Shown: piece after piece, positions 1 through 64,000 of the stretch | Layout of the letters: each line of letters opens with the position of its first letter | How positions within the stretch are numbered: position 1 is the first letter of the stretch | NCBI GenBank assembly: GCA_024790105.1 | Contig: GCA_024790105.1_3053.1 | Source: a phage | Length of the DNA: 64,000 bases | Strand: one strand, 5' to 3' | The notes under the pieces: model-generated | The model's database searches: none | Told to the model about the DNA's origin: nothing | The model's input: only the letters and a program-made list of their open reading frames with translations | Position numbers and translations under genes: made by a program

Positions 1-278
1 TCAGGAGCATTTTCCTGTGCATATAAAGTTGCTGCATTTGAAATAATATCCTGAGCTTCACCAGTAATGATTAATCCATCACCAGATTTCTCCACCAGGC
101 CTTTTTTAATCAATACCCCAATATTACTATTAACTACTGCATTACCTAAATCTGGATGCACCTCACGAACTTCTGCAGCTGTAATGAAATCTTTCTTAGC
201 AATAGTAATTAAAATTGCAGCGGTTTTTTCATTCAGAACATCGTTAGAAGCTTTGATGATGTAAGTTACTTTAGACAT
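1..278 (-). CDS. motA: MotA middle-transcription activator, N-terminal part (3' end lies beyond window start)
   Basis: ATG at 278-276; frame open to position 1; translation MSKVTYIIKASNDVLNEKTAAILITIAKKDF... recognised as MotA N-terminal domain; early promoter cassette immediately upstream. Confidence 0.75.
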   Translation of the reverse strand, partial: MSKVTYIIKASNDVLNEKTAAILITIAKKDFITAAEVREVHPDLGNAVVNSNIGVLIKKGLVEKSGDGLIITGEAQDIISNAATLYAQENAP

Positions 279-302
279 TTTCTAATCTCCGTAATTCTGT
301 AT

Positions 303-349
303 CAGTAGTTGATAGTTGTATAGTACCACAGTATGCTTTGGTTGTAAAC
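303..349 (-). promoter_or_regulatory. early sigma70-type promoter cassette (-35 GTTTAC, -10 TGGTACTAT, conserved leader) for motA
   Basis: minus-strand GTTTAC at 349-344, TGGTACTATACAACTATCAACTAC leader; member of repeated cassette family. Confidence 0.6.
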
Positions 350-360
350 CGTTTTGTGAA

Positions 361-400
361 AAAATTTTTGAAATAAAAAGGGAGAGCCGAGGCTCTCCCT
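361..400 (-). terminator. rho-independent terminator
   Basis: GGGAGAGCC/GGCTCTCCC hairpin 379-400 followed on minus strand by U-run (361-379). Confidence 0.6.
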
Positions 401-404
401 AAAA

Positions 405-554
405 TTACTGCATGACTGTGATAACTGTCATGATAACACGTTGAATTCCGAACGCAAGAAGACCTCCTGCTACGGCTGGAACGACACCTAAACCCGCCAG
501 TAAAATGCTACCGGATACTAATGCAGCGCTTGTAATACCTATGAATGGACTCAT
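405..554 (-). CDS. small hydrophobic protein (49 aa), below ORF-track cutoff
   Basis: ATG 554-552 overlaps gene 52 stop (ATGA); MSPFIGITSAALVSGSILLAGLGVVPAVAGGLLAFGIQRVIMTVITVMQ. Confidence 0.45.
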   Translation of the reverse strand: MSPFIGITSAALVSGSILLAGLGVVPAVAGGLLAFGIQRVIMTVITVMQ

Positions 555-1879
555 TTGATTTCCTCTAAATCTTTAGTGTATTCGGTAACTACATCAGTAG
601 TTTTCCAATATTCGTTTTCTTCTTTCTTAGCTTTAGCTTCTTCAGCAAGTTTCTTTGCTTCATCAGAAGTCATGTGAAAAATATTCATTCCAATTAGTTT
701 ATCAACATAAGAAGAATACATATCGATTTTCGAAAGTTCTTCGGTCAGTTCTTTACGAGTTTTACCCTGCACAACGATTTCACCTGAAATTACTTTCTTA
801 ATGAAATGCGCCTTGGCAAAGGCTAAACGAAAAGCGGACTCAGTTTCTTTAATTTTGTTATCAATTCGTTTTTGGACATAAGTTTTACGAACTTCAACAA
901 AGTCTTTAATTAAATCAACTACGTTATCGTAAACTTGTAGTTTTCCTTTCTCATTAATAACAGTAATATTCTGAGAACGACGCTCAATCAACCCGAAGTC
1001 TTTCATAATTTTCGCGTGGCGTTCTTCTTCATTATCGCTCAAAGAATATTCTTTACGGAATTTAACTTTAAAGCCAAAACCATGCTCACCACAAGCATCA
1101 TCCCATGTAATGAAGCCTTTATCTTCAAGTGGGTCTAAGATTTTACTCACATAAGTTTCACGATCATACTTATACGGAATCTCAGTGATATTCATTTGAG
1201 TTCGTGAAGTAAACTTATATGTTCCACGAATTTCATATTGGCCATCAATCTCAACGACTTCACCACGAAATTCTGGGAATTCTACCTTCGGTTTAGTTAC
1301 TTTCTTTCCTTGAAGAGCTTGTAGTACAGCTTTCTTGACAGAAGAAACACTATGAGGAAGAATGTAAGTTGCATAACCAGTTGCAATACCGGAGACACCA
1401 TTAAGAAGAACAGTAGGAATAATAGGCAAATAGAAAGCAGGCGGAATGTGTTCTTTATCTTGATGTACCGGAGCATATTCAGTATCTTTATATACGTTAT
1501 AGAAATTTTTACTTACACGAGCAAAAATATAACGACTTGCTGCTGCTTTTTGGACGGTACGAGAACCAAAGTTTCCTTGGCCATCTAACAAAGGAAAGTT
1601 ATTATTCCAAGTATTAGCCATCAAAGCACCTGCGTCTTGCGCAGAGATTTCACCATGATGATATCCAAGGTCCGCTACACCACCTGCAATAGAAGCGAGT
1701 TTGTGAAACTTATCTTTATTTCCTCGTGCCAAATCAAGAGCTCGAGCAATAACAAATCGTTGAACTGGCTTAAATCCATCAATCATATTTGGGATAGCAC
1801 GATTTTCAACCGTGTACATAGCATAAGCCAATGCTTCATTATCAATGATACTTTTTAAATCGCGATTATTCAGTTGCAT
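551..1879 (-). CDS. 52: DNA topoisomerase II medium subunit gp52 (GyrA/ParC-like)
   Basis: 442-aa ORF, ATG at 1879; catalytic-tyrosine topo II sequence; position between motA and ndd. Confidence 0.95.
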   Translation of the reverse strand: MQLNNRDLKSIIDNEALAYAMYTVENRAIPNMIDGFKPVQRFVIARALDLARGNKDKFHKLASIAGGVADLGYHHGEISAQDAGALMANTWNNNFPLLDGQGNFGSRTVQKAAASRYIFARVSKNFYNVYKDTEYAPVHQDKEHIPPAFYLPIIPTVLLNGVSGIATGYATYILPHSVSSVKKAVLQALQGKKVTKPKVEFPEFRGEVVEIDGQYEIRGTYKFTSRTQMNITEIPYKYDRETYVSKILDPLEDKGFITWDDACGEHGFGFKVKFRKEYSLSDNEEERHAKIMKDFGLIERRSQNITVINEKGKLQVYDNVVDLIKDFVEVRKTYVQKRIDNKIKETESAFRLAFAKAHFIKKVISGEIVVQGKTRKELTEELSKIDMYSSYVDKLIGMNIFHMTSDEAKKLAEEAKAKKEENEYWKTTDVVTEYTKDLEEIK

Positions 1880-1883
1880 AAAT

Positions 1884-2024
1884 TTACCATACTAGTGAAT
1901 GTAGTGCCATAATAACATCAGAAATGAAAAGCACGACTTGAATTAATCCGAACATTACTCCATAATATAGTGCTACTAATAAAGTAGCAAGGGCTAATGA
2001 ATAGCCCAAGATTTTCTTAATCAT
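1884..2024 (-). CDS. small membrane protein (46 aa)
   Basis: ATG 2024-2022 overlaps ac stop; hydrophobic MIKKILGYSLALATLLVALYYGVMFGLIQVVLFISDVIMALHSLVW. Confidence 0.4.
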   Translation of the reverse strand: MIKKILGYSLALATLLVALYYGVMFGLIQVVLFISDVIMALHSLVW

Positions 2025-2175
2025 TAGTAGATAACAACACAAATGTTAAATATGCACACATACCCTGGGCTAAAGCTTGTGAAAACACGCTGCTGGCATC
2101 AATACAGATAGTTAAAACACATGCTACTATCCAACAAATAAATGAAATAACTCCTAATAATTTTGCGATATTCAT
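2017..2175 (-). CDS. ac: small membrane protein, acridine-sensitivity (ac)-like (52 aa)
   Basis: ATG 2175-2173; MNIAKLLGVISFICWIVACVLTIC...; position between stp and gene 52 as in T4. Confidence 0.6.
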   Translation of the reverse strand: MNIAKLLGVISFICWIVACVLTICIDASSVFSQALAQGMCAYLTFVLLSTND

Positions 2176-2182
2176 ATTTTTC

Positions 2183-2263
2183 TCATTGGCGTCCGAAGAC
2201 GCCTTTAGTTTTAAGATTGTTACGATAGAACTGCATCACATGTTCGTTATGGAAATTACTCAT
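2183..2263 (-). CDS. stp: Stp peptide (26 aa)
   Basis: translation [26 protein letters not shown] recognised as T4 Stp; ATG overlaps ndd stop (TAATG). Confidence 0.85.
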
Positions 2264-2721
2264 TAATATGCCTGCAAAACGAATTTAAAGTTATCAGCCA
2301 GCATACGGTTCATTTCTTCAAGTGTTTGATACTCAGAATGATGATTACGAGTAAACGCTAAAGCTAACTGTCCTTTTCCAAATCCCGTCGTCAGAGGTTT
2401 CATCTTAGAAGCAGGCAGATAAAACACTGTGTATGGAACATTGTTATTTGCAATAGTACGTGCAAGCTGAGACCGACGTTGACGAATATGACTTAGAACT
2501 GCACTGAATCCTTGCTTAGAACGCTGATTACCTACATAAAATCGTGCTGACACACATGGATTACTAAATGGACGACCATCTAATTTACTTACTAAAAAGT
2601 AAAATCCAGGTTTAGATAAAATATCTTTATGCGGAGTTCCCAAAAACCATTCACCATTCTTGATTGTACCAATAACAGTAGCGCCTGCATTATTCAGATC
2701 AGTAACAGTCATATATTTCAT
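2263..2721 (-). CDS. ndd: Ndd nucleoid disruption protein
   Basis: 152-aa product from ATG at 2721 ([13 protein letters not shown]...) preceded by GAGG SD; ORF-track start is an upstream non-ATG. Confidence 0.85.
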
Positions 2722-2779
2722 ATTAATTTCCTCTAAATTATTTTCTACTCCAAGGCCGCATGAATACGCGGCCATTAAA

Positions 2780-2995
2780 TTAATCGTCGCAGTCGACGCT
2801 CAATTCCCAAAACTCTTCTACGGTATAAGTTTCAGTATCATTTTCAATACAGAAACGTTCATTACTATTGTTTGCTAAAGTAGCGTTAACTGTCATTTTT
2901 TCGCTAGTGCTCTTAAGAGGTGAAATACGAATTAACTGATCGCCGTTATCTAAACAAAAAATTTCACCAACTTTTACATCTTTAAAGATTTTCAT
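2780..2995 (-). CDS. hypothetical protein (71 aa)
   Basis: ATG 2995 with GAGGTG SD. Confidence 0.6.
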
Positions 2996-3003
2996 AATTC
3001 ACC

Positions 3004-3114
3004 TCAAGGAGTATAAAATCCGAATGCAGTTGTTGACCATCCCATCCAATATGGAAAATTTGCACCAATGTAAAACATAAGAATATAAAACCAACCGCTC
3101 AACAAATTCATCAT
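3004..3114 (-). CDS. tiny hydrophobic ORF (36 aa)
   Basis: ATGATG at 3114; overlaps stop of upstream gene; Trp-rich membrane-like peptide. Confidence 0.3.
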   Translation of the reverse strand: MMNLLSGWFYILMFYIGANFPYWMGWSTTAFGFYTP

Positions 3115-3308
3115 TTTACACCATTCCAAATTGTTTCAACCACAGATTTTAAACCATTTTGATGAATATCAATTCCGACTACTGTCATCAAATAAATTCC
3201 AACTACAACTGAACCTAAGGCAAAAATCAGCATAAAAATGAATAAAGCCGGAAAAATATTATCGAAAAACCATTCAATAAATGTAAAAGCACTGCGTTTA
3301 CGCTTCAT
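3111..3308 (-). CDS. small membrane protein (65 aa)
   Basis: ATG 3308 with GAGGAAAAT SD; hydrophobic; ORF-track start lies upstream. Confidence 0.55.
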   Translation of the reverse strand: MKRKRSAFTFIEWFFDNIFPALFIFMLIFALGSVVVGIYLMTVVGIDIHQNGLKSVVETIWNGVK

Positions 3309-3315
3309 ATTTTCC

Positions 3316-3429
3316 TCACATAAATCCAAAGTAAACGTTTAATACATCAATCATTAAAACGATTGGGAATATACTCAAAACTATTAGTATTATAACTACA
3401 TTCCATATAGCTTTAACAATCTTTTTCAT
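3316..3429 (-). CDS. small membrane protein (37 aa)
   Basis: ATG 3429 directly after promoter-leader GGAGGAACAGAAA; MKKIVKAIWNVVIILIVLSIFPIVLMIDVLNVYFGFM. Confidence 0.45.
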   Translation of the reverse strand: MKKIVKAIWNVVIILIVLSIFPIVLMIDVLNVYFGFM

Positions 3430-3440
3430 TTTCTGTTCCT

Positions 3441-3487
3441 CCGTAGTTGATAGTTGTATAGTACCACAGAGGAACAGTCTTGTAAAC
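3441..3487 (-). promoter_or_regulatory. early promoter cassette
   Basis: GTTTAC (3487-3482), TGGTACTATACAACTATCAACTACGGAGG leader supplies the SD. Confidence 0.6.
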
Positions 3488-3493
3488 AACTTT

Positions 3494-3592
3494 TTAAAAA
3501 TATTCGTAATAAATGTGAATACCAATCACCACTGCTGAAACCTGTGCAACCCACCACGCACAAGCAATAAGTACAGAATTCAAAATTTTCAT
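3494..3592 (-). CDS. tiny hydrophobic ORF (32 aa)
   Basis: ATG 3592 overlapping upstream stop (ATGA); MKILNSVLIACAWWVAQVSAVVIGIHIYYEYF. Confidence 0.3.
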   Translation of the reverse strand: MKILNSVLIACAWWVAQVSAVVIGIHIYYEYF

Positions 3593-3675
3593 AATAACCT
3601 CATCACAAAAGTAAATGTTAAACAAATTAATGGAATACTAATTAACCAAACGAAACACCACCATAATGAACTCAT
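3589..3675 (-). CDS. tiny hydrophobic ORF (28 aa)
   Basis: ATG 3675 overlaps upstream stop (ATGA); MSSLWWCFVWLISIPLICLTFTFVMRLL. Confidence 0.3.
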   Translation of the reverse strand: MSSLWWCFVWLISIPLICLTFTFVMRLL

Positions 3676-3935
3676 AGCTCAATCTCAGCGATTTTCATTT
3701 CATTACTATTAATAGCCGCTTTAAGACTATCTGAAAGAATTACATTCCAATGGTCATTCATATGACCATTAACTAAGCGTGTAATTTCTTCGGGAGTTGA
3801 AAAATAAGGCGTATCAGACTCCCAATGCGATAATCCTAAGCGAGTATAAATCATACCTTCATCATCGCTAGAATATTCAACTGACATAAACTCATCAGTT
3901 ATTTTATGTTTAGCGTAATAAAATTTAAATTTCAT
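3672..3935 (-). CDS. hypothetical protein (87 aa)
   Basis: ATG 3935 after GGAGGAGCGGAAA leader. Confidence 0.65.
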   Translation of the reverse strand: MKFKFYYAKHKITDEFMSVEYSSDDEGMIYTRLGLSHWESDTPYFSTPEEITRLVNGHMNDHWNVILSDSLKAAINSNEMKIAEIEL

Positions 3936-3945
3936 TTTCCGCTCC

Positions 3946-3993
3946 TCCGTAGTTGATAGTTGTATAGTACCACAGTCCTTGTGGTATGTAAAC
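3946..3993 (-). promoter_or_regulatory. early promoter cassette
   Basis: GTTTAC 3993-3988, conserved -10/leader block. Confidence 0.6.
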
Positions 3994-4010
3994 CGTTTTG
4001 TGAAAATTTT

Positions 4011-4568
4011 TTAAATGGAAAGATACCATCCGTTGTAGTTGCTTTTTCTTACAACCTTACGAAGGTCTTCTCTATCACCGATGAACTTCGGAGTGTACTG
4101 GATGACACCTGGGTGAATTTCTTTAGTGTTGAATATAATTATACAGTCAGCGACCTGATGATTCAGAATGGGCCCTAGATTTATTCCAGAACCGTATGGA
4201 TACTCTCCGCTACATCCTGTTGTTACAGAAATCCAACGTGAGTCAGTTTGATGTGTCTTAACTTCTACACGAAGCCCGCAGTATCTTGGATGCGCCAATA
4301 CATCCCATGCGTATGTATACGGGTCATTAACGTCCTCTTGGCCTTTGTTAACATACCCGCTTAGCCAATCTGCTACAAAAAACTCTGCGTACACCGCGAT
4401 ACGGCATCTTTCGATAACTTCTGCCTTATCCTGATTTGGATTTTGTTTTAAAGAGTATCTTGCTGTATCAGCAATTTTGACCTTCATTTCACTAGTCAAG
4501 TCACTGTTAGATAGGGTAAATGATGGAATCTGAAATAGTCTCTGCAAACCCGGATTTGTTTTCTGCAT
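4011..4568 (-). CDS. denB: endonuclease IV (DenB)
   Basis: 185-aa ORF, ATG 4568 with AAGGAAAG SD; length and position match T4 denB. Confidence 0.8.
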   Translation of the reverse strand: MQKTNPGLQRLFQIPSFTLSNSDLTSEMKVKIADTARYSLKQNPNQDKAEVIERCRIAVYAEFFVADWLSGYVNKGQEDVNDPYTYAWDVLAHPRYCGLRVEVKTHQTDSRWISVTTGCSGEYPYGSGINLGPILNHQVADCIIIFNTKEIHPGVIQYTPKFIGDREDLRKVVRKSNYNGWYLSI

Positions 4569-4626
4569 TTAAACTTTCCTTTATGTCGGAATCACTGATA
4601 TTCATATAATAAATCATAATTTCTCT

Positions 4627-4650
4627 TAAAACAAAAGGGCCGAAGCCCTT
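4627..4650 (-). terminator. C(UUCG)G hairpin terminator
   Basis: AAGGGC-cgaa-GCCCTT hairpin 4635-4650 plus U-rich tract on minus strand. Confidence 0.5.
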
Positions 4651-4653
4651 ATT

Positions 4654-4848
4654 TTATTTGAATTGTGCGATTCTTTTTTCTAAACACTCTGCGTAAGATT
4701 TCATTGAGATGAACTGTGAAAGCAGCAGTTCTTGCTCAACTGCACTAACCGTTAGAAACTTTGCGCTTTCTAAAAATTTGCTCAGTGCATTAATTTTGAG
4801 CATTAATTGATCGTATTCTTCTTTTACTCGTGCTTGATAACCTAACAT
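4654..4848 (-). CDS. hypothetical protein (64 aa)
   Basis: ATG 4848 with AAGGA SD. Confidence 0.6.
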   Translation of the reverse strand: MLGYQARVKEEYDQLMLKINALSKFLESAKFLTVSAVEQELLLSQFISMKSYAECLEKRIAQFK

Positions 4849-4876
4849 AATTTTCCTTAGTTAAGGGCCGAAGCCC

Positions 4877-5815
4877 TTATTTAAATTGTTCAGTAACGTC
4901 TTCAATTACTTCGTATTGGCAGGTACGCATTTTAGCGTCGTTGTAATCAATCGGAATTGATACTACATCACGAGGATGAACTTTAACTTTTACAACTCGG
5001 CTGGTTGAACCACCGAAGTGACGAATATAAGATTTAGAACACACATGCAGACCACGAGAACAAGTTTGTGTATCATCGTCATTTACACGAGTACGTGGCA
5101 TTTTAACTACTTTACCAGGACTGTTATCAAAGGTATTTGAGTGACAGTCAAAGTAATTGCTACGAACTACTTTCCAAGCATAGAAGTAACCATCTTCTGT
5201 AATTTCAATATCGTTTGCTACCAAGAAATCAAAAAGTCGAGATACCGCTTTCTGGCTTGGGTTTTCCAGCAGATTTTCCAAGAACGGAAAATAAAATTCA
5301 AAGTTTTCACCTTTTTCCATCGAATCGAGAATACGATCAACTAAACCAGACCGCAATTCAATATTTTGATAGAATAAGCTTCCACCTTCAATTCGAACAT
5401 CGCCGGAAATATATTTTTCAACAGCGCGACGAACGTTAATTTTTTGTGCCGCTTCTTCCAACTTATCTGCTACAAGCAGATTAAGAATTTCCTGGAAGTT
5501 TGAATGAGTATTAGGAGTTGCGTTATAAGTTACACCGTCAACAGTAATTGAAATGAATTTTTTAGATGCATTCCAAATAATGTCAGATTTAGCAACTGGA
5601 GCAATAACTGCATCGCTATTAACTTTAACTGTAATATCACCGCTAATAGTAACTTTAGAGCGTTTAGCTTCTTCAGAATTTTTCAAAACACGACGGATTG
5701 TGTCAACCGATACACCTTGCCAATCAGCCAATTCCTGTTGGGTGTAATTACCACTTGAATACAGCTTAACAATTTCAGCTTGTTCGTTTTTGGTCAGGCA
5801 TTTAATATTGTACAT
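4877..5815 (-). CDS. rIIB: rIIB membrane-associated protein
   Basis: 312-aa ORF, ATG 5815 with AAGGAAAATT SD; immediately downstream of rIIA. Confidence 0.95.
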   Translation of the reverse strand: MYNIKCLTKNEQAEIVKLYSSGNYTQQELADWQGVSVDTIRRVLKNSEEAKRSKVTISGDITVKVNSDAVIAPVAKSDIIWNASKKFISITVDGVTYNATPNTHSNFQEILNLLVADKLEEAAQKINVRRAVEKYISGDVRIEGGSLFYQNIELRSGLVDRILDSMEKGENFEFYFPFLENLLENPSQKAVSRLFDFLVANDIEITEDGYFYAWKVVRSNYFDCHSNTFDNSPGKVVKMPRTRVNDDDTQTCSRGLHVCSKSYIRHFGGSTSRVVKVKVHPRDVVSIPIDYNDAKMRTCQYEVIEDVTEQFK

Positions 5816-5826
5816 AATTTTCCTTA

Positions 5827-8004
5827 TTAGGCCGCAAGGGCCTTCATAGTTTTAGCGATTTGAGAAACTTCATCATCGCTTAAAGAGTTGCGATAACCGA
5901 TGAAGTCGGAAACAATACGGAATTTCTTGGTAAACTCAGCAACCATTTTATCACTGTTTTTTGAAGCATTATTTGATAATACATCAAAAAGATTAGTTAC
6001 TGTCCAGATGTCATGACCGATGGTATCTTTTCCACCGTTGAAATATACACCCTGTAATGAACTAACCATATTAGCGAGTCGTGTATATTCTTCAGAAACT
6101 TCATCTACACTGAAGTACTTCATCATAAAATCTAATTCAGGATACTTGATAATTTTATCAATATATCGTTTAGCTGAACTTGAATAACCTACATACTTAT
6201 CATAATCTACATCATCAAAAGCATCTACATATAAATCACGCAAAGCTTCAAAAATACATTGGCACTGACCGAGTTCTTTTACCTTTTTCTGTAAAAGCGG
6301 ACGAATAACATAAAATTCATTAATGCCAATAAGATTAGCCATACGAGTCAAAATACTCGTAGATGGATGACAAAGCGATGTAGTACCATCCATAGAGAAA
6401 ATATCAGAACGATGCATGTATGCTACATAACCAGTAATTTCATCTGCTTCTGACGTAAGTGTAAACAATTCCTCTTTTTCCCAGCGCCCGTCTTTAATTT
6501 CAAACTTAAATGCAGTAGCAGCTTTAGGACGAGGAGCTGTACTTTTTACTGCCTTTGGAATATAACTTTTAACTAAAGCTTCAATTTCTGACAAATAATG
6601 AATGTTAACTTCATCACTTTCAAACATTGTCATAATATCAGGGAGCAAATCAATCTGTGATTCTACTTCTGGATTGATAAACAGAAGACGCTCATTGTGA
6701 TGAATATTTAAGGTGTTATTAAATTCACTATCATCTAATGCATGTGCTAATCCACGGACAATATTAACACGATTTTTAATATTATCAATAACAATATTAA
6801 TTTTTGTCGTATTAATACCAAACAGACGATAACTTGATGCAACGGCTGAAGTTTCATGACTTTGCTTAATGCGTTTCAGTCGAGGGTCAAGATTTACTTC
6901 ATACACAACCCCTGCATTACATAACTTACTATCAGGTTCAAACATACTCTGCATCTTCTTATATGACAGATTTTTAGTCGTGAATTTGACTGAATTACTA
7001 ATCATATAATCTCGAGCAGAATACCCCATCTTCATCAATTCACGATATGTATGACGGGGAGATGTAGATTCTTTAAATCGTTTTACATCTTCATTAAATG
7101 CTTTCTCACTGAGTTCTTTAACTCGTTCAATAATATTTTTACGAGTACGATCATCTAGTGAAAGAGCCTCACGCGATGGAGCAATATCAAGTGAACCCAT
7201 TGGAAACTTAATGTAATTCACTTCATTGCGAATGCTCAACCAGTTACGATCTCTAATAACACCATCGATAGGATAAACAATACCGCCGTAGATAGCATAT
7301 AATCCACCACGATCTGGCCAGTATCTTTCTGGATTTACACCGTAATAATCATCAAAATCCGGAAAATAATCAATTTCACGGTCAAGACCATTAATAATAG
7401 CCAAATCTTTGAACGGTCGCATGATATAAGAAACTTCATAAGCAAAGTTTCTAAAGTCTTTTTCTTCAACTGGAACTACGATTTCAATACCAGTTTTATC
7501 ATCTGGACCCATTTCTTTTACGAATGTAGGTTTAATCTGCGGACCGTCACCATCCATGTAAGCTACATAACCACGAATTTCGCCTTTATGATATGAAGTA
7601 ATACTAAATGTATCAGTATAACTAAACGGAGATTTAGAACCTAAACCAAATCCGCCAATGAAATCGTTGGATTCAGCCTTAGATGAACTGAAGTATGAAT
7701 TATATAACCCAGGAGAATTATCATCACCCTGAATATCAAAATCGCTCATACCCGGACCAAAATCTCGACAAACAAATCGCGGATCTAATCGTCCTGGAAC
7801 TTGAATGATAAATTTTTCAGGATTTCCATTGAGAGCATGGGCGTCAATCATGTTGGTAATCAATTCACGAACTACTGCGCGAATCTTGTTTGTATACAAA
7901 TCAGATGACAGAATTTTAAATACTTTAGGAGATGCTGTGATGCTAAATGCTTTTGATTTAGAACCATTACCAAGAATTGTTTCTTTTTCAGTGGTGATAA
8001 TCAT
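5827..8004 (-). CDS. rIIA: rIIA protein
   Basis: 725-aa ORF, ATG 8004 with GAGGAAATT SD. Confidence 0.95.
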
Positions 8005-8014
8005 AATTTCCTCA

Positions 8015-8218
8015 TTAATTCATATTGCGTTTAATAACTTCAGCAACTTCTAGTAGTTCATCTTTAGTTGCGGTGTCGGATTGAATTTTATCTCTAATAT
8101 CCTTAAAGCGGTTTTTAAACTCTTCGGCTTCTCCCATATCGAAAAAGCGTTGAATGATTCTATATTCTCGGTGAACTGCTTTATCAAAAAGTTCTAAATT
8201 TACTTTATATGATTTCAT
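8015..8218 (-). CDS. hypothetical protein (67 aa), rIIA.1 position
   Basis: ATG 8218 with AAGGATATTGAA SD. Confidence 0.7.
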
Positions 8219-8243
8219 TTCAATATCCTTATTTGCCCAATTA

Positions 8244-8273
8244 ATTATACCACATCCTTGTGGTAAAGTAAAC
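8244..8273 (-). promoter_or_regulatory. early promoter (GTTTAC, 15 nt, TGGTATAAT)
   Basis: minus strand GTTTAC 8273-8268 and extended -10 TGGTATAAT at 8252-8244, inside 3' end of gene 60. Confidence 0.55.
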
Positions 8274-8805
8274 TACTGGCTCATCCATTCTTTACGAAGG
8301 TCAGCATTATCTCCCATGAGCATTTCAAAAAGCTCTTTCCAGTTCTCAGGAAGTTTAACAACATCATATACTGGGTTTTGAATCATTTCTTTATATTCAT
8401 CCCGCTGAAGTGAGCCCAATCCCTTGATGTATCGAATACTATGTTTAGGTAGAGCATCTTTAGCACTCTCATATTCAGCGACTGTATAAAACCATTCTTG
8501 TTTTTTACCTACCTGAGCGATGATTACAGGAGTTTTGACGAAGCGAATTCTTCCTTGTTCAAACAGTTCTGGCCAATTACTAAAAAATCCGAGCAGAGAA
8601 GGATAAATAGAACCTAATCCAATAATCTCTTAATTATGAGGTATTTCTATAGATAGCCCGAAGGCTATCCATCGTGATCTGCGTCTGTCATAATAGCGAC
8701 ATTCGCATAGTTCATTGAAGAGGATTTAATAGAACGACGAACATTGTTCTGCAATTTATATTTTTTCATATCAACGCTAGAAGAATCAATTTTTACAAAT
8801 TTCAT
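8273..8805 (-). CDS. 60: topoisomerase II small subunit gp60; join(8273..8617,8668..8805) with 50-nt translational bypass
   Basis: codons 1-46 (MKFVKIDSSS...TDADHDG) end at take-off GGA 8670-8668 followed by UAG; decoding resumes at UUA 8617-8615 after landing GGA 8620-8618; downstream 345-nt segment has no start codon and encodes LGSIYPSLLGFFSNWPELFEQGRIRFVKTP... Confidence 0.9.
8618..8667 (-). other. 50-nt untranslated coding gap (ribosomal hop) inside gene 60
   Basis: sequence GGA UAG CCU UCG GGC UAU CUA UAG AAA UAC CUC AUA AUU AAG AGA UUA UUG GA read directly on minus strand; take-off hairpin with UUCG loop. Confidence 0.9.
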
Positions 8806-9604
8806 TATACACCTCATAGAACTTTTCATCAGGAATCCAACCGCGTTTAAATTCATTAAATGCTCGGCCGAATAATTTTGAATTCACAGTTATATTATTA
8901 ACTGATTTCCATTTAGCAACTCCCGTTCGTTTATAATGATCGGGGTCATATTTCGTGACGTACCATTCATATAAATTTGGTATTAATTTTACAGCCTCTG
9001 GATTTGTCGCTGATTTATTATACCATGGTTTCGCTTTTTCAAGTTCAGCTGCTTTTGCAGTAGCAGCAACAGTATTTCCAATACCAACTAATTTTTCAGT
9101 TTTAATGCGTGGATCATTAACATGAAGACGAAAAACTTCGCCCTTTTCATTTTTAAAGCATGTCATGCCTTTAATTCCAGGAAGCTTAACACCTTTATTA
9201 ACACCGCACCATTCCTTTGGGTTAAATGATCCTTTAATTAATAAGGCGCATTTACCCGATTTAATATTTCTCATTAAAACTTTATCTTTCATAAAGTTTT
9301 TTGACCATTCAGATACTGCTCTTTGATGGTAAATTCTAGCAATTTCATATAATTTACTAGAACGTAAATATTTTTCAGTGTTTAACATTCTATTCATCGC
9401 ATATGCCATTTCACGATTACGATGAATTTTATATAGTAGAAAATGTGCTAAAAAGTGTTCACGAAAAGTCAGTTTCACCAAATTTTCTTTATCATCAGAA
9501 CCTCCCATTGATCTTGGAAGGATATGATGAATTTCACCCTTAAATTTAGAAACGCGGGTTTTACCCCGCACTATTAAGTCATTATAGATTTTTTCGTAAT
9601 TCAC
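8786..9604 (-). CDS. mobA: HNH homing endonuclease (MobA-like) inserted between genes 39 and 60
   Basis: 272-aa ORF with EIHHILPRSMGGSDDKENLV...H motif; ORF-track start at 9604 is GTG without SD, first in-frame ATG at 9508, so true start uncertain. Confidence 0.7.
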   Translation of the reverse strand: MNYEKIYNDLIVRGKTRVSKFKGEIHHILPRSMGGSDDKENLVKLTFREHFLAHFLLYKIHRNREMAYAMNRMLNTEKYLRSSKLYEIARIYHQRAVSEWSKNFMKDKVLMRNIKSGKCALLIKGSFNPKEWCGVNKGVKLPGIKGMTCFKNEKGEVFRLHVNDPRIKTEKLVGIGNTVAATAKAAELEKAKPWYNKSATNPEAVKLIPNLYEWYVTKYDPDHYKRTGVAKWKSVNNITVNSKLFGRAFNEFKRGWIPDEKFYEVYNEICKN

Positions 9605-11132
9605 CTACTGTTATCCATTTACCATTAATCTGTACTTCATCATTTTCATTTACGATAATTGTATCGCCATTTAGCTCGAAAGTAAACCACTCGCCATCTT
9701 CTTTTTCTTCAAACGCTTTTTCACCAAGAACTAATCCAGTGATTGCGCAAATATCAAACAGTTCTTTGTTTTTAAGCATATCAGCATATGACATACCCCA
9801 ACTGTTGAGAACTTTACCACGCAATGGATAACCACCGTGAAGTTCTTTATCACGAACATCAATAAGATATCCGATAGCAGAATCACCCTCAGTCAAGAAA
9901 AGAGTAGTGTCAGCATCTTTACTACAAAGATTCGCTTTGATATGTTTATGAACCTTAGCTTTAGAAGCCTTTTTAGCTGCTTTAGTTTCTGCTGCTTTCT
10001 CTGCCGCCAATTTACGAGCCAAAGCAGCTTCAATAATCGGCATCAGAATTGCTTCATTATTTAGAATAGCGCGTGAAATCTTTTTAGCATCAAGTTGAAT
10101 ATGACTACGAATTTCACCGAATGGAGAAGTCAAACGCTCTTTAGTTTGAGAATCAAATCGCATGTTTTTCATATCACGAACAAACATAACGATAGTCAAA
10201 CATTCTTTAACGCGTGCTTTAGTTACATCAATTTTGAACTTACGTTTGATTTGTGGAATAAGGTCTTCACAAATATCATCCATAACACAGTCAATGTGAT
10301 GGCCACCATTCTTAGTGTGAATGTTATTCACGTAAGTTAATTGACGAAATCCATCCGGTGAACGACCAACCGCAATAGAGCAATTTTCCTGTTCTTGAAC
10401 GATAGCATGCTCATCATACTGGCGTGCATACTTCTTAAAATTGCCCTGAACCTTTTTACCGTTAAAGGTAAATTGAATATCAGGATAAACTACTGCAAGT
10501 GTCTGGAGACGATCTAGTGTAATGTCAAGATAAACTTGAGATAGCTCATTAGTTTCAAATGACATAAAATCAGGAATGAAAGTAACGCGAGTTCCTTTCC
10601 ATTTTCCAGGAATAGTTTCCCATGATTTATTTTCCATGCCGTTTGAACAACGAACTACAATATTATTTTGACCGTCGCCAGTTTCACCGACAAACATCAC
10701 AGAAAAAATGTTAGTTAAACTAGAACCAACACCGTTCATACCACCGGTGACACGTTCTTTATCATCACCAAAGTTACCACCCGCTTTTGGAATAGTCCAC
10801 GCAGCAACAGGACCAGGAATTTCTTCACCGGTAGGTGTTTTAACCATCGCCTGTGGAATACCGCGACCGTTATCTTCAACTGTTACTTGATTATTTTTAA
10901 TAGTAACATTAATTTTATTCGCGAATTTAAACTTAGTACGAATACCTTCATCTACCGAGTTATCGATAATTTCATCAATAAGCTTAACAAGACCAGGTAC
11001 ATACTGAACACTTTCCCATTTACCAAACAGAAAGCGCTCATGCATTTCATTAGCAGAAGAGCCAATATACATGCCGCTACGCTTTTTGATATGTTCAATA
11101 TCGCTCAGAATTTTAATTTCATTCTTAATCAT
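9582..11132 (-). CDS. 39: topoisomerase II large subunit gp39 (GyrB-like ATPase), truncated form completed by gp60
   Basis: 516 aa from ATG 11132 (MIKNEIKILSD...) with GAGGATAA SD; ORF-track start is GTG one codon upstream. Confidence 0.95.
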   Translation of the reverse strand: MIKNEIKILSDIEHIKKRSGMYIGSSANEMHERFLFGKWESVQYVPGLVKLIDEIIDNSVDEGIRTKFKFANKINVTIKNNQVTVEDNGRGIPQAMVKTPTGEEIPGPVAAWTIPKAGGNFGDDKERVTGGMNGVGSSLTNIFSVMFVGETGDGQNNIVVRCSNGMENKSWETIPGKWKGTRVTFIPDFMSFETNELSQVYLDITLDRLQTLAVVYPDIQFTFNGKKVQGNFKKYARQYDEHAIVQEQENCSIAVGRSPDGFRQLTYVNNIHTKNGGHHIDCVMDDICEDLIPQIKRKFKIDVTKARVKECLTIVMFVRDMKNMRFDSQTKERLTSPFGEIRSHIQLDAKKISRAILNNEAILMPIIEAALARKLAAEKAAETKAAKKASKAKVHKHIKANLCSKDADTTLFLTEGDSAIGYLIDVRDKELHGGYPLRGKVLNSWGMSYADMLKNKELFDICAITGLVLGEKAFEEKEDGEWFTFELNGDTIIVNENDEVQINGKWITVGELRKNL

Positions 11133-11201
11133 CACTTATCCTCGTTTGGTTTCGGGAATATTATACTCCGGTAGTCATAAAGCTAAAGGCCCGAAGGCCT
11201 T

Positions 11202-11462
11202 TTATTTAAAGCGAATAGTCGAATCCTTGAAGAATAGTCCAGAACATACTGTTCCTTCTACTTTCTGTCCAGTAGGTCCAATAGCACGAAATCCAGTATG
11301 CTGGAAATCATTTTCAGAGCAACCGAACCAATTATATCCAGTGATTTCAATATTAGTAAAACCACTTGAAGACAAAACTTTGGTTGCATTATCAGCATCA
11401 GTACATCCTATTAAAGACACTGCTAATACTAATGCTGCAATAGAACGATTAATATATTTCAT
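11202..11462 (-). CDS. putative lipoprotein (86 aa)
   Basis: signal peptide with lipobox LIGC; ATG 11462 with AAAGGG SD. Confidence 0.6.
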   Translation of the reverse strand: MKYINRSIAALVLAVSLIGCTDADNATKVLSSSGFTNIEITGYNWFGCSENDFQHTGFRAIGPTGQKVEGTVCSGLFFKDSTIRFK

Positions 11463-11464
11463 AA

Positions 11465-11641
11465 TTACCCTTTAAGCAAGTCGTAAAATCCGCCATTCAC
11501 ATGCTTAGGGGCAGAGACTAACCGAATAGCAATCCGATGACAATCAGGACATACATCAGTATCTCTTTCAGAAATTTTCTTGATTTTTTCGTATTCTTTT
11601 GCGCAATCTTCGGATTGGCATTTATAATCATAAAGCGGCAT
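11465..11641 (-). CDS. small zinc-ribbon protein (58 aa), below ORF-track cutoff
   Basis: MPLYDYKCQSEDCAKEYEKIKKISERDTDVCPDCHRIAIRLVSAPKHVNGGFYDLLKG; two CxxC pairs; ATG 11641. Confidence 0.45.
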   Translation of the reverse strand: MPLYDYKCQSEDCAKEYEKIKKISERDTDVCPDCHRIAIRLVSAPKHVNGGFYDLLKG

Positions 11642-11643
11642 AA

Positions 11644-12057
11644 TTATTCCTTAAAGTGAGCTTTCAACATCTGATACAAGGACCATGCTTGTTCATTATT
11701 TTCAATAGTAACTTTCATTACCGGGAATTCAGATGGTTCAGTTACTGGTGCAGGGTCTTCCTGCTCTTCAGCAGCCTGATATGGATTTTCCACTTCATTA
11801 AAGAACTCGGCTTCGTTGCTAGAAAGCCAGATAAAGTTTTCATCAAGGATATCACCGCCTGTTGCGTATCTAACCATGCCAGTAGATGTCACAATTTTAG
11901 TAGGACGCCCGTAATAGTCAACATCTAAAATTTTAAAAGGTTCCATACCTAAACGCCGCGCATAGATTCCGTTATCAGTATGGTCTTTAATAAAATTTTC
12001 TTGAGCTTGTTTATTTTTAAATTGATACCATTTATTAACTTCAAATTTAATAGCCAT
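11644..12057 (-). CDS. hypothetical protein (137 aa), goF position
   Basis: ATG 12057 overlapping upstream stop (TAATG). Confidence 0.65.
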
Positions 12058-12272
12058 TAATAAATTTCCTTCCAGTAAGTTGTGCCATCTTCAGTAATTT
12101 CACGAAATACGCCGTAAATTGGCTGTTTATCACCAACCTTTTCGTAAACATAAACCGAAGTCAAGTGAGTAAACTTAATGGTGTGTTCCTTTTGAACCAC
12201 TACCAAATCTGGATCGAATAATACATCTTCAAATTCGTCATTAGTGCATTTCTGAACAGTTTTACGTTTCAT
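12057..12272 (-). CDS. hypothetical protein (71 aa), cef position
   Basis: 71-aa ORF; length and position match T4 cef. Confidence 0.6.
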
Positions 12273-12360
12273 TACAATTTCCTCATTAATTGAACAGTGG
12301 AGCGATGCGTTTCAGAAGAGTAGCAGCACCTTTGGCAAATTTTCCATTTTATTCTCCAAG

Positions 12361-12420
12361 TTGTTTTCTGTATCAGTAGTTGATATTGATATAGTACCAT
12401 AATCAACTACTGATGTATAT
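12361..12420 (-). promoter_or_regulatory. degenerate early-promoter cassette carrying an inverted repeat
   Basis: TCAGTAGTTGAT...ATCAACTACTGA palindrome flanking the -10-like block; lacks canonical GTTTAC. Confidence 0.3.
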
Positions 12421-12445
12421 AGTTTTATGAAAAAAAATTTAAACT

Positions 12446-12943
12446 TTATGCACAGCGAGCTTTGCTATAGTGTTTAATCCAACTTTCAGGAATGACTTTG
12501 TATGTTCCTAAAAATACCGCGTTGTACAACTTAACGCCATCTTCTACCCATTGATCGGTAATGTATGCACACATAGCACGAGTACGATGTTTTTGAACAA
12601 CCCCTTCCTCATCTTCGGTAAATTCGAATTCATAAGGAGCAATGAACTTAATAGCCTGACCGAGTTTCCACTTAAAGTCTACACCTACATGCGAAGTATC
12701 AATCGTTTCAATTCCTTTAGCAGGAACAGCTTTCAAAAACGCAGACTCAAGAAATTTCGCACGAACATAGCCAAACTGAGGTTTAGACTTTCCATCTTTA
12801 GGAATGATACGCACTTTTACTTCAGAATCTTCATCTTTAACACCGTGTTTAAGCTGAATGCTTACAATTTCAACCAATTTTCCTGCTGCTTTAGAACGGG
12901 ATTTATCAGATACACGAGCAATTTCACCAATATTAATAATCAT
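12446..12943 (-). CDS. hypothetical protein (165 aa), MotB position
   Basis: ATG 12943; C-terminal ITDQWVEDGVKLYNAVF region paralogous to next gene. Confidence 0.65.
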   Translation of the reverse strand: MIINIGEIARVSDKSRSKAAGKLVEIVSIQLKHGVKDEDSEVKVRIIPKDGKSKPQFGYVRAKFLESAFLKAVPAKGIETIDTSHVGVDFKWKLGQAIKFIAPYEFEFTEDEEGVVQKHRTRAMCAYITDQWVEDGVKLYNAVFLGTYKVIPESWIKHYSKARCA

Positions 12944-12969
12944 AGTTATCTCTCACTTGTTAAAAAGAT

Positions 12970-13017
12970 TTTATACTCCACAGGACCATTATACTCTGGT
13001 CCCAAGAGTTTGTAAAC
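12970..13017 (-). promoter_or_regulatory. early promoter
   Basis: GTTTAC at 13017-13012 with downstream -10-like block. Confidence 0.45.
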
Positions 13018-13019
13018 TA

Positions 13020-13565
13020 TTAATTCAAAATAGCTACCACTGCACTACGAGGTACTACGCTAAAATCACCTGCATGAACCACGTTCAAAAGTTCAACACC
13101 ATCTTCAATCCACTGGTCTGTTACCCAACCACAGATAGGATTATCAAAAGGACGACGGATAGACACAGCAGCACACAACAGGTCTGTAGGGTCTTGTTCT
13201 TCAACTTCTTGGAACAGGATGAACTCTGCTTCATAAACCAGGATTTTCTCTATTTTGTTATTGTCTAAACGACGACCGTGGACAATATAAGATTTAGTAA
13301 ACCATTTACTTTTTTCAAAGTCTTCAACGGTAAATTCGCCTTCGCCAAAAACATCAGTCAGAATTTTATGGCCGGAAATCAAGGCATTAGTTTTAATTTC
13401 AGGTTCAACCAGTTTGTAGGTTTTGCCGATTTCAATAGCGGTAGTCATAGTAGGTTCCTTAATTTCCAGCGGTTTAACAGGGCATACATAAGTGCTTACA
13501 ACATCAAAATCAATCAGTTTAGCTACCGGATTTGGTGTGTATTCAGGATTATAATTAAATTTCAT
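13020..13565 (-). CDS. hypothetical protein (181 aa), paralog of preceding gene
   Basis: ATG 13565; shares C-terminal VTDQWIEDGVELLNVVHAG motif. Confidence 0.65.
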   Translation of the reverse strand: MKFNYNPEYTPNPVAKLIDFDVVSTYVCPVKPLEIKEPTMTTAIEIGKTYKLVEPEIKTNALISGHKILTDVFGEGEFTVEDFEKSKWFTKSYIVHGRRLDNNKIEKILVYEAEFILFQEVEEQDPTDLLCAAVSIRRPFDNPICGWVTDQWIEDGVELLNVVHAGDFSVVPRSAVVAILN

Positions 13566-13567
13566 AA

Positions 13568-14068
13568 TTATCTCATTTCAATAAAATCTACAAGTTCAGC
13601 ATGCGATTTGCGGAACATTACTTGGTGCCCGCCAATGATAACTTGATCATCTGGAACTTCGTATATAGCGAGATAAAATCCTTTAGAAGATAATTCTTCC
13701 CGCTCTTCTCGTGTGAACCATCTCATCATATCATATTCACTAGCGAAAGCAAAATGATAAAGAGCTATAAACCATCCTGGAATATGATATTCTACTCCAA
13801 CATAATCTTTCTTGAACTTAGTATTAATTACTATATTAGCGTTTTTAACTAATAGCTTATCTTCGTGTGGTAAAGGAATTCTTTTATTATTATCGCTATG
13901 GTGCATAAAATTAGGTCTGTCATAACCTACGTGTAATAACCACTCTTCGCTCCATGAATCTATTATACTCCTGTACGGCGTTATTTGAACACAAAGATTT
14001 CGACGTATTGTTATAGCATCTTCATAATTAAGAATACTAAAAGATGATTCAACACGATAAATTTTCAT
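13568..14068 (-). CDS. hypothetical protein (166 aa)
   Basis: ATG 14068 with GAGGATAATAAA SD. Confidence 0.65.
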   Translation of the reverse strand: MKIYRVESSFSILNYEDAITIRRNLCVQITPYRSIIDSWSEEWLLHVGYDRPNFMHHSDNNKRIPLPHEDKLLVKNANIVINTKFKKDYVGVEYHIPGWFIALYHFAFASEYDMMRWFTREEREELSSKGFYLAIYEVPDDQVIIGGHQVMFRKSHAELVDFIEMR

Positions 14069-14091
14069 TTTATTATCCTCAGTAGCTATGG

Positions 14092-14124
14092 TGTTATAAT
14101 ACCATAACTAACCGAGGAAGTAAA
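14092..14124 (-). promoter_or_regulatory. early promoter
   Basis: GTTTAC 14124-14119, -10 TATTATAA. Confidence 0.5.
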
Positions 14125-14131
14125 CAACTTT

Positions 14132-14815
14132 TTATCGTTTTGTTGGAAGAGACAGAGGATCGCATTCTTCCTCTGATGGAGCATCTTCAAGACCCATGGC
14201 ATAGCGCAAAGCATACTTCATCATCAGGATGTCTTTCGCACAGTCATGAATAGAATCATGTGCAACGAATCCATCTAAAGTTCCCTTTGGAAGAGGACAC
14301 GTGGTCATATCACGAACAAGGAGAAGTGCTTCAATTCTGGTACGAATATCACGCTGATTCCAGAATTTACATGGTTCTAACTTAAATGTGTCAAGTTCAT
14401 TCTCAGAAACGCCGTTAAGACGTTGAATATCGCGAATGAGATCGACTAAAATTGGAAAATCAAATGACATTCCACGGCACCAGCCATGAGATTTCCAAGG
14501 ATCGATGTTATGTGCATTGATGTAATCATTAAATTTTACAATACCATCGATAGTGCTTACATCTTCATCTGACGGCGCAATATTTTTTCGAGCTTCAGGA
14601 GACTGATTTTTCCACCATTCGATAGTGCTTTTAGTAAAAAGACGTTGTCCTTTTTGGCTTTTTAAATCAAATTTGATTTTAATGCCGCGTGAAACTAATT
14701 CATCAAATGTTTCAACTACTTCTGGGTTAGGGTCAAAGGCAATAACAGCCAAATCAATAACAGCTGCTTTTTCACCGCTTCCCATTGTTTCAAAATCTAT
14801 AATAAAATCAAACAT
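14132..14815 (-). CDS. dexA: exonuclease A (DexA)
   Basis: 227 aa from ATG 14815 (MFDFIIDFETMG...) with GAGGAAAATTTA SD; ORF-track start is TTG upstream. Confidence 0.85.
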   Translation of the reverse strand: MFDFIIDFETMGSGEKAAVIDLAVIAFDPNPEVVETFDELVSRGIKIKFDLKSQKGQRLFTKSTIEWWKNQSPEARKNIAPSDEDVSTIDGIVKFNDYINAHNIDPWKSHGWCRGMSFDFPILVDLIRDIQRLNGVSENELDTFKLEPCKFWNQRDIRTRIEALLLVRDMTTCPLPKGTLDGFVAHDSIHDCAKDILMMKYALRYAMGLEDAPSEEECDPLSLPTKR

Positions 14816-15057
14816 TAAATTTTCCTCGCTAAATCGCAAATTTGACCTACAGTATAATCTTGGATATAAACTTTATTAATAGGCTCATCAATAAATTTTG
14901 CCATAGATTCAATATCTTTTTGTATCTCTTCAAGACTGTATACTATCTTTGAAGCTTTTTCGCGAATAGTAACATTATCAGGTCCTGGATTTTCCTCAAT
15001 GACAGCTTTAACATTTGTCATAAGAGATTTAAATTGGTGTAAACTTAATTCAATCAT
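14815..15057 (-). CDS. hypothetical protein (80 aa), tandem paralog
   Basis: ATG 15057 (MIELSLHQFK...); ORF-track start 15090 is GTG. Confidence 0.55.
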   Translation of the reverse strand: MIELSLHQFKSLMTNVKAVIEENPGPDNVTIREKASKIVYSLEEIQKDIESMAKFIDEPINKVYIQDYTVGQICDLARKI

Positions 15058-15295
15058 TAATAACCGCCTTATAAAGATGGCTAATTTCACCTAAAATATA
15101 ATCACTTATTGTAACAGTTTTCACTTCACCACAAAAGAATTCTAACGCAATCAAATCTCGTTCAATTTCTTCCAATTGAAGCATTAACTTGCCTGATTCA
15201 ATTTTCACGTTTTTGCGATTTTTACTATAAGCTATTTCATAAATTTCGCTCACTTTATCTTGAAGTAGATAAAACTGGTCTTTAGTTATTTCCAC
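15050..15295 (-). CDS. hypothetical protein (81 aa), tandem paralog
   Basis: no in-frame ATG near 5' end; GTG 15295 preceded by GAGGAAG SD; LEEIERDL...ISDYILGEI motif shared with neighbour. Confidence 0.5.
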   Translation of the reverse strand: MEITKDQFYLLQDKVSEIYEIAYSKNRKNVKIESGKLMLQLEEIERDLIALEFFCGEVKTVTISDYILGEISHLYKAVIND

Positions 15296-15316
15296 GAATA
15301 GCTTCCTCAAATTTAA

Positions 15317-16636
15317 TCATACATAAAACACATCATAACGACCACGTGTTACACCAACATAAAGAAGCTGCTGTGCTAGTTCAGCATCTGCATAATGAAT
15401 ACAAGGCGTATAGATGAAAGCACGGTCTACAGACATACCTTGCGTCTTATGGATTGTTGATGCAGGAAGTGCTTTCACTTTACTAAATTGTGATTTAGCA
15501 TCCCAAAAATCACTCCACGGAGCTTTTCCACCTTTATTCCAATTTTTGTAAGTTTCTGCCGTTTTACCTAAAAATAAGTTAAACTTATACAGCTCTTCAT
15601 CAGATGAAATTATTTTAATCTTTTCACGATAATATTCATCATCGCCGTAAGTTTCTACTGTTAAATCCCAATGACGAATTAAGTATTCTCCAGAAACACC
15701 ACGAGCTTTAACAAAGGTTGATGTATACTCTGCTTCTATAATACGAACTAATTGTCCGTTATTAAAAATAATTTCTGACACAGGCTTTCCATCAATTTTA
15801 TATGTTTTAATTAATGGTTCCTGCATTACAATAATTTCACCGACAATAAAATCTTTATCAGTTTCAAAAATCTTTTTACGAATAATGCTATTTAACTTGT
15901 CAACAGATTTATTCGTAAATGCCATTACGCGATTTTCAAATAAATCATCTAGTGATTTGACGATTGAAAAATAATTTACCATAAAATCGCGTAAAGCGGT
16001 ATCACCGGTAAATCCACGTACTCCATGCCCGTCAACAACTTTATCATAAATCCACTTACCGTTGCGAACATCAGTAGCTACATCAATAATAGGAGCATTA
16101 CTGCGTTTAACTTCAGTAAGTTCACACTGATAAAAATCTTTGTGTGTAAAGAATGGACTGATATAAGCAGTATTTTCTCCTGGATCAACAGGTCTAATTT
16201 GCTTATTATCACCTATTCCAATTATAGTACACCAGGGTGGAATAGTTGAAAGCAGAATTTTAAATAGCTTTCTATCATACATTGACACTTCGTCGCAGAT
16301 TAATACCCTGCATTTAGCTAAATCTGGTACTTCCTTCTGTTCAAAAAGAACATTTTCTTCATATGTTACTGGGTTAATTTTAAGAATACTATGAATAGTA
16401 CTCGCTTCTTTCCCCGACAGTTTTGAAAGAATCTTTTTAGCTGCATGTGTAGGAGCTGCTAAAATAATACCAGTTTCACCCGTAGATATTAAAGCTTCAA
16501 TGATGAACTTGGTAAGAGTAGTCTTACCAGTACCAGCAGGTCCATTAATAGTTACATGATGTTTCTTTTCTTTAATAGCCCTCATAACAATGTTAAAGGC
16601 ATTTTTCTGGCCTTCGGTCAAATCATCAAATGTCAT
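15317..16636 (-). CDS. dda: Dda DNA helicase (SF1)
   Basis: 439 aa, Walker A GPAGTGKT; ATG 16636. Confidence 0.95.
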   Translation of the reverse strand: MTFDDLTEGQKNAFNIVMRAIKEKKHHVTINGPAGTGKTTLTKFIIEALISTGETGIILAAPTHAAKKILSKLSGKEASTIHSILKINPVTYEENVLFEQKEVPDLAKCRVLICDEVSMYDRKLFKILLSTIPPWCTIIGIGDNKQIRPVDPGENTAYISPFFTHKDFYQCELTEVKRSNAPIIDVATDVRNGKWIYDKVVDGHGVRGFTGDTALRDFMVNYFSIVKSLDDLFENRVMAFTNKSVDKLNSIIRKKIFETDKDFIVGEIIVMQEPLIKTYKIDGKPVSEIIFNNGQLVRIIEAEYTSTFVKARGVSGEYLIRHWDLTVETYGDDEYYREKIKIISSDEELYKFNLFLGKTAETYKNWNKGGKAPWSDFWDAKSQFSKVKALPASTIHKTQGMSVDRAFIYTPCIHYADAELAQQLLYVGVTRGRYDVFYV

Positions 16637-16944
16637 CGTAAATTCCCTGCAATTGGTATACTAACAATACGCCCAGTATCTAAAATTCGCTGATATAATC
16701 TTTGTGTGTCTACATCAGGCTTAACATGTTTAACTTCTATTTTATTAAACCAAAATTTACGTGGAGTCTCAACTAATCTTGGAATTCCCTTACCTAAAGC
16801 TAGTTGATACTGCTCTTTAAGAGTGGTAAATACTTTATCAGCAATCTCCCTTTCAAAAAATACAGCAGGACGATGTTCATCAAGCGGAACTGGCGCCGTA
16901 AATCCGTCTTTGTCTCGGTAAACTATCGCATATACATAAACCAT
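16633..16944 (-). CDS. hypothetical protein (103 aa)
   Basis: ATG 16944 with GAGGATAAT SD; ATGA overlap with dda. Confidence 0.65.
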   Translation of the reverse strand: MVYVYAIVYRDKDGFTAPVPLDEHRPAVFFEREIADKVFTTLKEQYQLALGKGIPRLVETPRKFWFNKIEVKHVKPDVDTQRLYQRILDTGRIVSIPIAGNLR

Positions 16945-16945
16945 A

Positions 16946-17692
16946 TTATCCTCGGATAAGTTTAAAAATTGAACAATTCAGCGGGTATCCTCTTTTCAGT
17001 TTAAGTTTATCAATAAAAGACAAGTTTTGATACCGCTCTACACCTTGAATAATTTTATCACACATGTCATATTGCATTTCTGCTTCTGACAACTTTTTCA
17101 CAGTTTTCCAATCCGAGCCTTTAAGAAGAACGTTCAATTTAACAACTTCAGCGCCTTCTGCTATACGAGAACCATCAATACGAGCTTTAAGTGCTATAAT
17201 CGTTAGCTTAACGTCAGAAGTTTGTTTTGATTTAGAAAGCTGAGAAATGTGTTCAATTCGATTTTCACGTTTTTTCTGTATAGCTTTAATTTGATTATAA
17301 GTCTTTTTGATTTTAGCCCATTTCTTTTCATCTAAATTTAGTTTATGAACTTTTTTCGCAGATGAACGACCAATTCGCAAAGCAAATAAATCACGCTTTT
17401 CAATCAACTCTTCTAAAGTATAATCAGAACGAAATGTATTATACTTTTTCTTTACTGCAATAACATTCCCTTTAATGTATCCAACGTTATTATCAAAACG
17501 TTCTAATGATAATTTCTCTCCTTCAATACGATTATCAAAAGGTTCTCCCGAGTAAGCACAAACTTTTTGGTCTAAAATATTCTTAATGTAATTGAAGTCT
17601 AAGTTAAAATCTTTAGAACGTCTTTTTGCAGATGCCTGAGTATGCTCTAGACGACGTTTAATTTTACGAATTTGGTTATTAGACAGCTTCAT
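16946..17692 (-). CDS. hypothetical basic protein (248 aa), Srd position
   Basis: ATG 17692 with GAGAAAAAT SD. Confidence 0.65.
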   Translation of the reverse strand: MKLSNNQIRKIKRRLEHTQASAKRRSKDFNLDFNYIKNILDQKVCAYSGEPFDNRIEGEKLSLERFDNNVGYIKGNVIAVKKKYNTFRSDYTLEELIEKRDLFALRIGRSSAKKVHKLNLDEKKWAKIKKTYNQIKAIQKKRENRIEHISQLSKSKQTSDVKLTIIALKARIDGSRIAEGAEVVKLNVLLKGSDWKTVKKLSEAEMQYDMCDKIIQGVERYQNLSFIDKLKLKRGYPLNCSIFKLIRG

Positions 17693-17730
17693 ATTTTTCT
17701 CACATCTTACGGACGATTTAATACTTTATT

Positions 17731-17760
17731 ACTATAACATTTTTACCTTAACTTGTAAAC
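17731..17760 (-). promoter_or_regulatory. early promoter
   Basis: GTTTAC 17760-17755, -10 TGTTATAGT. Confidence 0.5.
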
Positions 17761-17773
17761 AACTTTATGTAAA

Positions 17774-17800
17774 AATGCTTTAAAAATTTCATGGTATAAT
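17774..17800 (+). promoter_or_regulatory. MotA-box middle-promoter-like element on plus strand, antisense to modA
   Basis: aaTGCTTTA (17776-17782), 12-nt spacer, TATAAT (17795-17800) on plus strand. Confidence 0.35.
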
Positions 17801-17817
17801 GAATCTAAGTCCTTCCA

Positions 17818-18420
17818 TTATAGATTAAATCTTTCAAAATCAAGAGTATAGATAGTGTATGTTGAATACTTTTTGTACTCATATCTATCTGCAATTCTAA
17901 ATACACTTCCAGCTGGTATCATTACTTCTTGTTCATCTGAAACTAATTCCATATTACGATAACGATGGCTATCCGGAAACTTAAAGTTTGGATTGTATTC
18001 TTTACAGCGTAGAGCTTTTATAGCATACTCCTGGAAATTGAATACCATAGGAGCTTTGAATTCAAAAATAACTTGTGTGTTATACTCTAAACCGGAAGCA
18101 AAATGTAGAGCTATATTTTTATCATATGAAGCTGATACGACTTTATCAAATATAATAATATCAATTCCTTGATTTAACACTTGCTTAGTCTCGACTGGAA
18201 CACCTCTCCAAAGAGGTTTATCGTTTGGAACCAAACGAGATTTGATTATTTCATTTAACCAAGTATGGTCATCTGGCTTATTGGTAATACAATGAATTAA
18301 AAGTTCAATTTCAGATAAATTAAACCCTTCAGAAAGCAATTCTTCACGAATAGAAGCACGCACCGATGCATCCATTGATTTTATTTTAAAATCTTTTAGT
18401 TGCATTACTGAGTATTTCAT
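17818..18420 (-). CDS. modA: ADP-ribosyltransferase ModA
   Basis: 200 aa; ATG 18420 overlapping modB stop; length and position. Confidence 0.8.
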   Translation of the reverse strand: MKYSVMQLKDFKIKSMDASVRASIREELLSEGFNLSEIELLIHCITNKPDDHTWLNEIIKSRLVPNDKPLWRGVPVETKQVLNQGIDIIIFDKVVSASYDKNIALHFASGLEYNTQVIFEFKAPMVFNFQEYAIKALRCKEYNPNFKFPDSHRYRNMELVSDEQEVMIPAGSVFRIADRYEYKKYSTYTIYTLDFERFNL

Positions 18421-19040
18421 TCAACTACCTCAATATCATAAACTTTAAATGTTCCAAATGAATCGTGTAATTTTTCTTTTGAAATAGAAGTTATTTTATA
18501 CTTTCCAATTGGAATCATCCATTCTTGTTCACGCACAATCATCATTAAGTTATCAGTACGCTCTGAATCTAGCCCATCAGTATCTTCATACGTGTACTTG
18601 AACTCAGTATTAGGAGAAGAAAGTATAATATCGCTGATATGGTCAGAGTAATTAAAAGCTTTATCAGTTTTTAAACGAAATATTATTTCAGTGAAATACT
18701 CAACATAAGAAAAAGAACATGCTGTGTGCAAACTAGTAGTAAATGAATCTACCCTGTTCGTTGAAAACACTTCTCCAACTTGTAAATCTTTAATGAGCTC
18801 TTTTGTCGATTTTGATATACCACGATATAACTGATAAGGCGATTTAGTTAAATGCTTTTTAATGATTTTATTCAACTGTCTGTGAAGAGCTTCATTCTTT
18901 TTGGCTTCCATACATTGCCAAAGAATTGACTGTTCAAAGTCAGTAAATTTTTCACAAACCTTTTTATACATATCATATTGAAAATCAACGCTTTCAGCTT
19001 TTATAGATAACTGTTCAACATCTGCAAGATTAATAATCAT
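18417..19040 (-). CDS. modB: ADP-ribosyltransferase ModB
   Basis: 207 aa; ATG 19040 with GGAGG SD. Confidence 0.8.
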   Translation of the reverse strand: MIINLADVEQLSIKAESVDFQYDMYKKVCEKFTDFEQSILWQCMEAKKNEALHRQLNKIIKKHLTKSPYQLYRGISKSTKELIKDLQVGEVFSTNRVDSFTTSLHTACSFSYVEYFTEIIFRLKTDKAFNYSDHISDIILSSPNTEFKYTYEDTDGLDSERTDNLMMIVREQEWMIPIGKYKITSISKEKLHDSFGTFKVYDIEVVE

Positions 19041-19065
19041 GATAGCCTCCGTATACTTCAGAAGC

Positions 19066-19096
19066 TATCATATCATCGTTAAAAAGGAAAGTAAAC
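19066..19096 (-). promoter_or_regulatory. early promoter
   Basis: GTTTAC 19096-19091, -10 TGATATGAT. Confidence 0.5.
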
Positions 19097-19107
19097 AACT
19101 TTTTGAA

Positions 19108-19290
19108 TTATTTTGCCCAGGGAGCCCAAGGCGGAGGGTCAAGATGGTATGAAGCTAGTTCTTCTAGAAGAGCATCTGGGGCTTCAATTCCATAATTCTG
19201 TAATACTATACGGTACTCTTTCTTATAATCACTAGAATCATTCTGGATATTCGTAGAATGATTATTTTCTAACATCTCAAATAAATCCAT
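19108..19290 (-). CDS. hypothetical protein (60 aa)
   Basis: ATG 19290 with AGGAAT SD. Confidence 0.55.
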   Translation of the reverse strand: MDLFEMLENNHSTNIQNDSSDYKKEYRIVLQNYGIEAPDALLEELASYHLDPPPWAPWAK

Positions 19291-19298
19291 ATTAATTC

Positions 19299-19769
19299 CT
19301 AGCGATAAAAACCAAAGTGACGATTAGCTTCAACAATCTTTCTTTCTTCTTCAGACATTCTCCAGCGTAGTCCAACATCAAAATGAGCCCAGACCATCCT
19401 AACAAATGCATTTATATCTTTAATATCTTCAATAATGAATGTTTTACTTTTAGAAGGTTGACTCGCTAATTTAACTTTATCGTCTTCAAACATGTCAAAA
19501 AGACCATATTCATGAGCTCTTTTATAGCCTTTAATAGTTAAAGCTTCAGAAGAAGAAAACGGTGAATCAGTATTCTGCAAAATATCTTCAGTATGCTTTA
19601 TAATTAGAATAATATTTTCTGGATATTTTCTTTCTTTTATATCTTTAATTAAAATATCCGGATTTTCTGCTAAAGGAATAATTAACGAGCATTTTTTATC
19701 AAGTGTATTTACTGATTTACCTTCTTTGGACATAAATTCTATTGAATAGTGTTTTGCTACTTCAATCAT
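19299..19769 (-). CDS. hypothetical protein (156 aa)
   Basis: ATG 19769 with AAGGAAAT SD. Confidence 0.65.
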
Positions 19770-19914
19770 GGGATTTCCTTTTGCCTACTAATGGACCATC
19801 AGGAATTTTGTTTTCCTGGATATATTTCTCATTTTCTTCCATCATTTTACTACCGATTTTAAGAAGCAAATCCAACGCTTCATTTGCTTTAACCTTAGCT
19901 TCTTCTAATGTCAT
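19762..19914 (-). CDS. small ORF (50 aa)
   Basis: ATG 19914; stop overlaps next start; weak SD. Confidence 0.3.
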
Positions 19915-19922
19915 ATCTTTGT

Positions 19923-20126
19923 TCACGATTTATCCCCATAGATGTCTCTCATCAATTTAAGCGCTGAGCGTTCTAGTTTCTTTTCTTTCTCAGCACTAAT
20001 CATTGATTTCATCCATTCTTCTGATTCATTCTGCATTTCTTTATTTGCTTGTTCAACCCAACCATCGTCAATGTACATTGAGTTTGGTCTATTGAACCAT
20101 TCAAACATTTTCTTCAGAACTTTCAT
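19923..20126 (-). CDS. hypothetical protein (67 aa)
   Basis: ATG 20126 with AGGTAAAA SD. Confidence 0.5.
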
Positions 20127-20586
20127 TTGTTTTACCTAAAACAACAGTAGGAGCATCATCAAATTCATGAATTTTTAGCAAATTTGGATGTAAACTATTC
20201 CATACAGAAGAAATAAAGTATGATAACGCATCTTCACTCGCAATTATAAATTTGTTTCCTTTGTCTATTTTCCAGTTATATACTGAATCGTACGAATAAA
20301 AAGATAAGGGTTTATCATTATATTGTTCTGCGCTAACATTAATGTATTCGGATTTAGTAAATGCTTCAATTGCTCTAAATGGAATATTTGGTACAGTTTC
20401 AATAATACCAATCTTTTTAAGTTTTATTTCAGCATCTTCTGGAACTGGCATTGAAACGAAATTTTCTACGAGATACATTGGGTCACAATAACCCTTATCA
20501 ATCATTACGGCTACAGTAATTGGAACATCTTTAGCAAACGACATGCTATTACTGCTAATATACATTTCAAACAAAATCGCTTCCAT
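20101..20586 (-). CDS. hypothetical protein (161 aa)
   Basis: ATG 20586 with GAGGAAAATT SD; ORF-track start is TTG. Confidence 0.6.
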
Positions 20587-20594
20587 AATTTTCC

Positions 20595-21098
20595 TCAATC
20601 GCAAGATGTAGATGAACAACCAGAATCACAAGAACTTCCACATGAATCACCAGTCCAAGAACTAACAGCCGTGGCTGTTATAATAGGAGCGGTATCGATA
20701 TAGCTTTCTGAACGTCTTGAATCTAAATGTTCTTTTAACTTTTTAGAATTCAATGGAAGCGCACCTGCACCAACATTACCAGCTTTTTCTGGTTGACGAA
20801 TAATTTCTTCCATCGTATCGTCGCTCGCATAAACATTAGTATCATATGAATCAGAACTAGACTGTGTATTCTGTGTGTTAGATGATGTAGTAGGTGTTGA
20901 CCAGCGCCAAGGATTTTTATAATATTCTTGGGCTTCTTCATAAGTCATAGTAACTGCTTCTACTGTTCCATCTCCCATATAAACATATTCAACTACAGTT
21001 AAAGGAAGGTAGTCATTTGAAATAGGAACTACACCTTCCCCAGGAGTCGTAGAGAAAAAATCCGTAAAGAAACTTTTAAACCAATTAAAGATAAACAT
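20595..21098 (-). CDS. hypothetical protein with Ser/Thr-rich and Cys-rich C-terminus (167 aa)
   Basis: ATG 21098; low-complexity [17 protein letters not shown] tail. Confidence 0.6.
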
Positions 21099-21310
21099 TA
21101 CAAAAAGCCTCTTTGAAATTCGACTCTTTGAAATCCACCCCAGTCAGTATATCGCATTTCAGCATTGAACTCGACTGAACCATCTGCATGCATCATGAAT
21201 GAATGCGTGACGACATCGCAATCCCAGCTTTTCATACCCCATTTATCAGCGATAGCTTTATCAAGAACCTTCTGGAGGTCTTCATTTGGTTTAATCCAAC
21301 GATTTAACAT
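21098..21310 (-). CDS. hypothetical protein (70 aa)
   Basis: ATG 21310 with GAGGAGAG SD. Confidence 0.6.
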   Translation of the reverse strand: MLNRWIKPNEDLQKVLDKAIADKWGMKSWDCDVVTHSFMMHADGSVEFNAEMRYTDWGGFQRVEFQRGFL

Positions 21311-21370
21311 AGTGCTCTCCTCTATAAGATAATTCTATTATACCACACTCATTTTGGAAAGTAAACCATA

Positions 21371-21401
21371 AAATGAAAAAAGGACTCCCGAAGGAGTCCT
21401 T
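21371..21401 (-). terminator. rho-independent terminator downstream of soc
   Basis: AAGGACTCC-cgaa-GGAGTCCTT hairpin then U-run on minus strand. Confidence 0.65.
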
Positions 21402-21407
21402 GAATTA

Positions 21408-21644
21408 TTAACCACCTATTGCTGTAGGCGTAAACATTGCAGCATTCTTAGTTTTCCAAGTTGCTGCATCAGAAACTACAGTAGAATATGCCGCCTTTTC
21501 AGAAGGAAAGGTCTGATAATGAGAATCTGCAATACGGTGTTCATTTGAATATACATCAAATGCTACAGAAACTTCCATACCTTTAACTTCTTTGCCTTCA
21601 CCTGCTGGATGAGTAAAGGTCTTGATGTTAACGAAACCACCCAT
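21408..21644 (-). CDS. soc: small outer capsid protein Soc
   Basis: 78 aa, ATG 21644 with AAGGAG SD; late promoter TATAAATA 32 nt upstream; Soc-like sequence. Confidence 0.8.
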   Translation of the reverse strand: MGGFVNIKTFTHPAGEGKEVKGMEVSVAFDVYSNEHRIADSHYQTFPSEKAAYSTVVSDAATWKTKNAAMFTPTAIGG

Positions 21645-21675
21645 AATAAACTCCTTTGTTGTTTAATTACAAGTG

Positions 21676-21683
21676 TATTTATA
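21676..21683 (-). promoter_or_regulatory. late promoter TATAAATA for soc
   Basis: minus-strand TATAAATA (plus-strand tatttata) upstream of soc start. Confidence 0.6.
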
Positions 21684-21857
21684 TCAGTCTTCAATGAAAA
21701 CTTGTGCCAGGAATTCGTGTTCATCTTGAATTTGTTTATATAAAGCCATTACAGCATTTATATTAGAGCTATCTACTTTAAGTTGATAAGCATACCACTC
21801 GTATAAATTAATTAAAGCTTTTTGACGTCTAATAAATTCTTCTTTGGATATTTTCAT
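21684..21857 (-). CDS. small ORF (57 aa)
   Basis: ATG 21857 overlapping upstream stop (ATGA). Confidence 0.4.
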   Translation of the reverse strand: MKISKEEFIRRQKALINLYEWYAYQLKVDSSNINAVMALYKQIQDEHEFLAQVFIED

Positions 21858-22063
21858 TTTGAATGCTCTATAATTAATTTTAAGGCTTCTTCGCTGACAA
21901 AAATTTCATCAGGACCTTCTTCTACAACCCAATCAACCCAATCAACCGTACGAAGCTGATTAGATAAGAGCTCACATACGAGCTCTTTGTCATAATCTTT
22001 AAATAGCTGGTTAATACGTTTCTTGCGGGCTTTCTTAAGCTGGCGTTTATTTAAACGAGCCAT
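21854..22063 (-). CDS. hypothetical basic protein (69 aa)
   Basis: ATG 22063 with GAGGTTATTG SD; overlaps gene 56 stop. Confidence 0.55.
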   Translation of the reverse strand: MARLNKRQLKKARKKRINQLFKDYDKELVCELLSNQLRTVDWVDWVVEEGPDEIFVSEEALKLIIEHSK

Positions 22064-22581
22064 CAATAACCTCGGTCTTGACGTGCGAAATTTTCGGCAT
22101 TTTTCAGATAATAAAGTTTAAAGATTTCTTCAGCTGTAAGACCAAGACCCTGGAACATATTCAGAACGAAATGAAGAATATCAATCATTTCAAATTTAAT
22201 TTCTAATTGGTCTTGCGGAGACAGTTCATCGATACGACGATTTCGATATTCAGCATGTTGTGCTTTCCATGGCTTCCATACACTGCTAGCGGCTTTTTCG
22301 CCATTGCTCATACCACCAAGAGAAGTCAGAAGTTCGCGGAATTCATCATCAATATAGTCTTTCTGATTGCGCAGCCAATCAACAACTTCACCTGCGGTAG
22401 CCAAATCATCAGGATGACGGTTATATTCAGGTTTATCTTTAGCTAAACGAATCTGCAGAGATTTCTGCATGTCAAGCATTACCTGCAGCGGGTCTTTTTC
22501 ATCACCGAGAATATCCCAATATTCATTTTGAGCTTTATCAGCGCCTTCGATCAGTTGACTACATTCGTTAAAGTAAGCCAT
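22063..22581 (-). CDS. 56: dCTP pyrophosphatase gp56 (MazG-like)
   Basis: 172 aa from ATG 22581 (MAYFNECSQ...) with AAGGAAAAATA SD. Confidence 0.85.
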   Translation of the reverse strand: MAYFNECSQLIEGADKAQNEYWDILGDEKDPLQVMLDMQKSLQIRLAKDKPEYNRHPDDLATAGEVVDWLRNQKDYIDDEFRELLTSLGGMSNGEKAASSVWKPWKAQHAEYRNRRIDELSPQDQLEIKFEMIDILHFVLNMFQGLGLTAEEIFKLYYLKNAENFARQDRGY

Positions 22582-22641
22582 TATTTTTCCTTTCAATTCA
22601 TCAATAAGTTAAATAATTATATCATTTGAGTATGTAAGCAA

Positions 22642-23981
<1,340 letters not shown>

Positions 23982-24004
23982 TATATCATCCTCAGCAATT
24001 TATT

Positions 24005-24036
24005 TTATAATACCATAACAAGCTGAGAAAGTAAAC
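24005..24036 (-). promoter_or_regulatory. early promoter
   Basis: GTTTAC 24036-24031, -10 GGTATTATAA. Confidence 0.5.
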
Positions 24037-24071
24037 AAATTTATGATAAATATTAATTTAAAGGAGGACAT

Positions 24072-24272
24072 ATGGTACAAAAATTAATGGCACTTGTTAA
24101 TGCCATCAAAGGTAATAAAAAGCGTATAGCTTTTACTATTTCTGCTATGATAGGAATTTTACTTTGGAATTTTGTTTTATCGCCAGTTGCTATTGCTCAT
24201 GGCGTTAGTATTCCAGTAGTTACTCTTGATACATTCGTAGATTTAGCATTTGCTTTAGTTGGGTTAATTTAA
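24072..24272 (+). CDS. small membrane protein (66 aa) on plus strand
   Basis: strong SD AAGGAGGA 6 nt before ATG 24072; hydrophobic; convergent with gene 61. Confidence 0.5.
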   Translation: MVQKLMALVNAIKGNKKRIAFTISAMIGILLWNFVLSPVAIAHGVSIPVVTLDTFVDLAFALVGLI

Positions 24273-25297
24273 ATCTTAGCATATTTAGATAACCGCATTT
24301 TAGCCATTAACCCCTGGGCAATATTATTTTTCATATATTCCATAATTTGTTCAGGGGTTGCACCTTCCTTTCTAATCATATCATTAACATCTTTTGATTT
24401 CCAGGGAGATTTATCCCAAAACATAACCCTTTCTCCTGCATCAACTAATTTAGTCATTCGTTTAATAGTGTCAGGGTGACGAGGTTCATTATCTAAGACC
24501 CACACTCGTCTATCTTTAAATGGAACAACTTCTAGGTCTAATTGACCACCCGTAATAGCTATACCATTTTCAATAAAAAGTGAATCTATAGGTCCTTCTA
24601 GAACATATACATCACCATCTTTAACTCGTTCGACTCCATAGATTTTTGTTGCCTCAGGATAAGCTTTGATGGTGATATATTTTTGAGGAGCATCTTTCTT
24701 TAATGCACGTCCTTGAAAAGACTCAGCTTTTCCATTAGCATTATAAATTGGAATAACAAGACGAGGCTCAGAAATTTCCTTTTTATATGTTCCCGGTACT
24801 ATGCTATTAACCAATTTAGGCCATTCGGTTGTAAACCAAAGATATTTCCATTTATCCTTTGGAATACAACGAGCTTTTACATATTTTATAATTGGATGGT
24901 CTTCCGCCAGTTTATCTAATCTAACACATGACGGAAGAGATTTAATTATTTTCTTCTCAGGTTGTTTAGGAAGTTCTTTAGGTTTTTCTACTGGACGACT
25001 TTTACCTTTTTCTTTTCTTATTTCAAAGATATACTCACGATATAAATCAGGTTCAAACTCCTTTAAATATATTCCGATTGGTGCATGATAGTTACAGTTA
25101 TAACAATGAATATTTCCTTCATTATTATCACCATAATACCATCCACGGGCTTTATTTTGGTCGGTTTTTGAATCTCCACACACTGGGCATCTAAACCGTA
25201 ATTTAAAAGTTGAACTATTATTTACTTGTGTGAATTTAGGTAAATGAGCTAATGCACGGTATGCAAACTCATTATCAATCCAAGGTATTGATGACAT
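24269..25297 (-). CDS. 61: DNA primase gp61
   Basis: 342 aa with zinc-binding CPVCGD...CYNC; ATG 25297. Confidence 0.95.
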   Translation of the reverse strand: MSSIPWIDNEFAYRALAHLPKFTQVNNSSTFKLRFRCPVCGDSKTDQNKARGWYYGDNNEGNIHCYNCNYHAPIGIYLKEFEPDLYREYIFEIRKEKGKSRPVEKPKELPKQPEKKIIKSLPSCVRLDKLAEDHPIIKYVKARCIPKDKWKYLWFTTEWPKLVNSIVPGTYKKEISEPRLVIPIYNANGKAESFQGRALKKDAPQKYITIKAYPEATKIYGVERVKDGDVYVLEGPIDSLFIENGIAITGGQLDLEVVPFKDRRVWVLDNEPRHPDTIKRMTKLVDAGERVMFWDKSPWKSKDVNDMIRKEGATPEQIMEYMKNNIAQGLMAKMRLSKYAKI

Positions 25298-25299
25298 TT

Positions 25300-25464
25300 T
25301 TACTCTTCTTTTTCTTTAGATTCCTCTTTTTTCTTTTTAGGAATCTGTTCAGGACCTTTATTTACTACAGCGCCTGATGTTGTTCCAGTAGAGATATTTT
25401 CAGGACTACCACCTGAATCTCCAGCGACCATATCTTCTTTGATAAATTCTTTAAATGTTTTCAT
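25300..25464 (-). CDS. small acidic/lysine-rich protein (54 aa)
   Basis: ATG 25464 with AGAGGTTAAT SD. Confidence 0.45.
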   Translation of the reverse strand: MKTFKEFIKEDMVAGDSGGSPENISTGTTSGAVVNKGPEQIPKKKKEESKEKEE

Positions 25465-25465
25465 A

Positions 25466-25822
25466 TTAACCTCTATTCATAAAAGCATTAAAAATTTGGT
25501 CATCAATAGATGGTACAGTAATATTTTCTGCATCATTTAGCAAATCGTTAATTTCATCAGATAGCATAACACATGTACCTTTATTTCCTGTAATTGTTAC
25601 TGCGCAATTACGAACGTTTTCTTTATTAAATTTTAGGTTAATATTTTCGTAATGAAAATCCTTTAATGCTGAATATACTTTTAAAATAAAATTGTCTTTT
25701 ACTACAATAAACCCAACCTCACTATTAAAACGTGGTTCATGGAAACTGTAATAAACCTTTTCATCTATAAAATCGTATGAAATTTTTTCCATTTTTAAAT
25801 ATGAAAATTCAGAACTATACAT
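25466..25822 (-). CDS. hypothetical protein (118 aa)
   Basis: ATG 25822 with AGAGGTTAAT SD. Confidence 0.65.
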   Translation of the reverse strand: MYSSEFSYLKMEKISYDFIDEKVYYSFHEPRFNSEVGFIVVKDNFILKVYSALKDFHYENINLKFNKENVRNCAVTITGNKGTCVMLSDEINDLLNDAENITVPSIDDQIFNAFMNRG

Positions 25823-25834
25823 ATTAACCTCTAA

Positions 25835-26128
25835 TTACTCACCTACCACTTCAGCGATGATATTTTTATTATTAAAGTTTTTATCGCAATACAGAACATA
25901 ATTATACTGCATTACACCACCAGACTTAAGCTGTTTTTGCACTTCAGCTTTCATTTCAGGACGATCACGCTTAACGATATTCATAATATCTGCTTCAATT
26001 TGAGTTTCAACCTCAGTCTGATCCGCAGTCATAGACCATTCGCACAAATCTTTATCATAACCTGCCATAGCAGGCTGAGCAGCACAAGAAGCCAAAGCAA
26101 AAATTGTAGCAAAGATAAATTTTTTCAT
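25835..26128 (-). CDS. sp: periplasmic protein Sp (spackle)-like, 97 aa with signal peptide
   Basis: ATG 26128 (MKKFIFATIFALASCAAQPAMA...) with GAGGAG SD; ORF-track start upstream. Confidence 0.7.
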   Translation of the reverse strand: MKKFIFATIFALASCAAQPAMAGYDKDLCEWSMTADQTEVETQIEADIMNIVKRDRPEMKAEVQKQLKSGGVMQYNYVLYCDKNFNNKNIIAEVVGE

Positions 26129-26151
26129 GATTAATCTCCTCAGTAGTTTAT

Positions 26152-26187
26152 GTTTATATAGTATCTCAATTTCCAACAAAAGTAAAC
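26152..26187 (-). promoter_or_regulatory. early promoter
   Basis: GTTTAC 26187-26182, -10 TACTATATA. Confidence 0.5.
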
Positions 26188-26189
26188 AG

Positions 26190-26447
26190 TTATTTTAAAA
26201 CTTTTGCGTAATCACATGTTACAAACTGTTTCTCTAGCTTAACGATCTTACGAAAGTATCTTTTGCATTGGCGAATCTGCCGCTTCGTAGGGCGAACAGC
26301 AAACTTAATAAATTCTACTCGACCAGATGGAGGACTTTCTTCTGGTGGAATATCTAACACCAATTCCCACGTATCTGCAATAAGTGCTTTGAATTGCGTA
26401 TTTTTCCTGACATTATACGGAGTAGGTTTAAATAAAACAATATGCAT
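26190..26447 (-). CDS. hypothetical protein (85 aa)
   Basis: ATG 26447 with GAGGATAAT SD. Confidence 0.55.
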   Translation of the reverse strand: MHIVLFKPTPYNVRKNTQFKALIADTWELVLDIPPEESPPSGRVEFIKFAVRPTKRQIRQCKRYFRKIVKLEKQFVTCDYAKVLK

Positions 26448-26448
26448 A

Positions 26449-26631
26449 TTATCCTCGGCAATCCACTTCACATACTTTCTTGTCATCAATGAAAGCTTTA
26501 ACTAATGCTTTATTAACTTCAGCATATTGAGTAGTAGCCCATTGAACGTCATCTTTCATCATTGTGGTTTCTTTAGTAAACATGCTTTCATTCTTAAACC
26601 ACCCCATAAAAACTACCTTTACCAATTCCAT
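26449..26631 (-). CDS. dmd: Dmd (discriminator of mRNA degradation)-like, 60 aa
   Basis: ATG 26631 with AAGGAG SD; length and position upstream of gene 41. Confidence 0.7.
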   Translation of the reverse strand: MELVKVVFMGWFKNESMFTKETTMMKDDVQWATTQYAEVNKALVKAFIDDKKVCEVDCRG

Positions 26632-26659
26632 AACAATCTCCTTATTTAACCAACAAGAC

Positions 26660-26690
26660 TACTATACCATAGTCTTGTCAGCTTGTAAAC
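26660..26690 (-). promoter_or_regulatory. early promoter
   Basis: GTTTAC 26690-26685, -10 ATGGTATAG. Confidence 0.45.
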
Positions 26691-28117
26691 TAAAATTTTA
26701 ATTCATTTGCCAAAGCATCTAACTGAGCTCGAGTGGATTCATTTCTTTGATAGCGATTCTGCTCAGCCTGAATCTGTTGTGAACCTGCTACTTCACTCAC
26801 TTCTGTTGGAGTAGAATCTTGTTCAATTTCTACCCATTTTTGATTTCCCTTTTGAACACCCATCAAAAACTTATTCCACTTATTCTTATCGCCATATCGT
26901 GATTTGATTTGCTTAATGAGTTGTTGTTCAGCAGCTGCTAGCTCCTCGGTTTCAATGACCGCAAGCATAAAATCAGCTGTTGCTGGAAGACCAGCAGATT
27001 CTGCAATATCGCTCATGTTAACATCGGAAGAGTCCCAAGCTTGTTTACCAACCTGTGCTGCAGTCCAAAGAACAGTTTCGGTTTCAACAGCCAGAGCACG
27101 CAATTCCTCTGCAATAGCTTTAACAGTTGTGTAACTGTTTTCTGAATAAACTCTAATGCGGCAAGATTTACAAATACCTAGATAGTCGACAATAATGATT
27201 GTTGGAACAAAATTCTTTTTAAGCTTCAATTCATTCAAGAGAGACCTGAATGTATTAGCATCTGCTCCACCAGTAGGGTACTGTTTAACGATTAAACGAC
27301 CAAGAGTAGATTTCTCACGCCATTTTTCCATTTTTCCTTTATACTCAGCGTAAGAAATATGTCCATCATCAATATCGTCAAGAGAAACGTCAAGCATATT
27401 AGCATCAATACGTTTAGCACAGACTTCTTCTGCCATTTCCATGGAAATGTAAAGAACATTATGTCCGAGCTGCAAATAATCTGCTGCCAATGAACACAGA
27501 CCTAATGACTTACCAACGTTAACACCAGCCATTAAAACGTTCAGTGTTCCAGTTTCAGCTCCGCCTTTAGTAATTTTGTTTAGAATTCTGAGTTTAAATG
27601 GAACCTTACGAGCTTTATTCATATAAGATAGCCAGCGTGCTTCGTAGTCATCCATCCAATCATGACCAACATAACTATCAAATGAAATTGATAATGCTTG
27701 ACGCATGATGTCAGGAATAGCACCAACATCCGGCATTTTCTTATTTCGTTTTTCTGGAGGAAGCTCAGCATTAGTTTGAATTTCGATTATTTTAGACGTA
27801 GCATTAAACATCGCCCTTTGCTGAACATATTTTTCTGTTTCTTTTATTAACCAACTGTGGTCTTCCGGAGAATCAGCTAGTTTTGAAATAAGTGTTTTTA
27901 CACCAGAATATTCTGTTTCAGTAAATGAACTATTTTCTAATGCAACATTTAACGCATTAATAGATGGAACGCTATGGTACTCATTAACATGAGATTTAAT
28001 TAATTTGAATGTATTTTTAGCTGGACCACTTTCAAAATATTCTGAATCCATATATGGCCAAACTTTTGAAAAATAAGCTTGATCAAATATGAGATGAGAA
28101 AGAATAATTTCTACCAC
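26690..28117 (-). CDS. 41: replicative DNA helicase gp41 (DnaB-like)
   Basis: 475 aa; start GTG 28117 preceded by AAGGAG SD; Walker A GVNVGKS. Confidence 0.95.
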   Translation of the reverse strand: MVEIILSHLIFDQAYFSKVWPYMDSEYFESGPAKNTFKLIKSHVNEYHSVPSINALNVALENSSFTETEYSGVKTLISKLADSPEDHSWLIKETEKYVQQRAMFNATSKIIEIQTNAELPPEKRNKKMPDVGAIPDIMRQALSISFDSYVGHDWMDDYEARWLSYMNKARKVPFKLRILNKITKGGAETGTLNVLMAGVNVGKSLGLCSLAADYLQLGHNVLYISMEMAEEVCAKRIDANMLDVSLDDIDDGHISYAEYKGKMEKWREKSTLGRLIVKQYPTGGADANTFRSLLNELKLKKNFVPTIIIVDYLGICKSCRIRVYSENSYTTVKAIAEELRALAVETETVLWTAAQVGKQAWDSSDVNMSDIAESAGLPATADFMLAVIETEELAAAEQQLIKQIKSRYGDKNKWNKFLMGVQKGNQKWVEIEQDSTPTEVSEVAGSQQIQAEQNRYQRNESTRAQLDALANELKF

Positions 28118-28126
28118 ACTTACTCC

Positions 28127-28471
28127 TTAAAAGAATTTAAACTTTTTCTTTGACCTTTTATTAAATGCATCTTGTAGTTGCATTGTAATACATTTTTCTA
28201 CATGAGGAGCTAACTCAGCTTTTCTTTCTTGGTCAAGAACAGCAAAGTCCATTACGACTTTTCCATCAACCCAATCTAATTTTGTCACATACACAATGTG
28301 TGTAGAACCATCTTCTAGTTTAATGACAATCTCCTGGATAACATTTTCCATGGCAGATTTAATTATCTTAAGAGATTCATTAAAAAGACGTTCTTTTCTT
28401 TCTTCTTCCCCCTCCGAAGAGGGGGATTCATCGATAATTTCTAGATCTAAGTCTAAATCATCTTTATTCAT
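28127..28471 (-). CDS. 40: gp40-position protein (114 aa)
   Basis: ATG 28471 with GGAAG SD; ORF-track start is GTG. Confidence 0.6.
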   Translation of the reverse strand: MNKDDLDLDLEIIDESPSSEGEEERKERLFNESLKIIKSAMENVIQEIVIKLEDGSTHIVYVTKLDWVDGKVVMDFAVLDQERKAELAPHVEKCITMQLQDAFNKRSKKKFKFF

Positions 28472-29639
28472 TAAATTCTTCCATATCACTTAACTGTTCG
28501 AGGTCAGTTTCTAAATCAGCTGCTGATTTACTTTTACTTTCTGGGGATTTAAATTTTTCAACCTTTGAGTTAATCAATTCATCAACTTCAGCTTCAACAA
28601 TTTCATTACTATCAATAGCACCTAACTGATAAGCACGTTTAATAGCATCTCGGAATGGTTGATGCTTAAATAAAGGACCCCAGAATGTAGTGCAGTTAGT
28701 ATCTTTTGCACGCCAAGATTTTTCTTCGCGAATCATCTCGCCGGTTTCTTCATCAAGAAATTCACGAGCATACCAGCCATTTTTAGGTTTTACCACGAAT
28801 CCTAATTCTAGAGCCATATCTAACAATCCAGAATAAGGATCGATACCACCGTCAAATTTAACATCAATAAAGAATTTACTTTTTTCTTTAACGGTACGAG
28901 ATTTTTCTACATTTAGAACAAATTGATACCCCTGAAGATCAGAACCATCTTTAATCTGGCGCTTACCAATAATGAATACGGTATCAGCCGAATACATCGG
29001 TCCAGTACCACCTCCCATAACTGTTTTACTAAACATTTCTTGTGTTTCGTATGTATGATTAATAGCAATACATGGAATATTTTTAGTACTAAAATAGGGA
29101 GTTACGATACGAAATAAGCTTTTCATTGTTTTAGCTCTAGTCATATCACTAACAACTTTTTCATTTAAAGCATCTTCAGTTTCTTTCTTAGAAGCTAAGT
29201 TACCAAGTGAATCGATAAAAACGACTACCTTTTCGCCGCGTTCAATTGCATCCAATTGATTAACCATGTCAATACGTAATTGCTCAAGTGATTGAACCGG
29301 AGTATGAATTACTCGTTCTGGATCGACTCCCATAGACCGCAAATAAGCAGGAGTAATACCAAATTCACTATCATAAAACAAACATACTGCATCAGGATAT
29401 TGACGCATGTAAGATGACACCATTGTTAATCCAAAGTTTGATTTAAATGATTTTGATGGACCTGCCAAAATTAACAGACCAGATTGCATACCACCAGTAA
29501 TTTCACCAGAAAGTGCAATATTCATCATAGGAATTTTTGTTCGAACTACATCCTTTTCATTAAAGAATTTAGATGCTGTTAATTCTGCAGTCAATTTAGA
29601 AGTAGAAGCTTTAATCAAACGAGATTTTAAATCAGACAT
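28464..29639 (-). CDS. uvsX: UvsX recombinase (RecA-like)
   Basis: 391 aa; ATG 29639 with AAGG SD. Confidence 0.95.
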   Translation of the reverse strand: MSDLKSRLIKASTSKLTAELTASKFFNEKDVVRTKIPMMNIALSGEITGGMQSGLLILAGPSKSFKSNFGLTMVSSYMRQYPDAVCLFYDSEFGITPAYLRSMGVDPERVIHTPVQSLEQLRIDMVNQLDAIERGEKVVVFIDSLGNLASKKETEDALNEKVVSDMTRAKTMKSLFRIVTPYFSTKNIPCIAINHTYETQEMFSKTVMGGGTGPMYSADTVFIIGKRQIKDGSDLQGYQFVLNVEKSRTVKEKSKFFIDVKFDGGIDPYSGLLDMALELGFVVKPKNGWYAREFLDEETGEMIREEKSWRAKDTNCTTFWGPLFKHQPFRDAIKRAYQLGAIDSNEIVEAEVDELINSKVEKFKSPESKSKSAADLETDLEQLSDMEEFNE

Positions 29640-29647
29640 ATAATACC

Positions 29648-30313
29648 TTATAGTAGTGTTCTTGTTCCACGAAATACTTCGAGCATTCTTGCATAAGATT
29701 TATTTGGAAATCCAGCTTCAATTGCTAATTTTTTAAGCTTAATAGCACCGGGTTTTCCAGAGTTTTCCCATATTTCTTTAATCTTTTCAATGTTATCCCA
29801 CATTATTGGGTCACGTTTATGTGATGGTTTATTTCTATTATAACCATATGGATTATTAAGCAAAGCTTCTTTTCGTTTTGCTTTAGTTTCTTCTGACTGC
29901 TTTTTGCCTAGCTGGGCTTTCCGGCAAACATCACTAAATCCAAGATGTTTTGGTTTTCCTTTTTGAGCTTTTGAAATTTTTTCTTTGGTTTCTGATGAAA
30001 CTCTATAACCAATTCTTCTACCACCCTCTCCACCAATTTTTAAATTATAAGTCATAGGATCATTTACCACATCTATTGTTACTAATTCTCTTTCAGCATC
30101 ACGGGCTGATTTAAAATCTTTATAAAACCCAAGAATGCTTAAATTAAAATTTTTCTTACCATACTTTTTCTTGGCTTGTGCTAATAAAGTTCCTGATCCC
30201 ATATAACCATCATTTAAATCATCGGTTGAATGAGTTCCATAGTAAATTTTATTATTAACTAAATTAGTTATAACATAAGTATAATTATATTTCTTTTCTT
30301 TATGTCTTTTCAT
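29648..30313 (-). CDS. segA: GIY-YIG homing endonuclease SegA
   Basis: 221 aa from ATG 30313; YVITNLVNNKIYYGTHS GIY-YIG motif; between uvsX and glycosyltransferase. Confidence 0.8.
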   Translation of the reverse strand: MKRHKEKKYNYTYVITNLVNNKIYYGTHSTDDLNDGYMGSGTLLAQAKKKYGKKNFNLSILGFYKDFKSARDAERELVTIDVVNDPMTYNLKIGGEGGRRIGYRVSSETKEKISKAQKGKPKHLGFSDVCRKAQLGKKQSEETKAKRKEALLNNPYGYNRNKPSHKRDPIMWDNIEKIKEIWENSGKPGAIKLKKLAIEAGFPNKSYARMLEVFRGTRTLL

Positions 30314-30317
30314 GTCA

Positions 30318-31160
30318 TTAATCAACTGCTATTGGATGAATAGCATTAAACTTATGAAATGCTTCTGATTTTTCTTTACGCGAAACACACATGCGAAGAA
30401 CCTTTAATGGCTCGTCTTCTTCACCCAATGATTTTCGTTTTTCAATATTCGATGTTTTCCAACGAGCTTGCTCTGGAAACTCTCTATTGATTTGCTCAAG
30501 CGCTCTATTATGTTTAGAATTACTACGAATTGAACTACACCCACCGGGAGCCTGTGATTTTCCAGATACAACTAGATATTTGAACAAGGCCAAATGCGGA
30601 TAACCTTGATTAATTAAATTGAGAAATGCATACATATCTTCACATAAATCAATTTTTCCATACCCAATTTGTTCTGTCGTAAGTTTTCCGAGGTCATACC
30701 ATGTATTCGTGAATCCATATGAGTTTTCACGATAATTACCCCAAGATGAAGTAATTTTAAAAATTGGTAGACGAGCATGACCGTGATAATACCCGCAATC
30801 CATGGCATCTTCAACGTATTGAATTAATTCATAGAACTGTTCACGAGTTAATTGATTAATTTTATCTACACGCCGTTTATCGTCTCTCTTTCGTATTGAA
30901 CTCATACGAATAGTAGTATCATCATCAATCATCCAGATTCGTTGACCTGCATACATATCAGTAATTGCTTTACGAGTACCGGAAATTCCATTAACATCAT
31001 CAGGAATAGTTACAATTTTAGCTCTAGACCCATAAGCGTCATGATAAGCTTTTTCTTCATGTTCACGCACTACAATATGGGGTTCATAATCAGTCGGAAA
31101 CATATTAAGGGCAGAAACTGCCCCTACACGTTGATAGCTCGGAATTACGAATTGAATCAT
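30318..31160 (-). CDS. GT-A fold (family 2-like) glycosyltransferase at the beta-gt locus
   Basis: 280 aa from ATG 31160; VIPSYQR and IWMIDDD (DxD) motifs; does not resemble T4 beta-gt; ATGA overlap with gene 42. Confidence 0.7.
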   Translation of the reverse strand: MIQFVIPSYQRVGAVSALNMFPTDYEPHIVVREHEEKAYHDAYGSRAKIVTIPDDVNGISGTRKAITDMYAGQRIWMIDDDTTIRMSSIRKRDDKRRVDKINQLTREQFYELIQYVEDAMDCGYYHGHARLPIFKITSSWGNYRENSYGFTNTWYDLGKLTTEQIGYGKIDLCEDMYAFLNLINQGYPHLALFKYLVVSGKSQAPGGCSSIRSNSKHNRALEQINREFPEQARWKTSNIEKRKSLGEEDEPLKVLRMCVSRKEKSEAFHKFNAIHPIAVD

Positions 31161-31897
31161 TTCCACTCACCGTTATAATCTTTTTTCATAATATGAGTTT
31201 CGCCAGTATTCCACCAATGATCAACCAAGTAAAAATGACGAGAATATACATGAAGACTTCCAACATTCCATATAATAGAACCTGCTTTATACTGACGAGT
31301 TGAATCGCCTGCATTCAAATCAGATACTAATTTATCTAATACGTATTTTTGCCATGCATAGTCATTACGATAGCCTGCCCAACAGTCATTGCTTCTCATA
31401 TTAACAACCGCATTGACTTTCTTATCACGAATCAGGTACTGTACTGTATTAGTACACATGAAATCTGACATACCATCTTTATTGTAGTCAAATTGCATGG
31501 ATGGACGAGTATAAATCATGATACCACGTCGAGAATCAGGATTTTGACCAAGTTCAGCTAAACACATATCATACTGGGCATAGTTATCTTCTGACCAGAT
31601 AGCCCAACCATAATTCGAGTTAATTTCACCTTTAGAAGATGCTACCTGCTGCCAAATCTTCGGTGTTTCACCCGGAATATCTTTAACGAACAAGCTCTTA
31701 GATTTATACCATTCAAGTTCACGCTGAATGTATTCATCATTAAGAGCGCCAAAAATAAACGGTTCATCTGCTACAAATGATGCGCCAATAATTTCAATAG
31801 TTTTAACACCAGTTTTATCAACTACGAAATCTTTTTCTTTTAATGCAAGCCCCAAATGAAGACGGATTTCTTCAACTGTCATAGAGTCACTAATCAT
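31157..31897 (-). CDS. 42: dCMP hydroxymethylase gp42
   Basis: 246 aa; ATG 31897 with GAGGT SD. Confidence 0.9.
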   Translation of the reverse strand: MISDSMTVEEIRLHLGLALKEKDFVVDKTGVKTIEIIGASFVADEPFIFGALNDEYIQRELEWYKSKSLFVKDIPGETPKIWQQVASSKGEINSNYGWAIWSEDNYAQYDMCLAELGQNPDSRRGIMIYTRPSMQFDYNKDGMSDFMCTNTVQYLIRDKKVNAVVNMRSNDCWAGYRNDYAWQKYVLDKLVSDLNAGDSTRQYKAGSIIWNVGSLHVYSRHFYLVDHWWNTGETHIMKKDYNGEWK

Positions 31898-31904
31898 TTA
31901 AACC

Positions 31905-32054
31905 TCAATTGATACATTCATATTTAACTTGTAACAGTAATAAACCCCAACCTAAAATAATAGTTGGAATCATAAGAGGAACCGTTACACTATAGTATAT
32001 ACTTATTATAACCATCAAGATTAAAAGCAATGCTGTTATAATTTTGCTTTTCAT
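31905..32054 (-). CDS. small membrane protein (49 aa)
   Basis: ATG 32054 overlaps imm stop (ATGA); re-translated codon by codon. Confidence 0.35.
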   Translation of the reverse strand: MKSKIITALLLILMVIISIYYSVTVPLMIPTIILGWGLLLLQVKYECIN

Positions 32055-32302
32055 TCCTTCTCTCTGATGATAATTACCTGATTTGGCTGCGCAGACTTTT
32101 TAGTTTCACCTGCAATTGACCAAATAAATGTAATAAACCAACCAATAATTGACCAGTTAAACAGTAAAGATGTGAAAAAGATTCCTACTGTCGATTTTGA
32201 CCCACGCATCAAGGCGATAAACCATGGAAGCATGTATATAATAATAGCCAACACGCCTGAAACTAAAACCATAAAAATTGAACCTGCTACTAAAGTTTCC
32301 AT
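32051..32302 (-). CDS. imm: Imm superinfection immunity membrane protein
   Basis: 83 aa, two TM helices; ATG 32302 with GAGGAAAAC SD. Confidence 0.8.
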   Translation of the reverse strand: METLVAGSIFMVLVSGVLAIIIYMLPWFIALMRGSKSTVGIFFTSLLFNWSIIGWFITFIWSIAGETKKSAQPNQVIIIREKE

Positions 32303-32309
32303 GTTTTCC

Positions 32310-32690
32310 TCACTTAGTTAAATTTTTTACGCATGAATTATAAGAATTCACTACATACTCCATCGGAGCATTTTTACCAGTACGCCATTGGTAATTATTA
32401 GCCCAATTAGCCCAAAGTTCTGCACAGTAATTTTCAATTTTTTCTTCGCGTGTAATTACATCCGAATTACGATATGCTTGAGCAGATTCATCTGGACGAA
32501 TAGCTTCGTCAAAATTCGCCTGCATTTGTTCTACTGTTTGCTTTGGAGCTTCTTTATAACACTTGACATTAGGATTATAAAATTTGCTTGAACAGTTTAC
32601 AATTTTTCCTACATCAGACTGATTTACTACCGGTCCTTGAGCTACACAACCAGTAAGACCTAATGCAATAACCAAAATAGCGATTTTCAT
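32310..32690 (-). CDS. putative lipoprotein (126 aa)
   Basis: ATG 32690 with GGAGAATGAA SD; lipobox LTGC. Confidence 0.65.
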   Translation of the reverse strand: MKIAILVIALGLTGCVAQGPVVNQSDVGKIVNCSSKFYNPNVKCYKEAPKQTVEQMQANFDEAIRPDESAQAYRNSDVITREEKIENYCAELWANWANNYQWRTGKNAPMEYVVNSYNSCVKNLTK

Positions 32691-32708
32691 TTCATTCTCC
32701 AAATCCGT

Positions 32709-32757
32709 ATCAGTAGTTGATAGTTGTATAGTACCATAGAAGAACAGGGATGTAAAC
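32709..32757 (-). promoter_or_regulatory. early promoter cassette
   Basis: GTTTAC 32757-32752 with conserved -10/leader block. Confidence 0.6.
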
Positions 32758-32840
32758 AGTTTTGTGAAAAAAAAATTTTTAGGGAATCAAAAGGGTCCAG
32801 AATCATCTCTTTTTCATAAGTATAGATTTATATTACTTGT

Positions 32841-32865
32841 ATGAAAAAGGGACCTGGAGGTCCCT
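32841..32865 (-). terminator. rho-independent terminator downstream of gene 43
   Basis: AGGGACC-tgga-GGTCCCT hairpin then U-run on minus strand. Confidence 0.6.
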
Positions 32866-32877
32866 AGATTTATTCTA

Positions 32878-35574
32878 TCAGCCAAACAGGAAGTCTAACG
32901 AAGCTTTTTCTTCATAGTCCATGCCAGCCGATTCACACATACCCGCAAGCGGTTTAACAAACGATTTTTGGAACAAAGTTGAGTGGTCAATCCAAGATAG
33001 TACGTCAGAACGAATTTCTTTTGGAAGTTCTGTACCCGACGGCCAAGCAATGCACTTGTCACCAAATGGATTTCCTTCACGTAATGGAAGAACCATTACC
33101 TTATTTCCATCCAAAATTGGAGCTACACCTAGACCACTAACAGCTCGACGATAAGTTAGCACCCCACGAATGTGGAACGGGCATTTAAATCCTGGCCAAC
33201 CTTTATCATCATATTTCGCTATATCGTTCGCAGTTTTTACTTCAGCAATAACTTTATAGTCGAGTTGACGATATTCTTTCTCGAAGTTCTTGTAGTATTC
33301 TTGGACAGACTCTTCGCCTTCCTGAAGAATACGACGAATACTTTCTTCGAGAGCTTCTTGTACTGCTTTTGGTGTTGAACTCTGCTGAGTTTCCATACCC
33401 ATGATTTTTAGATGCGGTTCAGCAAATCGCTTATCTTCCATATCATAAACGTTCAGAGCATAACGCTTTTTCGCTTTCCAAAATCCACCAACGCCCTTTG
33501 AACCAAGCGGAGGGCAAGAAATAGCTTCACGGTCCATATGCATCAGATGCTCGCGGTTATTCATATAATCACATAACTCACGATATGCAACATCAATCAT
33601 AGGTTCCATCTTTTTCTTACCGAACTGATTCATGAATTCAACTAAATCGTTCTGCTCTTTGAATCGGTCAAGACCAACTTTTTCAATAACTTTATCTACG
33701 CAAACATATACCGAATCAGTATCACCTGCTGCGATGAAATCTTCATCATTAGTTCCGCATACTTTATTCAGATATTCATTAATTTTACGAGCAATCCACT
33801 GAATACCAACTTGGCCGAAAATTGTGATAGCAGTAGCATTTCGCAAATCATAGTAACGGAAATGAATATTACCAAGAGCACCATAAAGACTGTTAATAAG
33901 AATTTTACGGTTCAGCTGATTTGTATTAGCAAGTGTAGCTGCTTTTTCACATTCTTCAATCAGACTATTAAGAACAGATTCAGTATAATTCGATAGTTCA
34001 TTTAAGAAATCATCATTGAACTTAACATATCGTTCAACTTCTGGTTTAGTTGAACAAGACCCTGCGCCTTTCATAATAATCTTTTTAATAGCTTCGGCAT
34101 TCATTTCTTCAGCGAACATTTTCTTTTTCCAGTCTTTACGCTGGAAAAATACTTTAGCAATTTCCTTTGGAATGATACCTTCTTGATGCTTATCATACAT
34201 CCATCCATTCGGAGAACAAGAATATTCATCACTCGGTTTAGGAGCTGTTCCTGCGATATATTCATGAATTGGATGAACTTTAAACTGACCACGAATAGTC
34301 TCAGGACTAATGTTAACCTGACGAATAATGCTCGGATACAGAGACGTCAAGTCAAAACTCATAATATATCGACGAGCAATTGGTTTAGGTTCAAACACAA
34401 ATGCACCCGGAAAACTTTGTTTAACGTGCGAACCTTGTTGAGGAATAACCTTATGTTCACCTTTCAATGAGTTAAAAATAATAGCATCCCAAGTTTTAAT
34501 AGGACTCATTACACCGGAAAAAGGCATTTTAGCGTAATAAGACATACTTAAAACTAGATCGATAAACCCGCGAATTTTATCAATTGCTTGAACTGATTCT
34601 ACGTCAATGATGTTATAACTAATGTATCGTTGATGATTAGTCTCACGAAGTTTATTAATAGGACCGTCGTATGGTAATTTACCTTTTTTGGTTTCATGCT
34701 GAGCAACTGATTCCAAAGAGAATGACGGCAAATTAGTAAAAGCGAATTTCTTGTACAAATCTAAATAATCAAGAATAGATACGCCATCAATAGAATAAAT
34801 TTCTTTGCTACCGTACACATTTTGAATTAGTTTAGATTTTACTCGACCGATTGGAGAGAAGCGTTTCATACTACGTTCACCGAGAACCATTTTAACACGA
34901 TTCATGATATATGGAACGTCAAATCCCTCAATATTCCAACCGGTAAAAATAGCAGGTCGTTTCTGTTCCCAAAGATTAATATATTCCATGAGCATATCAC
35001 GCTCATTATCAAATGGCATATAAATTACTCGGTCAAGAATTTCTTGAGGAACTTCATCACCACCTTCACAGTCAAGCTTAGCAGCTAACTTTGCATCCCA
35101 TTTTGATACTGAACCGTACATTGAATTCAAAAGGTCGAAAACATAAAAACGATCATCAATTGAATCGTAATGAGTGATAGCATCAATTTCATATTCAGCT
35201 TTCATTGGGTCAGGAAATTTATCACCAGTAACCTCAATGTCGCAGTTAGCTACACGAACAAATTTTCGGTCATAAACAATTTCTGAACCATATGTATCAC
35301 TGATGTAAGCGAGTTTAAAATCGTTCATACCGAGAGCTTCGAGACCGATGTCTTCCATTCGCTTCATCCAGTCTCGAGCATCTTTCATTGATGGAAATTT
35401 TTGAGGAGCGCAGTTTTTACCATAGATGTCTTTGTACTTTGACTCTTCCTTACAATGTCTAAACATAGTCGGAAGATATTCTACTTCGCGAGTACGTTCC
35501 TTTCCGTTTTCATCAATATAACGTTCAACAATGTTATTTCCGACTGTTTCAATAGAGATATAAAATTCTTTCAT
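32878..35574 (-). CDS. 43: DNA polymerase gp43 (family B)
   Basis: 898 aa; ATG 35574 with AAGGAA SD. Confidence 0.97.
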   Translation of the reverse strand: MKEFYISIETVGNNIVERYIDENGKERTREVEYLPTMFRHCKEESKYKDIYGKNCAPQKFPSMKDARDWMKRMEDIGLEALGMNDFKLAYISDTYGSEIVYDRKFVRVANCDIEVTGDKFPDPMKAEYEIDAITHYDSIDDRFYVFDLLNSMYGSVSKWDAKLAAKLDCEGGDEVPQEILDRVIYMPFDNERDMLMEYINLWEQKRPAIFTGWNIEGFDVPYIMNRVKMVLGERSMKRFSPIGRVKSKLIQNVYGSKEIYSIDGVSILDYLDLYKKFAFTNLPSFSLESVAQHETKKGKLPYDGPINKLRETNHQRYISYNIIDVESVQAIDKIRGFIDLVLSMSYYAKMPFSGVMSPIKTWDAIIFNSLKGEHKVIPQQGSHVKQSFPGAFVFEPKPIARRYIMSFDLTSLYPSIIRQVNISPETIRGQFKVHPIHEYIAGTAPKPSDEYSCSPNGWMYDKHQEGIIPKEIAKVFFQRKDWKKKMFAEEMNAEAIKKIIMKGAGSCSTKPEVERYVKFNDDFLNELSNYTESVLNSLIEECEKAATLANTNQLNRKILINSLYGALGNIHFRYYDLRNATAITIFGQVGIQWIARKINEYLNKVCGTNDEDFIAAGDTDSVYVCVDKVIEKVGLDRFKEQNDLVEFMNQFGKKKMEPMIDVAYRELCDYMNNREHLMHMDREAISCPPLGSKGVGGFWKAKKRYALNVYDMEDKRFAEPHLKIMGMETQQSSTPKAVQEALEESIRRILQEGEESVQEYYKNFEKEYRQLDYKVIAEVKTANDIAKYDDKGWPGFKCPFHIRGVLTYRRAVSGLGVAPILDGNKVMVLPLREGNPFGDKCIAWPSGTELPKEIRSDVLSWIDHSTLFQKSFVKPLAGMCESAGMDYEEKASLDFLFG

Positions 35575-35592
35575 AGATATTCCTTAGTTTAT

Positions 35593-35610
35593 AGCCCGAG
35601 TTATTAGGCT
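35593..35610 (-). promoter_or_regulatory. gp43 translational operator hairpin
   Basis: mRNA AGCCUAAUAACUCGGGCU stem-loop just 5' of the gene 43 SD, matching the known autoregulatory operator. Confidence 0.6.
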
Positions 35611-35652
35611 CTTGATATATTATACTCCAAATAAGGGCCGAAGCCCCATTGC

Positions 35653-36021
35653 TTAATTACCAATCGTATATTTAGGAACGAGTTTCCATTCATGTTTTTG
35701 TTTAAAAGAAATAACTCGGAAGTTATTAGTTAAATCTTTCATAAAAGTTCTTTGACCAGGAACGATTTCAATCAGTCCCCAATCTTCTAATAGCCATGCA
35801 ATCGAATCACGACGAACTTCATCTTCTTCTGTCATTTCAACTTGACGACCATCCATACGAAGCATTTCTTTAAAATGAACGATATAGTATAGTCCTTTTT
35901 TCTGAAGAATATGACAGGATTGATACAGAACTTTATCTTTATTATTAGCAATTCCCATACGAGTCAAAGTTTCTTTTACTTTCAGAAAATCTTCAGGTTT
36001 TTTAAGAGTAATTTCAATCAT
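35653..36021 (-). CDS. regA: translational repressor RegA
   Basis: 122 aa; ATG 36021. Confidence 0.9.
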   Translation of the reverse strand: MIEITLKKPEDFLKVKETLTRMGIANNKDKVLYQSCHILQKKGLYYIVHFKEMLRMDGRQVEMTEEDEVRRDSIAWLLEDWGLIEIVPGQRTFMKDLTNNFRVISFKQKHEWKLVPKYTIGN

Positions 36022-36022
36022 T

Positions 36023-36586
36023 TTACCATTCCAATGCTAGTTTTTTGAGTTGTTTCTGTTCTTTTACGTTCTTAGTCACTTCTTTCAAAAAATCATCCGT
36101 GACTAATCCTTTAAGTTCTTTTAATACTAAAGGAAGTTTTCCATTTTTAGTAAGAATTGATTTATAGTTAATTGCATCATTTGTATTAACTTGATACCGC
36201 TTAGCAAGTAACTTAATAATCAATACTTCGGTGGAATCTTCAACTAGTTTTGCCCATTTACCATATCTTTTACCACGAGGAACTGCAGCCATTAGATAAT
36301 TAAAATGAGCTTCATCACTTAAGCCTGATCCAATTAAATTCATAGCATATACAGCTGGCATGCACTCTGGAAATTGTGATAATGCATTTTCAACCATGAA
36401 TTTTGAATAATCTTTTTGAGCAATAGAGCATTTAGTTTTATTATTAATAGCTCCAATTATTTCAAAAAACTCATTTTCAGCTTTTTCTTTAAAAGAATCA
36501 GCAGCGGATTGGACAGCTGTCCAATCTTTTGAATACCAAGCAACTTGATGCTCGTTTAATTGAATATCATCTTCAAATAAGCTCAT
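36023..36586 (-). CDS. 62: clamp loader small subunit gp62
   Basis: 187 aa from ATG 36586 (MSLFEDDIQ...), one nt after gene 44 stop. Confidence 0.9.
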
Positions 36587-36587
36587 A

Positions 36588-37547
36588 TCACTTCCACTGC
36601 ATTTCACATGCTAACTGAATGAAAAGATAAGCTAGATGCAATTCAGTATTAGCTGCAATACCATGATACTGGTTATTTTCACCAACAATTTCATACATAC
36701 GAATAATACTTTGCGGAGTTACGCGTGTATAAATTTCTTCGGCAAGTTTACCAACGAACCACGAATAATCAGCCGCATATTTTGGTGCTAAAGCTCTGAG
36801 TTGTTTAACATCTTTATTTTTGAGAGACTCAAGAACATCATCAATAGCACCACGATCGTTAGTAACCAGTGATAAAATACCAGCATCCAAAACACCTTTA
36901 GATGAATAACTATCGAGCTCGCCAATAGTTTTACGAAAATCAGGAAAATTCTTTTTAACCAAAGCTGCTACAACTTTCATATCAGCTATAGCAATTCCTT
37001 CATGCTTACAGATTTCAGTCAACCGACGAATCATCTGCTTCATCATTTCAATTTTATCTTCATCGGTCGGTTGACCGAATGTAATAACTCGGCAGCGTGA
37101 CTGAAGCGGTTTAATAATACCATCAATATTGTTAGCAGTAATAATAATACTACAGTTTGAACTATAAGCTTCCATAAAGGAACGAAGATGTCGCTGAGAC
37201 TCTGCTAATCCTGAGCGGTCAAATTCATCAATAACGATTACTTTTTGACGACCATCAAATGAAGCGGCGCTGGCAAAATTAGTCAAAGGACCGCGAACGA
37301 AATCAATTTTACAATCTGATCCATTCACAAACATCATATCAGCATTTACATCATGACACAATGCTTTTGCTACAGTTGTTTTACCTGTTCCTGGAGAAGG
37401 AGAATGAAGAATAATATGTGGAATCTTACCTTTACTTGTAATAGATTTAAAGGTTTCTTTATCAAAGGCGGGAAGAATACATTCATCGATAGTAGATGGA
37501 CGATATTTCTGTTCAAGAATGTGTTCTTTTTCATTTACGGTAATCAT
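36588..37547 (-). CDS. 44: clamp loader ATPase subunit gp44
   Basis: 319 aa from ATG 37547 with GAGGAAATT SD; Walker A GTGKTT. Confidence 0.9.
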
Positions 37548-37570
37548 AATTTCCTCATTCAAGTTTTAGT

Positions 37571-37595
37571 GTAAATTATAAAGGGCCGAAGCCCT
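37571..37595 (-). terminator. C(UUCG)G hairpin between genes 45 and 44
   Basis: AGGGC-cgaa-GCCCT hairpin with U-rich 3' tract on minus strand. Confidence 0.5.
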
Positions 37596-37598
37596 CTA

Positions 37599-38285
37599 TT
37601 AAAAATCGTGGGTAGAATCAGCTTCAAGAGCTACTACATAATTCGCGTGTTCACCTTCAAATTTAGCAGCGCCTTGTTTACCTTTTGCCCAAAGCAGAAG
37701 TTTATAATTTCCTGGTTGCATTTTCATATTTGCCATATTGATAATGAAATTAAATGTATTTTCACCATCATAATCACCAAGAGTCAAAGAATATTTAACA
37801 CGGGTAAGAGCAGAATCTTCTACTTTATTAAAACCGTTAATTACGATTTTACCTTCTTTTACCGTGATAGCAATTGTATCAATTTGCAGACCACGAGATA
37901 CACGCAATAGTTGTTGAAGGTCTTCAGCTTTAATTTCAGTAACAACAGATGCTACCGGGAATGGAATTGGTTTATTAGGAGCAACTACTGTACTCGGATC
38001 GGCTGCTGGCCAAAAAATTGTTGAACGAGCATCAGCAATTTTAATATTTCCATCTTCTGACTGGGAAATTTCTGCATCGTCATTAACTAGAGACAGAATA
38101 CCGAGAAAACCGTTCAAATCGTAAATTGCTACATCAAAATCAATAACGTCAGAAATATTTGCTTCCGCATAAGTTGTACCATTAACTGCGCGAGTCATAA
38201 TAAATTGACCAGATTTAAGCATAATGCCAGAGTTAATAGTAGCGAAATTTTTCAAAATATTCAGTGTGTCTTTAGATAATTTCAT
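37599..38285 (-). CDS. 45: sliding clamp gp45
   Basis: 228 aa; ATG 38285 with AGGAAATTGAA SD. Confidence 0.95.
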   Translation of the reverse strand: MKLSKDTLNILKNFATINSGIMLKSGQFIMTRAVNGTTYAEANISDVIDFDVAIYDLNGFLGILSLVNDDAEISQSEDGNIKIADARSTIFWPAADPSTVVAPNKPIPFPVASVVTEIKAEDLQQLLRVSRGLQIDTIAITVKEGKIVINGFNKVEDSALTRVKYSLTLGDYDGENTFNFIINMANMKMQPGNYKLLLWAKGKQGAAKFEGEHANYVVALEADSTHDF

Positions 38286-39169
38286 TTCAATTTCCTATTT
38301 ACATAATAGTTAGACCAGGACCGTACAGCACCCTGATAAGATTCGTCGTTAAACCCATTAGCTACTGCAATTTTACGAAATTTATTATAACTCGGTTTTC
38401 CGTAAGCATGCCATAAAGATTTTAATTCATCTTCATGTTCAATCCAAGTTCCTCTAGCTTTAGATTTTCTAAATTTTGATTTGAATTCCGGTAAATTATT
38501 TCTAACAGTTGCTTGAATTGAAGCTCTCTGTCTTCTTTCAGCATTATTCCATAATTCTTTTTGAGATTTAGAAATTTTTGATCTTACACTTTCTGAATTC
38601 ATTATATCACTAAACTTTTTAGCATAACTACAATCAAGATATTTCAATTTCATCTTATTTGAGAGTTTAAGCTTTTTCTCATCGGTCCAGTGATTCTTCA
38701 TTGAATTAGATATTTTGTATTTTACCTCAGAACTATGTTTGTAACCTTTACGAATACCGACATACTCAGGCGTAATTTCAGATTGCGAAAGCTTTACAAT
38801 TTTTCCAGTTAAAACATTTTTATATGTTCCATATCCTTTAGCACCAATTAAAGTATTTTCATCCGCGTATGCTTTATTAAAATATTTTATATTACTTTTT
38901 GCTTTAACTTTTAATTGAAAAAATCTTTCCAATTTTCTTGGATCTAATATAGTTTCAGCTAAAATTTTGACGGTATATTTAGTGGTTTTAATAAGCTCAA
39001 AATATTCATCACTATAACTAGATGACACGCTTCCAGTATAAATCTTTCCAGCTGAATCAATTATATTTGTTCCATCGAAAATTGCGTTAATTTTTGAACC
39101 TATATAATAACACGGAAAAATATTTTTAGCTTCCCGCTCTGGAAAGCTAATAAGATATACTAAATTCAT
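38282..39169 (-). CDS. Seg-like GIY-YIG homing endonuclease (295 aa) between gene 45 and rpbA
   Basis: VYLISF...YYIGS motif, NUMOD-like repeats, C-terminal domain resembling SegA; ATGA overlaps with both neighbours. Confidence 0.75.
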
Positions 39170-39555
39170 TTATTAAAATCAGCTGCGATTGTTTCGGCAA
39201 CAATTTGTGCAGCAACAATTAGACGTTCATCTGCATTACCGCAATATTCATCTTCTAAACGTTCACCGCATGAAGTCATAATAAATTTAGCAGCGGCGTT
39301 TAGGGATTCTGCAGTATGTTTGCGCATTAGTTCAATCCATTTATTACTTACTTCACGATCGATAGCTTCATAATACGCATGACGAGCAGGTGCAGATTTA
39401 ATTTTGTTCTGAATAACTTCCATTGCGTTATCAGAAAGAGACGAAACCCATGCGCGACGAATTTTATTTTGGTTTTGCGGATTTGAGTCAGAACGCACGT
39501 GTTTTGGCTGAATATCTTTTACATCAACAGTATAATTCACAGTAATTTTAGTCAT
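39166..39555 (-). CDS. rpbA: RNA polymerase-binding protein RpbA-like (129 aa)
   Basis: ATG 39555 with AAAGGTG SD; length and position. Confidence 0.7.
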
Positions 39556-39564
39556 AATACACCT

Positions 39565-39756
39565 TTAGTCATAATAATCAGTAACAGTCCAAGCTTCATT
39601 TCTATTGGACATTATTTTTGTATATTCTGCTTTAAATGCATTCCTAAGCATAGATTCAGTAACTATATGCTCTTCATTAGAAAAATTATTTCTCAGAATA
39701 TATCGTTTTATTTCAGGAAAAGTTAATAGATGCTGTCCAGTTGAATATTCTGCCAC
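39565..39756 (-). CDS. hypothetical protein (63 aa)
   Basis: GTG 39756 preceded by GGAGGAACT SD. Confidence 0.5.
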   Translation of the reverse strand: MAEYSTGQHLLTFPEIKRYILRNNFSNEEHIVTESMLRNAFKAEYTKIMSNRNEAWTVTDYYD

Positions 39757-39766
39757 AGTTCCTCCG

Positions 39767-39774
39767 TATAAATA
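39767..39774 (+). promoter_or_regulatory. late-promoter-like TATAAATA on plus strand
   Basis: TATAAATA 34 nt upstream of the plus-strand HNH gene start. Confidence 0.4.
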
Positions 39775-39807
39775 TGCTTATCACTCGCTGTATCAAAAGG
39801 ATATGTT

Positions 39808-40524
39808 ATGAATTATAAACTAATTTATGAAAAGTTAATATCTAATGCTAAATCTCGAAAACTTGATTGCTATACTGAATCTCATCACATTATACCGCGC
39901 TGTTTAAATGGAAGTGATGATGCTTCAAACTTAGTAGATTTAACACCAGAAGAGCACTATGTAGCTCATCAACTTTTAGTAAAAATTTATCCTTCTGAAC
40001 CAAAATTAGTCTATGCTGCTAACATGATGACAGTTTCTACGAAATACGCTAAACGCAACAATAAAACTTTCGGTTGGATTCGTCGTAAACTCTGGGAAAT
40101 AGAAAAGAACAAAGAATTCTCCCAGGAGACACGAAAGAAAATGTCTGATGCAGTAGCTAATAAAGCAAGACTAACTTGTCCTCATTGCGGTAAGTCTGGA
40201 TTAAGCGGGAATATGAATCGTTGGCATTTTGATAACTGCCCAAATCACCCTAATCCTAAAGTTAGACCACCAATGTCTAAAGAACACAGAAATAATATCT
40301 CAAACGGGCTTAAAGCAATCGTTCTTGAAGAAACATCCTGCGAATTCTGCGGAATGATAGGCAAGAAATGCGTTATCGCAGCGCATAGAAATTTCTGCAA
40401 GAAAAATCCAAATGGACGCAAGAAAACTGAAAAGACTGGTACTTGCGTCCATTGCGGTAAAGTTACCACTTTCGGAAATTTATCAAGGTGGCATAATGAT
40501 AACTGTAAATATAAACCTAGCTAA
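39808..40524 (+). CDS. Mob-family HNH homing endonuclease (238 aa) on plus strand
   Basis: ATG 39808 with AAGGAT SD; ESHHIIPRCLNGSDDASNLV...H motif similar to MobA N-terminus; duplicated CxxC...WHxDNC modules. Confidence 0.8.
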   Translation: MNYKLIYEKLISNAKSRKLDCYTESHHIIPRCLNGSDDASNLVDLTPEEHYVAHQLLVKIYPSEPKLVYAANMMTVSTKYAKRNNKTFGWIRRKLWEIEKNKEFSQETRKKMSDAVANKARLTCPHCGKSGLSGNMNRWHFDNCPNHPNPKVRPPMSKEHRNNISNGLKAIVLEETSCEFCGMIGKKCVIAAHRNFCKKNPNGRKKTEKTGTCVHCGKVTTFGNLSRWHNDNCKYKPS

Positions 40525-42205
40525 TCTTAGCTAAACTAAATCTACCAACTTTTTCCATCTGAATATGCTGACCATATTCTTGTGGGTCATGGTCTTTATG
40601 CGAAATTATGAAGAAGTTGGTATCCTTCAAACCATCTAAAATTTTAGCTACATTTTTAATGCCTTCAGCATCAAATGCACCATCATACACTTCATCAAGA
40701 AATAAACAACTTATTTTAACACCTGAAACTTTTTCAGCAATATCACGCCAAGTAAATAAAAGAGCAATATCAATTCGTGCTTTTTCGCCTTGACTAAATG
40801 AAGCATAACTAAAATCTTCACGACCACGGGATTTAATTGTCTCATTAAATTCTTCATCTAATGTAAACACATAATCCGCTTCCATTATTTTAAGATAATG
40901 GTTAATCTGCTTATTAAATAATGGAATGTACTTTTTAATAATAGCACCTTTAATACCAGAATCTTTGAGCATATCAGTCAAAATTCCTCGGTGGTATTTT
41001 TCCATTACTAAATTAGTTTTTGTCTTAACAATTTTATCAAGTTCTTCTTGAAGCAGTGCTATTTCATCAGCATGGTCAATAAACTCAGAAGATGCTTTTT
41101 CTATAGCTGCTTTAACTTTTTTAGCTTTATCTACCGTCGTGATTAGAGATTGCTTTTTATTGCGAATATCATTTGCCAACGACTGCTGGGTTTTAATATT
41201 ATCTCGGTATTCATCAACAAGAACTTTTAAATTATCACGATGTGTTGAAAGCTGTTCAAACGAATGCGTACATTCAGAAACTTTATCTTTAATTTTAGAA
41301 ACAACTTTATCACCGGAACTTAATTGTGACAGACAGGTTGGACATAATCCGCCTTCGTGATACATATTAATGACTTTATTATACGAGTCAATTTTTGATT
41401 TAATTAAAACTGCTTCTTGACCGATTTTATTAAATGCATCAGTCGGGTCTTCATCCAAAACAATATTAACTAATCTTTCATTAGCTTCTTCTATTTCCGA
41501 TTTTAGCGTTCTAGCTTCTTTTGCCAAATCATCATACATATTTTGTAGACGAGTAAGGTTGTCACCCGTTAATTTTTTCTGGCGTTCAACGTTATCATTA
41601 TATATTTTAATTTGTTGGATAATACTATCTTTTTTAACATCAAGCACTTGGTTTTGTGAATTTAATTCACGTATTAGTGCTTTATTAAGCTTATCCATTT
41701 CAGCTAATGTTCCTACCTCAAGCAGGTCTTCCACAAGCTTTCTTCGCGCAGGGGTCGACAAACCCATGAAAGGGGTATACCCTGCTGTACCAAGGACAAC
41801 AATCTGCTTGAAACTGGCATATGACATTCCGATAAGCTGTTCAAATTCTGCTTGGAAATCTTTACTGCTGGCAGATTCATTAAGACGTGTACCGTTAACG
41901 GTGATTTCGAAAACGTTTGGTTTTTGTCCTCTTTTGATATAGTACTTTTTCTCATCATATTCCATCCACAGTTCAACTAAAAGTTCTTTCTTATTTGTGC
42001 TGTTTATTAATTGACCTTTCTTTACATCACGAAATGGCTTGCCAAAAAGCCCAAATGTGATGGCTTCTAACATAGTAGACTTACCACCGCCATTTCGTCC
42101 AGTAATAAGAGTTTTTTGAACCTTATCTAATTGAATGTCAATCCCATTTTGACCAACTGACATTATATTTTTATATTTTACTCTGTTAAGTTTAAAATTC
42201 TTCAC
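40517..42205 (-). CDS. 46: recombination nuclease subunit gp46 (SbcC/Rad50-like)
   Basis: 562 aa; GTG 42205 overlapping upstream stop with AAGGAA SD; Walker A GRNGGGKST. Confidence 0.9.
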   Translation of the reverse strand: MKNFKLNRVKYKNIMSVGQNGIDIQLDKVQKTLITGRNGGGKSTMLEAITFGLFGKPFRDVKKGQLINSTNKKELLVELWMEYDEKKYYIKRGQKPNVFEITVNGTRLNESASSKDFQAEFEQLIGMSYASFKQIVVLGTAGYTPFMGLSTPARRKLVEDLLEVGTLAEMDKLNKALIRELNSQNQVLDVKKDSIIQQIKIYNDNVERQKKLTGDNLTRLQNMYDDLAKEARTLKSEIEEANERLVNIVLDEDPTDAFNKIGQEAVLIKSKIDSYNKVINMYHEGGLCPTCLSQLSSGDKVVSKIKDKVSECTHSFEQLSTHRDNLKVLVDEYRDNIKTQQSLANDIRNKKQSLITTVDKAKKVKAAIEKASSEFIDHADEIALLQEELDKIVKTKTNLVMEKYHRGILTDMLKDSGIKGAIIKKYIPLFNKQINHYLKIMEADYVFTLDEEFNETIKSRGREDFSYASFSQGEKARIDIALLFTWRDIAEKVSGVKISCLFLDEVYDGAFDAEGIKNVAKILDGLKDTNFFIISHKDHDPQEYGQHIQMEKVGRFSLAKIS

Positions 42206-42465
42206 AAAAGATTCCTTTTAATGTATCTTTTAGACCATTCTATCATATCATCATAATCTAAAAAGTATTCATCAAATTCAGCCATGCAAACAACACCTTG
42301 TGCTGTTTTTGATGTGATATAAATTATTCCAACATATCTAGAATCTTCTTCGGTATAATCAATATTTGCTATGAATTCATCGTTAATGTCAAATGTCGAA
42401 AACTTCACAGTATGCATCCTTAATACAAGATACAGCCATATCTCGTAATGATTTGGGTGTGTCAT
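42202..42465 (-). CDS. hypothetical protein (up to 87 aa; start uncertain)
   Basis: ORF overlaps upstream ORF by 77 nt; alternative ATG at 42417; no good SD for either. Confidence 0.45.
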   Translation of the reverse strand: MTHPNHYEIWLYLVLRMHTVKFSTFDINDEFIANIDYTEEDSRYVGIIYITSKTAQGVVCMAEFDEYFLDYDDMIEWSKRYIKRNLL

Positions 42466-42652
42466 TATCTAAAATGTTGAAGTTAAAAGATACAGCCCAG
42501 TCAGTGCAGACCGTAACCTTTTTAATACAATTATCTTCAACCTCTAGCGGTTCAAACCAATATTCAATAATTTCTTTATGCCCAATATCATCTTTTACTT
42601 CGCATTCAAAATGCTGACTCATCATAACATTTTTAAATTCATCAAAAGTCAT
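42389..42652 (-). CDS. hypothetical protein (87 aa)
   Basis: ATG 42652 with AGAGG SD; ATGA overlap with gene 47. Confidence 0.6.
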   Translation of the reverse strand: MTFDEFKNVMMSQHFECEVKDDIGHKEIIEYWFEPLEVEDNCIKKVTVCTDWAVSFNFNILDNDTPKSLRDMAVSCIKDAYCEVFDI

Positions 42653-43668
42653 TGTGTTGCCTCTACATATAACTGATTTGCATATTGAATAAGTGCTTCA
42701 CGGTCAGAATCAGTGATGTCTGGAATTGCATTAATGTATTCTTCCATCAACGTCTGAAGAGATTGAACTTCAACTTCTTCACTATCATCTGACTCGACAG
42801 AGTTATCAATCTTTGACACAACTCGTAATGAATGCACAACTTTTTCTAGTTCAGATTCGAACTTCGTTAGATTTTTGTCTACCTCAGTTACTATAACACG
42901 TACTGATAGATTTGTAAAATCTTTATAGTCAATTTTTCCCTTAAATGGATATTGAATTCGACGATGCCAGGTGGTGTTGTTTGGAATAAATTCCATTCGT
43001 TCTGTTTCTGTATCAAACATCCAGAACCCACGAGGGTCATTCTCGTCACCTGCAGTTAGTGTCCATGGTGTCCCAATATATCTGACGTTAGCAGCCTCAG
43101 AGATAGTATGGAAGTGACCAGACCACACCTCTTTATAAGTCTTAAGGAAATCAGGTTCAAGACCGTGAGATTTCATTCCTTTATAAAAATAAAATCCATT
43201 CAATTCCCAGTGACCAACACAAAAAGAAGCAGATGAAGTTTTGATGTGTTCAAGAATTTCACCAGTGTTTTCTTCACACATCCAAGGAATCAAATCAATC
43301 AAACATCCGTCAAAATCTACTGTAGTAGGCTTATCATATACTTTAACATTAGGATATTTAGCCAAAAGCTCAGTAGAGGCATTTGGATGCATTACATTTT
43401 TGTAGTGAAGATCGTGATTTCCTACAATAGTATGTAATGTGATTCCAGCACCATCAAGCATTTGAACTATTTCACGGGCAAACTCCATAGTTTTATGCGT
43501 GATTGCTTTTCGCACATCAAAAATATCACCGTATTGAATCCAGGTAGTAATTCCATTTTTCTTAGAATATTCTATTGCTTGTTTAATTCCATCAATTTGA
43601 ATACCGCGAATCCACTCATCATCAGCTTTAACGCCTAAATGCCAATCACCTAAATTTAAAATTTTCAT
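42649..43668 (-). CDS. 47: recombination nuclease subunit gp47 (SbcD/Mre11-like)
   Basis: 339 aa; phosphoesterase motifs DWHLG, GDIFD, GNHD. Confidence 0.9.
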   Translation of the reverse strand: MKILNLGDWHLGVKADDEWIRGIQIDGIKQAIEYSKKNGITTWIQYGDIFDVRKAITHKTMEFAREIVQMLDGAGITLHTIVGNHDLHYKNVMHPNASTELLAKYPNVKVYDKPTTVDFDGCLIDLIPWMCEENTGEILEHIKTSSASFCVGHWELNGFYFYKGMKSHGLEPDFLKTYKEVWSGHFHTISEAANVRYIGTPWTLTAGDENDPRGFWMFDTETERMEFIPNNTTWHRRIQYPFKGKIDYKDFTNLSVRVIVTEVDKNLTKFESELEKVVHSLRVVSKIDNSVESDDSEEVEVQSLQTLMEEYINAIPDITDSDREALIQYANQLYVEATQ

Positions 43669-43805
43669 ATATCAAGAACCGTCATTGAAATGCAAAATAA
43701 AATTATTGAAATAAATCCATCTGGAGTGCTAAAGAACCCAATCCAACATGCTCTAGTGAATAGATAAAATGCAAGAAAAAGTATCACATATCCAAGAAAT
43801 ATCAT
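43665..43805 (-). CDS. tiny hydrophobic ORF (46 aa)
   Basis: ATG 43805, stop overlaps gene 47 start (ATGA). Confidence 0.3.
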   Translation of the reverse strand: MIFLGYVILFLAFYLFTRACWIGFFSTPDGFISIILFCISMTVLDI

Positions 43806-43828
43806 TATATCAAACTCTGTATAAAGCT
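43804..43828 (-). promoter_or_regulatory. MotA-box middle-promoter-like element
   Basis: minus strand aGCTTTAt then 12 nt then TATAAT. Confidence 0.4.
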
Positions 43829-43846
43829 AAAGGGCCGAAGCCCTTT
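43829..43846 (-). terminator. C(UUCG)G hairpin at a-gt stop
   Basis: AAAGGGC-cgaa-GCCCTTT overlapping a-gt stop codon. Confidence 0.5.
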
Positions 43847-45047
43847 ATTTTGTAATAATGTCAAACTGTTCTTTAAAGCAGAAGCTTGAATCTTGGTGCT
43901 GATACAAAAATTCATATGCTTTTTCTCGCTCGCGGTCATAAAGAGCTCGGTCAGATGACAGTTCTTTAATACGTTCAAATGTTGATTCCATGTCATTTTC
44001 ATCAAACCAAATGATACCGCTATCATGCGAGGTCAAAGGAGTATTATCAACACGGAATTTTAAATTTTCGCCAGTAGATTTCCAAAATACCGGAATTGTT
44101 CCACATGCACCAAGCTCGAGATGAGTATATTCTAAAGAACGTTGCAGATATTTTTTATCCAACTTACTCAACTGATAACCAAAACCGGATTTACTCATGC
44201 GTTCAAGCATTTCGCTATTTACATAACGGTCAAGAATTTGCGTTGGCAAATTAGGAGCAATTTTAATTTGGTCTACTTGATGAAGACGATAATACTCGTA
44301 TGGAATTCCCTTTTCTTTAATAGGAATGAACGCTGGAGAACGTTCCAGACCTTCCATAATAGTACTTAGTCCTGCAGGTTTAAGATGTTTTTCGTGAAAA
44401 TCAAACATCTGATAAAAGCCTTTCCATGTAGTAGTACGACCAATCCAACGGTTGATATTCATGTTAATTTCAGAAACATCTTTCCAATAGGTTGATCGAA
44501 CCTTCGCAATATCCATAGGAGGCTGGAAGTTATATACGGTCGGTGCTTCTTCAATATCATCAAACAGAGAAACTGTTTCTGGATACCATTCTTTCATTAA
44601 AACTTTATTAAAATCACCATTATCAGAATGACTAAAAATAACATCAGCTCGACGAACAGTTTCTTCTAATCCCAAATTTCGGCGCAAAGAAAGAGAAGAA
44701 TGGTCATGCTGATAAACTACAACACGAACCGAAGGTTTAATGTTATCAATAATTTTTTTATAGTTATTGATGGTGTCTTCTTCAACCGAAGTAGCAGGAA
44801 CTGAATTGATAATTAGAATATCACAATCATTTACCAGCTTAAGTGTTTTATCATATTCTTTTGCCAATAAAACCGGAATTGAAAATGATTTATAATCATG
44901 CGCGCAATTACGAGTAAATGATTTATCTTTAGCATAAACCAAAGTTACTTCATGACCATTTTTAATAAACCAATCACGTTGCTCGAGTGAGAATTTTGTT
45001 ACACCACAACCTTCAAGACCTCGAGCCAGAAAAATGCATACTTTCAT
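43845..45047 (-). CDS. a-gt: DNA alpha-glucosyltransferase
   Basis: 400 aa; ATG 45047 with GAGGATATTA SD; recognised sequence. Confidence 0.9.
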   Translation of the reverse strand: MKVCIFLARGLEGCGVTKFSLEQRDWFIKNGHEVTLVYAKDKSFTRNCAHDYKSFSIPVLLAKEYDKTLKLVNDCDILIINSVPATSVEEDTINNYKKIIDNIKPSVRVVVYQHDHSSLSLRRNLGLEETVRRADVIFSHSDNGDFNKVLMKEWYPETVSLFDDIEEAPTVYNFQPPMDIAKVRSTYWKDVSEINMNINRWIGRTTTWKGFYQMFDFHEKHLKPAGLSTIMEGLERSPAFIPIKEKGIPYEYYRLHQVDQIKIAPNLPTQILDRYVNSEMLERMSKSGFGYQLSKLDKKYLQRSLEYTHLELGACGTIPVFWKSTGENLKFRVDNTPLTSHDSGIIWFDENDMESTFERIKELSSDRALYDREREKAYEFLYQHQDSSFCFKEQFDIITK

Positions 45048-45077
45048 TTAATATCCTCATTGTTTTGGTTTATTTTA

Positions 45078-45118
45078 CCAAAAAAATTATAAAGCAATAT
45101 AGGAGCCGAAGCTCCTAT
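45078..45118 (-). terminator. rho-independent terminator
   Basis: ATAGGAGC-cgaa-GCTCCTAT hairpin followed by U-run on minus strand. Confidence 0.55.
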
Positions 45119-45288
45119 CCACATAATACGCCATACAGAGGCTCGTTAGAACTTTTAAATTTTATGCGCTTATATGTTATAGTTCCTTCTGCTTTAGCTT
45201 TATCATGAGACTCTTTAAAGCGTCTCATCATTTCTACTTTAGAGGAACGAATTTTATTATAATCTATTTCAGAAGTCTGGGTGTTCAT
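45115..45288 (-). CDS. small ORF (57 aa)
   Basis: ATG 45288; stop lies inside terminator hairpin. Confidence 0.4.
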   Translation of the reverse strand: MNTQTSEIDYNKIRSSKVEMMRRFKESHDKAKAEGTITYKRIKFKSSNEPLYGVLCG

Positions 45289-45291
45289 CTT

Positions 45292-45495
45292 TCACAGTTG
45301 CCACCATTTTTTGACTTGATAAGAATCAACCCACACTTTCATATTAGGGTCTGCTCTTACAATAGGAGGATTAACTTCTTTAATTGAACTATCATGGTAT
45401 TCTTTTTCAGAAATTTTCACACAAAGATGACCATTCAAAGATTCAGTAAATCCTGCATTAATTTTAAGACGCTTGAATTTTACGTGTGTAAGCAT
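45292..45495 (-). CDS. hypothetical protein (67 aa)
   Basis: ATG 45495 with GAGGATATGATTG SD. Confidence 0.5.
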   Translation of the reverse strand: MLTHVKFKRLKINAGFTESLNGHLCVKISEKEYHDSSIKEVNPPIVRADPNMKVWVDSYQVKKWWQL

Positions 45496-45781
45496 CAATC
45501 ATATCCTCAATTTGCGATCTAGTAGTCTTCCAAAGAATACTGATGAGTTCATCGTTATATGGCTGTTTTAGAATATCCCGACTTTTCTTGATAGCATATT
45601 CGTATTGAGCAAAATTATTGTTTTCAGCTGCAATCTGAGCGTGCTTATAAAGACGATTCAGTTCGCGTTTGTTTTTAGACAATAACTTATTTGCTTTTCT
45701 TTCTGCTTCAAGACGGTTCTTTTCTTCAATAGAAGAAATAAGCTTTTCCACTTCATCATTAATTTCGGGTTTATCAGTCAT
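45464..45781 (-). CDS. hypothetical protein (105 aa)
   Basis: ATG 45781 with AGAGAAATAAT SD. Confidence 0.6.
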   Translation of the reverse strand: MTDKPEINDEVEKLISSIEEKNRLEAERKANKLLSKNKRELNRLYKHAQIAAENNNFAQYEYAIKKSRDILKQPYNDELISILWKTTRSQIEDMIDAYTRKIQAS

Positions 45782-45782
45782 A

Positions 45783-46001
45783 TTATTTCTCTAATATAAA
45801 ATAAAAATCATCATCTGTTAAATGATACCGATAGTTTAATTCTACACCATTAGATTTAAAAGCGGTATCATACGGATTTTCTGGATCAATATCAATGTCA
45901 AGAGCTAAAACTTCCCTGAGATACATTTTAAGTAAATAGGGAATAGCTTCAACTTCAGGTATTTCTTCCAAGAATCCGGAGAGGTTAATCGTTAGCCTCA
46001 T
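45783..46001 (-). CDS. hypothetical protein (72 aa)
   Basis: ATG 46001; overlaps gene 55 3' end. Confidence 0.55.
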
Positions 46002-46542
46002 ATAAAAAATCCAAACTAGGAGAATCGTCTACAACACTTTTCTTTTCAGCCCCCGGTGTTCTATAGGTTGATTCTTCGTAATGCGTCATTTTATCGTAGA
46101 TGTCTTGAATAAAAGTTTCATCTACTAACGCAACCATATCGTCGTCACGACTGTCATAGACATTGTGAACGAAGTAACTATATTTCTTTGCAACTTCCTT
46201 ACGTTCTTTTTTAATACGCTGGACGAATGCATTAAAACAAGCTTGAGTTATATATGCATGCGGGTTTTTATATTTCGTTTCATCAAAATTGTGAAGCCCC
46301 TTAATAGAAGCTTCTATACCATCTGCAATCATTTCTTGTTTCCAAGACTGGGTGTATCCTGAAAAGTTGAAACGTTTAGATAAGCCTTCTGCAATAAGCA
46401 TAATGGCTAATCCGATAGTATCATTCTGACGAACTACTTTATTTGGGTCTTTATTATTTGCTAATTCTGTTTTCCAATCAATAATAGCTTGTAAAAGCTC
46501 TTTATTGTTTACGTAATTATATTTAGGCTTAGTTTCTGACAT
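45985..46542 (-). CDS. 55: late sigma factor gp55
   Basis: 185 aa from ATG 46542 ([20 protein letters not shown]...) with AGAGGTGAAA SD. Confidence 0.9.
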
Positions 46543-46620
46543 TTTCACCTCTTAGCTCAATTCATAGATCTATTATATCATAATATTTGAAGATCTATCT
46601 TAAAGCATAGAGGATATCAG

Positions 46621-46890
46621 TTATCTAAGTAAACAGTATGCTTGGAACACTTTCTCCATCATCTTTTTAAATTCATGAATATCTATATAATGACTAGTTA
46701 AATCAGCATGATATAAAAAGTCTAAAAACTTTTCATGTGTACTAACATATTCACTTTCATTTAATTCAGAAACATGGCTTTCCCAATATCCAACACCAGT
46801 CTTATTTGGGAAAAATGAAATTTTCATGTATTGGTCAACATAGAAAATGCCATAATTTTCAATAGTAATAGAAATATTAATAAATTTCAT
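46621..46890 (-). CDS. hypothetical protein (89 aa)
   Basis: ATG 46890, ATGA overlap. Confidence 0.6.
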   Translation of the reverse strand: MKFINISITIENYGIFYVDQYMKISFFPNKTGVGYWESHVSELNESEYVSTHEKFLDFLYHADLTSHYIDIHEFKKMMEKVFQAYCLLR

Positions 46891-47102
46891 ACATTCATCA
46901 ACTTAGCCGCTTCAAGAGCTGCATCTAGTGAATCAAATTGGTCAACATATTCAATCAATTCGCCGTAATTGGCATATAACCACCATTGGCTAAATTCATA
47001 CTCAAGGATGAATCCGTTTCCTTCAATTTGAGTTAAACCAATGCCATTTGTATTTACTTCATATCCAGCAAGACGCAAATCGTTAATAAGAGCTTCGTTC
47101 AT
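46887..47102 (-). CDS. hypothetical protein (71 aa)
   Basis: ATG 47102 with AAGGT SD. Confidence 0.6.
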   Translation of the reverse strand: MNEALINDLRLAGYEVNTNGIGLTQIEGNGFILEYEFSQWWLYANYGELIEYVDQFDSLDAALEAAKLMNV

Positions 47103-47104
47103 AA

Positions 47105-47431
47105 TTATACCTTAGTAATTTTCAGGTCTGCAAATTTTTTCTTACGTTGATTTTTCATGCGACGAATAGTTTTATCGGAAATTTCATGCTTTTGATAAGC
47201 TTTAGATTCTACACCAAAAGCTTTAACATCAAATTCTGACAAGATATATTGAACCAACAATTCACGGACAGTATTGCGTCCAATCTTCTGATCATTCTGT
47301 TTCATCGTCTGATGAAGCTCTTTTTCCCATTTATCCAAAATTTGAGGAGTTACAATATCGCCTTTTTCTAGCAAAGAAACTACTTTATCATATGCGTAAG
47401 AATTGATGGCGTTTTTAATTTGAATAGTCAT
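47105..47431 (-). CDS. hypothetical protein (108 aa)
   Basis: ATG 47431 with GAGGATAATGT SD. Confidence 0.65.
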   Translation of the reverse strand: MTIQIKNAINSYAYDKVVSLLEKGDIVTPQILDKWEKELHQTMKQNDQKIGRNTVRELLVQYILSEFDVKAFGVESKAYQKHEISDKTIRRMKNQRKKKFADLKITKV

Positions 47432-47460
47432 ACATTATCCTCAATTACGTTAAAATTTTA

Positions 47461-47485
47461 TTATCCAAAAAGGGCCGAAGCCCTT
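47461..47485 (-). terminator. C(UUCG)G hairpin terminator
   Basis: AAAGGGC-cgaa-GCCCTT plus U-run on minus strand. Confidence 0.55.
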
Positions 47486-47684
47486 AGCTAAACTTTTTGG
47501 CACCCTTCCAGCCTTCGTACATCATTGCGACTGACAATGACAATGCTCCTTCACATGCTGCATACTTATTATTCCAGAACCAATTTAGAAAAACTTCATC
47601 CTCAATACCATTGTGTTTCATGTTCTGGAAAAATTTGGCGCGTTCTTCAGCAATTCGCTGCGATAATTTAGATTCAGGATTCAT
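47484..47684 (-). CDS. hypothetical protein (66 aa)
   Basis: ATG 47684. Confidence 0.6.
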   Translation of the reverse strand: MNPESKLSQRIAEERAKFFQNMKHNGIEDEVFLNWFWNNKYAACEGALSLSVAMMYEGWKGAKKFS

Positions 47685-47816
47685 TTAAATTTCCCAATTA
47701 CCATTTTCATCAATAAATTTAATCCAGTCATTTACTGACCACTTAGTTGTATCGCCTTTTGGAGTAGCATTTAAAGTATATAGCCCTTGCTTAAAAAGCA
47801 TTCGTTTGGTATTCAT
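47685..47816 (-). CDS. small ORF (43 aa)
   Basis: ATG 47816 with GAGGAAAAT SD; ORF-track start is TTG upstream. Confidence 0.4.
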   Translation of the reverse strand: MNTKRMLFKQGLYTLNATPKGDTTKWSVNDWIKFIDENGNWEI

Positions 47817-47823
47817 ATTTTCC

Positions 47824-48117
47824 TCAGCTGTAACGATAGCACTCGTTTGATTTACGTTTAGCAACTCGTTGAGAAATATTATAATCAAAATCATCGTCAA
47901 TGTAAACTGATTTTTTCAACTTTCTTACTTCACCACGTAATTGACGATTCAATTCATTCTTAACCTCTGAATCAACACCTCGCATACGTCGCCATTTATC
48001 TGAGCGAAAAATGTTTTCAACCATATCTTTATGACTTACACCATCAGGAGCTTTACGCTTTCCGAAATAGTCATAATCACGAACTTTCAAGTCTTTACGA
48101 CGATACGTTTTACCCAT
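47824..48117 (-). CDS. hypothetical basic protein (97 aa)
   Basis: ATG 48117 with AAGGAAATT SD. Confidence 0.55.
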   Translation of the reverse strand: MGKTYRRKDLKVRDYDYFGKRKAPDGVSHKDMVENIFRSDKWRRMRGVDSEVKNELNRQLRGEVRKLKKSVYIDDDFDYNISQRVAKRKSNECYRYS

Positions 48118-48292
48118 GGAGTTTAATTTCCTTAGCAACTGAACTAAATGCAGCACGATCGCAAATCATGCGTTTATGTAACTTGAGTATAATATAGCAA
48201 ACTTCAAAACTATTTACATGAGTAACACGAACAGCATTACCATTAATGAGATAATACTGTCCATTTTTAATTTCTTTATCAACCATAACCAT
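48110..48292 (-). CDS. hypothetical protein (60 aa)
   Basis: ATG 48292 with GAGGAATTGAT SD. Confidence 0.55.
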   Translation of the reverse strand: MVMVDKEIKNGQYYLINGNAVRVTHVNSFEVCYIILKLHKRMICDRAAFSSVAKEIKLHG

Positions 48293-48317
48293 ATCAATTC
48301 CTCAAAGGCAATTCATA

Positions 48318-48352
48318 TGTTAATAATACCACAGTTTGAGCTTGTTGTAAAC
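48318..48352 (-). promoter_or_regulatory. early promoter
   Basis: GTTTAC 48352-48347, -10 GGTATTATTA. Confidence 0.5.
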
Positions 48353-48450
48353 AACTTTGTGAAAATTATTTTAGGGAATGATAAGAAGGGAACGATAGCT
48401 TAGAATGGTAATATACAGAATGTGAGAAAGAAAGGCCCAGAGGGCCCGTC

Positions 48451-48774
48451 TTAGTCTTCTATGATATCTCTATCATATCCAAGTGAAATGAGAGTTTCTT
48501 TGAAGTGTTTAATGTTCTTTTGTCTAGAATCATTAATGAAAATGACTGGATAACGAATGTTAAGAGATGTGAATCCAGCGCGTTTAGCAAGAGATACAAT
48601 CAGCGGACGATCATACTCAATCTTACCGTTATTTGTAAGAACTTTATAGAAAGTAAAAGGAGCATTGAGCTCCTTTAGAAGTTTTGTAACTGATTGACAT
48701 CCAGGACAACGACCTACTTCTTCGGGGATGCCATAGATTTCAATCTTATTCTTTAAGTTCGAGTTTTGTTCCAC
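48451..48774 (-). CDS. glutaredoxin-like protein (CPGC active site), NrdH position
   Basis: KIEIYGIPEEVGRCPGCQ; no ATG near; GTG 48774 preceded by AAGGAA SD. Confidence 0.55.
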   Translation of the reverse strand: MEQNSNLKNKIEIYGIPEEVGRCPGCQSVTKLLKELNAPFTFYKVLTNNGKIEYDRPLIVSLAKRAGFTSLNIRYPVIFINDSRQKNIKHFKETLISLGYDRDIIED

Positions 48775-49057
48775 GAGAAATAATTCCTTGATAAGCCCAG
48801 TATGGCGGGTTAACAGAATCCTCACCAGAGTTTTCTTCAGGAAAATAAACCTGGATAACAAATCCAGATGCATCAAAGGTAAAATAAACCGTAGGCAGTT
48901 CACCTAACAACTCGGCACGAGCGTTGATTTCTTCGAGGTCTTGTTCACGTCCAGCCCAGAAGCTTGGGTTCAGACTACATTCATAGAAATAATAGTCATT
49001 ACCGAACATATCAAAACCCTTCCAACTCTCTACTACATACCGCTCAAAACTAATCAT
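48746..49057 (-). CDS. hypothetical protein (103 aa)
   Basis: ATG 49057. Confidence 0.6.
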   Translation of the reverse strand: MISFERYVVESWKGFDMFGNDYYFYECSLNPSFWAGREQDLEEINARAELLGELPTVYFTFDASGFVIQVYFPEENSGEDSVNPPYWAYQGIISRGTKLELKE

Positions 49058-49059
49058 AA

Positions 49060-49275
49060 TTAAGCCTTTTTATCAAGAACAGCATTCAGCTTGTTAATAA
49101 TTTTATCCAGACGCTCATTAAACTCACTAGAAGATAAGCCCTTTTCTGGAGAAATTAAACTAATCACGAAAAATATAGCAATAAAAGGAATAAGGAAAAT
49201 AGCTCCAACTGCCATAAACAGAAAGAATGTTACAGTTGTAAGAAAATCAGCTAAACCTTTACGAAATTTATACAT
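49060..49275 (-). CDS. small membrane protein (71 aa)
   Basis: ATG 49275 with AAGGGTAAAAT SD. Confidence 0.6.
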   Translation of the reverse strand: MYKFRKGLADFLTTVTFFLFMAVGAIFLIPFIAIFFVISLISPEKGLSSSEFNERLDKIINKLNAVLDKKA

Positions 49276-49391
49276 ATTTTACCCTTAATTGATTAACCAA
49301 GCATTGATAAGCACTAAACTATATTGGGAATAAAATTCTGGACCAAAAATGAAAAATCATATCATTTATAGTATCCATAATGTAATTCAAT

Positions 49392-49862
49392 TTAATCATG
49401 TTTCCACACCCCATCGGTATTTGACCAAAGTCGCTGATTATCTGATCCTCGCCACAGCTTTTTAGTCGGAAGATTTTTCTCATACTTCCCATCAATAATA
49501 ACATCAACATATTTAAGCATTTCTAGTTGTTTAATATCCTCAAACTTATATCCTGTCCACAACCAAATGCTTTTATTTGGATAAAGATTTTTTACTGTTT
49601 GAACAATGCAATGAATAACATCTCGGTTATCAGGATAGAGAGGGTCTCCTCCAGTTATAGTCAATCCTTCTATATAATCATTATTCAAACATTCAATTAA
49701 TTGTTCCAGTGTTTCACCAGTGAATGGAACGCCATTTCTAGCATTCCATGTTGATTTATTATAACACCCTTCGCATTTATGCAAACAACCAGTAACGAAA
49801 AGAACTGTCCTGCATCCAGGACCATTAACAAAGCAGCACGGGTATATTCTGTCATAATTCAT
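49392..49862 (-). CDS. nrdG: anaerobic ribonucleotide reductase activating protein NrdG (radical SAM)
   Basis: 156 aa; CLHKCEGC motif; ATG 49862. Confidence 0.9.
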   Translation of the reverse strand: MNYDRIYPCCFVNGPGCRTVLFVTGCLHKCEGCYNKSTWNARNGVPFTGETLEQLIECLNNDYIEGLTITGGDPLYPDNRDVIHCIVQTVKNLYPNKSIWLWTGYKFEDIKQLEMLKYVDVIIDGKYEKNLPTKKLWRGSDNQRLWSNTDGVWKHD

Positions 49863-50691
49863 TTATATATTTCCAATTATAGCCTTCAACACTTTTACGT
49901 TCGCCATTTAAACATTTTAAAATATTTCCTTTGCTAGAAATATTAAAATATTTTGCTGCGTCTGGTATATAATTAAATGTTTTTAAAAGAACACCATCTT
50001 TATATGCGCCAAATAAATTAAGAGTATATTTTTCTCGAAGACGCTGATGTTTCCTTTTCATAACCTCAGGATTTGCATACGCCAACTTCAATGAATTTCT
50101 GTGTTTTTCTTTTACTTCAGGTTTTTGCATTGCTAACTTAGTTAGCCTGGAAATTTTATTTCTAACTTCGTCAGTTTTCATTGCATTTGACAAATTTAAT
50201 AAAGTTTTATTTCTAACTTCAGGTTTTTGCATTGCTAACTTAGTTAGTTCTCTATGTCTTTTTCTAAAATCGTCATCCTTCCATATATTTTTCGATAATT
50301 TTGACATAGAGCGGTGAAATAATTCCTTTTCACTGGAATACAATTTAAAAATTTCATCCAATTCATCCGCATTAAATCTATCGGTATTCGAGTTTATCAT
50401 TCTATGAAAGGCATAACACATTTTACTATTGCTTGTTTTAGCTAAATAGTAATGAGCTAACGCATGGTCATAATATGACAAATTAACAATATTCCATTTA
50501 TCTGTTTTATATTCAGGAAATATAGATTTGGGAAGCACGTGATGTGCTTCCGTTTTTCCTTTTATTTTAGGATTATTATAATTTTTTGTTATCAAATCAA
50601 CATATGACAATAGTAAATCATTATTTTCTTCAAATATTAAAGATAATTTATCATTCACAAAATCGCAAGGATAAAATCTATCATAATTCAT
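49852..50691 (-). CDS. HNH homing endonuclease (MobC-like) between nrdD and nrdG
   Basis: 279 aa; EAHHVLPKS...DHALAH motif; N-terminus MNYDRFYPCDFVN duplicates nrdG N-terminus. Confidence 0.8.
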   Translation of the reverse strand: MNYDRFYPCDFVNDKLSLIFEENNDLLLSYVDLITKNYNNPKIKGKTEAHHVLPKSIFPEYKTDKWNIVNLSYYDHALAHYYLAKTSNSKMCYAFHRMINSNTDRFNADELDEIFKLYSSEKELFHRSMSKLSKNIWKDDDFRKRHRELTKLAMQKPEVRNKTLLNLSNAMKTDEVRNKISRLTKLAMQKPEVKEKHRNSLKLAYANPEVMKRKHQRLREKYTLNLFGAYKDGVLLKTFNYIPDAAKYFNISSKGNILKCLNGERKSVEGYNWKYINEL

Positions 50692-50703
50692 TGGTGTTTA
50701 ACC

Positions 50704-53566
50704 CTATGCATGTTTTACTCGTTTTACCATTTCTTTCATTTTACCTAAATTCCATGGGACAACGCTAGGAGTTCCAAGATATCCGCATGTTCTTCTTATT
50801 GTGTTCATCTTTTTAGGATCAGTTTCTCCACAAATAGAACAAACAAATCCGTTTTCAGTAGGAGTCATTTCATGGGTACTTCCACATGTAAAACATTTAT
50901 CTACTGGCATGTTAACACCAAAATAATCTAAATGTTGTACAGCATAATCCCATACAGCCTCAAGACCTTTTAGGTTATTTTTCATATCAGGAAGTTCAAC
51001 ATAAGAAATGTGACCACCTGTCGCAATGAAATGATATGGCGCTTCACGAGAAATCTTTTCAAACGGAGTAATATTTTCTTCTACTGAAACATGGAAACTG
51101 TTAGTGTACCAGCCTTTATCGGTAACATCCTTTACACTTCCATATTTTTCTGTATCAAGTTTACAGAAGCGATAACAAAGGTTTTCAGCAGGAGTCGAAT
51201 ATAAACTAAAAGCAAATCCAGTTCTTTCAGTCCACTGTTTAAGATGAGCATTCATTTTAGTTAAAATTTCCTGTCCAATATCACGACCGACAAGAATATT
51301 CAATTCATGAATACCAATGTATCCTAGGGACACTGAACTTCTACCATTTTTAAATAACTCAATTATATCGTCATCAGGTTTAAGACGAACCCCGAATGCA
51401 CCTTCTTGGTAAAGAATAGGAGCAACAGTCGCTTTAACTCCTTTTAAGGAACTAATTCTACACATCAAAGCTTCAAAACACAGATCCATTCGTTCATTGA
51501 ATAATTCAGTAAATTTCTGTTCATTGAACTGTGTTCCAATATAAGAATCTAACGCAATACGAGGAAGATTCAGTGTTACAACACCAAGATTATTACGTCC
51601 ATCAAGAATTTCATTACCAGTCGAATCTTTCCATACGCTCAAGAAACTACGGCAACCCATTGGAGAAACAGGAACAGATGAACCAGTGATAGCTTTATTG
51701 TTCTTAGCTGAAATAATATCAGGATACATCCTTTTGCTTGCACACTCTAGAGCAAGCTGTTTAATATCATAGTTCGGATCGTCTTTGTAAAGATTAACGC
51801 CTTCTTCGACGAACATAACAAGCTTAGGGAAAATAGGAGTTATCCCATCACGACCGAGACCTTTAATACGATTTTTCAGAATTGCTTTCTGAATCATTCG
51901 TTCAGTCCAGTCAGTTCCTGTACCAAATGTAATTGTTACAAAAGGTGTTTGTCCGTTTGAACTGAAAAGTGTATTTACTTCATCATTATATTCAGCATGA
52001 GTCGCAAATTCATGCCCGTTTATATGAAACGACAAAATTTGGATAGTCCATAGATATGCAACGTTCTTTTATAGTGCTAGGATGAAAATTTAGCGCTTTA
52101 GCTGCTTCTATATAAGACGTATACTTAATACCGTCAACAACCACATATTCAGGAACTTTATGAATAGTAGTCTTAATACTCAAAACAAGAGGATGAGTTT
52201 CGACTTCACTTTCAGTGCAATTTAAATATTCCGCTGCTTTTTTAAAACTTCTAAAAGTTTTATTTTTAAGCTTTATCGATACTTGTTTTTTACTTTTTCG
52301 ACTATTGATATTATTTTGCACATGTTCCTTAGATCTTCTGTTTTTAGCATAATATTCAGCCACAGAAGATTTTATATTGTTTTTATGAGATTCGGATAAC
52401 ACTTTACCCTTATGAGCATCTCTTAATTTTTGAATATGTTCTTCAGTATCCGGATGCTTATAAAACTTTTTACCGCCTATGGATTTATTTAAACATTTTT
52501 TGCTATAAAAATATTTACGTATGACCTCTTCTTCATGTTTTAATGCATCTTTATAACTATCAAATGTTTTTAAAATTATCCATTTAGTAGGTGTATCAGT
52601 TTTTAAGCGTTCATTTATATACTTAGATGACGTTGTGTAAGTTTTCCAGTTTGTGGGCTTGTTTTTAACTGTTCTAAATTTTTTATAACCGATATAAATG
52701 TCGCCATTAGAAAACTTAACTAAGTATGTAAATGCGTCTTTATCTTTTATTTTAGTACAACGTCTTTTTATCCATTTCATTGTTTCACCTCGTATTCATA
52801 AGATAATCTTATTTATACAAGATGACTGCTGCATGTCGCCATGCAGATTAGACTATATCTTCATCTTTCGATGCCGGCCGTTTCGAATAGCATTAGCTTC
52901 TATTCTACACCGCTACATTCATCACGGTTAGTCGTTAGGCATTTAGTTCAAAAGAACATTTAGCACGGGATTGTCTACTAGAGAGGTTCCCCGTTTAGAC
53001 CGGTTTTACATGAGCCTGAATTAAATTAACTCATACGCCTGGAATGCATCGTATACGTCTTTTTCTGTTTTAGATTGAGCATAATTCAACGCATCAGCGA
53101 TTTGCCATTTTTCTGCATCTTCAATATGTTTTGCATAGGTGCGTTTAACATAAGGAGAAAGTACTTTATCTACATTAGCAAAAGTCGTTCCGCCGTATTG
53201 GTGAGAAGCAACCTGTGCAGTAATTTGCGCCATAATTGCAGTAGCAACGCCAATTGATTTAGGAGTTTCAATCTGCGCATTACCAAGCTTAAATCCGTTC
53301 TCAAGCATTCCTTTTAAATCTACTAAACAGCAATTAGTAAAAGGAAGAGCAGGGGAATAATCAATATCGTGCACGTGAATAATTCCGCTTTCATGCGCTT
53401 TCATAATAAAAGACGGGACCATATTTTTGGCAATGTGTTTAGACACAATACCAGCCATAAGGTCCCGTTGAGTTGGAAAAACACGAGAATCTTTATTAGC
53501 ATTCTCGTTTAAAAGGTCTTTATTAGTTTTATGAATCAATCCTTCAATTTCTTTTTCAATTGTCAT
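50704..53566 (-). CDS. nrdD: anaerobic ribonucleotide reductase NrdD, interrupted by a group I intron; inferred join(50704..51983,53029..53566)
   Basis: exon 1 ORF from ATG 53566 and exon 2 ORF ending in glycyl-radical RRTCGYLG and Zn ribbon; splice coordinates inferred from U/G boundary rule assuming a 605-aa product. Confidence 0.8.
51984..53028 (-). mobile_element. group I intron (sunY/nrdD type) with 3'-located endonuclease ORF; boundaries approximate
   Basis: ribozyme core CUAAACGGGGAACCUCUCUAGUAGACAAUCCCGUGCUAAAU...AAAUGCCUAACGACUA...GAGAUAUAGUCU...CUGCAUGGCGACAUGCAGC read at 52781-53020. Confidence 0.7.
52010..52780 (-). CDS. intron-encoded GIY-YIG-type homing endonuclease (256 aa)
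   Basis: ATG 52780 with GAGGTGAAACA SD; TYLVKFSNGDIYIGY motif and NUMOD-like repeats. Confidence 0.75.
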   Translation of the reverse strand: MKWIKRRCTKIKDKDAFTYLVKFSNGDIYIGYKKFRTVKNKPTNWKTYTTSSKYINERLKTDTPTKWIILKTFDSYKDALKHEEEVIRKYFYSKKCLNKSIGGKKFYKHPDTEEHIQKLRDAHKGKVLSESHKNNIKSSVAEYYAKNRRSKEHVQNNINSRKSKKQVSIKLKNKTFRSFKKAAEYLNCTESEVETHPLVLSIKTTIHKVPEYVVVDGIKYTSYIEAAKALNFHPSTIKERCISMDYPNFVVSYKRA

Positions 53567-54036
53567 TTTAAACTCTTTCTAAGCTGCTTCTTGAATGAAG
53601 CTATTAATTGTGTTTTGGTGTCAGATTCATTATATTCAAATCCTCTTTGAAGCATCTCGGCCATCATTTCCTCTTTTCCTAAACGAGAAAATTCCTTTGA
53701 TTTATCTCCAACAAAGTTAGGGTGAATATTATTTTGGGTGTAATCGGATTTTAAATAAGTAAGTAAATTTTCTAACCATTCAAGATAATCAACACCTTGT
53801 CCCTTTAAGCCAGAACGATTAAATTTATGCTTCATTTGACCTTCTGCGGCATTGCATAGATTACAAAGCAATCCACGTACCTTTCCTGCTTTTGGTCCAT
53901 TTAATTCATGGTCATGATCAAGATGATTAGCTTGAACATCAGGATTTAGTTCTCGTTGGCAAATTAAGCATTTACCATTTTGTGCATCATAAAATTTCTG
54001 TTTTTCTTCTTTATATAATTTGCCAGTCAATAACAT
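53563..54036 (-). CDS. 49: endonuclease VII gp49 (Holliday junction resolvase)
   Basis: 157 aa; zinc-binding CLICQ...CNLCN; ATG 54036. Confidence 0.9.
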   Translation of the reverse strand: MLLTGKLYKEEKQKFYDAQNGKCLICQRELNPDVQANHLDHDHELNGPKAGKVRGLLCNLCNAAEGQMKHKFNRSGLKGQGVDYLEWLENLLTYLKSDYTQNNIHPNFVGDKSKEFSRLGKEEMMAEMLQRGFEYNESDTKTQLIASFKKQLRKSLK

Positions 54037-54077
54037 AATAAACCCTTACCTTAAATAGATAAGGGTATTTATTATTT

Positions 54078-54563
54078 TCAAGTATTGTAAAACATTTGAT
54101 TCAATCGCTTATATTGCCGAATCTTTTGGTCAGAAAAAGAAATTTGAGTTTCAAGCCATTCAATATATTCTGCCGCAGCTTGCATCAGGTTACCTTCATA
54201 GCCATCGTTATTTTCTTGTGCAGCTAATTTAGCTAATGCGTATGAAATACGTTCACCTTGAAAAGCGGCTTTAGGTATTTGAACATCTTGACTAGTTCTC
54301 TCTACAACTTCTTCAATTTCGCCATTTTCGACTGATTCAGTATTCCACAAGCACCAATACGTAATTGGCTTATCGTAGATGTTAATAATCTTTCCGTCGG
54401 AAAGTTCAATTTCAATAATTCCAGTATCAGGTTCTATATCATCTTCACATTCTTTTGCAAGTTCACGAACTTTAAAGACAGTACCTGCGCTAAGTTCCGG
54501 CCAGTAATTACATAGCCCTGTATCAGCACGATTAATTCTAAACCACTTATCTACTGTAATCAT
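54078..54563 (-). CDS. pin: Pin (Lon protease inhibitor)-like protein, 161 aa
   Basis: ATG 54563 with GGAGA SD; length and position. Confidence 0.65.
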   Translation of the reverse strand: MITVDKWFRINRADTGLCNYWPELSAGTVFKVRELAKECEDDIEPDTGIIEIELSDGKIINIYDKPITYWCLWNTESVENGEIEEVVERTSQDVQIPKAAFQGERISYALAKLAAQENNDGYEGNLMQAAAEYIEWLETQISFSDQKIRQYKRLNQMFYNT

Positions 54564-54603
54564 GTCCCATCTCCATATCAATTAAGTCATTTATTGTAGG
54601 TTC

Positions 54604-54633
54604 ATTATATACTGTTTCTTCATCAGTGTAAAC
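54604..54633 (-). promoter_or_regulatory. early promoter
   Basis: GTTTAC 54633-54628, 16-nt spacer, TATATAAT. Confidence 0.5.
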
Positions 54634-54685
54634 CGGTTCTTCCGGCTCTGGCTCTACAGTTTCCCATCTAACCGCCCACCAGGGT

Positions 54686-54856
54686 TTAACCCCGAAGCTT
54701 ATTAAGTTCTTCATAATCAATCCAGGATTCTAATCCTGATGGCAAATCAGATTCAATTTCCCAAAGAAGTTCTTCAATTTTCTGAAGACGATCTAATTCT
54801 TCGGCTGGAATAGTAACCATTGACGGAGTTCTTGATACATTAATATCGTAAATCAT
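54686..54856 (-). CDS. small acidic protein (56 aa)
   Basis: ATG 54856 with GGGGTAAAT SD. Confidence 0.45.
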   Translation of the reverse strand: MIYDINVSRTPSMVTIPAEELDRLQKIEELLWEIESDLPSGLESWIDYEELNKLRG

Positions 54857-54858
54857 AT

Positions 54859-55074
54859 TTACCCCAGTTTGACCATGCAATCGCCGTATTTCCATTTAGA
54901 AATAGACTTTTCGCCATTAGAATAATAAACTTCGAGTTTAGCACGATTATTTTTAATTTGAATAACCTTGGCTGTCATCAAAGTTCCATACCCATAGTAA
55001 ACTGCAACTTCATCACCTACATATACCGCGCTTCCACGGTAATCATGGATATAGTCAGTTCCTTCGAGCATCAT
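54859..55074 (-). CDS. hypothetical protein (71 aa)
   Basis: ATG 55074 overlapping nrdC stop. Confidence 0.6.
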   Translation of the reverse strand: MMLEGTDYIHDYRGSAVYVGDEVAVYYGYGTLMTAKVIQIKNNRAKLEVYYSNGEKSISKWKYGDCMVKLG

Positions 55075-55334
55075 TTAAAGTATTCCCGCAATTGGTCAAA
55101 TCCACCAATATGACTTCCATCAGGAGCAAATACCTGAGGCATTGTCAAGCCGATTTGAGTATCACGACCTAGTTTAGTCAGAAGCTCAGCAATTTTCTCA
55201 TCATCAAAAACACCTTTTTCCGGCATAATGTTGATAAATTCAAATGGCTGTTTCTTCACGGTCAAAAGACGTTTTGCATTATCGCAATACACACATTTAT
55301 GGATGTTGCTATCATAACCATATACTTTAAACAT
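55071..55334 (-). CDS. nrdC: thioredoxin/glutaredoxin NrdC
   Basis: 87 aa with CVYC active site; ATG 55334 with AAGGAATAAT SD. Confidence 0.85.
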   Translation of the reverse strand: MFKVYGYDSNIHKCVYCDNAKRLLTVKKQPFEFINIMPEKGVFDDEKIAELLTKLGRDTQIGLTMPQVFAPDGSHIGGFDQLREYFK

Positions 55335-55335
55335 A

Positions 55336-55578
55336 TTATTCCTTAATTCCTAGTACTTGTTTAAAAGTCTCGTCGTAATCAAGACTTTGGCCCGTTTGTT
55401 CTTTATGTTTGTATATAATATCACTTACTTCTGATAGCATATTTTTATATGAACGAGTTAAAGCAGATTTAAGCACGCTGTATCTATCAGGAAATTTACC
55501 ATGTTCATTATAATACGCTATTGCTAATTCACGGACTGCCTTTTCAGCAGCCTCCATATATTCTTTACGCTTGGTCAT
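55336..55578 (-). CDS. hypothetical protein (80 aa)
   Basis: ATG 55578. Confidence 0.6.
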
Positions 55579-55580
55579 TT

Positions 55581-55793
55581 TTAATCCAAAATATTATTAG
55601 GCATTGGTTGAACACTCACAAGTTCTTTAAAGAACTCAGTAGAGTCAGGCAATTTAACCATTTCCGGAGCATGCTTACTGAATTTATGTTTACATTGACG
55701 GCATTTATATTCAAGCTCTGGTTTACGCCAGTTAATCAATTGAACTTGTTCAGCACCGCATTCAGGGCAATTAGGAACGTTTTTAGAAGCTCT
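55581..55793 (-). other. start-less zinc-ribbon reading frame in -1 frame relative to upstream 275-aa ORF (candidate frameshift fusion or decayed gene)
   Basis: open frame RASKNVPNCPECGAEQVQLINWRKPELEYKCRQCKHKF... lacks ATG/GTG/TTG before first CxxC; overlaps upstream ORF 3' end by 55 nt; A5 run at 55780-55784. Confidence 0.4.
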
Positions 55794-56563
55794 TCAATTT
55801 GCTTATTAAAATAATCAATTTGTTCAGAATGTTTTTCATTACTACGAACTGGTACAGGTTTTGTAGGCAATTTAATTGAACTGGATTCATCCGGGCGATA
55901 AATTAAAATACAACTTGAACCAATAGGGCATTTTGCACTAGATGAATATTCTAATGTTCCGGCTTCTTTTAAAATTTCAAAAGCTAAACAGAGATGATGA
56001 CCCATATTGGCATAATCTGTAGAGTGAGCTCTAACGTAATAATCATCTCCACGAGTGCTAAATTTAAAGCATTTAAGGTCTTCTGTATTATTAGTTTTAA
56101 AAATCATTTGTTTATCTAGACCTTTAGCCAATCGAGCACCTAATGCTAATAATCGTCGTTGATTTTCCCACAAATCCGCAATCATTTGATCGAATGACAA
56201 TTTCGGCATTAGTCGACCATAAAGGTCGTATCCTTTATTATAATTGCGAAGGATTTCACTCGCGTTAATACGAGACAATGCTCCAATTTTATTAAGGGCT
56301 TTCATAATGCGATTAGATAAACTCATTCCAGATCCGTTTGTTCGCTGTAAATGTTTTTCTAATCCAAATCCAATATCAACTTTAAACTTATCTAAAATTT
56401 CGGCATGAACATCTTTATCAATAACATTCAAATCCAAAGTTGGGTTAAATCTATGAAAAAATTTATCTGGCTCTCCACGACGAAGTACAGTCCATTCATT
56501 CATCATTTTCTTATTAACTAAAGATTTAATTACTGCATTGACATTATTAATTACTACTGACAT
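55736..56563 (-). CDS. hypothetical protein (275 aa)
   Basis: ATG 56563 with GAGGAAAAT SD; ORF-track start is TTG. Confidence 0.65.
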   Translation of the reverse strand: MSVVINNVNAVIKSLVNKKMMNEWTVLRRGEPDKFFHRFNPTLDLNVIDKDVHAEILDKFKVDIGFGLEKHLQRTNGSGMSLSNRIMKALNKIGALSRINASEILRNYNKGYDLYGRLMPKLSFDQMIADLWENQRRLLALGARLAKGLDKQMIFKTNNTEDLKCFKFSTRGDDYYVRAHSTDYANMGHHLCLAFEILKEAGTLEYSSSAKCPIGSSCILIYRPDESSSIKLPTKPVPVRSNEKHSEQIDYFNKQIEELLKTFLIALNAVLNKFN

Positions 56564-56570
56564 ATTTTCC

Positions 56571-56978
56571 TCACTCAATTTCAATTTTACTAAATATACA
56601 GAATAAGATGGAACAGACTATATAAGCACCACACACAGATTGAACTAATACCATTCCAAAGAACCAAACAATATTATCAAACAATGTCTGTTTTACGTCG
56701 AAAGGACGTAAACTTACAGTAATATTATCACCTTTTTCTATTGATGAATACATCTCTGGCGAAATATATTCGCTAAATCTATAACCGTCTTTGAGTTCAT
56801 ATACGGCAATAAACGATAAACTAGATCCCTTTCCTTGTGTTCCTGTAATGGTATTAACTACAGTAACATCATAATCTTTATAATGCATATAATCATTAAT
56901 TGCGTAATAACCATATGCAATTACTATACATAAACAACATATCAATAAATTCAATCTTTTAATTATCAACTGTTTCAT
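56571..56978 (-). CDS. membrane protein (135 aa)
   Basis: ATG 56978; N- and C-terminal TM segments. Confidence 0.65.
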   Translation of the reverse strand: MKQLIIKRLNLLICCLCIVIAYGYYAINDYMHYKDYDVTVVNTITGTQGKGSSLSFIAVYELKDGYRFSEYISPEMYSSIEKGDNITVSLRPFDVKQTLFDNIVWFFGMVLVQSVCGAYIVCSILFCIFSKIEIE

Positions 56979-57007
56979 AATAATCTCAATTAAAAGGGCT
57001 TAGAACC

Positions 57008-57031
57008 ATTATACCATCCTTGGTATAAAGC
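57008..57031 (-). promoter_or_regulatory. MotA-box middle-promoter-like element
   Basis: minus strand cGCTTTA then 12 nt then TGGTATAAT. Confidence 0.45.
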
Positions 57032-57033
57032 GG

Positions 57034-57561
57034 TTATGCGAGTACCGTCTTTAACCGTTCTTCAAATTTCCGAAGAGTATTCTGGCGTTCAGCTCTTTGC
57101 TTTTTGTAAGTTTCAATACGCTCTGAAATGAGAGTGTATCGTTCATTTACTGATTCTTTCATAAAATCAGGAATTTCACGAGAAGCTTTAATCTCATCAA
57201 ATTTATCAATAACAGCTTGCTCTTCAGCAATTAAGTTATCATACATCAAAATATCTTTCTTGATGAACTCAATATCTTCTTGAGTTACACGAGATAATTT
57301 AGATGCTTTATCCTTTTTGTACTGCTCATTGGTGTCACGAGACCAGTGTAATGTACGATTTTTATTCGTATTCTTGTAAATTTCTACAATACCAATCTCA
57401 TCGATAATAACGATCCAATTCCAACGAGATTTGTAAATTTGTCCTCCATCAACAGTGATTTCACCTCCGATTGAGATGTCATTAAAGAACTTGCTTTGAG
57501 CTTCAGATTTAAATTTACCATCGTTATAATTTACCAGGTTGAAAATATCTTTAGCGTTCAT
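57034..57561 (-). CDS. hypothetical protein (175 aa)
   Basis: ATG 57561 after GGAGGAACAAAA leader. Confidence 0.65.
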   Translation of the reverse strand: MNAKDIFNLVNYNDGKFKSEAQSKFFNDISIGGEITVDGGQIYKSRWNWIVIIDEIGIVEIYKNTNKNRTLHWSRDTNEQYKKDKASKLSRVTQEDIEFIKKDILMYDNLIAEEQAVIDKFDEIKASREIPDFMKESVNERYTLISERIETYKKQRAERQNTLRKFEERLKTVLA

Positions 57562-57571
57562 TTTTGTTCCT

Positions 57572-57618
57572 CCGTAGTTGATAGTTGTATAGTACCACAG
57601 AGGAACGGTCTTGTAAAC
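57572..57618 (-). promoter_or_regulatory. early promoter cassette (near-identical copy of 3441-3487)
   Basis: GTTTAC 57618-57613 with conserved -10/leader. Confidence 0.6.
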
Positions 57619-57620
57619 AA

Positions 57621-57923
57621 CTAAAAGAAACTTCTTTCACAATTTTTTCCACTGAACCAAGCGCTCACTGCTTTCTTAGTCTCAGGAGCCGTGTTATCCA
57701 TAAACCACTCAAAGGCAGCCTTTTTATGATTCTGGAGAGCTTCTCGGGCTTTAATCTGCTCACGGTCTATTAACACTAACATATGAGCCTTTCTTGTCAC
57801 CAGGGGCTTCTTATGATTCTTGGAGTATTCCCAGTCATTTGTCCATCGCATTGTTGTTGCGAATTGAAGCACAGCTTCTTTAATCTTAGTTTCGTAAATT
57901 TCACGAGCCTTTGAGTATAACAT
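57621..57923 (-). CDS. hypothetical protein (100 aa)
   Basis: ATG 57923 with GGAGGT SD. Confidence 0.55.
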   Translation of the reverse strand: MLYSKAREIYETKIKEAVLQFATTMRWTNDWEYSKNHKKPLVTRKAHMLVLIDREQIKAREALQNHKKAAFEWFMDNTAPETKKAVSAWFSGKNCERSFF

Positions 57924-58025
57924 CATTACCTCCATTCACCAGTTTAATTCTAGTCATCTTTTTAATGGCAGTCCATATAATCTATTTCTGAACTGCCTTT
58001 TTGTCTTAGAAGGCCTCTTATGAAT

Positions 58026-58994
58026 TTATTTCAGAAGAGTAACCTCAGCGATTTCTTGCCAACCGTTTTTGTCGGTCATAATAAAGTCAGCAAGATAAAG
58101 TGCAGTACGCAGTGAAACATTGCGTAAACGATTAACATTGACTTTCATCCATGATAATGCTTTATAAGTTTCTTCATCAGAAAGACCGCGCTTTTGCATC
58201 ATGTCAGTTGAAAGAATAACATCTTCAACCCTGACCATAATTTCTTCATTAGTGTGAACACCCAAATCCAAATAAACTGAGCGGGACACTAATGCTTGTA
58301 AATGTGGAGCAAGTTTAGTACCACGGTCTAATTCGCGGTCAATGTCAACGTTTGTGATAAAAACAATCGTTCCTTTAAATTCAAACTCACGCTCAATGCC
58401 TTTTTCTTCTAAGTAAGAAGATGCGGTGCTCCAGCAGACTTTACGGGTCTCTCCAGTGTCCAGAGCAGCTTTTAGAAGATTAAGAATGTCCATATCAGAG
58501 AAAACATCCACATCGTCAATCAAAAGGACAGAATTCTCTTCACGATTATTCCAGAGTTGTTCATAAAGACCGATACCGGAGATTTTACCGTTAATGCTTT
58601 TATATTCAATGTATCCAATATCATTTGCTTTATTTAAAGCTTTATCTAAAGAATACGTTTTACCAATACCCGCCGCACCAGAGATAATTAATGAACGAAT
58701 GTTTCCGTTAATAATACCATTCGTCATCATTCCCATAACATTAAATCTTTTATTAATGCGGGTTTTCATATCTTCATATGATTCTTTAACTTCTTCAACT
58801 TTTACACCATCATATGAAATGTCTGATTTGTAAACCCAAACACCGCGACGCTTACCGTCAATTTCAACAAAAACTTTACCATCTCCTTGTGCATCTACCG
58901 GAGCATTATCTGGGAACCATTCACCTAAGAGCTCAAAAGTTCCAGAGATTTCTTTACCGAAGTAGATACCCTTATTGATAGTTACAGTTTTCAT
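58026..58994 (-). CDS. P-loop ATPase (AAA+-like), 322 aa
   Basis: ATG 58994 with GGAGAATAAA SD; Walker A GAAGIGKT, Walker B VLLIDDVD. Confidence 0.7.
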   Translation of the reverse strand: MKTVTINKGIYFGKEISGTFELLGEWFPDNAPVDAQGDGKVFVEIDGKRRGVWVYKSDISYDGVKVEEVKESYEDMKTRINKRFNVMGMMTNGIINGNIRSLIISGAAGIGKTYSLDKALNKANDIGYIEYKSINGKISGIGLYEQLWNNREENSVLLIDDVDVFSDMDILNLLKAALDTGETRKVCWSTASSYLEEKGIEREFEFKGTIVFITNVDIDRELDRGTKLAPHLQALVSRSVYLDLGVHTNEEIMVRVEDVILSTDMMQKRGLSDEETYKALSWMKVNVNRLRNVSLRTALYLADFIMTDKNGWQEIAEVTLLK

Positions 58995-59010
58995 TTTATT
59001 CTCCAAATCT

Positions 59011-59061
59011 GTATCAGTAGTTGATAGTTGTATAGTACCATAAAGCTTTATGCTTGTAAAC
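59011..59061 (-). promoter_or_regulatory. early promoter cassette
   Basis: GTTTAC 59061-59056 with conserved -10/leader. Confidence 0.6.
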
Positions 59062-59070
59062 AGTTTTGTG

Positions 59071-59112
59071 AAAAAATTTTTGAAATAAAAAGGGGGACCT
59101 CTAGGGCCCCCT
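59071..59112 (-). terminator. rho-independent terminator
   Basis: GGGGGACC/GGGCCCCC hairpin plus U-run on minus strand. Confidence 0.55.
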
Positions 59113-59120
59113 TTATGCTT

Positions 59121-59606
59121 TTATTCCATTTCTATTATATGCATGTTCTTTTTGCTATCAAAATATATGTTTTTAACTGTTAACTCCGAATTAATTGGCA
59201 ATAAAAACTCTCTTTCATAATCTACCATACAAAGGTTATCATAAAGCTTGTTAAGCTTATCATCATCAGTTTGGCCAGATTCTTCAATTGCGATTAAATT
59301 TTCTAAAATGTCAATCATAGCAGTTGAATAGTCAAAAACGTTTGCATTTTTTAACACTACTAAAACATTAGTCATATAGCGTTCTGCAGCAAACGTTTCA
59401 GCTATATGAGACTCACTGCTAAAGGAAGTTATTCTTTTAAATTTGATTCTCCTATTAACTTCAAACTTATGAGATAGTACTTCCTCTATTGTAAGTCCTC
59501 TAAAAAGCACGTCTTTAATCTCAAGTTTGTCTTTAATGTAATCATTAACACGCTTATGATTAAAATCATTAATTTTGTTGCCAAGGCATTTCATTAAAAT
59601 ATGCAT
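59121..59606 (-). CDS. hypothetical protein (161 aa)
   Basis: ATG 59606 with AAGAGAAACACA SD. Confidence 0.6.
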   Translation of the reverse strand: MHILMKCLGNKINDFNHKRVNDYIKDKLEIKDVLFRGLTIEEVLSHKFEVNRRIKFKRITSFSSESHIAETFAAERYMTNVLVVLKNANVFDYSTAMIDILENLIAIEESGQTDDDKLNKLYDNLCMVDYEREFLLPINSELTVKNIYFDSKKNMHIIEME

Positions 59607-59649
59607 TGTGTTTCTCTTCAATTTTTAAAGAACAATTAATTAACTACAA

Positions 59650-59683
59650 ATATATTATAATATGCTTTATGATAGAAGTAAAC
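59650..59683 (-). promoter_or_regulatory. early promoter
   Basis: GTTTAC 59683-59678, -10 TATTATAATAT. Confidence 0.5.
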
Positions 59684-59700
59684 AACTTTGTGAAAAATTT

Positions 59701-59731
59701 TTGAAATAAAAAAGGGAGCCCGAAGGCTCCC
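59701..59731 (-). terminator. rho-independent terminator
   Basis: GGGAGCC-cgaa-GGCTCCC hairpin plus U-run on minus strand. Confidence 0.6.
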
Positions 59732-59733
59732 TA

Positions 59734-60612
59734 TCATTTATAATAACTTCGGTGGTTTTCAAGATAGACCTTCTCAAGGAAGTCATCCCAGAAACTCATG
59801 TCTACTTTTTGCTGCATACCGTTCTTAGAAGCTTCAGTAGATGCTGCTTCTACTTGATCGACCACATCTTCCAAAAACTCTTGAACTGTTTTAAATGGAT
59901 GTTTACCCAACTTCACGTCGAGAATAAATGGAGCGTCTTGAAGTGGATAAACCAAGTCACCAGTTTTGTAAATTTCCAATAGTTGAAGTCCACCACGACA
60001 AGCATGGCTCAGAGCTTTCCAGTCGATGCCTTCATTGGCTTCGGCCTTACGAGCGCGTTCACCATATTCAGCATTTAATTTGTTCAGTGACTGCTTAAGC
60101 TCAATAAGAGAAAGCGTTGTCTGATATTTACGACCCAACACAGTGTAGAACGTTTGTGGGCCTGTTTTCTCATGATTATGGAACACCCATTCACAGAATT
60201 CGTTTTCTGGAAGACGATGCTTAATATCTTCAACTTTAGTGCGACGCTGCTTAATGGAACCGTCTTCTTGGTAATCAACCCATTGCTCGGGGATTTGATT
60301 AACTACTTTCAATACATCACGTAATGCAGCCAAACGAGAACCCTTGACACCGTATTTAGAAGCTTGCTTGCGGACATATCCTAAATATGATTTCATGTTA
60401 GTCGTATAAAAACGAGAACGGTTGTCTTGAATAAACTTCCACACATCAGGCAAATCAGATTTAACCACTAGTTCAGGTGGAGTGTGAAGCATATCCAATG
60501 CTGCAGTTTCACCATCTGCTGCTAATTTAAAGAAATACTTAAGACTATACAATTCGTGGTCAATATCATCTTTAGTGTTTTTAGATGATGTGTTGTTAGT
60601 GTTTTTACTCAT
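59734..60612 (-). CDS. hypothetical protein (292 aa)
   Basis: ATG 60612. Confidence 0.7.
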   Translation of the reverse strand: MSKNTNNTSSKNTKDDIDHELYSLKYFFKLAADGETAALDMLHTPPELVVKSDLPDVWKFIQDNRSRFYTTNMKSYLGYVRKQASKYGVKGSRLAALRDVLKVVNQIPEQWVDYQEDGSIKQRRTKVEDIKHRLPENEFCEWVFHNHEKTGPQTFYTVLGRKYQTTLSLIELKQSLNKLNAEYGERARKAEANEGIDWKALSHACRGGLQLLEIYKTGDLVYPLQDAPFILDVKLGKHPFKTVQEFLEDVVDQVEAASTEASKNGMQQKVDMSFWDDFLEKVYLENHRSYYK

Positions 60613-60727
60613 GTGCTCTTTGACGTTTCCGATAAGAATATCGCGAGCAGGAGGAACAAAAATTTCTTTAAAATCTACATCAGATTCTGGGGTAGAAGTT
60701 CCATAAAGATGACTACCAAAATAAGAC

Positions 60728-60916
60728 TTAACTACTCCACCTAATCATTTCAAGATATTGAACTAACTTAGCTTTAGATTTATCCAAATCCTTTTTAGCT
60801 GCTTCTATACCGTCGTATGAATATCCTTCACAATGCTCAACTGCTAATTGATATGAATCTATTTCAATATCACGTGCTAATTTAATGATTTTTTCAAACT
60901 GTTCGCATGTTAGCAT
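60728..60916 (-). CDS. hypothetical protein (62 aa)
   Basis: ATG 60916 with GAGAG SD. Confidence 0.55.
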   Translation of the reverse strand: MLTCEQFEKIIKLARDIEIDSYQLAVEHCEGYSYDGIEAAKKDLDKSKAKLVQYLEMIRWSS

Positions 60917-60918
60917 AC

Positions 60919-61101
60919 TTAAACTCTCGTATTATGATCGATAATTTCATCAAGAAACATATCTAACGCTTCTAAAGCATTATCAACTTTAGCTTCAAAT
61001 TCTTCAATACCTGATAAGGCAAAGTTAATGCGCTCCTCATCTGCTTTACGAATTAAAGCTACCAATTCCTTAATTTTATCAGCTTGTTCGATACTAATCA
61101 T
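60919..61101 (-). CDS. hypothetical protein (60 aa)
   Basis: ATG 61101 with GGTGGA SD; ORF-track start is GTG. Confidence 0.5.
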   Translation of the reverse strand: MISIEQADKIKELVALIRKADEERINFALSGIEEFEAKVDNALEALDMFLDEIIDHNTRV

Positions 61102-61289
61102 TATTCCACCACATATGAAAGAGAGAATATTGCACACGCCATGTGAGTTGCAACTTCATCACACATATTATAACGTTTCTTAAGAAGTTCTACAAGTTCT
61201 TCACTAGTAACTTCATCCATGTCGACGAAAAAATCACCATTAATGATGACGTAGATATTTCCTTCTTGATTGAGTGCTTCAATTTTCAT
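61101..61289 (-). CDS. hypothetical protein (62 aa)
   Basis: ATG 61289 with AAGAGGAG SD directly after promoter cassette. Confidence 0.55.
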
Positions 61290-61310
61290 GATGTTCTCCT
61301 CTTTATCCGA

Positions 61311-61347
61311 TAGTTGTATAGTACCACAGCTCAAACGGAAAGTAAAC
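61311..61347 (-). promoter_or_regulatory. early promoter cassette
   Basis: GTTTAC 61347-61342, TGGTACTATACAACTATC. Confidence 0.6.
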
Positions 61348-61353
61348 CGGTAA

Positions 61354-61380
61354 AATGAAAAAAGTCTCCCGAAGGAGACT
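61354..61380 (-). terminator. rho-independent terminator
   Basis: AGTCTCC-cgaa-GGAGACT hairpin plus U-run on minus strand. Confidence 0.6.
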
Positions 61381-61384
61381 AATG

Positions 61385-61771
61385 TTATTCGAGGGAAAGA
61401 AGATACTTACTCTGGTAAAACATTCCAGTAATATCATCTATCGTGCTTTGAATGGCTGGAGGCATTTCTTTATAAATGCTGTTAGATTGGTCTAGTATGT
61501 GATCAATCATTTTAATTGTGTCGGTAGGAAGTTTACTGGCATCTGGAATTGAAGGTGTGTATTTTCTACCAGAATACCCCAAATATTGCTCACCAAATTT
61601 ATCAATCAAATCTGGCAACTCGGAGAAAATAAAATCGTATGCTTTGTGTCTAGCATAACTTTTAGTTTCAAAATGTGCAGAATGAAAATAAGCTTGTGCA
61701 GCCATTAATAAACCTAAGTATTCATCTGCCTTTGAAGGTTTTCCACTTTGTGAAAAGTCGCTGAATTTCAT
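61385..61771 (-). CDS. hypothetical protein (128 aa)
   Basis: ATG 61771 with GGAGACTGA SD. Confidence 0.65.
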
Positions 61772-62061
61772 TCAGTCTCCAATTTAATGTTCATAATTCT
61801 AGCGTATGATTGTGCCATCTCCGCGCCTCGTTCTATACATTCAAAATCAGAAGAGCACGGGTCATTTTTATAGGTCGTTCTCATAAAACTATAGAATTGT
61901 TCAGACGATTCTACGCTTTTATTTTCAAAAAGCATATAAACGTGCCTAATACCAGATTCCATAAATTTATCAAAATGAGGATCGACATTCGCTTCAATTG
62001 ATGGAGATAAAACAAATGACAATCCTAGCATGGCAAATAGTGCCGTTGCTTTTAAGGCCAT
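61768..62061 (-). CDS. rI: lysis-inhibition protein RI-like (97 aa, signal-anchor)
   Basis: ATG 62061 with GGAGG SD; N-terminal hydrophobic segment; length and position upstream of tk. Confidence 0.7.
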   Translation of the reverse strand: MALKATALFAMLGLSFVLSPSIEANVDPHFDKFMESGIRHVYMLFENKSVESSEQFYSFMRTTYKNDPCSSDFECIERGAEMAQSYARIMNIKLETE

Positions 62062-62073
62062 AAAGGCCTCCTA

Positions 62074-62286
62074 TCATTTTTGTCCTGTATTTACTTTATG
62101 CCGATGCACGGCCTTAACTTTATCAAGGTATTTTTCAAAATTTCGCAATCTAGTATAGTCTGCCGGAGATTGGTTGAGTGATACTTCTCGACGCAAAGCT
62201 GAAATGATATTTCCAACTTCCCTACGAATTTCATCTAATTGAAGCACAGTAAGATTGCGAAGTTGCTTTTCAGTTAATTGTAGCAT
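62074..62286 (-). CDS. hypothetical protein (70 aa)
   Basis: ATG 62286 with AAAGGGG SD. Confidence 0.6.
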
Positions 62287-62328
62287 ATATACCCCTTTAG
62301 TTAGATAAACCTATTTATAACTTTTGCA

Positions 62329-62910
62329 CTAACCGAGCTTTTTAGTTAATTCATTCCAATGTTTTCTGCACAAAGAAACATAAATTTCATCACCAATACA
62401 GATTTGATTACCTTCTTTAACTGGTGTTCCATCTTCCATTAATCGAGCTGTCATAATCGCTTTTTTGCCGCAATGACAGACTGCTTTCAGTTCAATAAGT
62501 TTATCTGCAATCGCTAAAAGTTCTTTAGAACCTTCAAACAATTTTCCAGCGAAATCAGTCCTTAATCCATAAGCCATAACAGGAACATTATATGTATCAA
62601 CAATTCGGCTCAATTGATGTACTTGTTCAGTTTTTAAAAACTGAGCTTCATCTACAAATACGCAATGAATATCTTTTTGTGCTTCAGCCCATTTATAGAA
62701 TTCGAAAATGTCCATATCATCTGTAATAATATTCGCTTCCTGCTTAATTCCAATGCGAGAAACGACTTCACAGACAGAATCGCGAGTATCAATAGCAGGC
62801 TTAAGAACTAATACACTCATTCCACGTTCTTTATAATTATGTGCAGCAGTCAAAAGAGAAGCAGATTTTCCAGCATTCATTGCTGCATAAGTAAAAATTA
62901 AACTCGCCAT
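62329..62910 (-). CDS. tk: thymidine kinase
   Basis: 193 aa; P-loop AMNAGKS and zinc CHCGK...C motif; ATG 62910. Confidence 0.9.
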   Translation of the reverse strand: MASLIFTYAAMNAGKSASLLTAAHNYKERGMSVLVLKPAIDTRDSVCEVVSRIGIKQEANIITDDMDIFEFYKWAEAQKDIHCVFVDEAQFLKTEQVHQLSRIVDTYNVPVMAYGLRTDFAGKLFEGSKELLAIADKLIELKAVCHCGKKAIMTARLMEDGTPVKEGNQICIGDEIYVSLCRKHWNELTKKLG

Positions 62911-62919
62911 ATCACCTTC

Positions 62920-63105
62920 TTAAAGCGTATTCACATAAGCTATTAATTCGTTTTCTTTCTTATCAAACCGATCAGCAAATTCTTCCTGCTGTTCGGGAGA
63001 TAGCGGGCCATATTCATCATAAAAGGTGTTTGCTTCTGTATGCTCATCTAGAAGTTCATGGATAAGCTCAAACAATTTATCTTTTTGTTCTTTACTTAGA
63101 CTCAT
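62920..63105 (-). CDS. hypothetical acidic protein (61 aa)
   Basis: ATG 63105. Confidence 0.55.
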   Translation of the reverse strand: MSLSKEQKDKLFELIHELLDEHTEANTFYDEYGPLSPEQQEEFADRFDKKENELIAYVNTL

Positions 63106-63275
63106 ATATTAATTTCCAGGAGTTTTAAAATAATTCGCTTTTGCTTAAATATTTCCATAGTTAAATGACCAGTATCTTTTTGACCGATTCCAATGGCAAA
63201 ACCTTTATTAACAGCGAGTTCAATTAAATTATCAAGCTCACGTAACACTTCGTATTGTAACTCAAAACTATTCAT
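63102..63275 (-). CDS. small ORF (57 aa)
   Basis: ATG 63275 with AAGAAGGTAAA SD; ATGA overlap with downstream gene. Confidence 0.45.
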   Translation of the reverse strand: MNSFELQYEVLRELDNLIELAVNKGFAIGIGQKDTGHLTMEIFKQKRIILKLLEINI

Positions 63276-63484
63276 TTTGGTTTACCTTCTTTAACGAAAT
63301 CAGGATAAGGATAAAATCCTGAATAAAATCCTTCACCTTTATGATTGATGCATCCTTTATTAGAACAATAGCACCAATAATCGAAATCACAAGCCATTTC
63401 ATCGTTGCATAAAGCAAAAACAACAGGCCACTTACACTTTTCACAGTGGGCATTTTTAAGAATACTAGTTTGGCTCATAACCAT
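63272..63484 (-). CDS. Cys-rich small protein (70 aa)
   Basis: ATG 63484 with AAAGG SD; multiple CxxC-like pairs. Confidence 0.5.
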   Translation of the reverse strand: MVMSQTSILKNAHCEKCKWPVVFALCNDEMACDFDYWCYCSNKGCINHKGEGFYSGFYPYPDFVKEGKPK

Positions 63485-63687
63485 GTAACCTTTAAGCAAT
63501 ATTCTTCTACATGTTGTTTACGACCTTTCTTATCAATAAAGGTATATTCAACGAATGTTCCAATGTAGTCTTTATCTACATCATGTGGACTATTAATTGG
63601 ACATTTAGTACGGCAAATGCGTTCCCATTGACGAATAATTTCCACTTTGTTTTTAGGATCAAACGGATGTGGGTAATGTACTTTCAT
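63475..63687 (-). CDS. hypothetical protein (70 aa)
   Basis: ATG 63687 with GGTGGATT SD. Confidence 0.6.
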   Translation of the reverse strand: MKVHYPHPFDPKNKVEIIRQWERICRTKCPINSPHDVDKDYIGTFVEYTFIDKKGRKQHVEEYCLKVTWL

Positions 63688-63949
63688 AATCCACCACTAT
63701 TAAATCAATATCAGGAGTAAACATGTCGATTAATTTAGAAACCTTATCCCAATCACCGCCAGCAATACCACAACCTATGCGTGGAATATAAATTACTGGT
63801 TTAAACAAAAGGGTTTCTGCCTGTAGATTTAATTCTATCATGCAGTTTACTAAAGCACCATAATCAAGATTAGGACCTGGTTCGTATTGCGTATACAAGT
63901 TATAACATATGCCAAAACCATTAGGTTTATGTTTAAAAACAATAGACAT
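63659..63949 (-). CDS. hypothetical protein (96 aa; frame stays open to window end, so may extend upstream)
   Basis: ATG 63949 with GGTGAT SD; no in-frame stop between 63950 and 64000. Confidence 0.5.
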   Translation of the reverse strand: MSIVFKHKPNGFGICYNLYTQYEPGPNLDYGALVNCMIELNLQAETLLFKPVIYIPRIGCGIAGGDWDKVSKLIDMFTPDIDLIVVDYESTLPTSV

Positions 63950-64000
63950 ATCACCGAGTTTTTCACGCGAACCATATTCAGTTGTGGTCTTATCTATTTC

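Follow-up and report, generated by a model that had tools for sequence, protein, structure and literature searches.

Three open reading frames of 322, 161 and 292 aa lie side by side in a 64,000-nt stretch of phage DNA (GCA_024790105.1, contig GCA_024790105.1_3053.1), the whole of which is called the window here. With promoters and hairpins placed between them, they raise the question of whether they act as one system or as independent units. A sequence-only reading had described a promoter-driven P-loop ATPase followed by two unknown genes, each fenced by terminators, in an accessory interval where anti-defence or host-modulating genes tend to sit. Its observation was confirmed in part, and its interpretation is partly supported. 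Taken as a whole, the interval is quite probably best explained by three functionally independent early genes with promoter-early stem-loop (PeSL) fences, a transferred ADP-ribosyltransferase (ART) cassette, and the loss of the start codon of nrdC.11. The interval is otherwise largely ordinary, and its gene families and regulatory elements have already been described.

Gene order and a deletion at the start of nrdC.11

The window comes from a Tequatrovirus and is closest to T2 and Salmonella phage Manna (97.6-97.8% identity over 2.9 kb). In this T2/T4-like phage, the interval belongs to the tk/rI-to-nrdC hyperplastic region, and the sequence-only reading was correct in seeing an insulated, modular layout in a variable part of a T4-like genome. 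The three ORFs lie where they had been placed (58026-58994, 59121-59606 and 59734-60612), but all are on the minus strand, so they are transcribed in the order 292 aa, 161 aa and 322 aa, the reverse of the order first read. Host RNA polymerase would read the interval leftward on this strand from T4-type early promoters. The T2 annotation gives nrdC.11, 'RNA polymerase ADP-ribosylase', nrdC.10 and nrdC.9 here; both supposed unknowns thus belong to named families and are annotated in T2 records. The features on the nrdC.11 side are as follows.

61318..61380, minus strand: upstream PeSL, with a hairpin at 61380-61363 (terminator scan) and an early promoter at 61347-61318 (exact pattern match)
60728..60916, minus strand: 62-aa mobD.3-like ORF immediately preceding nrdC.11, with a C-terminus shortened by a 12-bp deletion
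60735..60736, minus strand: junction of the 12-bp deletion relative to HY03 and F13076 (ATAATGAAAACT), from a five-way alignment and BLAST breakpoints 60736/60735
60673..60717, minus strand: codons of the Pol-beta-type motif, GSHLYGTSTPESDVD (G10-S11 ... D22-x-D24 in translation), upstream of the only available start codon
59734..60744, minus strand: nrdC.11 frame of 336 codons, RlaP-family nucleotidyltransferase (Pfam RlaP, PHROG 388, homologue length)

The 292-aa ORF starts at the internal Met45 of nrdC.11, and its length is an artefact of ORF calling. The homologues in T2, Manna, HY03, F13076 and T4 are 1011 nt long (336 aa), and Pfam RlaP (PF10127, cut-off 23) scores 43.5 bits for the 336-codon reading and 21.4 bits, under the cut-off, for the 292-aa ORF. 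NrdC.11 also matches PHROG 388, nucleotidyltransferase, with an E value of 3e-134. The deletion takes out the first three codons of nrdC.11, its ATG included, and no in-frame ATG, GTG or TTG lies between the TGA at 60747-60745 and position 60612. Only one side of the 292-aa ORF is bracketed as had been proposed: a hairpin (59732-59713) stands at its 3' side, but its 5' side abuts the 62-aa ORF, and the nearest terminator/promoter pair upstream is the PeSL at 61380-61318. This PeSL starts a small operon of mobD.5-like, mobD.4-like, mobD.3-like and nrdC.11 genes (names by comparison with T2), in which nrdC.11 comes last and has no promoter of its own.

The 12-bp gap is known from this window only, since it was found in no other phage record, IMG/VR contig or called protein, and it might therefore be a sequencing or assembly artefact, with nrdC.11 intact in the real phage. 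This is unlikely, because the gap is clean, in frame for both overlapping ORFs and located in non-repetitive sequence, which is atypical of sequencing error. A real loss is also plausible because nrdC.11 is dispensable in T4, where nrdC.11-mobD.3 can be deleted (PMC9825161). The 22-mer across the junction is absent from IMG/VR, and an exact protein look-up found the 62-aa mobD.3-like product on no other record.

The PeSL fences and the ADP-ribosyltransferase cassette

Between nrdC.11 and nrdC.10, the following features were located.

59654..59732, minus strand: PeSL-1, made up of the nrdC.11 terminator hairpin AGGGAGCCTTCGGGCTCCCT with its T-run (59732-59713), an AT-rich stretch and a promoter (59683-59654)
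59121..59606, minus strand: short Mod-family arginine-type ADP-ribosyltransferase, 161 aa
59499-59501, 59424-59426, 59214-59216 and 59208-59210, minus strand: predicted catalytic residues R36, S61, E131 and E133 of the ART
59055..59689, minus strand: mobile cassette with a promoter and ribosome-binding site, the ART gene, its terminator hairpin, and an AT-rich stretch reaching the next -35 hexamer
59032..59111, minus strand: PeSL-2, made up of the ART terminator hairpin GGGGGCCCTAGAGGTCCCCC with its T-run (59111-59093), an AT-rich stretch and a promoter (59061-59032)

The hairpin of PeSL-1, directly 3' of the 292-aa ORF, has 8 bp (6 GC, -17.7 kcal/mol, z -4.4), and that of PeSL-2, directly 3' of the 161-aa ORF, has 7 bp (6 GC, -15.3 kcal/mol). 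The promoters are GTTTACT-N17-TATAAT in PeSL-1 and GTTTACA-N17-TACTAT with a TG extension in PeSL-2, the latter driving nrdC.10. The published T4/PST early promoter consensus is TTTACW-N17-TAYWAT (PMC4122927), and GTTTACW-N17-TAYWAT matches exactly at 18 places in the window, every one of them on the minus strand, compared with a chance expectation of 0.09. Each promoter has an AT-rich stretch before it and a Shine-Dalgarno sequence and an ATG after it, as read from the sequence. The two PeSLs share a 44-nt direct repeat, 80% identical, on both sides of the ART gene. An Rfam scan of 57500-61500 gave only matches under the gathering score, and a structured RNA in this span was rejected for that reason.

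PeSLs and a model for their recombination were described by Arbiol et al. 2010 (PMC2839356) and Comeau et al. 2014 (PMC4122927). The elements here combine a GC-rich hairpin and T-run with an early promoter, and they sit at indel or replacement boundaries between relatives. Like published T4-type PeSLs, they run from a stem-loop through an AT-rich stretch and a sigma-70-like early promoter to a Shine-Dalgarno sequence and ATG, they stand as a tandem pair around a single variable ORF in a hyperplastic region, and presence or absence between close relatives maps to them. Unlike the published cassettes, the cargo is an enzyme of a known family rather than an ORFan, and one cassette is common to two genera, Tequatrovirus and Moonvirus. 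Each PeSL would end one transcript and start the next. The fences had been taken for insulation, which holds for part of their role; as published PeSLs they also take part in recombination. The two PeSLs bracket the ART gene alone. A hairpin and a promoter element do flank the 161-aa gene on both sides as proposed, but three separately fenced modules are not present, since no other gene of the three is fenced on both sides.

The 161-aa protein is by family a ModA/ModB-like R-S-ExE ADP-ribosyltransferase. In BLASTP it matches ModB with an E value of 5e-14 and ModA with 1e-10, both encoded by the same window, and it falls in PHROG 832 (E 9e-24). The Arg (aromatic-R-G), Ser (S-x-S/T region) and E-x-E motifs of Mod proteins are all present; R36, G37, S61, E131 and E133 are invariant in 20 family members including ModA and ModB, and the predicted fold is an ART fold. 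The Mod family is assigned to an R-S-E clade (PMC9503650, citing Tiemann et al. 2004). The label PF26816 Mod_ADP_RT is precomputed on the relatives P0001 (94% identical), P0002 and P0003. A Pfam scan of the 161-aa protein gave no match, and ModA and ModB were likewise unmatched in that Pfam set, which contains no Mod family model; NCBIfam and PADLOC scans gave no match above cut-off, and a sequence search against PDB gave no significant match. Compared with T4 ModA/ModB, the protein is 28-30% identical over about 140 residues, carries the same R-G, S and E-x-E residues with a predicted ART fold, and is likewise an early product. In contrast, its N-terminus is about 40 residues shorter (161 aa versus 200 and 207), its gene stands in its own cassette about 40 kb from modA-modB, and it groups with a few relatives of 160-190 aa, mostly from metagenomic T4-like contigs. 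Enzymatic activity and arginine specificity are predicted from these likenesses, and the protein would, early in infection, attach ADP-ribose from NAD+ to arginines of host proteins.

The ART gene is a small horizontally transferred cassette of 0.63 kb, self-contained with an early promoter, a ribosome-binding site, the ORF and an intrinsic terminator. Citrobacter phage Moon shares with the window a megablast block of 94% identity that ends at 59689 and 59055, at or beside -35 hexamers that both lie inside PeSLs. Within this block, nucleotide identity is 96% for the stretch from promoter to ATG and for the ART coding sequence, versus 66% for nrdC.11 and 73% for nrdC.10 in the flanks. Because the segment from the ART stop to the -35 hexamer is only 85% identical, the exact crossover points are not fixed. 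The left breakpoint lies a few bases upstream of the -35 hexamer and not in the AT-rich stretch, which Arbiol et al. favour as the place of crossover (PMC2839356). T4 lacks the cassette and has a single hybrid PeSL, the hairpin of PeSL-1 joined to the promoter of PeSL-2, and in phage HY03 the site is occupied by a different, unrelated cargo. Of the 524 matching phage records, 42 (about 8%) cover 80% or more of the cassette query. Another T4-like contig has a 62%-identical ART relative, placed between regA and gene 43 and equipped with a promoter-like site and a terminator of its own; in other contigs, too, the ART relatives examined are preceded by a promoter-like site and followed by a hairpin. 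A pattern search of IMG/VR for further family members returned only Moon-like contigs.

The shared PeSL sequence of about 45 nt would provide the homology for insertion of the cassette between nrdC.11 and nrdC.10, and for its loss. Recombination through the PeSLs, by mini-circle or by homologous exchange, is the transfer route that we infer; PeSL mini-circles have been sought by inverse PCR on infected cells (PMC2839356). Instead, the hairpins and promoters might be plain regulatory signals, and the ART gene might have come by illegitimate recombination or as collateral of mobD homing-endonuclease activity. In T4 the HNH endonuclease gene mobD is directly upstream of nrdC.11 (also PMC2988022), the interval upstream of nrdC.11 differs strongly among phages, and the loose crossover points would allow such an origin. 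It is nevertheless quite improbable, because both ends of the Moon block fall within PeSLs, the empty site of T4 is an exact hybrid of the two, and the relatives elsewhere have the same kinds of flanking element.

The product of nrdC.11

T4 NrdC.11 has been counted among the RlaPs, in a sequence cluster (cluster 5) apart from the characterised Pseudomonas enzymes; those bacterial RlaPs that have been characterised extend damaged RNA 3' ends by one or two nucleotides (PMC12776372). NrdC.11 resembles RlaP (PfRlaP/PaRlaP, PMC12776372) in passing the Pfam threshold at 336 codons and in its GS...DxD motif. It is unlike the characterised Pseudomonas RlaPs in belonging to cluster 5, in having no adjoining RNA ligase gene in the window, and in the deletion of its start codon here. 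NTP_transf_2 matches NrdC.11 weakly, at residues 9-26, and a sequence search against PDB gave no significant match. The GS...DxD motif is encoded, but no start codon precedes it, so the expressed protein would not contain it. Since the deletion removed the start codon, the catalytic N-terminus is probably not made, and nrdC.11 is probably inactive here or at best yields a truncated 292-aa product.

Neither GTA nor GTT is known to serve as a start codon in E. coli, and no in-frame ATG, GTG or TTG precedes 60612. It is therefore very improbable that nrdC.11 is still made full length, either from a non-canonical start behind the kept Shine-Dalgarno sequence (AGGTGGAG, then GTA GTT) or by a +1 shift at the AGT-TAA-G stop of the upstream ORF. 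The original ribosome-binding site is indeed kept, the frame stays open over the 44 codons before Met45, which differ little from those of T2, and a +1 shift at the upstream stop would bring ribosomes into the nrdC.11 frame. However, the deletion is seen nowhere else, so the open frame may merely reflect its recent origin. A programmed +1 frameshift joining the mobD.3-like ORF to nrdC.11 was judged unlikely, because AGU-to-GUU re-pairing would be poor and the same AGT-TAA-G context occurs in HY03 and F13076, whose nrdC.11 has a normal ATG. The lost start of nrdC.11 is a strain-level curiosity, consistent with its dispensability in the laboratory.

NrdC.10 and the probable independence of the three genes

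The remaining features belong to nrdC.10.

58026..58994, minus strand: nrdC.10, 322-aa AAA+ ATPase
58656-58679 and 58506-58529, minus strand: Walker A and Walker B of nrdC.10
57967..57997, minus strand: hairpin 3' of nrdC.10 (9 bp, 13-nt loop, no U-tract; z -2.05; 8 of 200 shuffles fold as well)

The 322-aa protein is a P-loop ATPase, as had been recognised from its Walker A and B motifs. Walker A (GAAGIGKT, residues 106-113) and Walker B (LLIDD, D160/D161) are invariant in 26 homologues, and an N-terminal beta domain (residues 1-62) and a long helix precede the AAA+ core and lid. Sensor 1, an arginine-finger region, sensor 2 and an alpha/beta core with a lid accompany the Walker motifs, which places the protein among AAA+ ATPases. 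Its nearest groups would be the clamp-loader, ORC-Cdc6, RuvB and MoxR ATPases; a profile search against PDB reached Cdc6 at best (E 0.12), a sequence search against PDB found no significant match, and Pfam, NCBIfam and PADLOC scans gave nothing or sub-cut-off AAA matches. The gene has its own promoter (59061-59032), as claimed, but not its own terminator. The terminator scan found none downstream, and only the hairpin at 57997-57967 is there; it lacks the form of a canonical terminator, so nrdC.10 and nrdC.9 (57621-57935) probably share a transcript. The annotation of phage G2133 has two terminators only across this span. With 53-79% protein identity across many T4-like genera, NrdC.10 is strongly conserved and is not an accessory gene. 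Host-modulating genes do occur here, namely the 161-aa gene of the ModA/ModB family and plausibly nrdC.11, as RlaPs act on damaged RNA 3' ends (PMC12776372), but nothing links NrdC.10 to anti-defence.

That the ATPase, the ART and the nucleotidyltransferase co-act as one module, for example in anti-defence, with terminators that only tune expression, is hardly credible. In its favour, the three genes are adjacent, early and co-oriented, RlaP stands next to NrdC.10 in T4, T2, Moon and Acinetobacter phage ZZ1, and a third ART relative likewise lies downstream of RlaP. Against it, the ART gene is missing from T4 and from most matching records, gives way to unrelated cargo in HY03 and has a relative between regA and gene 43; Aeromonas phage 31, a Vibrio contig and a 179-kb metagenomic phage have NrdC.10 with no RlaP close by; of the three genes here, two are intact and only nrdC.11 is without its start; and PADLOC gave no matches. 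A conserved two-gene RlaP and AAA+ system was rejected as well, because distant NrdC.10 homologues have no RlaP neighbour.

Three functionally independent early genes therefore remain the preferred reading. T4 reprograms its host with three ADP-ribosyltransferases, of which ModB performs RNAylation (PMC10468400); no experimental work on the extra Mod-type enzyme was found in the literature searched. As a tentative proposal, the short Mod-type enzyme may be a fourth, mobile T-even ADP-ribosyltransferase beside ModA/ModB, with its own target or chemistry (such as a host defence protein, or ModB-like RNA-chain transfer), spreading across genera as a promoter-gene-terminator plug-in, and NrdC.10, a separate matter, may as a conserved AAA+ factor play a part in T4-like phage biology that has gone unrecognised.

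T2 and about 8% of the matching phage records (42/524) carry one Mod-type enzyme more than T4. Because the cassette travels as a complete expression unit, it could easily be added to T4 or deleted from T2 for testing. The locus is an unusually clean natural example of the PeSL model, in which the site is empty in T4, filled in the window, occupied by other cargo in HY03 and by the same cargo, 96% identical, in Moon.

Gene order at the locus

Three open reading frames (ORFs) of 322, 161 and 292 aa were found by ORF calling where the sequence-only reading had placed them. A nucleotide record search showed that this 2.9-kb interval matches Tequatrovirus, with Salmonella phage Manna (97.8%) and Escherichia phage T2 (97.6%) as the best matches and no record more than 99% identical. 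Under the match, the T2 reference record carries nrdC.11 ("nucleotidyltransferase", 1011 nt), a 486-nt gene, nrdC.10 (969 nt) and nrdC.9. The 486-nt gene has no gene name and is labelled "RNA polymerase ADP-ribosylase". Recognisable T-even genes surround the locus:

62329-62910, minus strand, thymidine kinase
61768-62061, minus strand, rI
55071-55334, minus strand, nrdC

Because these surrounding genes lie on the minus strand and the T2 gene order is the same, the 292-aa ORF is transcribed first, then the 161-aa ORF and last the 322-aa ORF, opposite to the order proposed earlier.

Between rI.-1 and nrdC.11 the sequence is strongly variable (window 60728-61347, versus 541-2980 in T2 record L001 and 239-2533 in T4 record L005). 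This stretch contains just three small ORFs like mobD.5, mobD.4 and mobD.3 in the window and is about 1.9 kb longer in T2. In T4, the HNH homing endonuclease gene mobD overlaps the start of nrdC.11.

PeSL elements and the mobile cassette

Two convincing terminator-like elements were identified:

59732-59713, minus strand, hairpin and T-run directly 3' of the 292-aa ORF
59111-59093, minus strand, hairpin and T-run directly 3' of the 161-aa ORF

About 30 nt beyond each hairpin is an exact match to GTTTACW-N17-TAYWAT, the motif of T4-type early promoters, with 18 exact matches in the whole window, all on the minus strand, versus 0.09 expected by chance. In the composite promoter-early stem-loop (PeSL) elements of T4-type phages, described by Arbiol et al. 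(PMC2839356) and Comeau et al. (PMC4122927), a terminator stem-loop is followed by an AT-rich stretch, then by a sigma-70-like early promoter and finally by a Shine-Dalgarno sequence and an ATG; the T4/PST promoter consensus is TTTACW...N17...TAYWAT (PMC4122927). Both window elements, PeSL-1 after the 292-aa ORF and PeSL-2 after the 161-aa ORF, fit this description exactly, and the fences noticed earlier are PeSLs. Their hairpin-to-(-35) stretches form a 44-nt direct repeat with 80% identity. Tandem PeSLs recombine, and the intervening ORF is excised or inserted as a mini-circle (PMC2839356, PMC4122927).

The structural intuition about the layout was sound, but the three genes do not form a single module. 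Fencing by terminators is complete only for the 161-aa gene, because no terminator was flagged by the scan 3' of the 322-aa gene (just a 9-bp hairpin lacking a U-tract, its loop 13 nt long), and the 292-aa ORF has no promoter of its own. A 62-aa ORF abuts its upstream side, and the first hairpin/promoter pair further upstream lies at 61380-61318.

A near-exact copy of the PeSL-2 AT-rich/-35 core (1 mismatch in 34 nt) lies 58.7 kb away at 344-377 on the minus strand, adjoining another early promoter (320-349), and could act as a partner in long-range recombination.

In T4, nrdC.11 and nrdC.10 are parted by a single 114-nt spacer that carries the PeSL-1 hairpin and the PeSL-2 promoter of the window, which is the hybrid expected of an empty site. 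When a 761-nt cassette query was used, at least 80% of the query was covered by 42 of the 524 matching phage records, and most other sampled records, including T4, matched the PeSL parts only. At the same site, phage HY03 (L003 3687-4096) carries two unrelated small ORFs of 150 nt and 264 nt (DUF4031) and no ADP-ribosyltransferase (ART) gene; different cargo can apparently occupy this site. Citrobacter phage Moon, of another genus (Moonvirus), carries the same cassette as the window, immediately 5' of its nrdC.10. Between the window and Moon, identity is 96% for the stretch from promoter to ATG and for the ART coding sequence, versus 66% for nrdC.11 and 73% for nrdC.10, and the limits of the Moon megablast block, 59689 and 59055, coincide with or adjoin the two -35 hexamers.

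Relatives were also found in other contigs. A 62%-identical short Mod-type ART (Logan contig ERR12726568_1671, L017 3001-3546) has a quite different location, within the conserved replication module, where regA and DNA polymerase gene 43 flank it; it has a promoter-like site and a GGGCCTTCGGGCCC terminator of its own. Its called 181-aa ORF probably starts too early, as judged from the alignment of MHILMACLG with the start of the window protein. A 54%-identical relative is located downstream of a gene of the RlaP family (RNA 3'-nucleotidyltransferases), with a hairpin on either side. The empty T4 site, the HY03 cargo, the identity contrast with Moon and the two relatives together indicate that the 161-aa gene behaves as a self-contained, mobile expression cassette.

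The short Mod-type ADP-ribosyltransferase

The 161-aa protein is a paralogue of both the window's ModB (30% identity, E 5e-14) and its ModA (28% identity, E 1e-10). The two canonical genes are:

17818-18420, minus strand, modA (200 aa)
18417-19040, minus strand, modB (207 aa)

With these and the 161-aa gene, the window encodes three Mod-type ADP-ribosyltransferases. In a 20-sequence alignment including ModA and ModB, only R36, G37, S61, Y77, E131 and E133 are invariant; among them is the R / S / E-x-E signature by which arginine-type mono-ADP-ribosyltransferases are recognised. AlphaFold2 modelled the protein with confidence (pLDDT 92.5). Compared with ModA and ModB, it is shorter by about 40 residues at the N-terminus. 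When 1.84 billion representatives were searched exhaustively with HMMER, just 16 relatives were returned at E up to 0.001; the nearest of them are proteins of 175-189 aa on metagenomic contigs, some T4-like in size. The Pfam label precomputed for close relatives of the protein is PF26816 (Mod_ADP_RT). By analogy with its family, the 161-aa protein is predicted to modify arginines of host proteins early in infection by NAD+-dependent ADP-ribosylation.

The metagenomic phage contig NODE_1_length_178964 (ENA, 178,964 bp; L009) encodes an NrdC.10 homologue, P0123, and appears also to encode a short Mod-type ART relative, P0127, which is not adjacent to P0123 within the 9 kb examined. By eye, a 96-aa ORF in the tk.x region (63659-63949, minus strand), a few kb from the ART cassette, is a candidate tk.4-type A1pp/macro-domain protein, a type mentioned in PMC1524935. 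Its product would possibly bind or remove ADP-ribose.

The flanking genes nrdC.11 and nrdC.10

The homologues of the 292-aa ORF in T2, Manna, HY03, F13076 and T4 have 336 aa. In the window, the 44 codons 5' of the ATG chosen earlier are open and encode GSHLYGTSTPESDVD, a Pol-beta-type nucleotidyltransferase motif. The 336-codon reading scores 43.5 bits against Pfam RlaP, above the threshold of 23, and the 292-aa ORF scores 21.4 bits, below it. The two supposed unknowns both belong to known families, Mod ART and RlaP. A five-way alignment showed that 12 bp (ATAATGAAAACT) including the ATG, present in HY03 and F13076, are absent from the window, and no ATG, GTG or TTG is left between the in-frame TGA (60747-60745) and 60612. 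Most likely, a dispensable gene has recently been inactivated by this deletion; in T4, loss of the nrdC.11-to-mobD.3 fragment is not lethal to the phage (PMC9825161). The same deletion was not found in phage records, IMG/VR contigs or called proteins, and an assembly error is a possible explanation. Expression by an unusual route despite the deletion is also possible. T4 NrdC.11 has been named an RlaP family member, and Pseudomonas RlaPs, which require three conserved aspartates, extend damaged RNAs by one or two nucleotides at the 3'-OH (PMC12776372, December 2025 preprint).

The Walker A (GAAGIGKT) and Walker B (LLIDD) motifs pointed out in the 322-aa protein are real and invariant in 26 homologues, and NrdC.10 is an AAA+ ATPase. 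In its confident model (pLDDT 89.8), a small beta domain at the N-terminus and a long helix accompany the AAA+ core and its helical lid. The best match of the family profile to solved structures was Cdc6, at an E of only 0.12, and a nucleic-acid-loading or remodelling role would be a guess drawn solely from a weak resemblance to clamp-loader/initiator motifs. The best 120 of 1008 homologues are 53-100% identical and include those of Escherichia, Salmonella, Serratia, Yersinia, Erwinia, Acinetobacter and Aeromonas phages and of a Vibrio contig, a degree of conservation that is typical of important genes and not of accessory ones. An RlaP gene adjoins nrdC.10 in some lineages and is absent beside it in others, so the two are no obligate pair.

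Every component is of a described kind (PeSL elements, Mod family ADP-ribosyltransferases, RlaP nucleotidyltransferases and AAA+ ATPases), and the genes are already annotated in T2 records. Two modest points are new, a loss of the nrdC.11 start codon that is specific to this strain and a documented PeSL-bounded cassette with a recognisable enzyme that is common to two genera almost unchanged. Some T-even phages therefore have one Mod-type ADP-ribosyltransferase more than T4.
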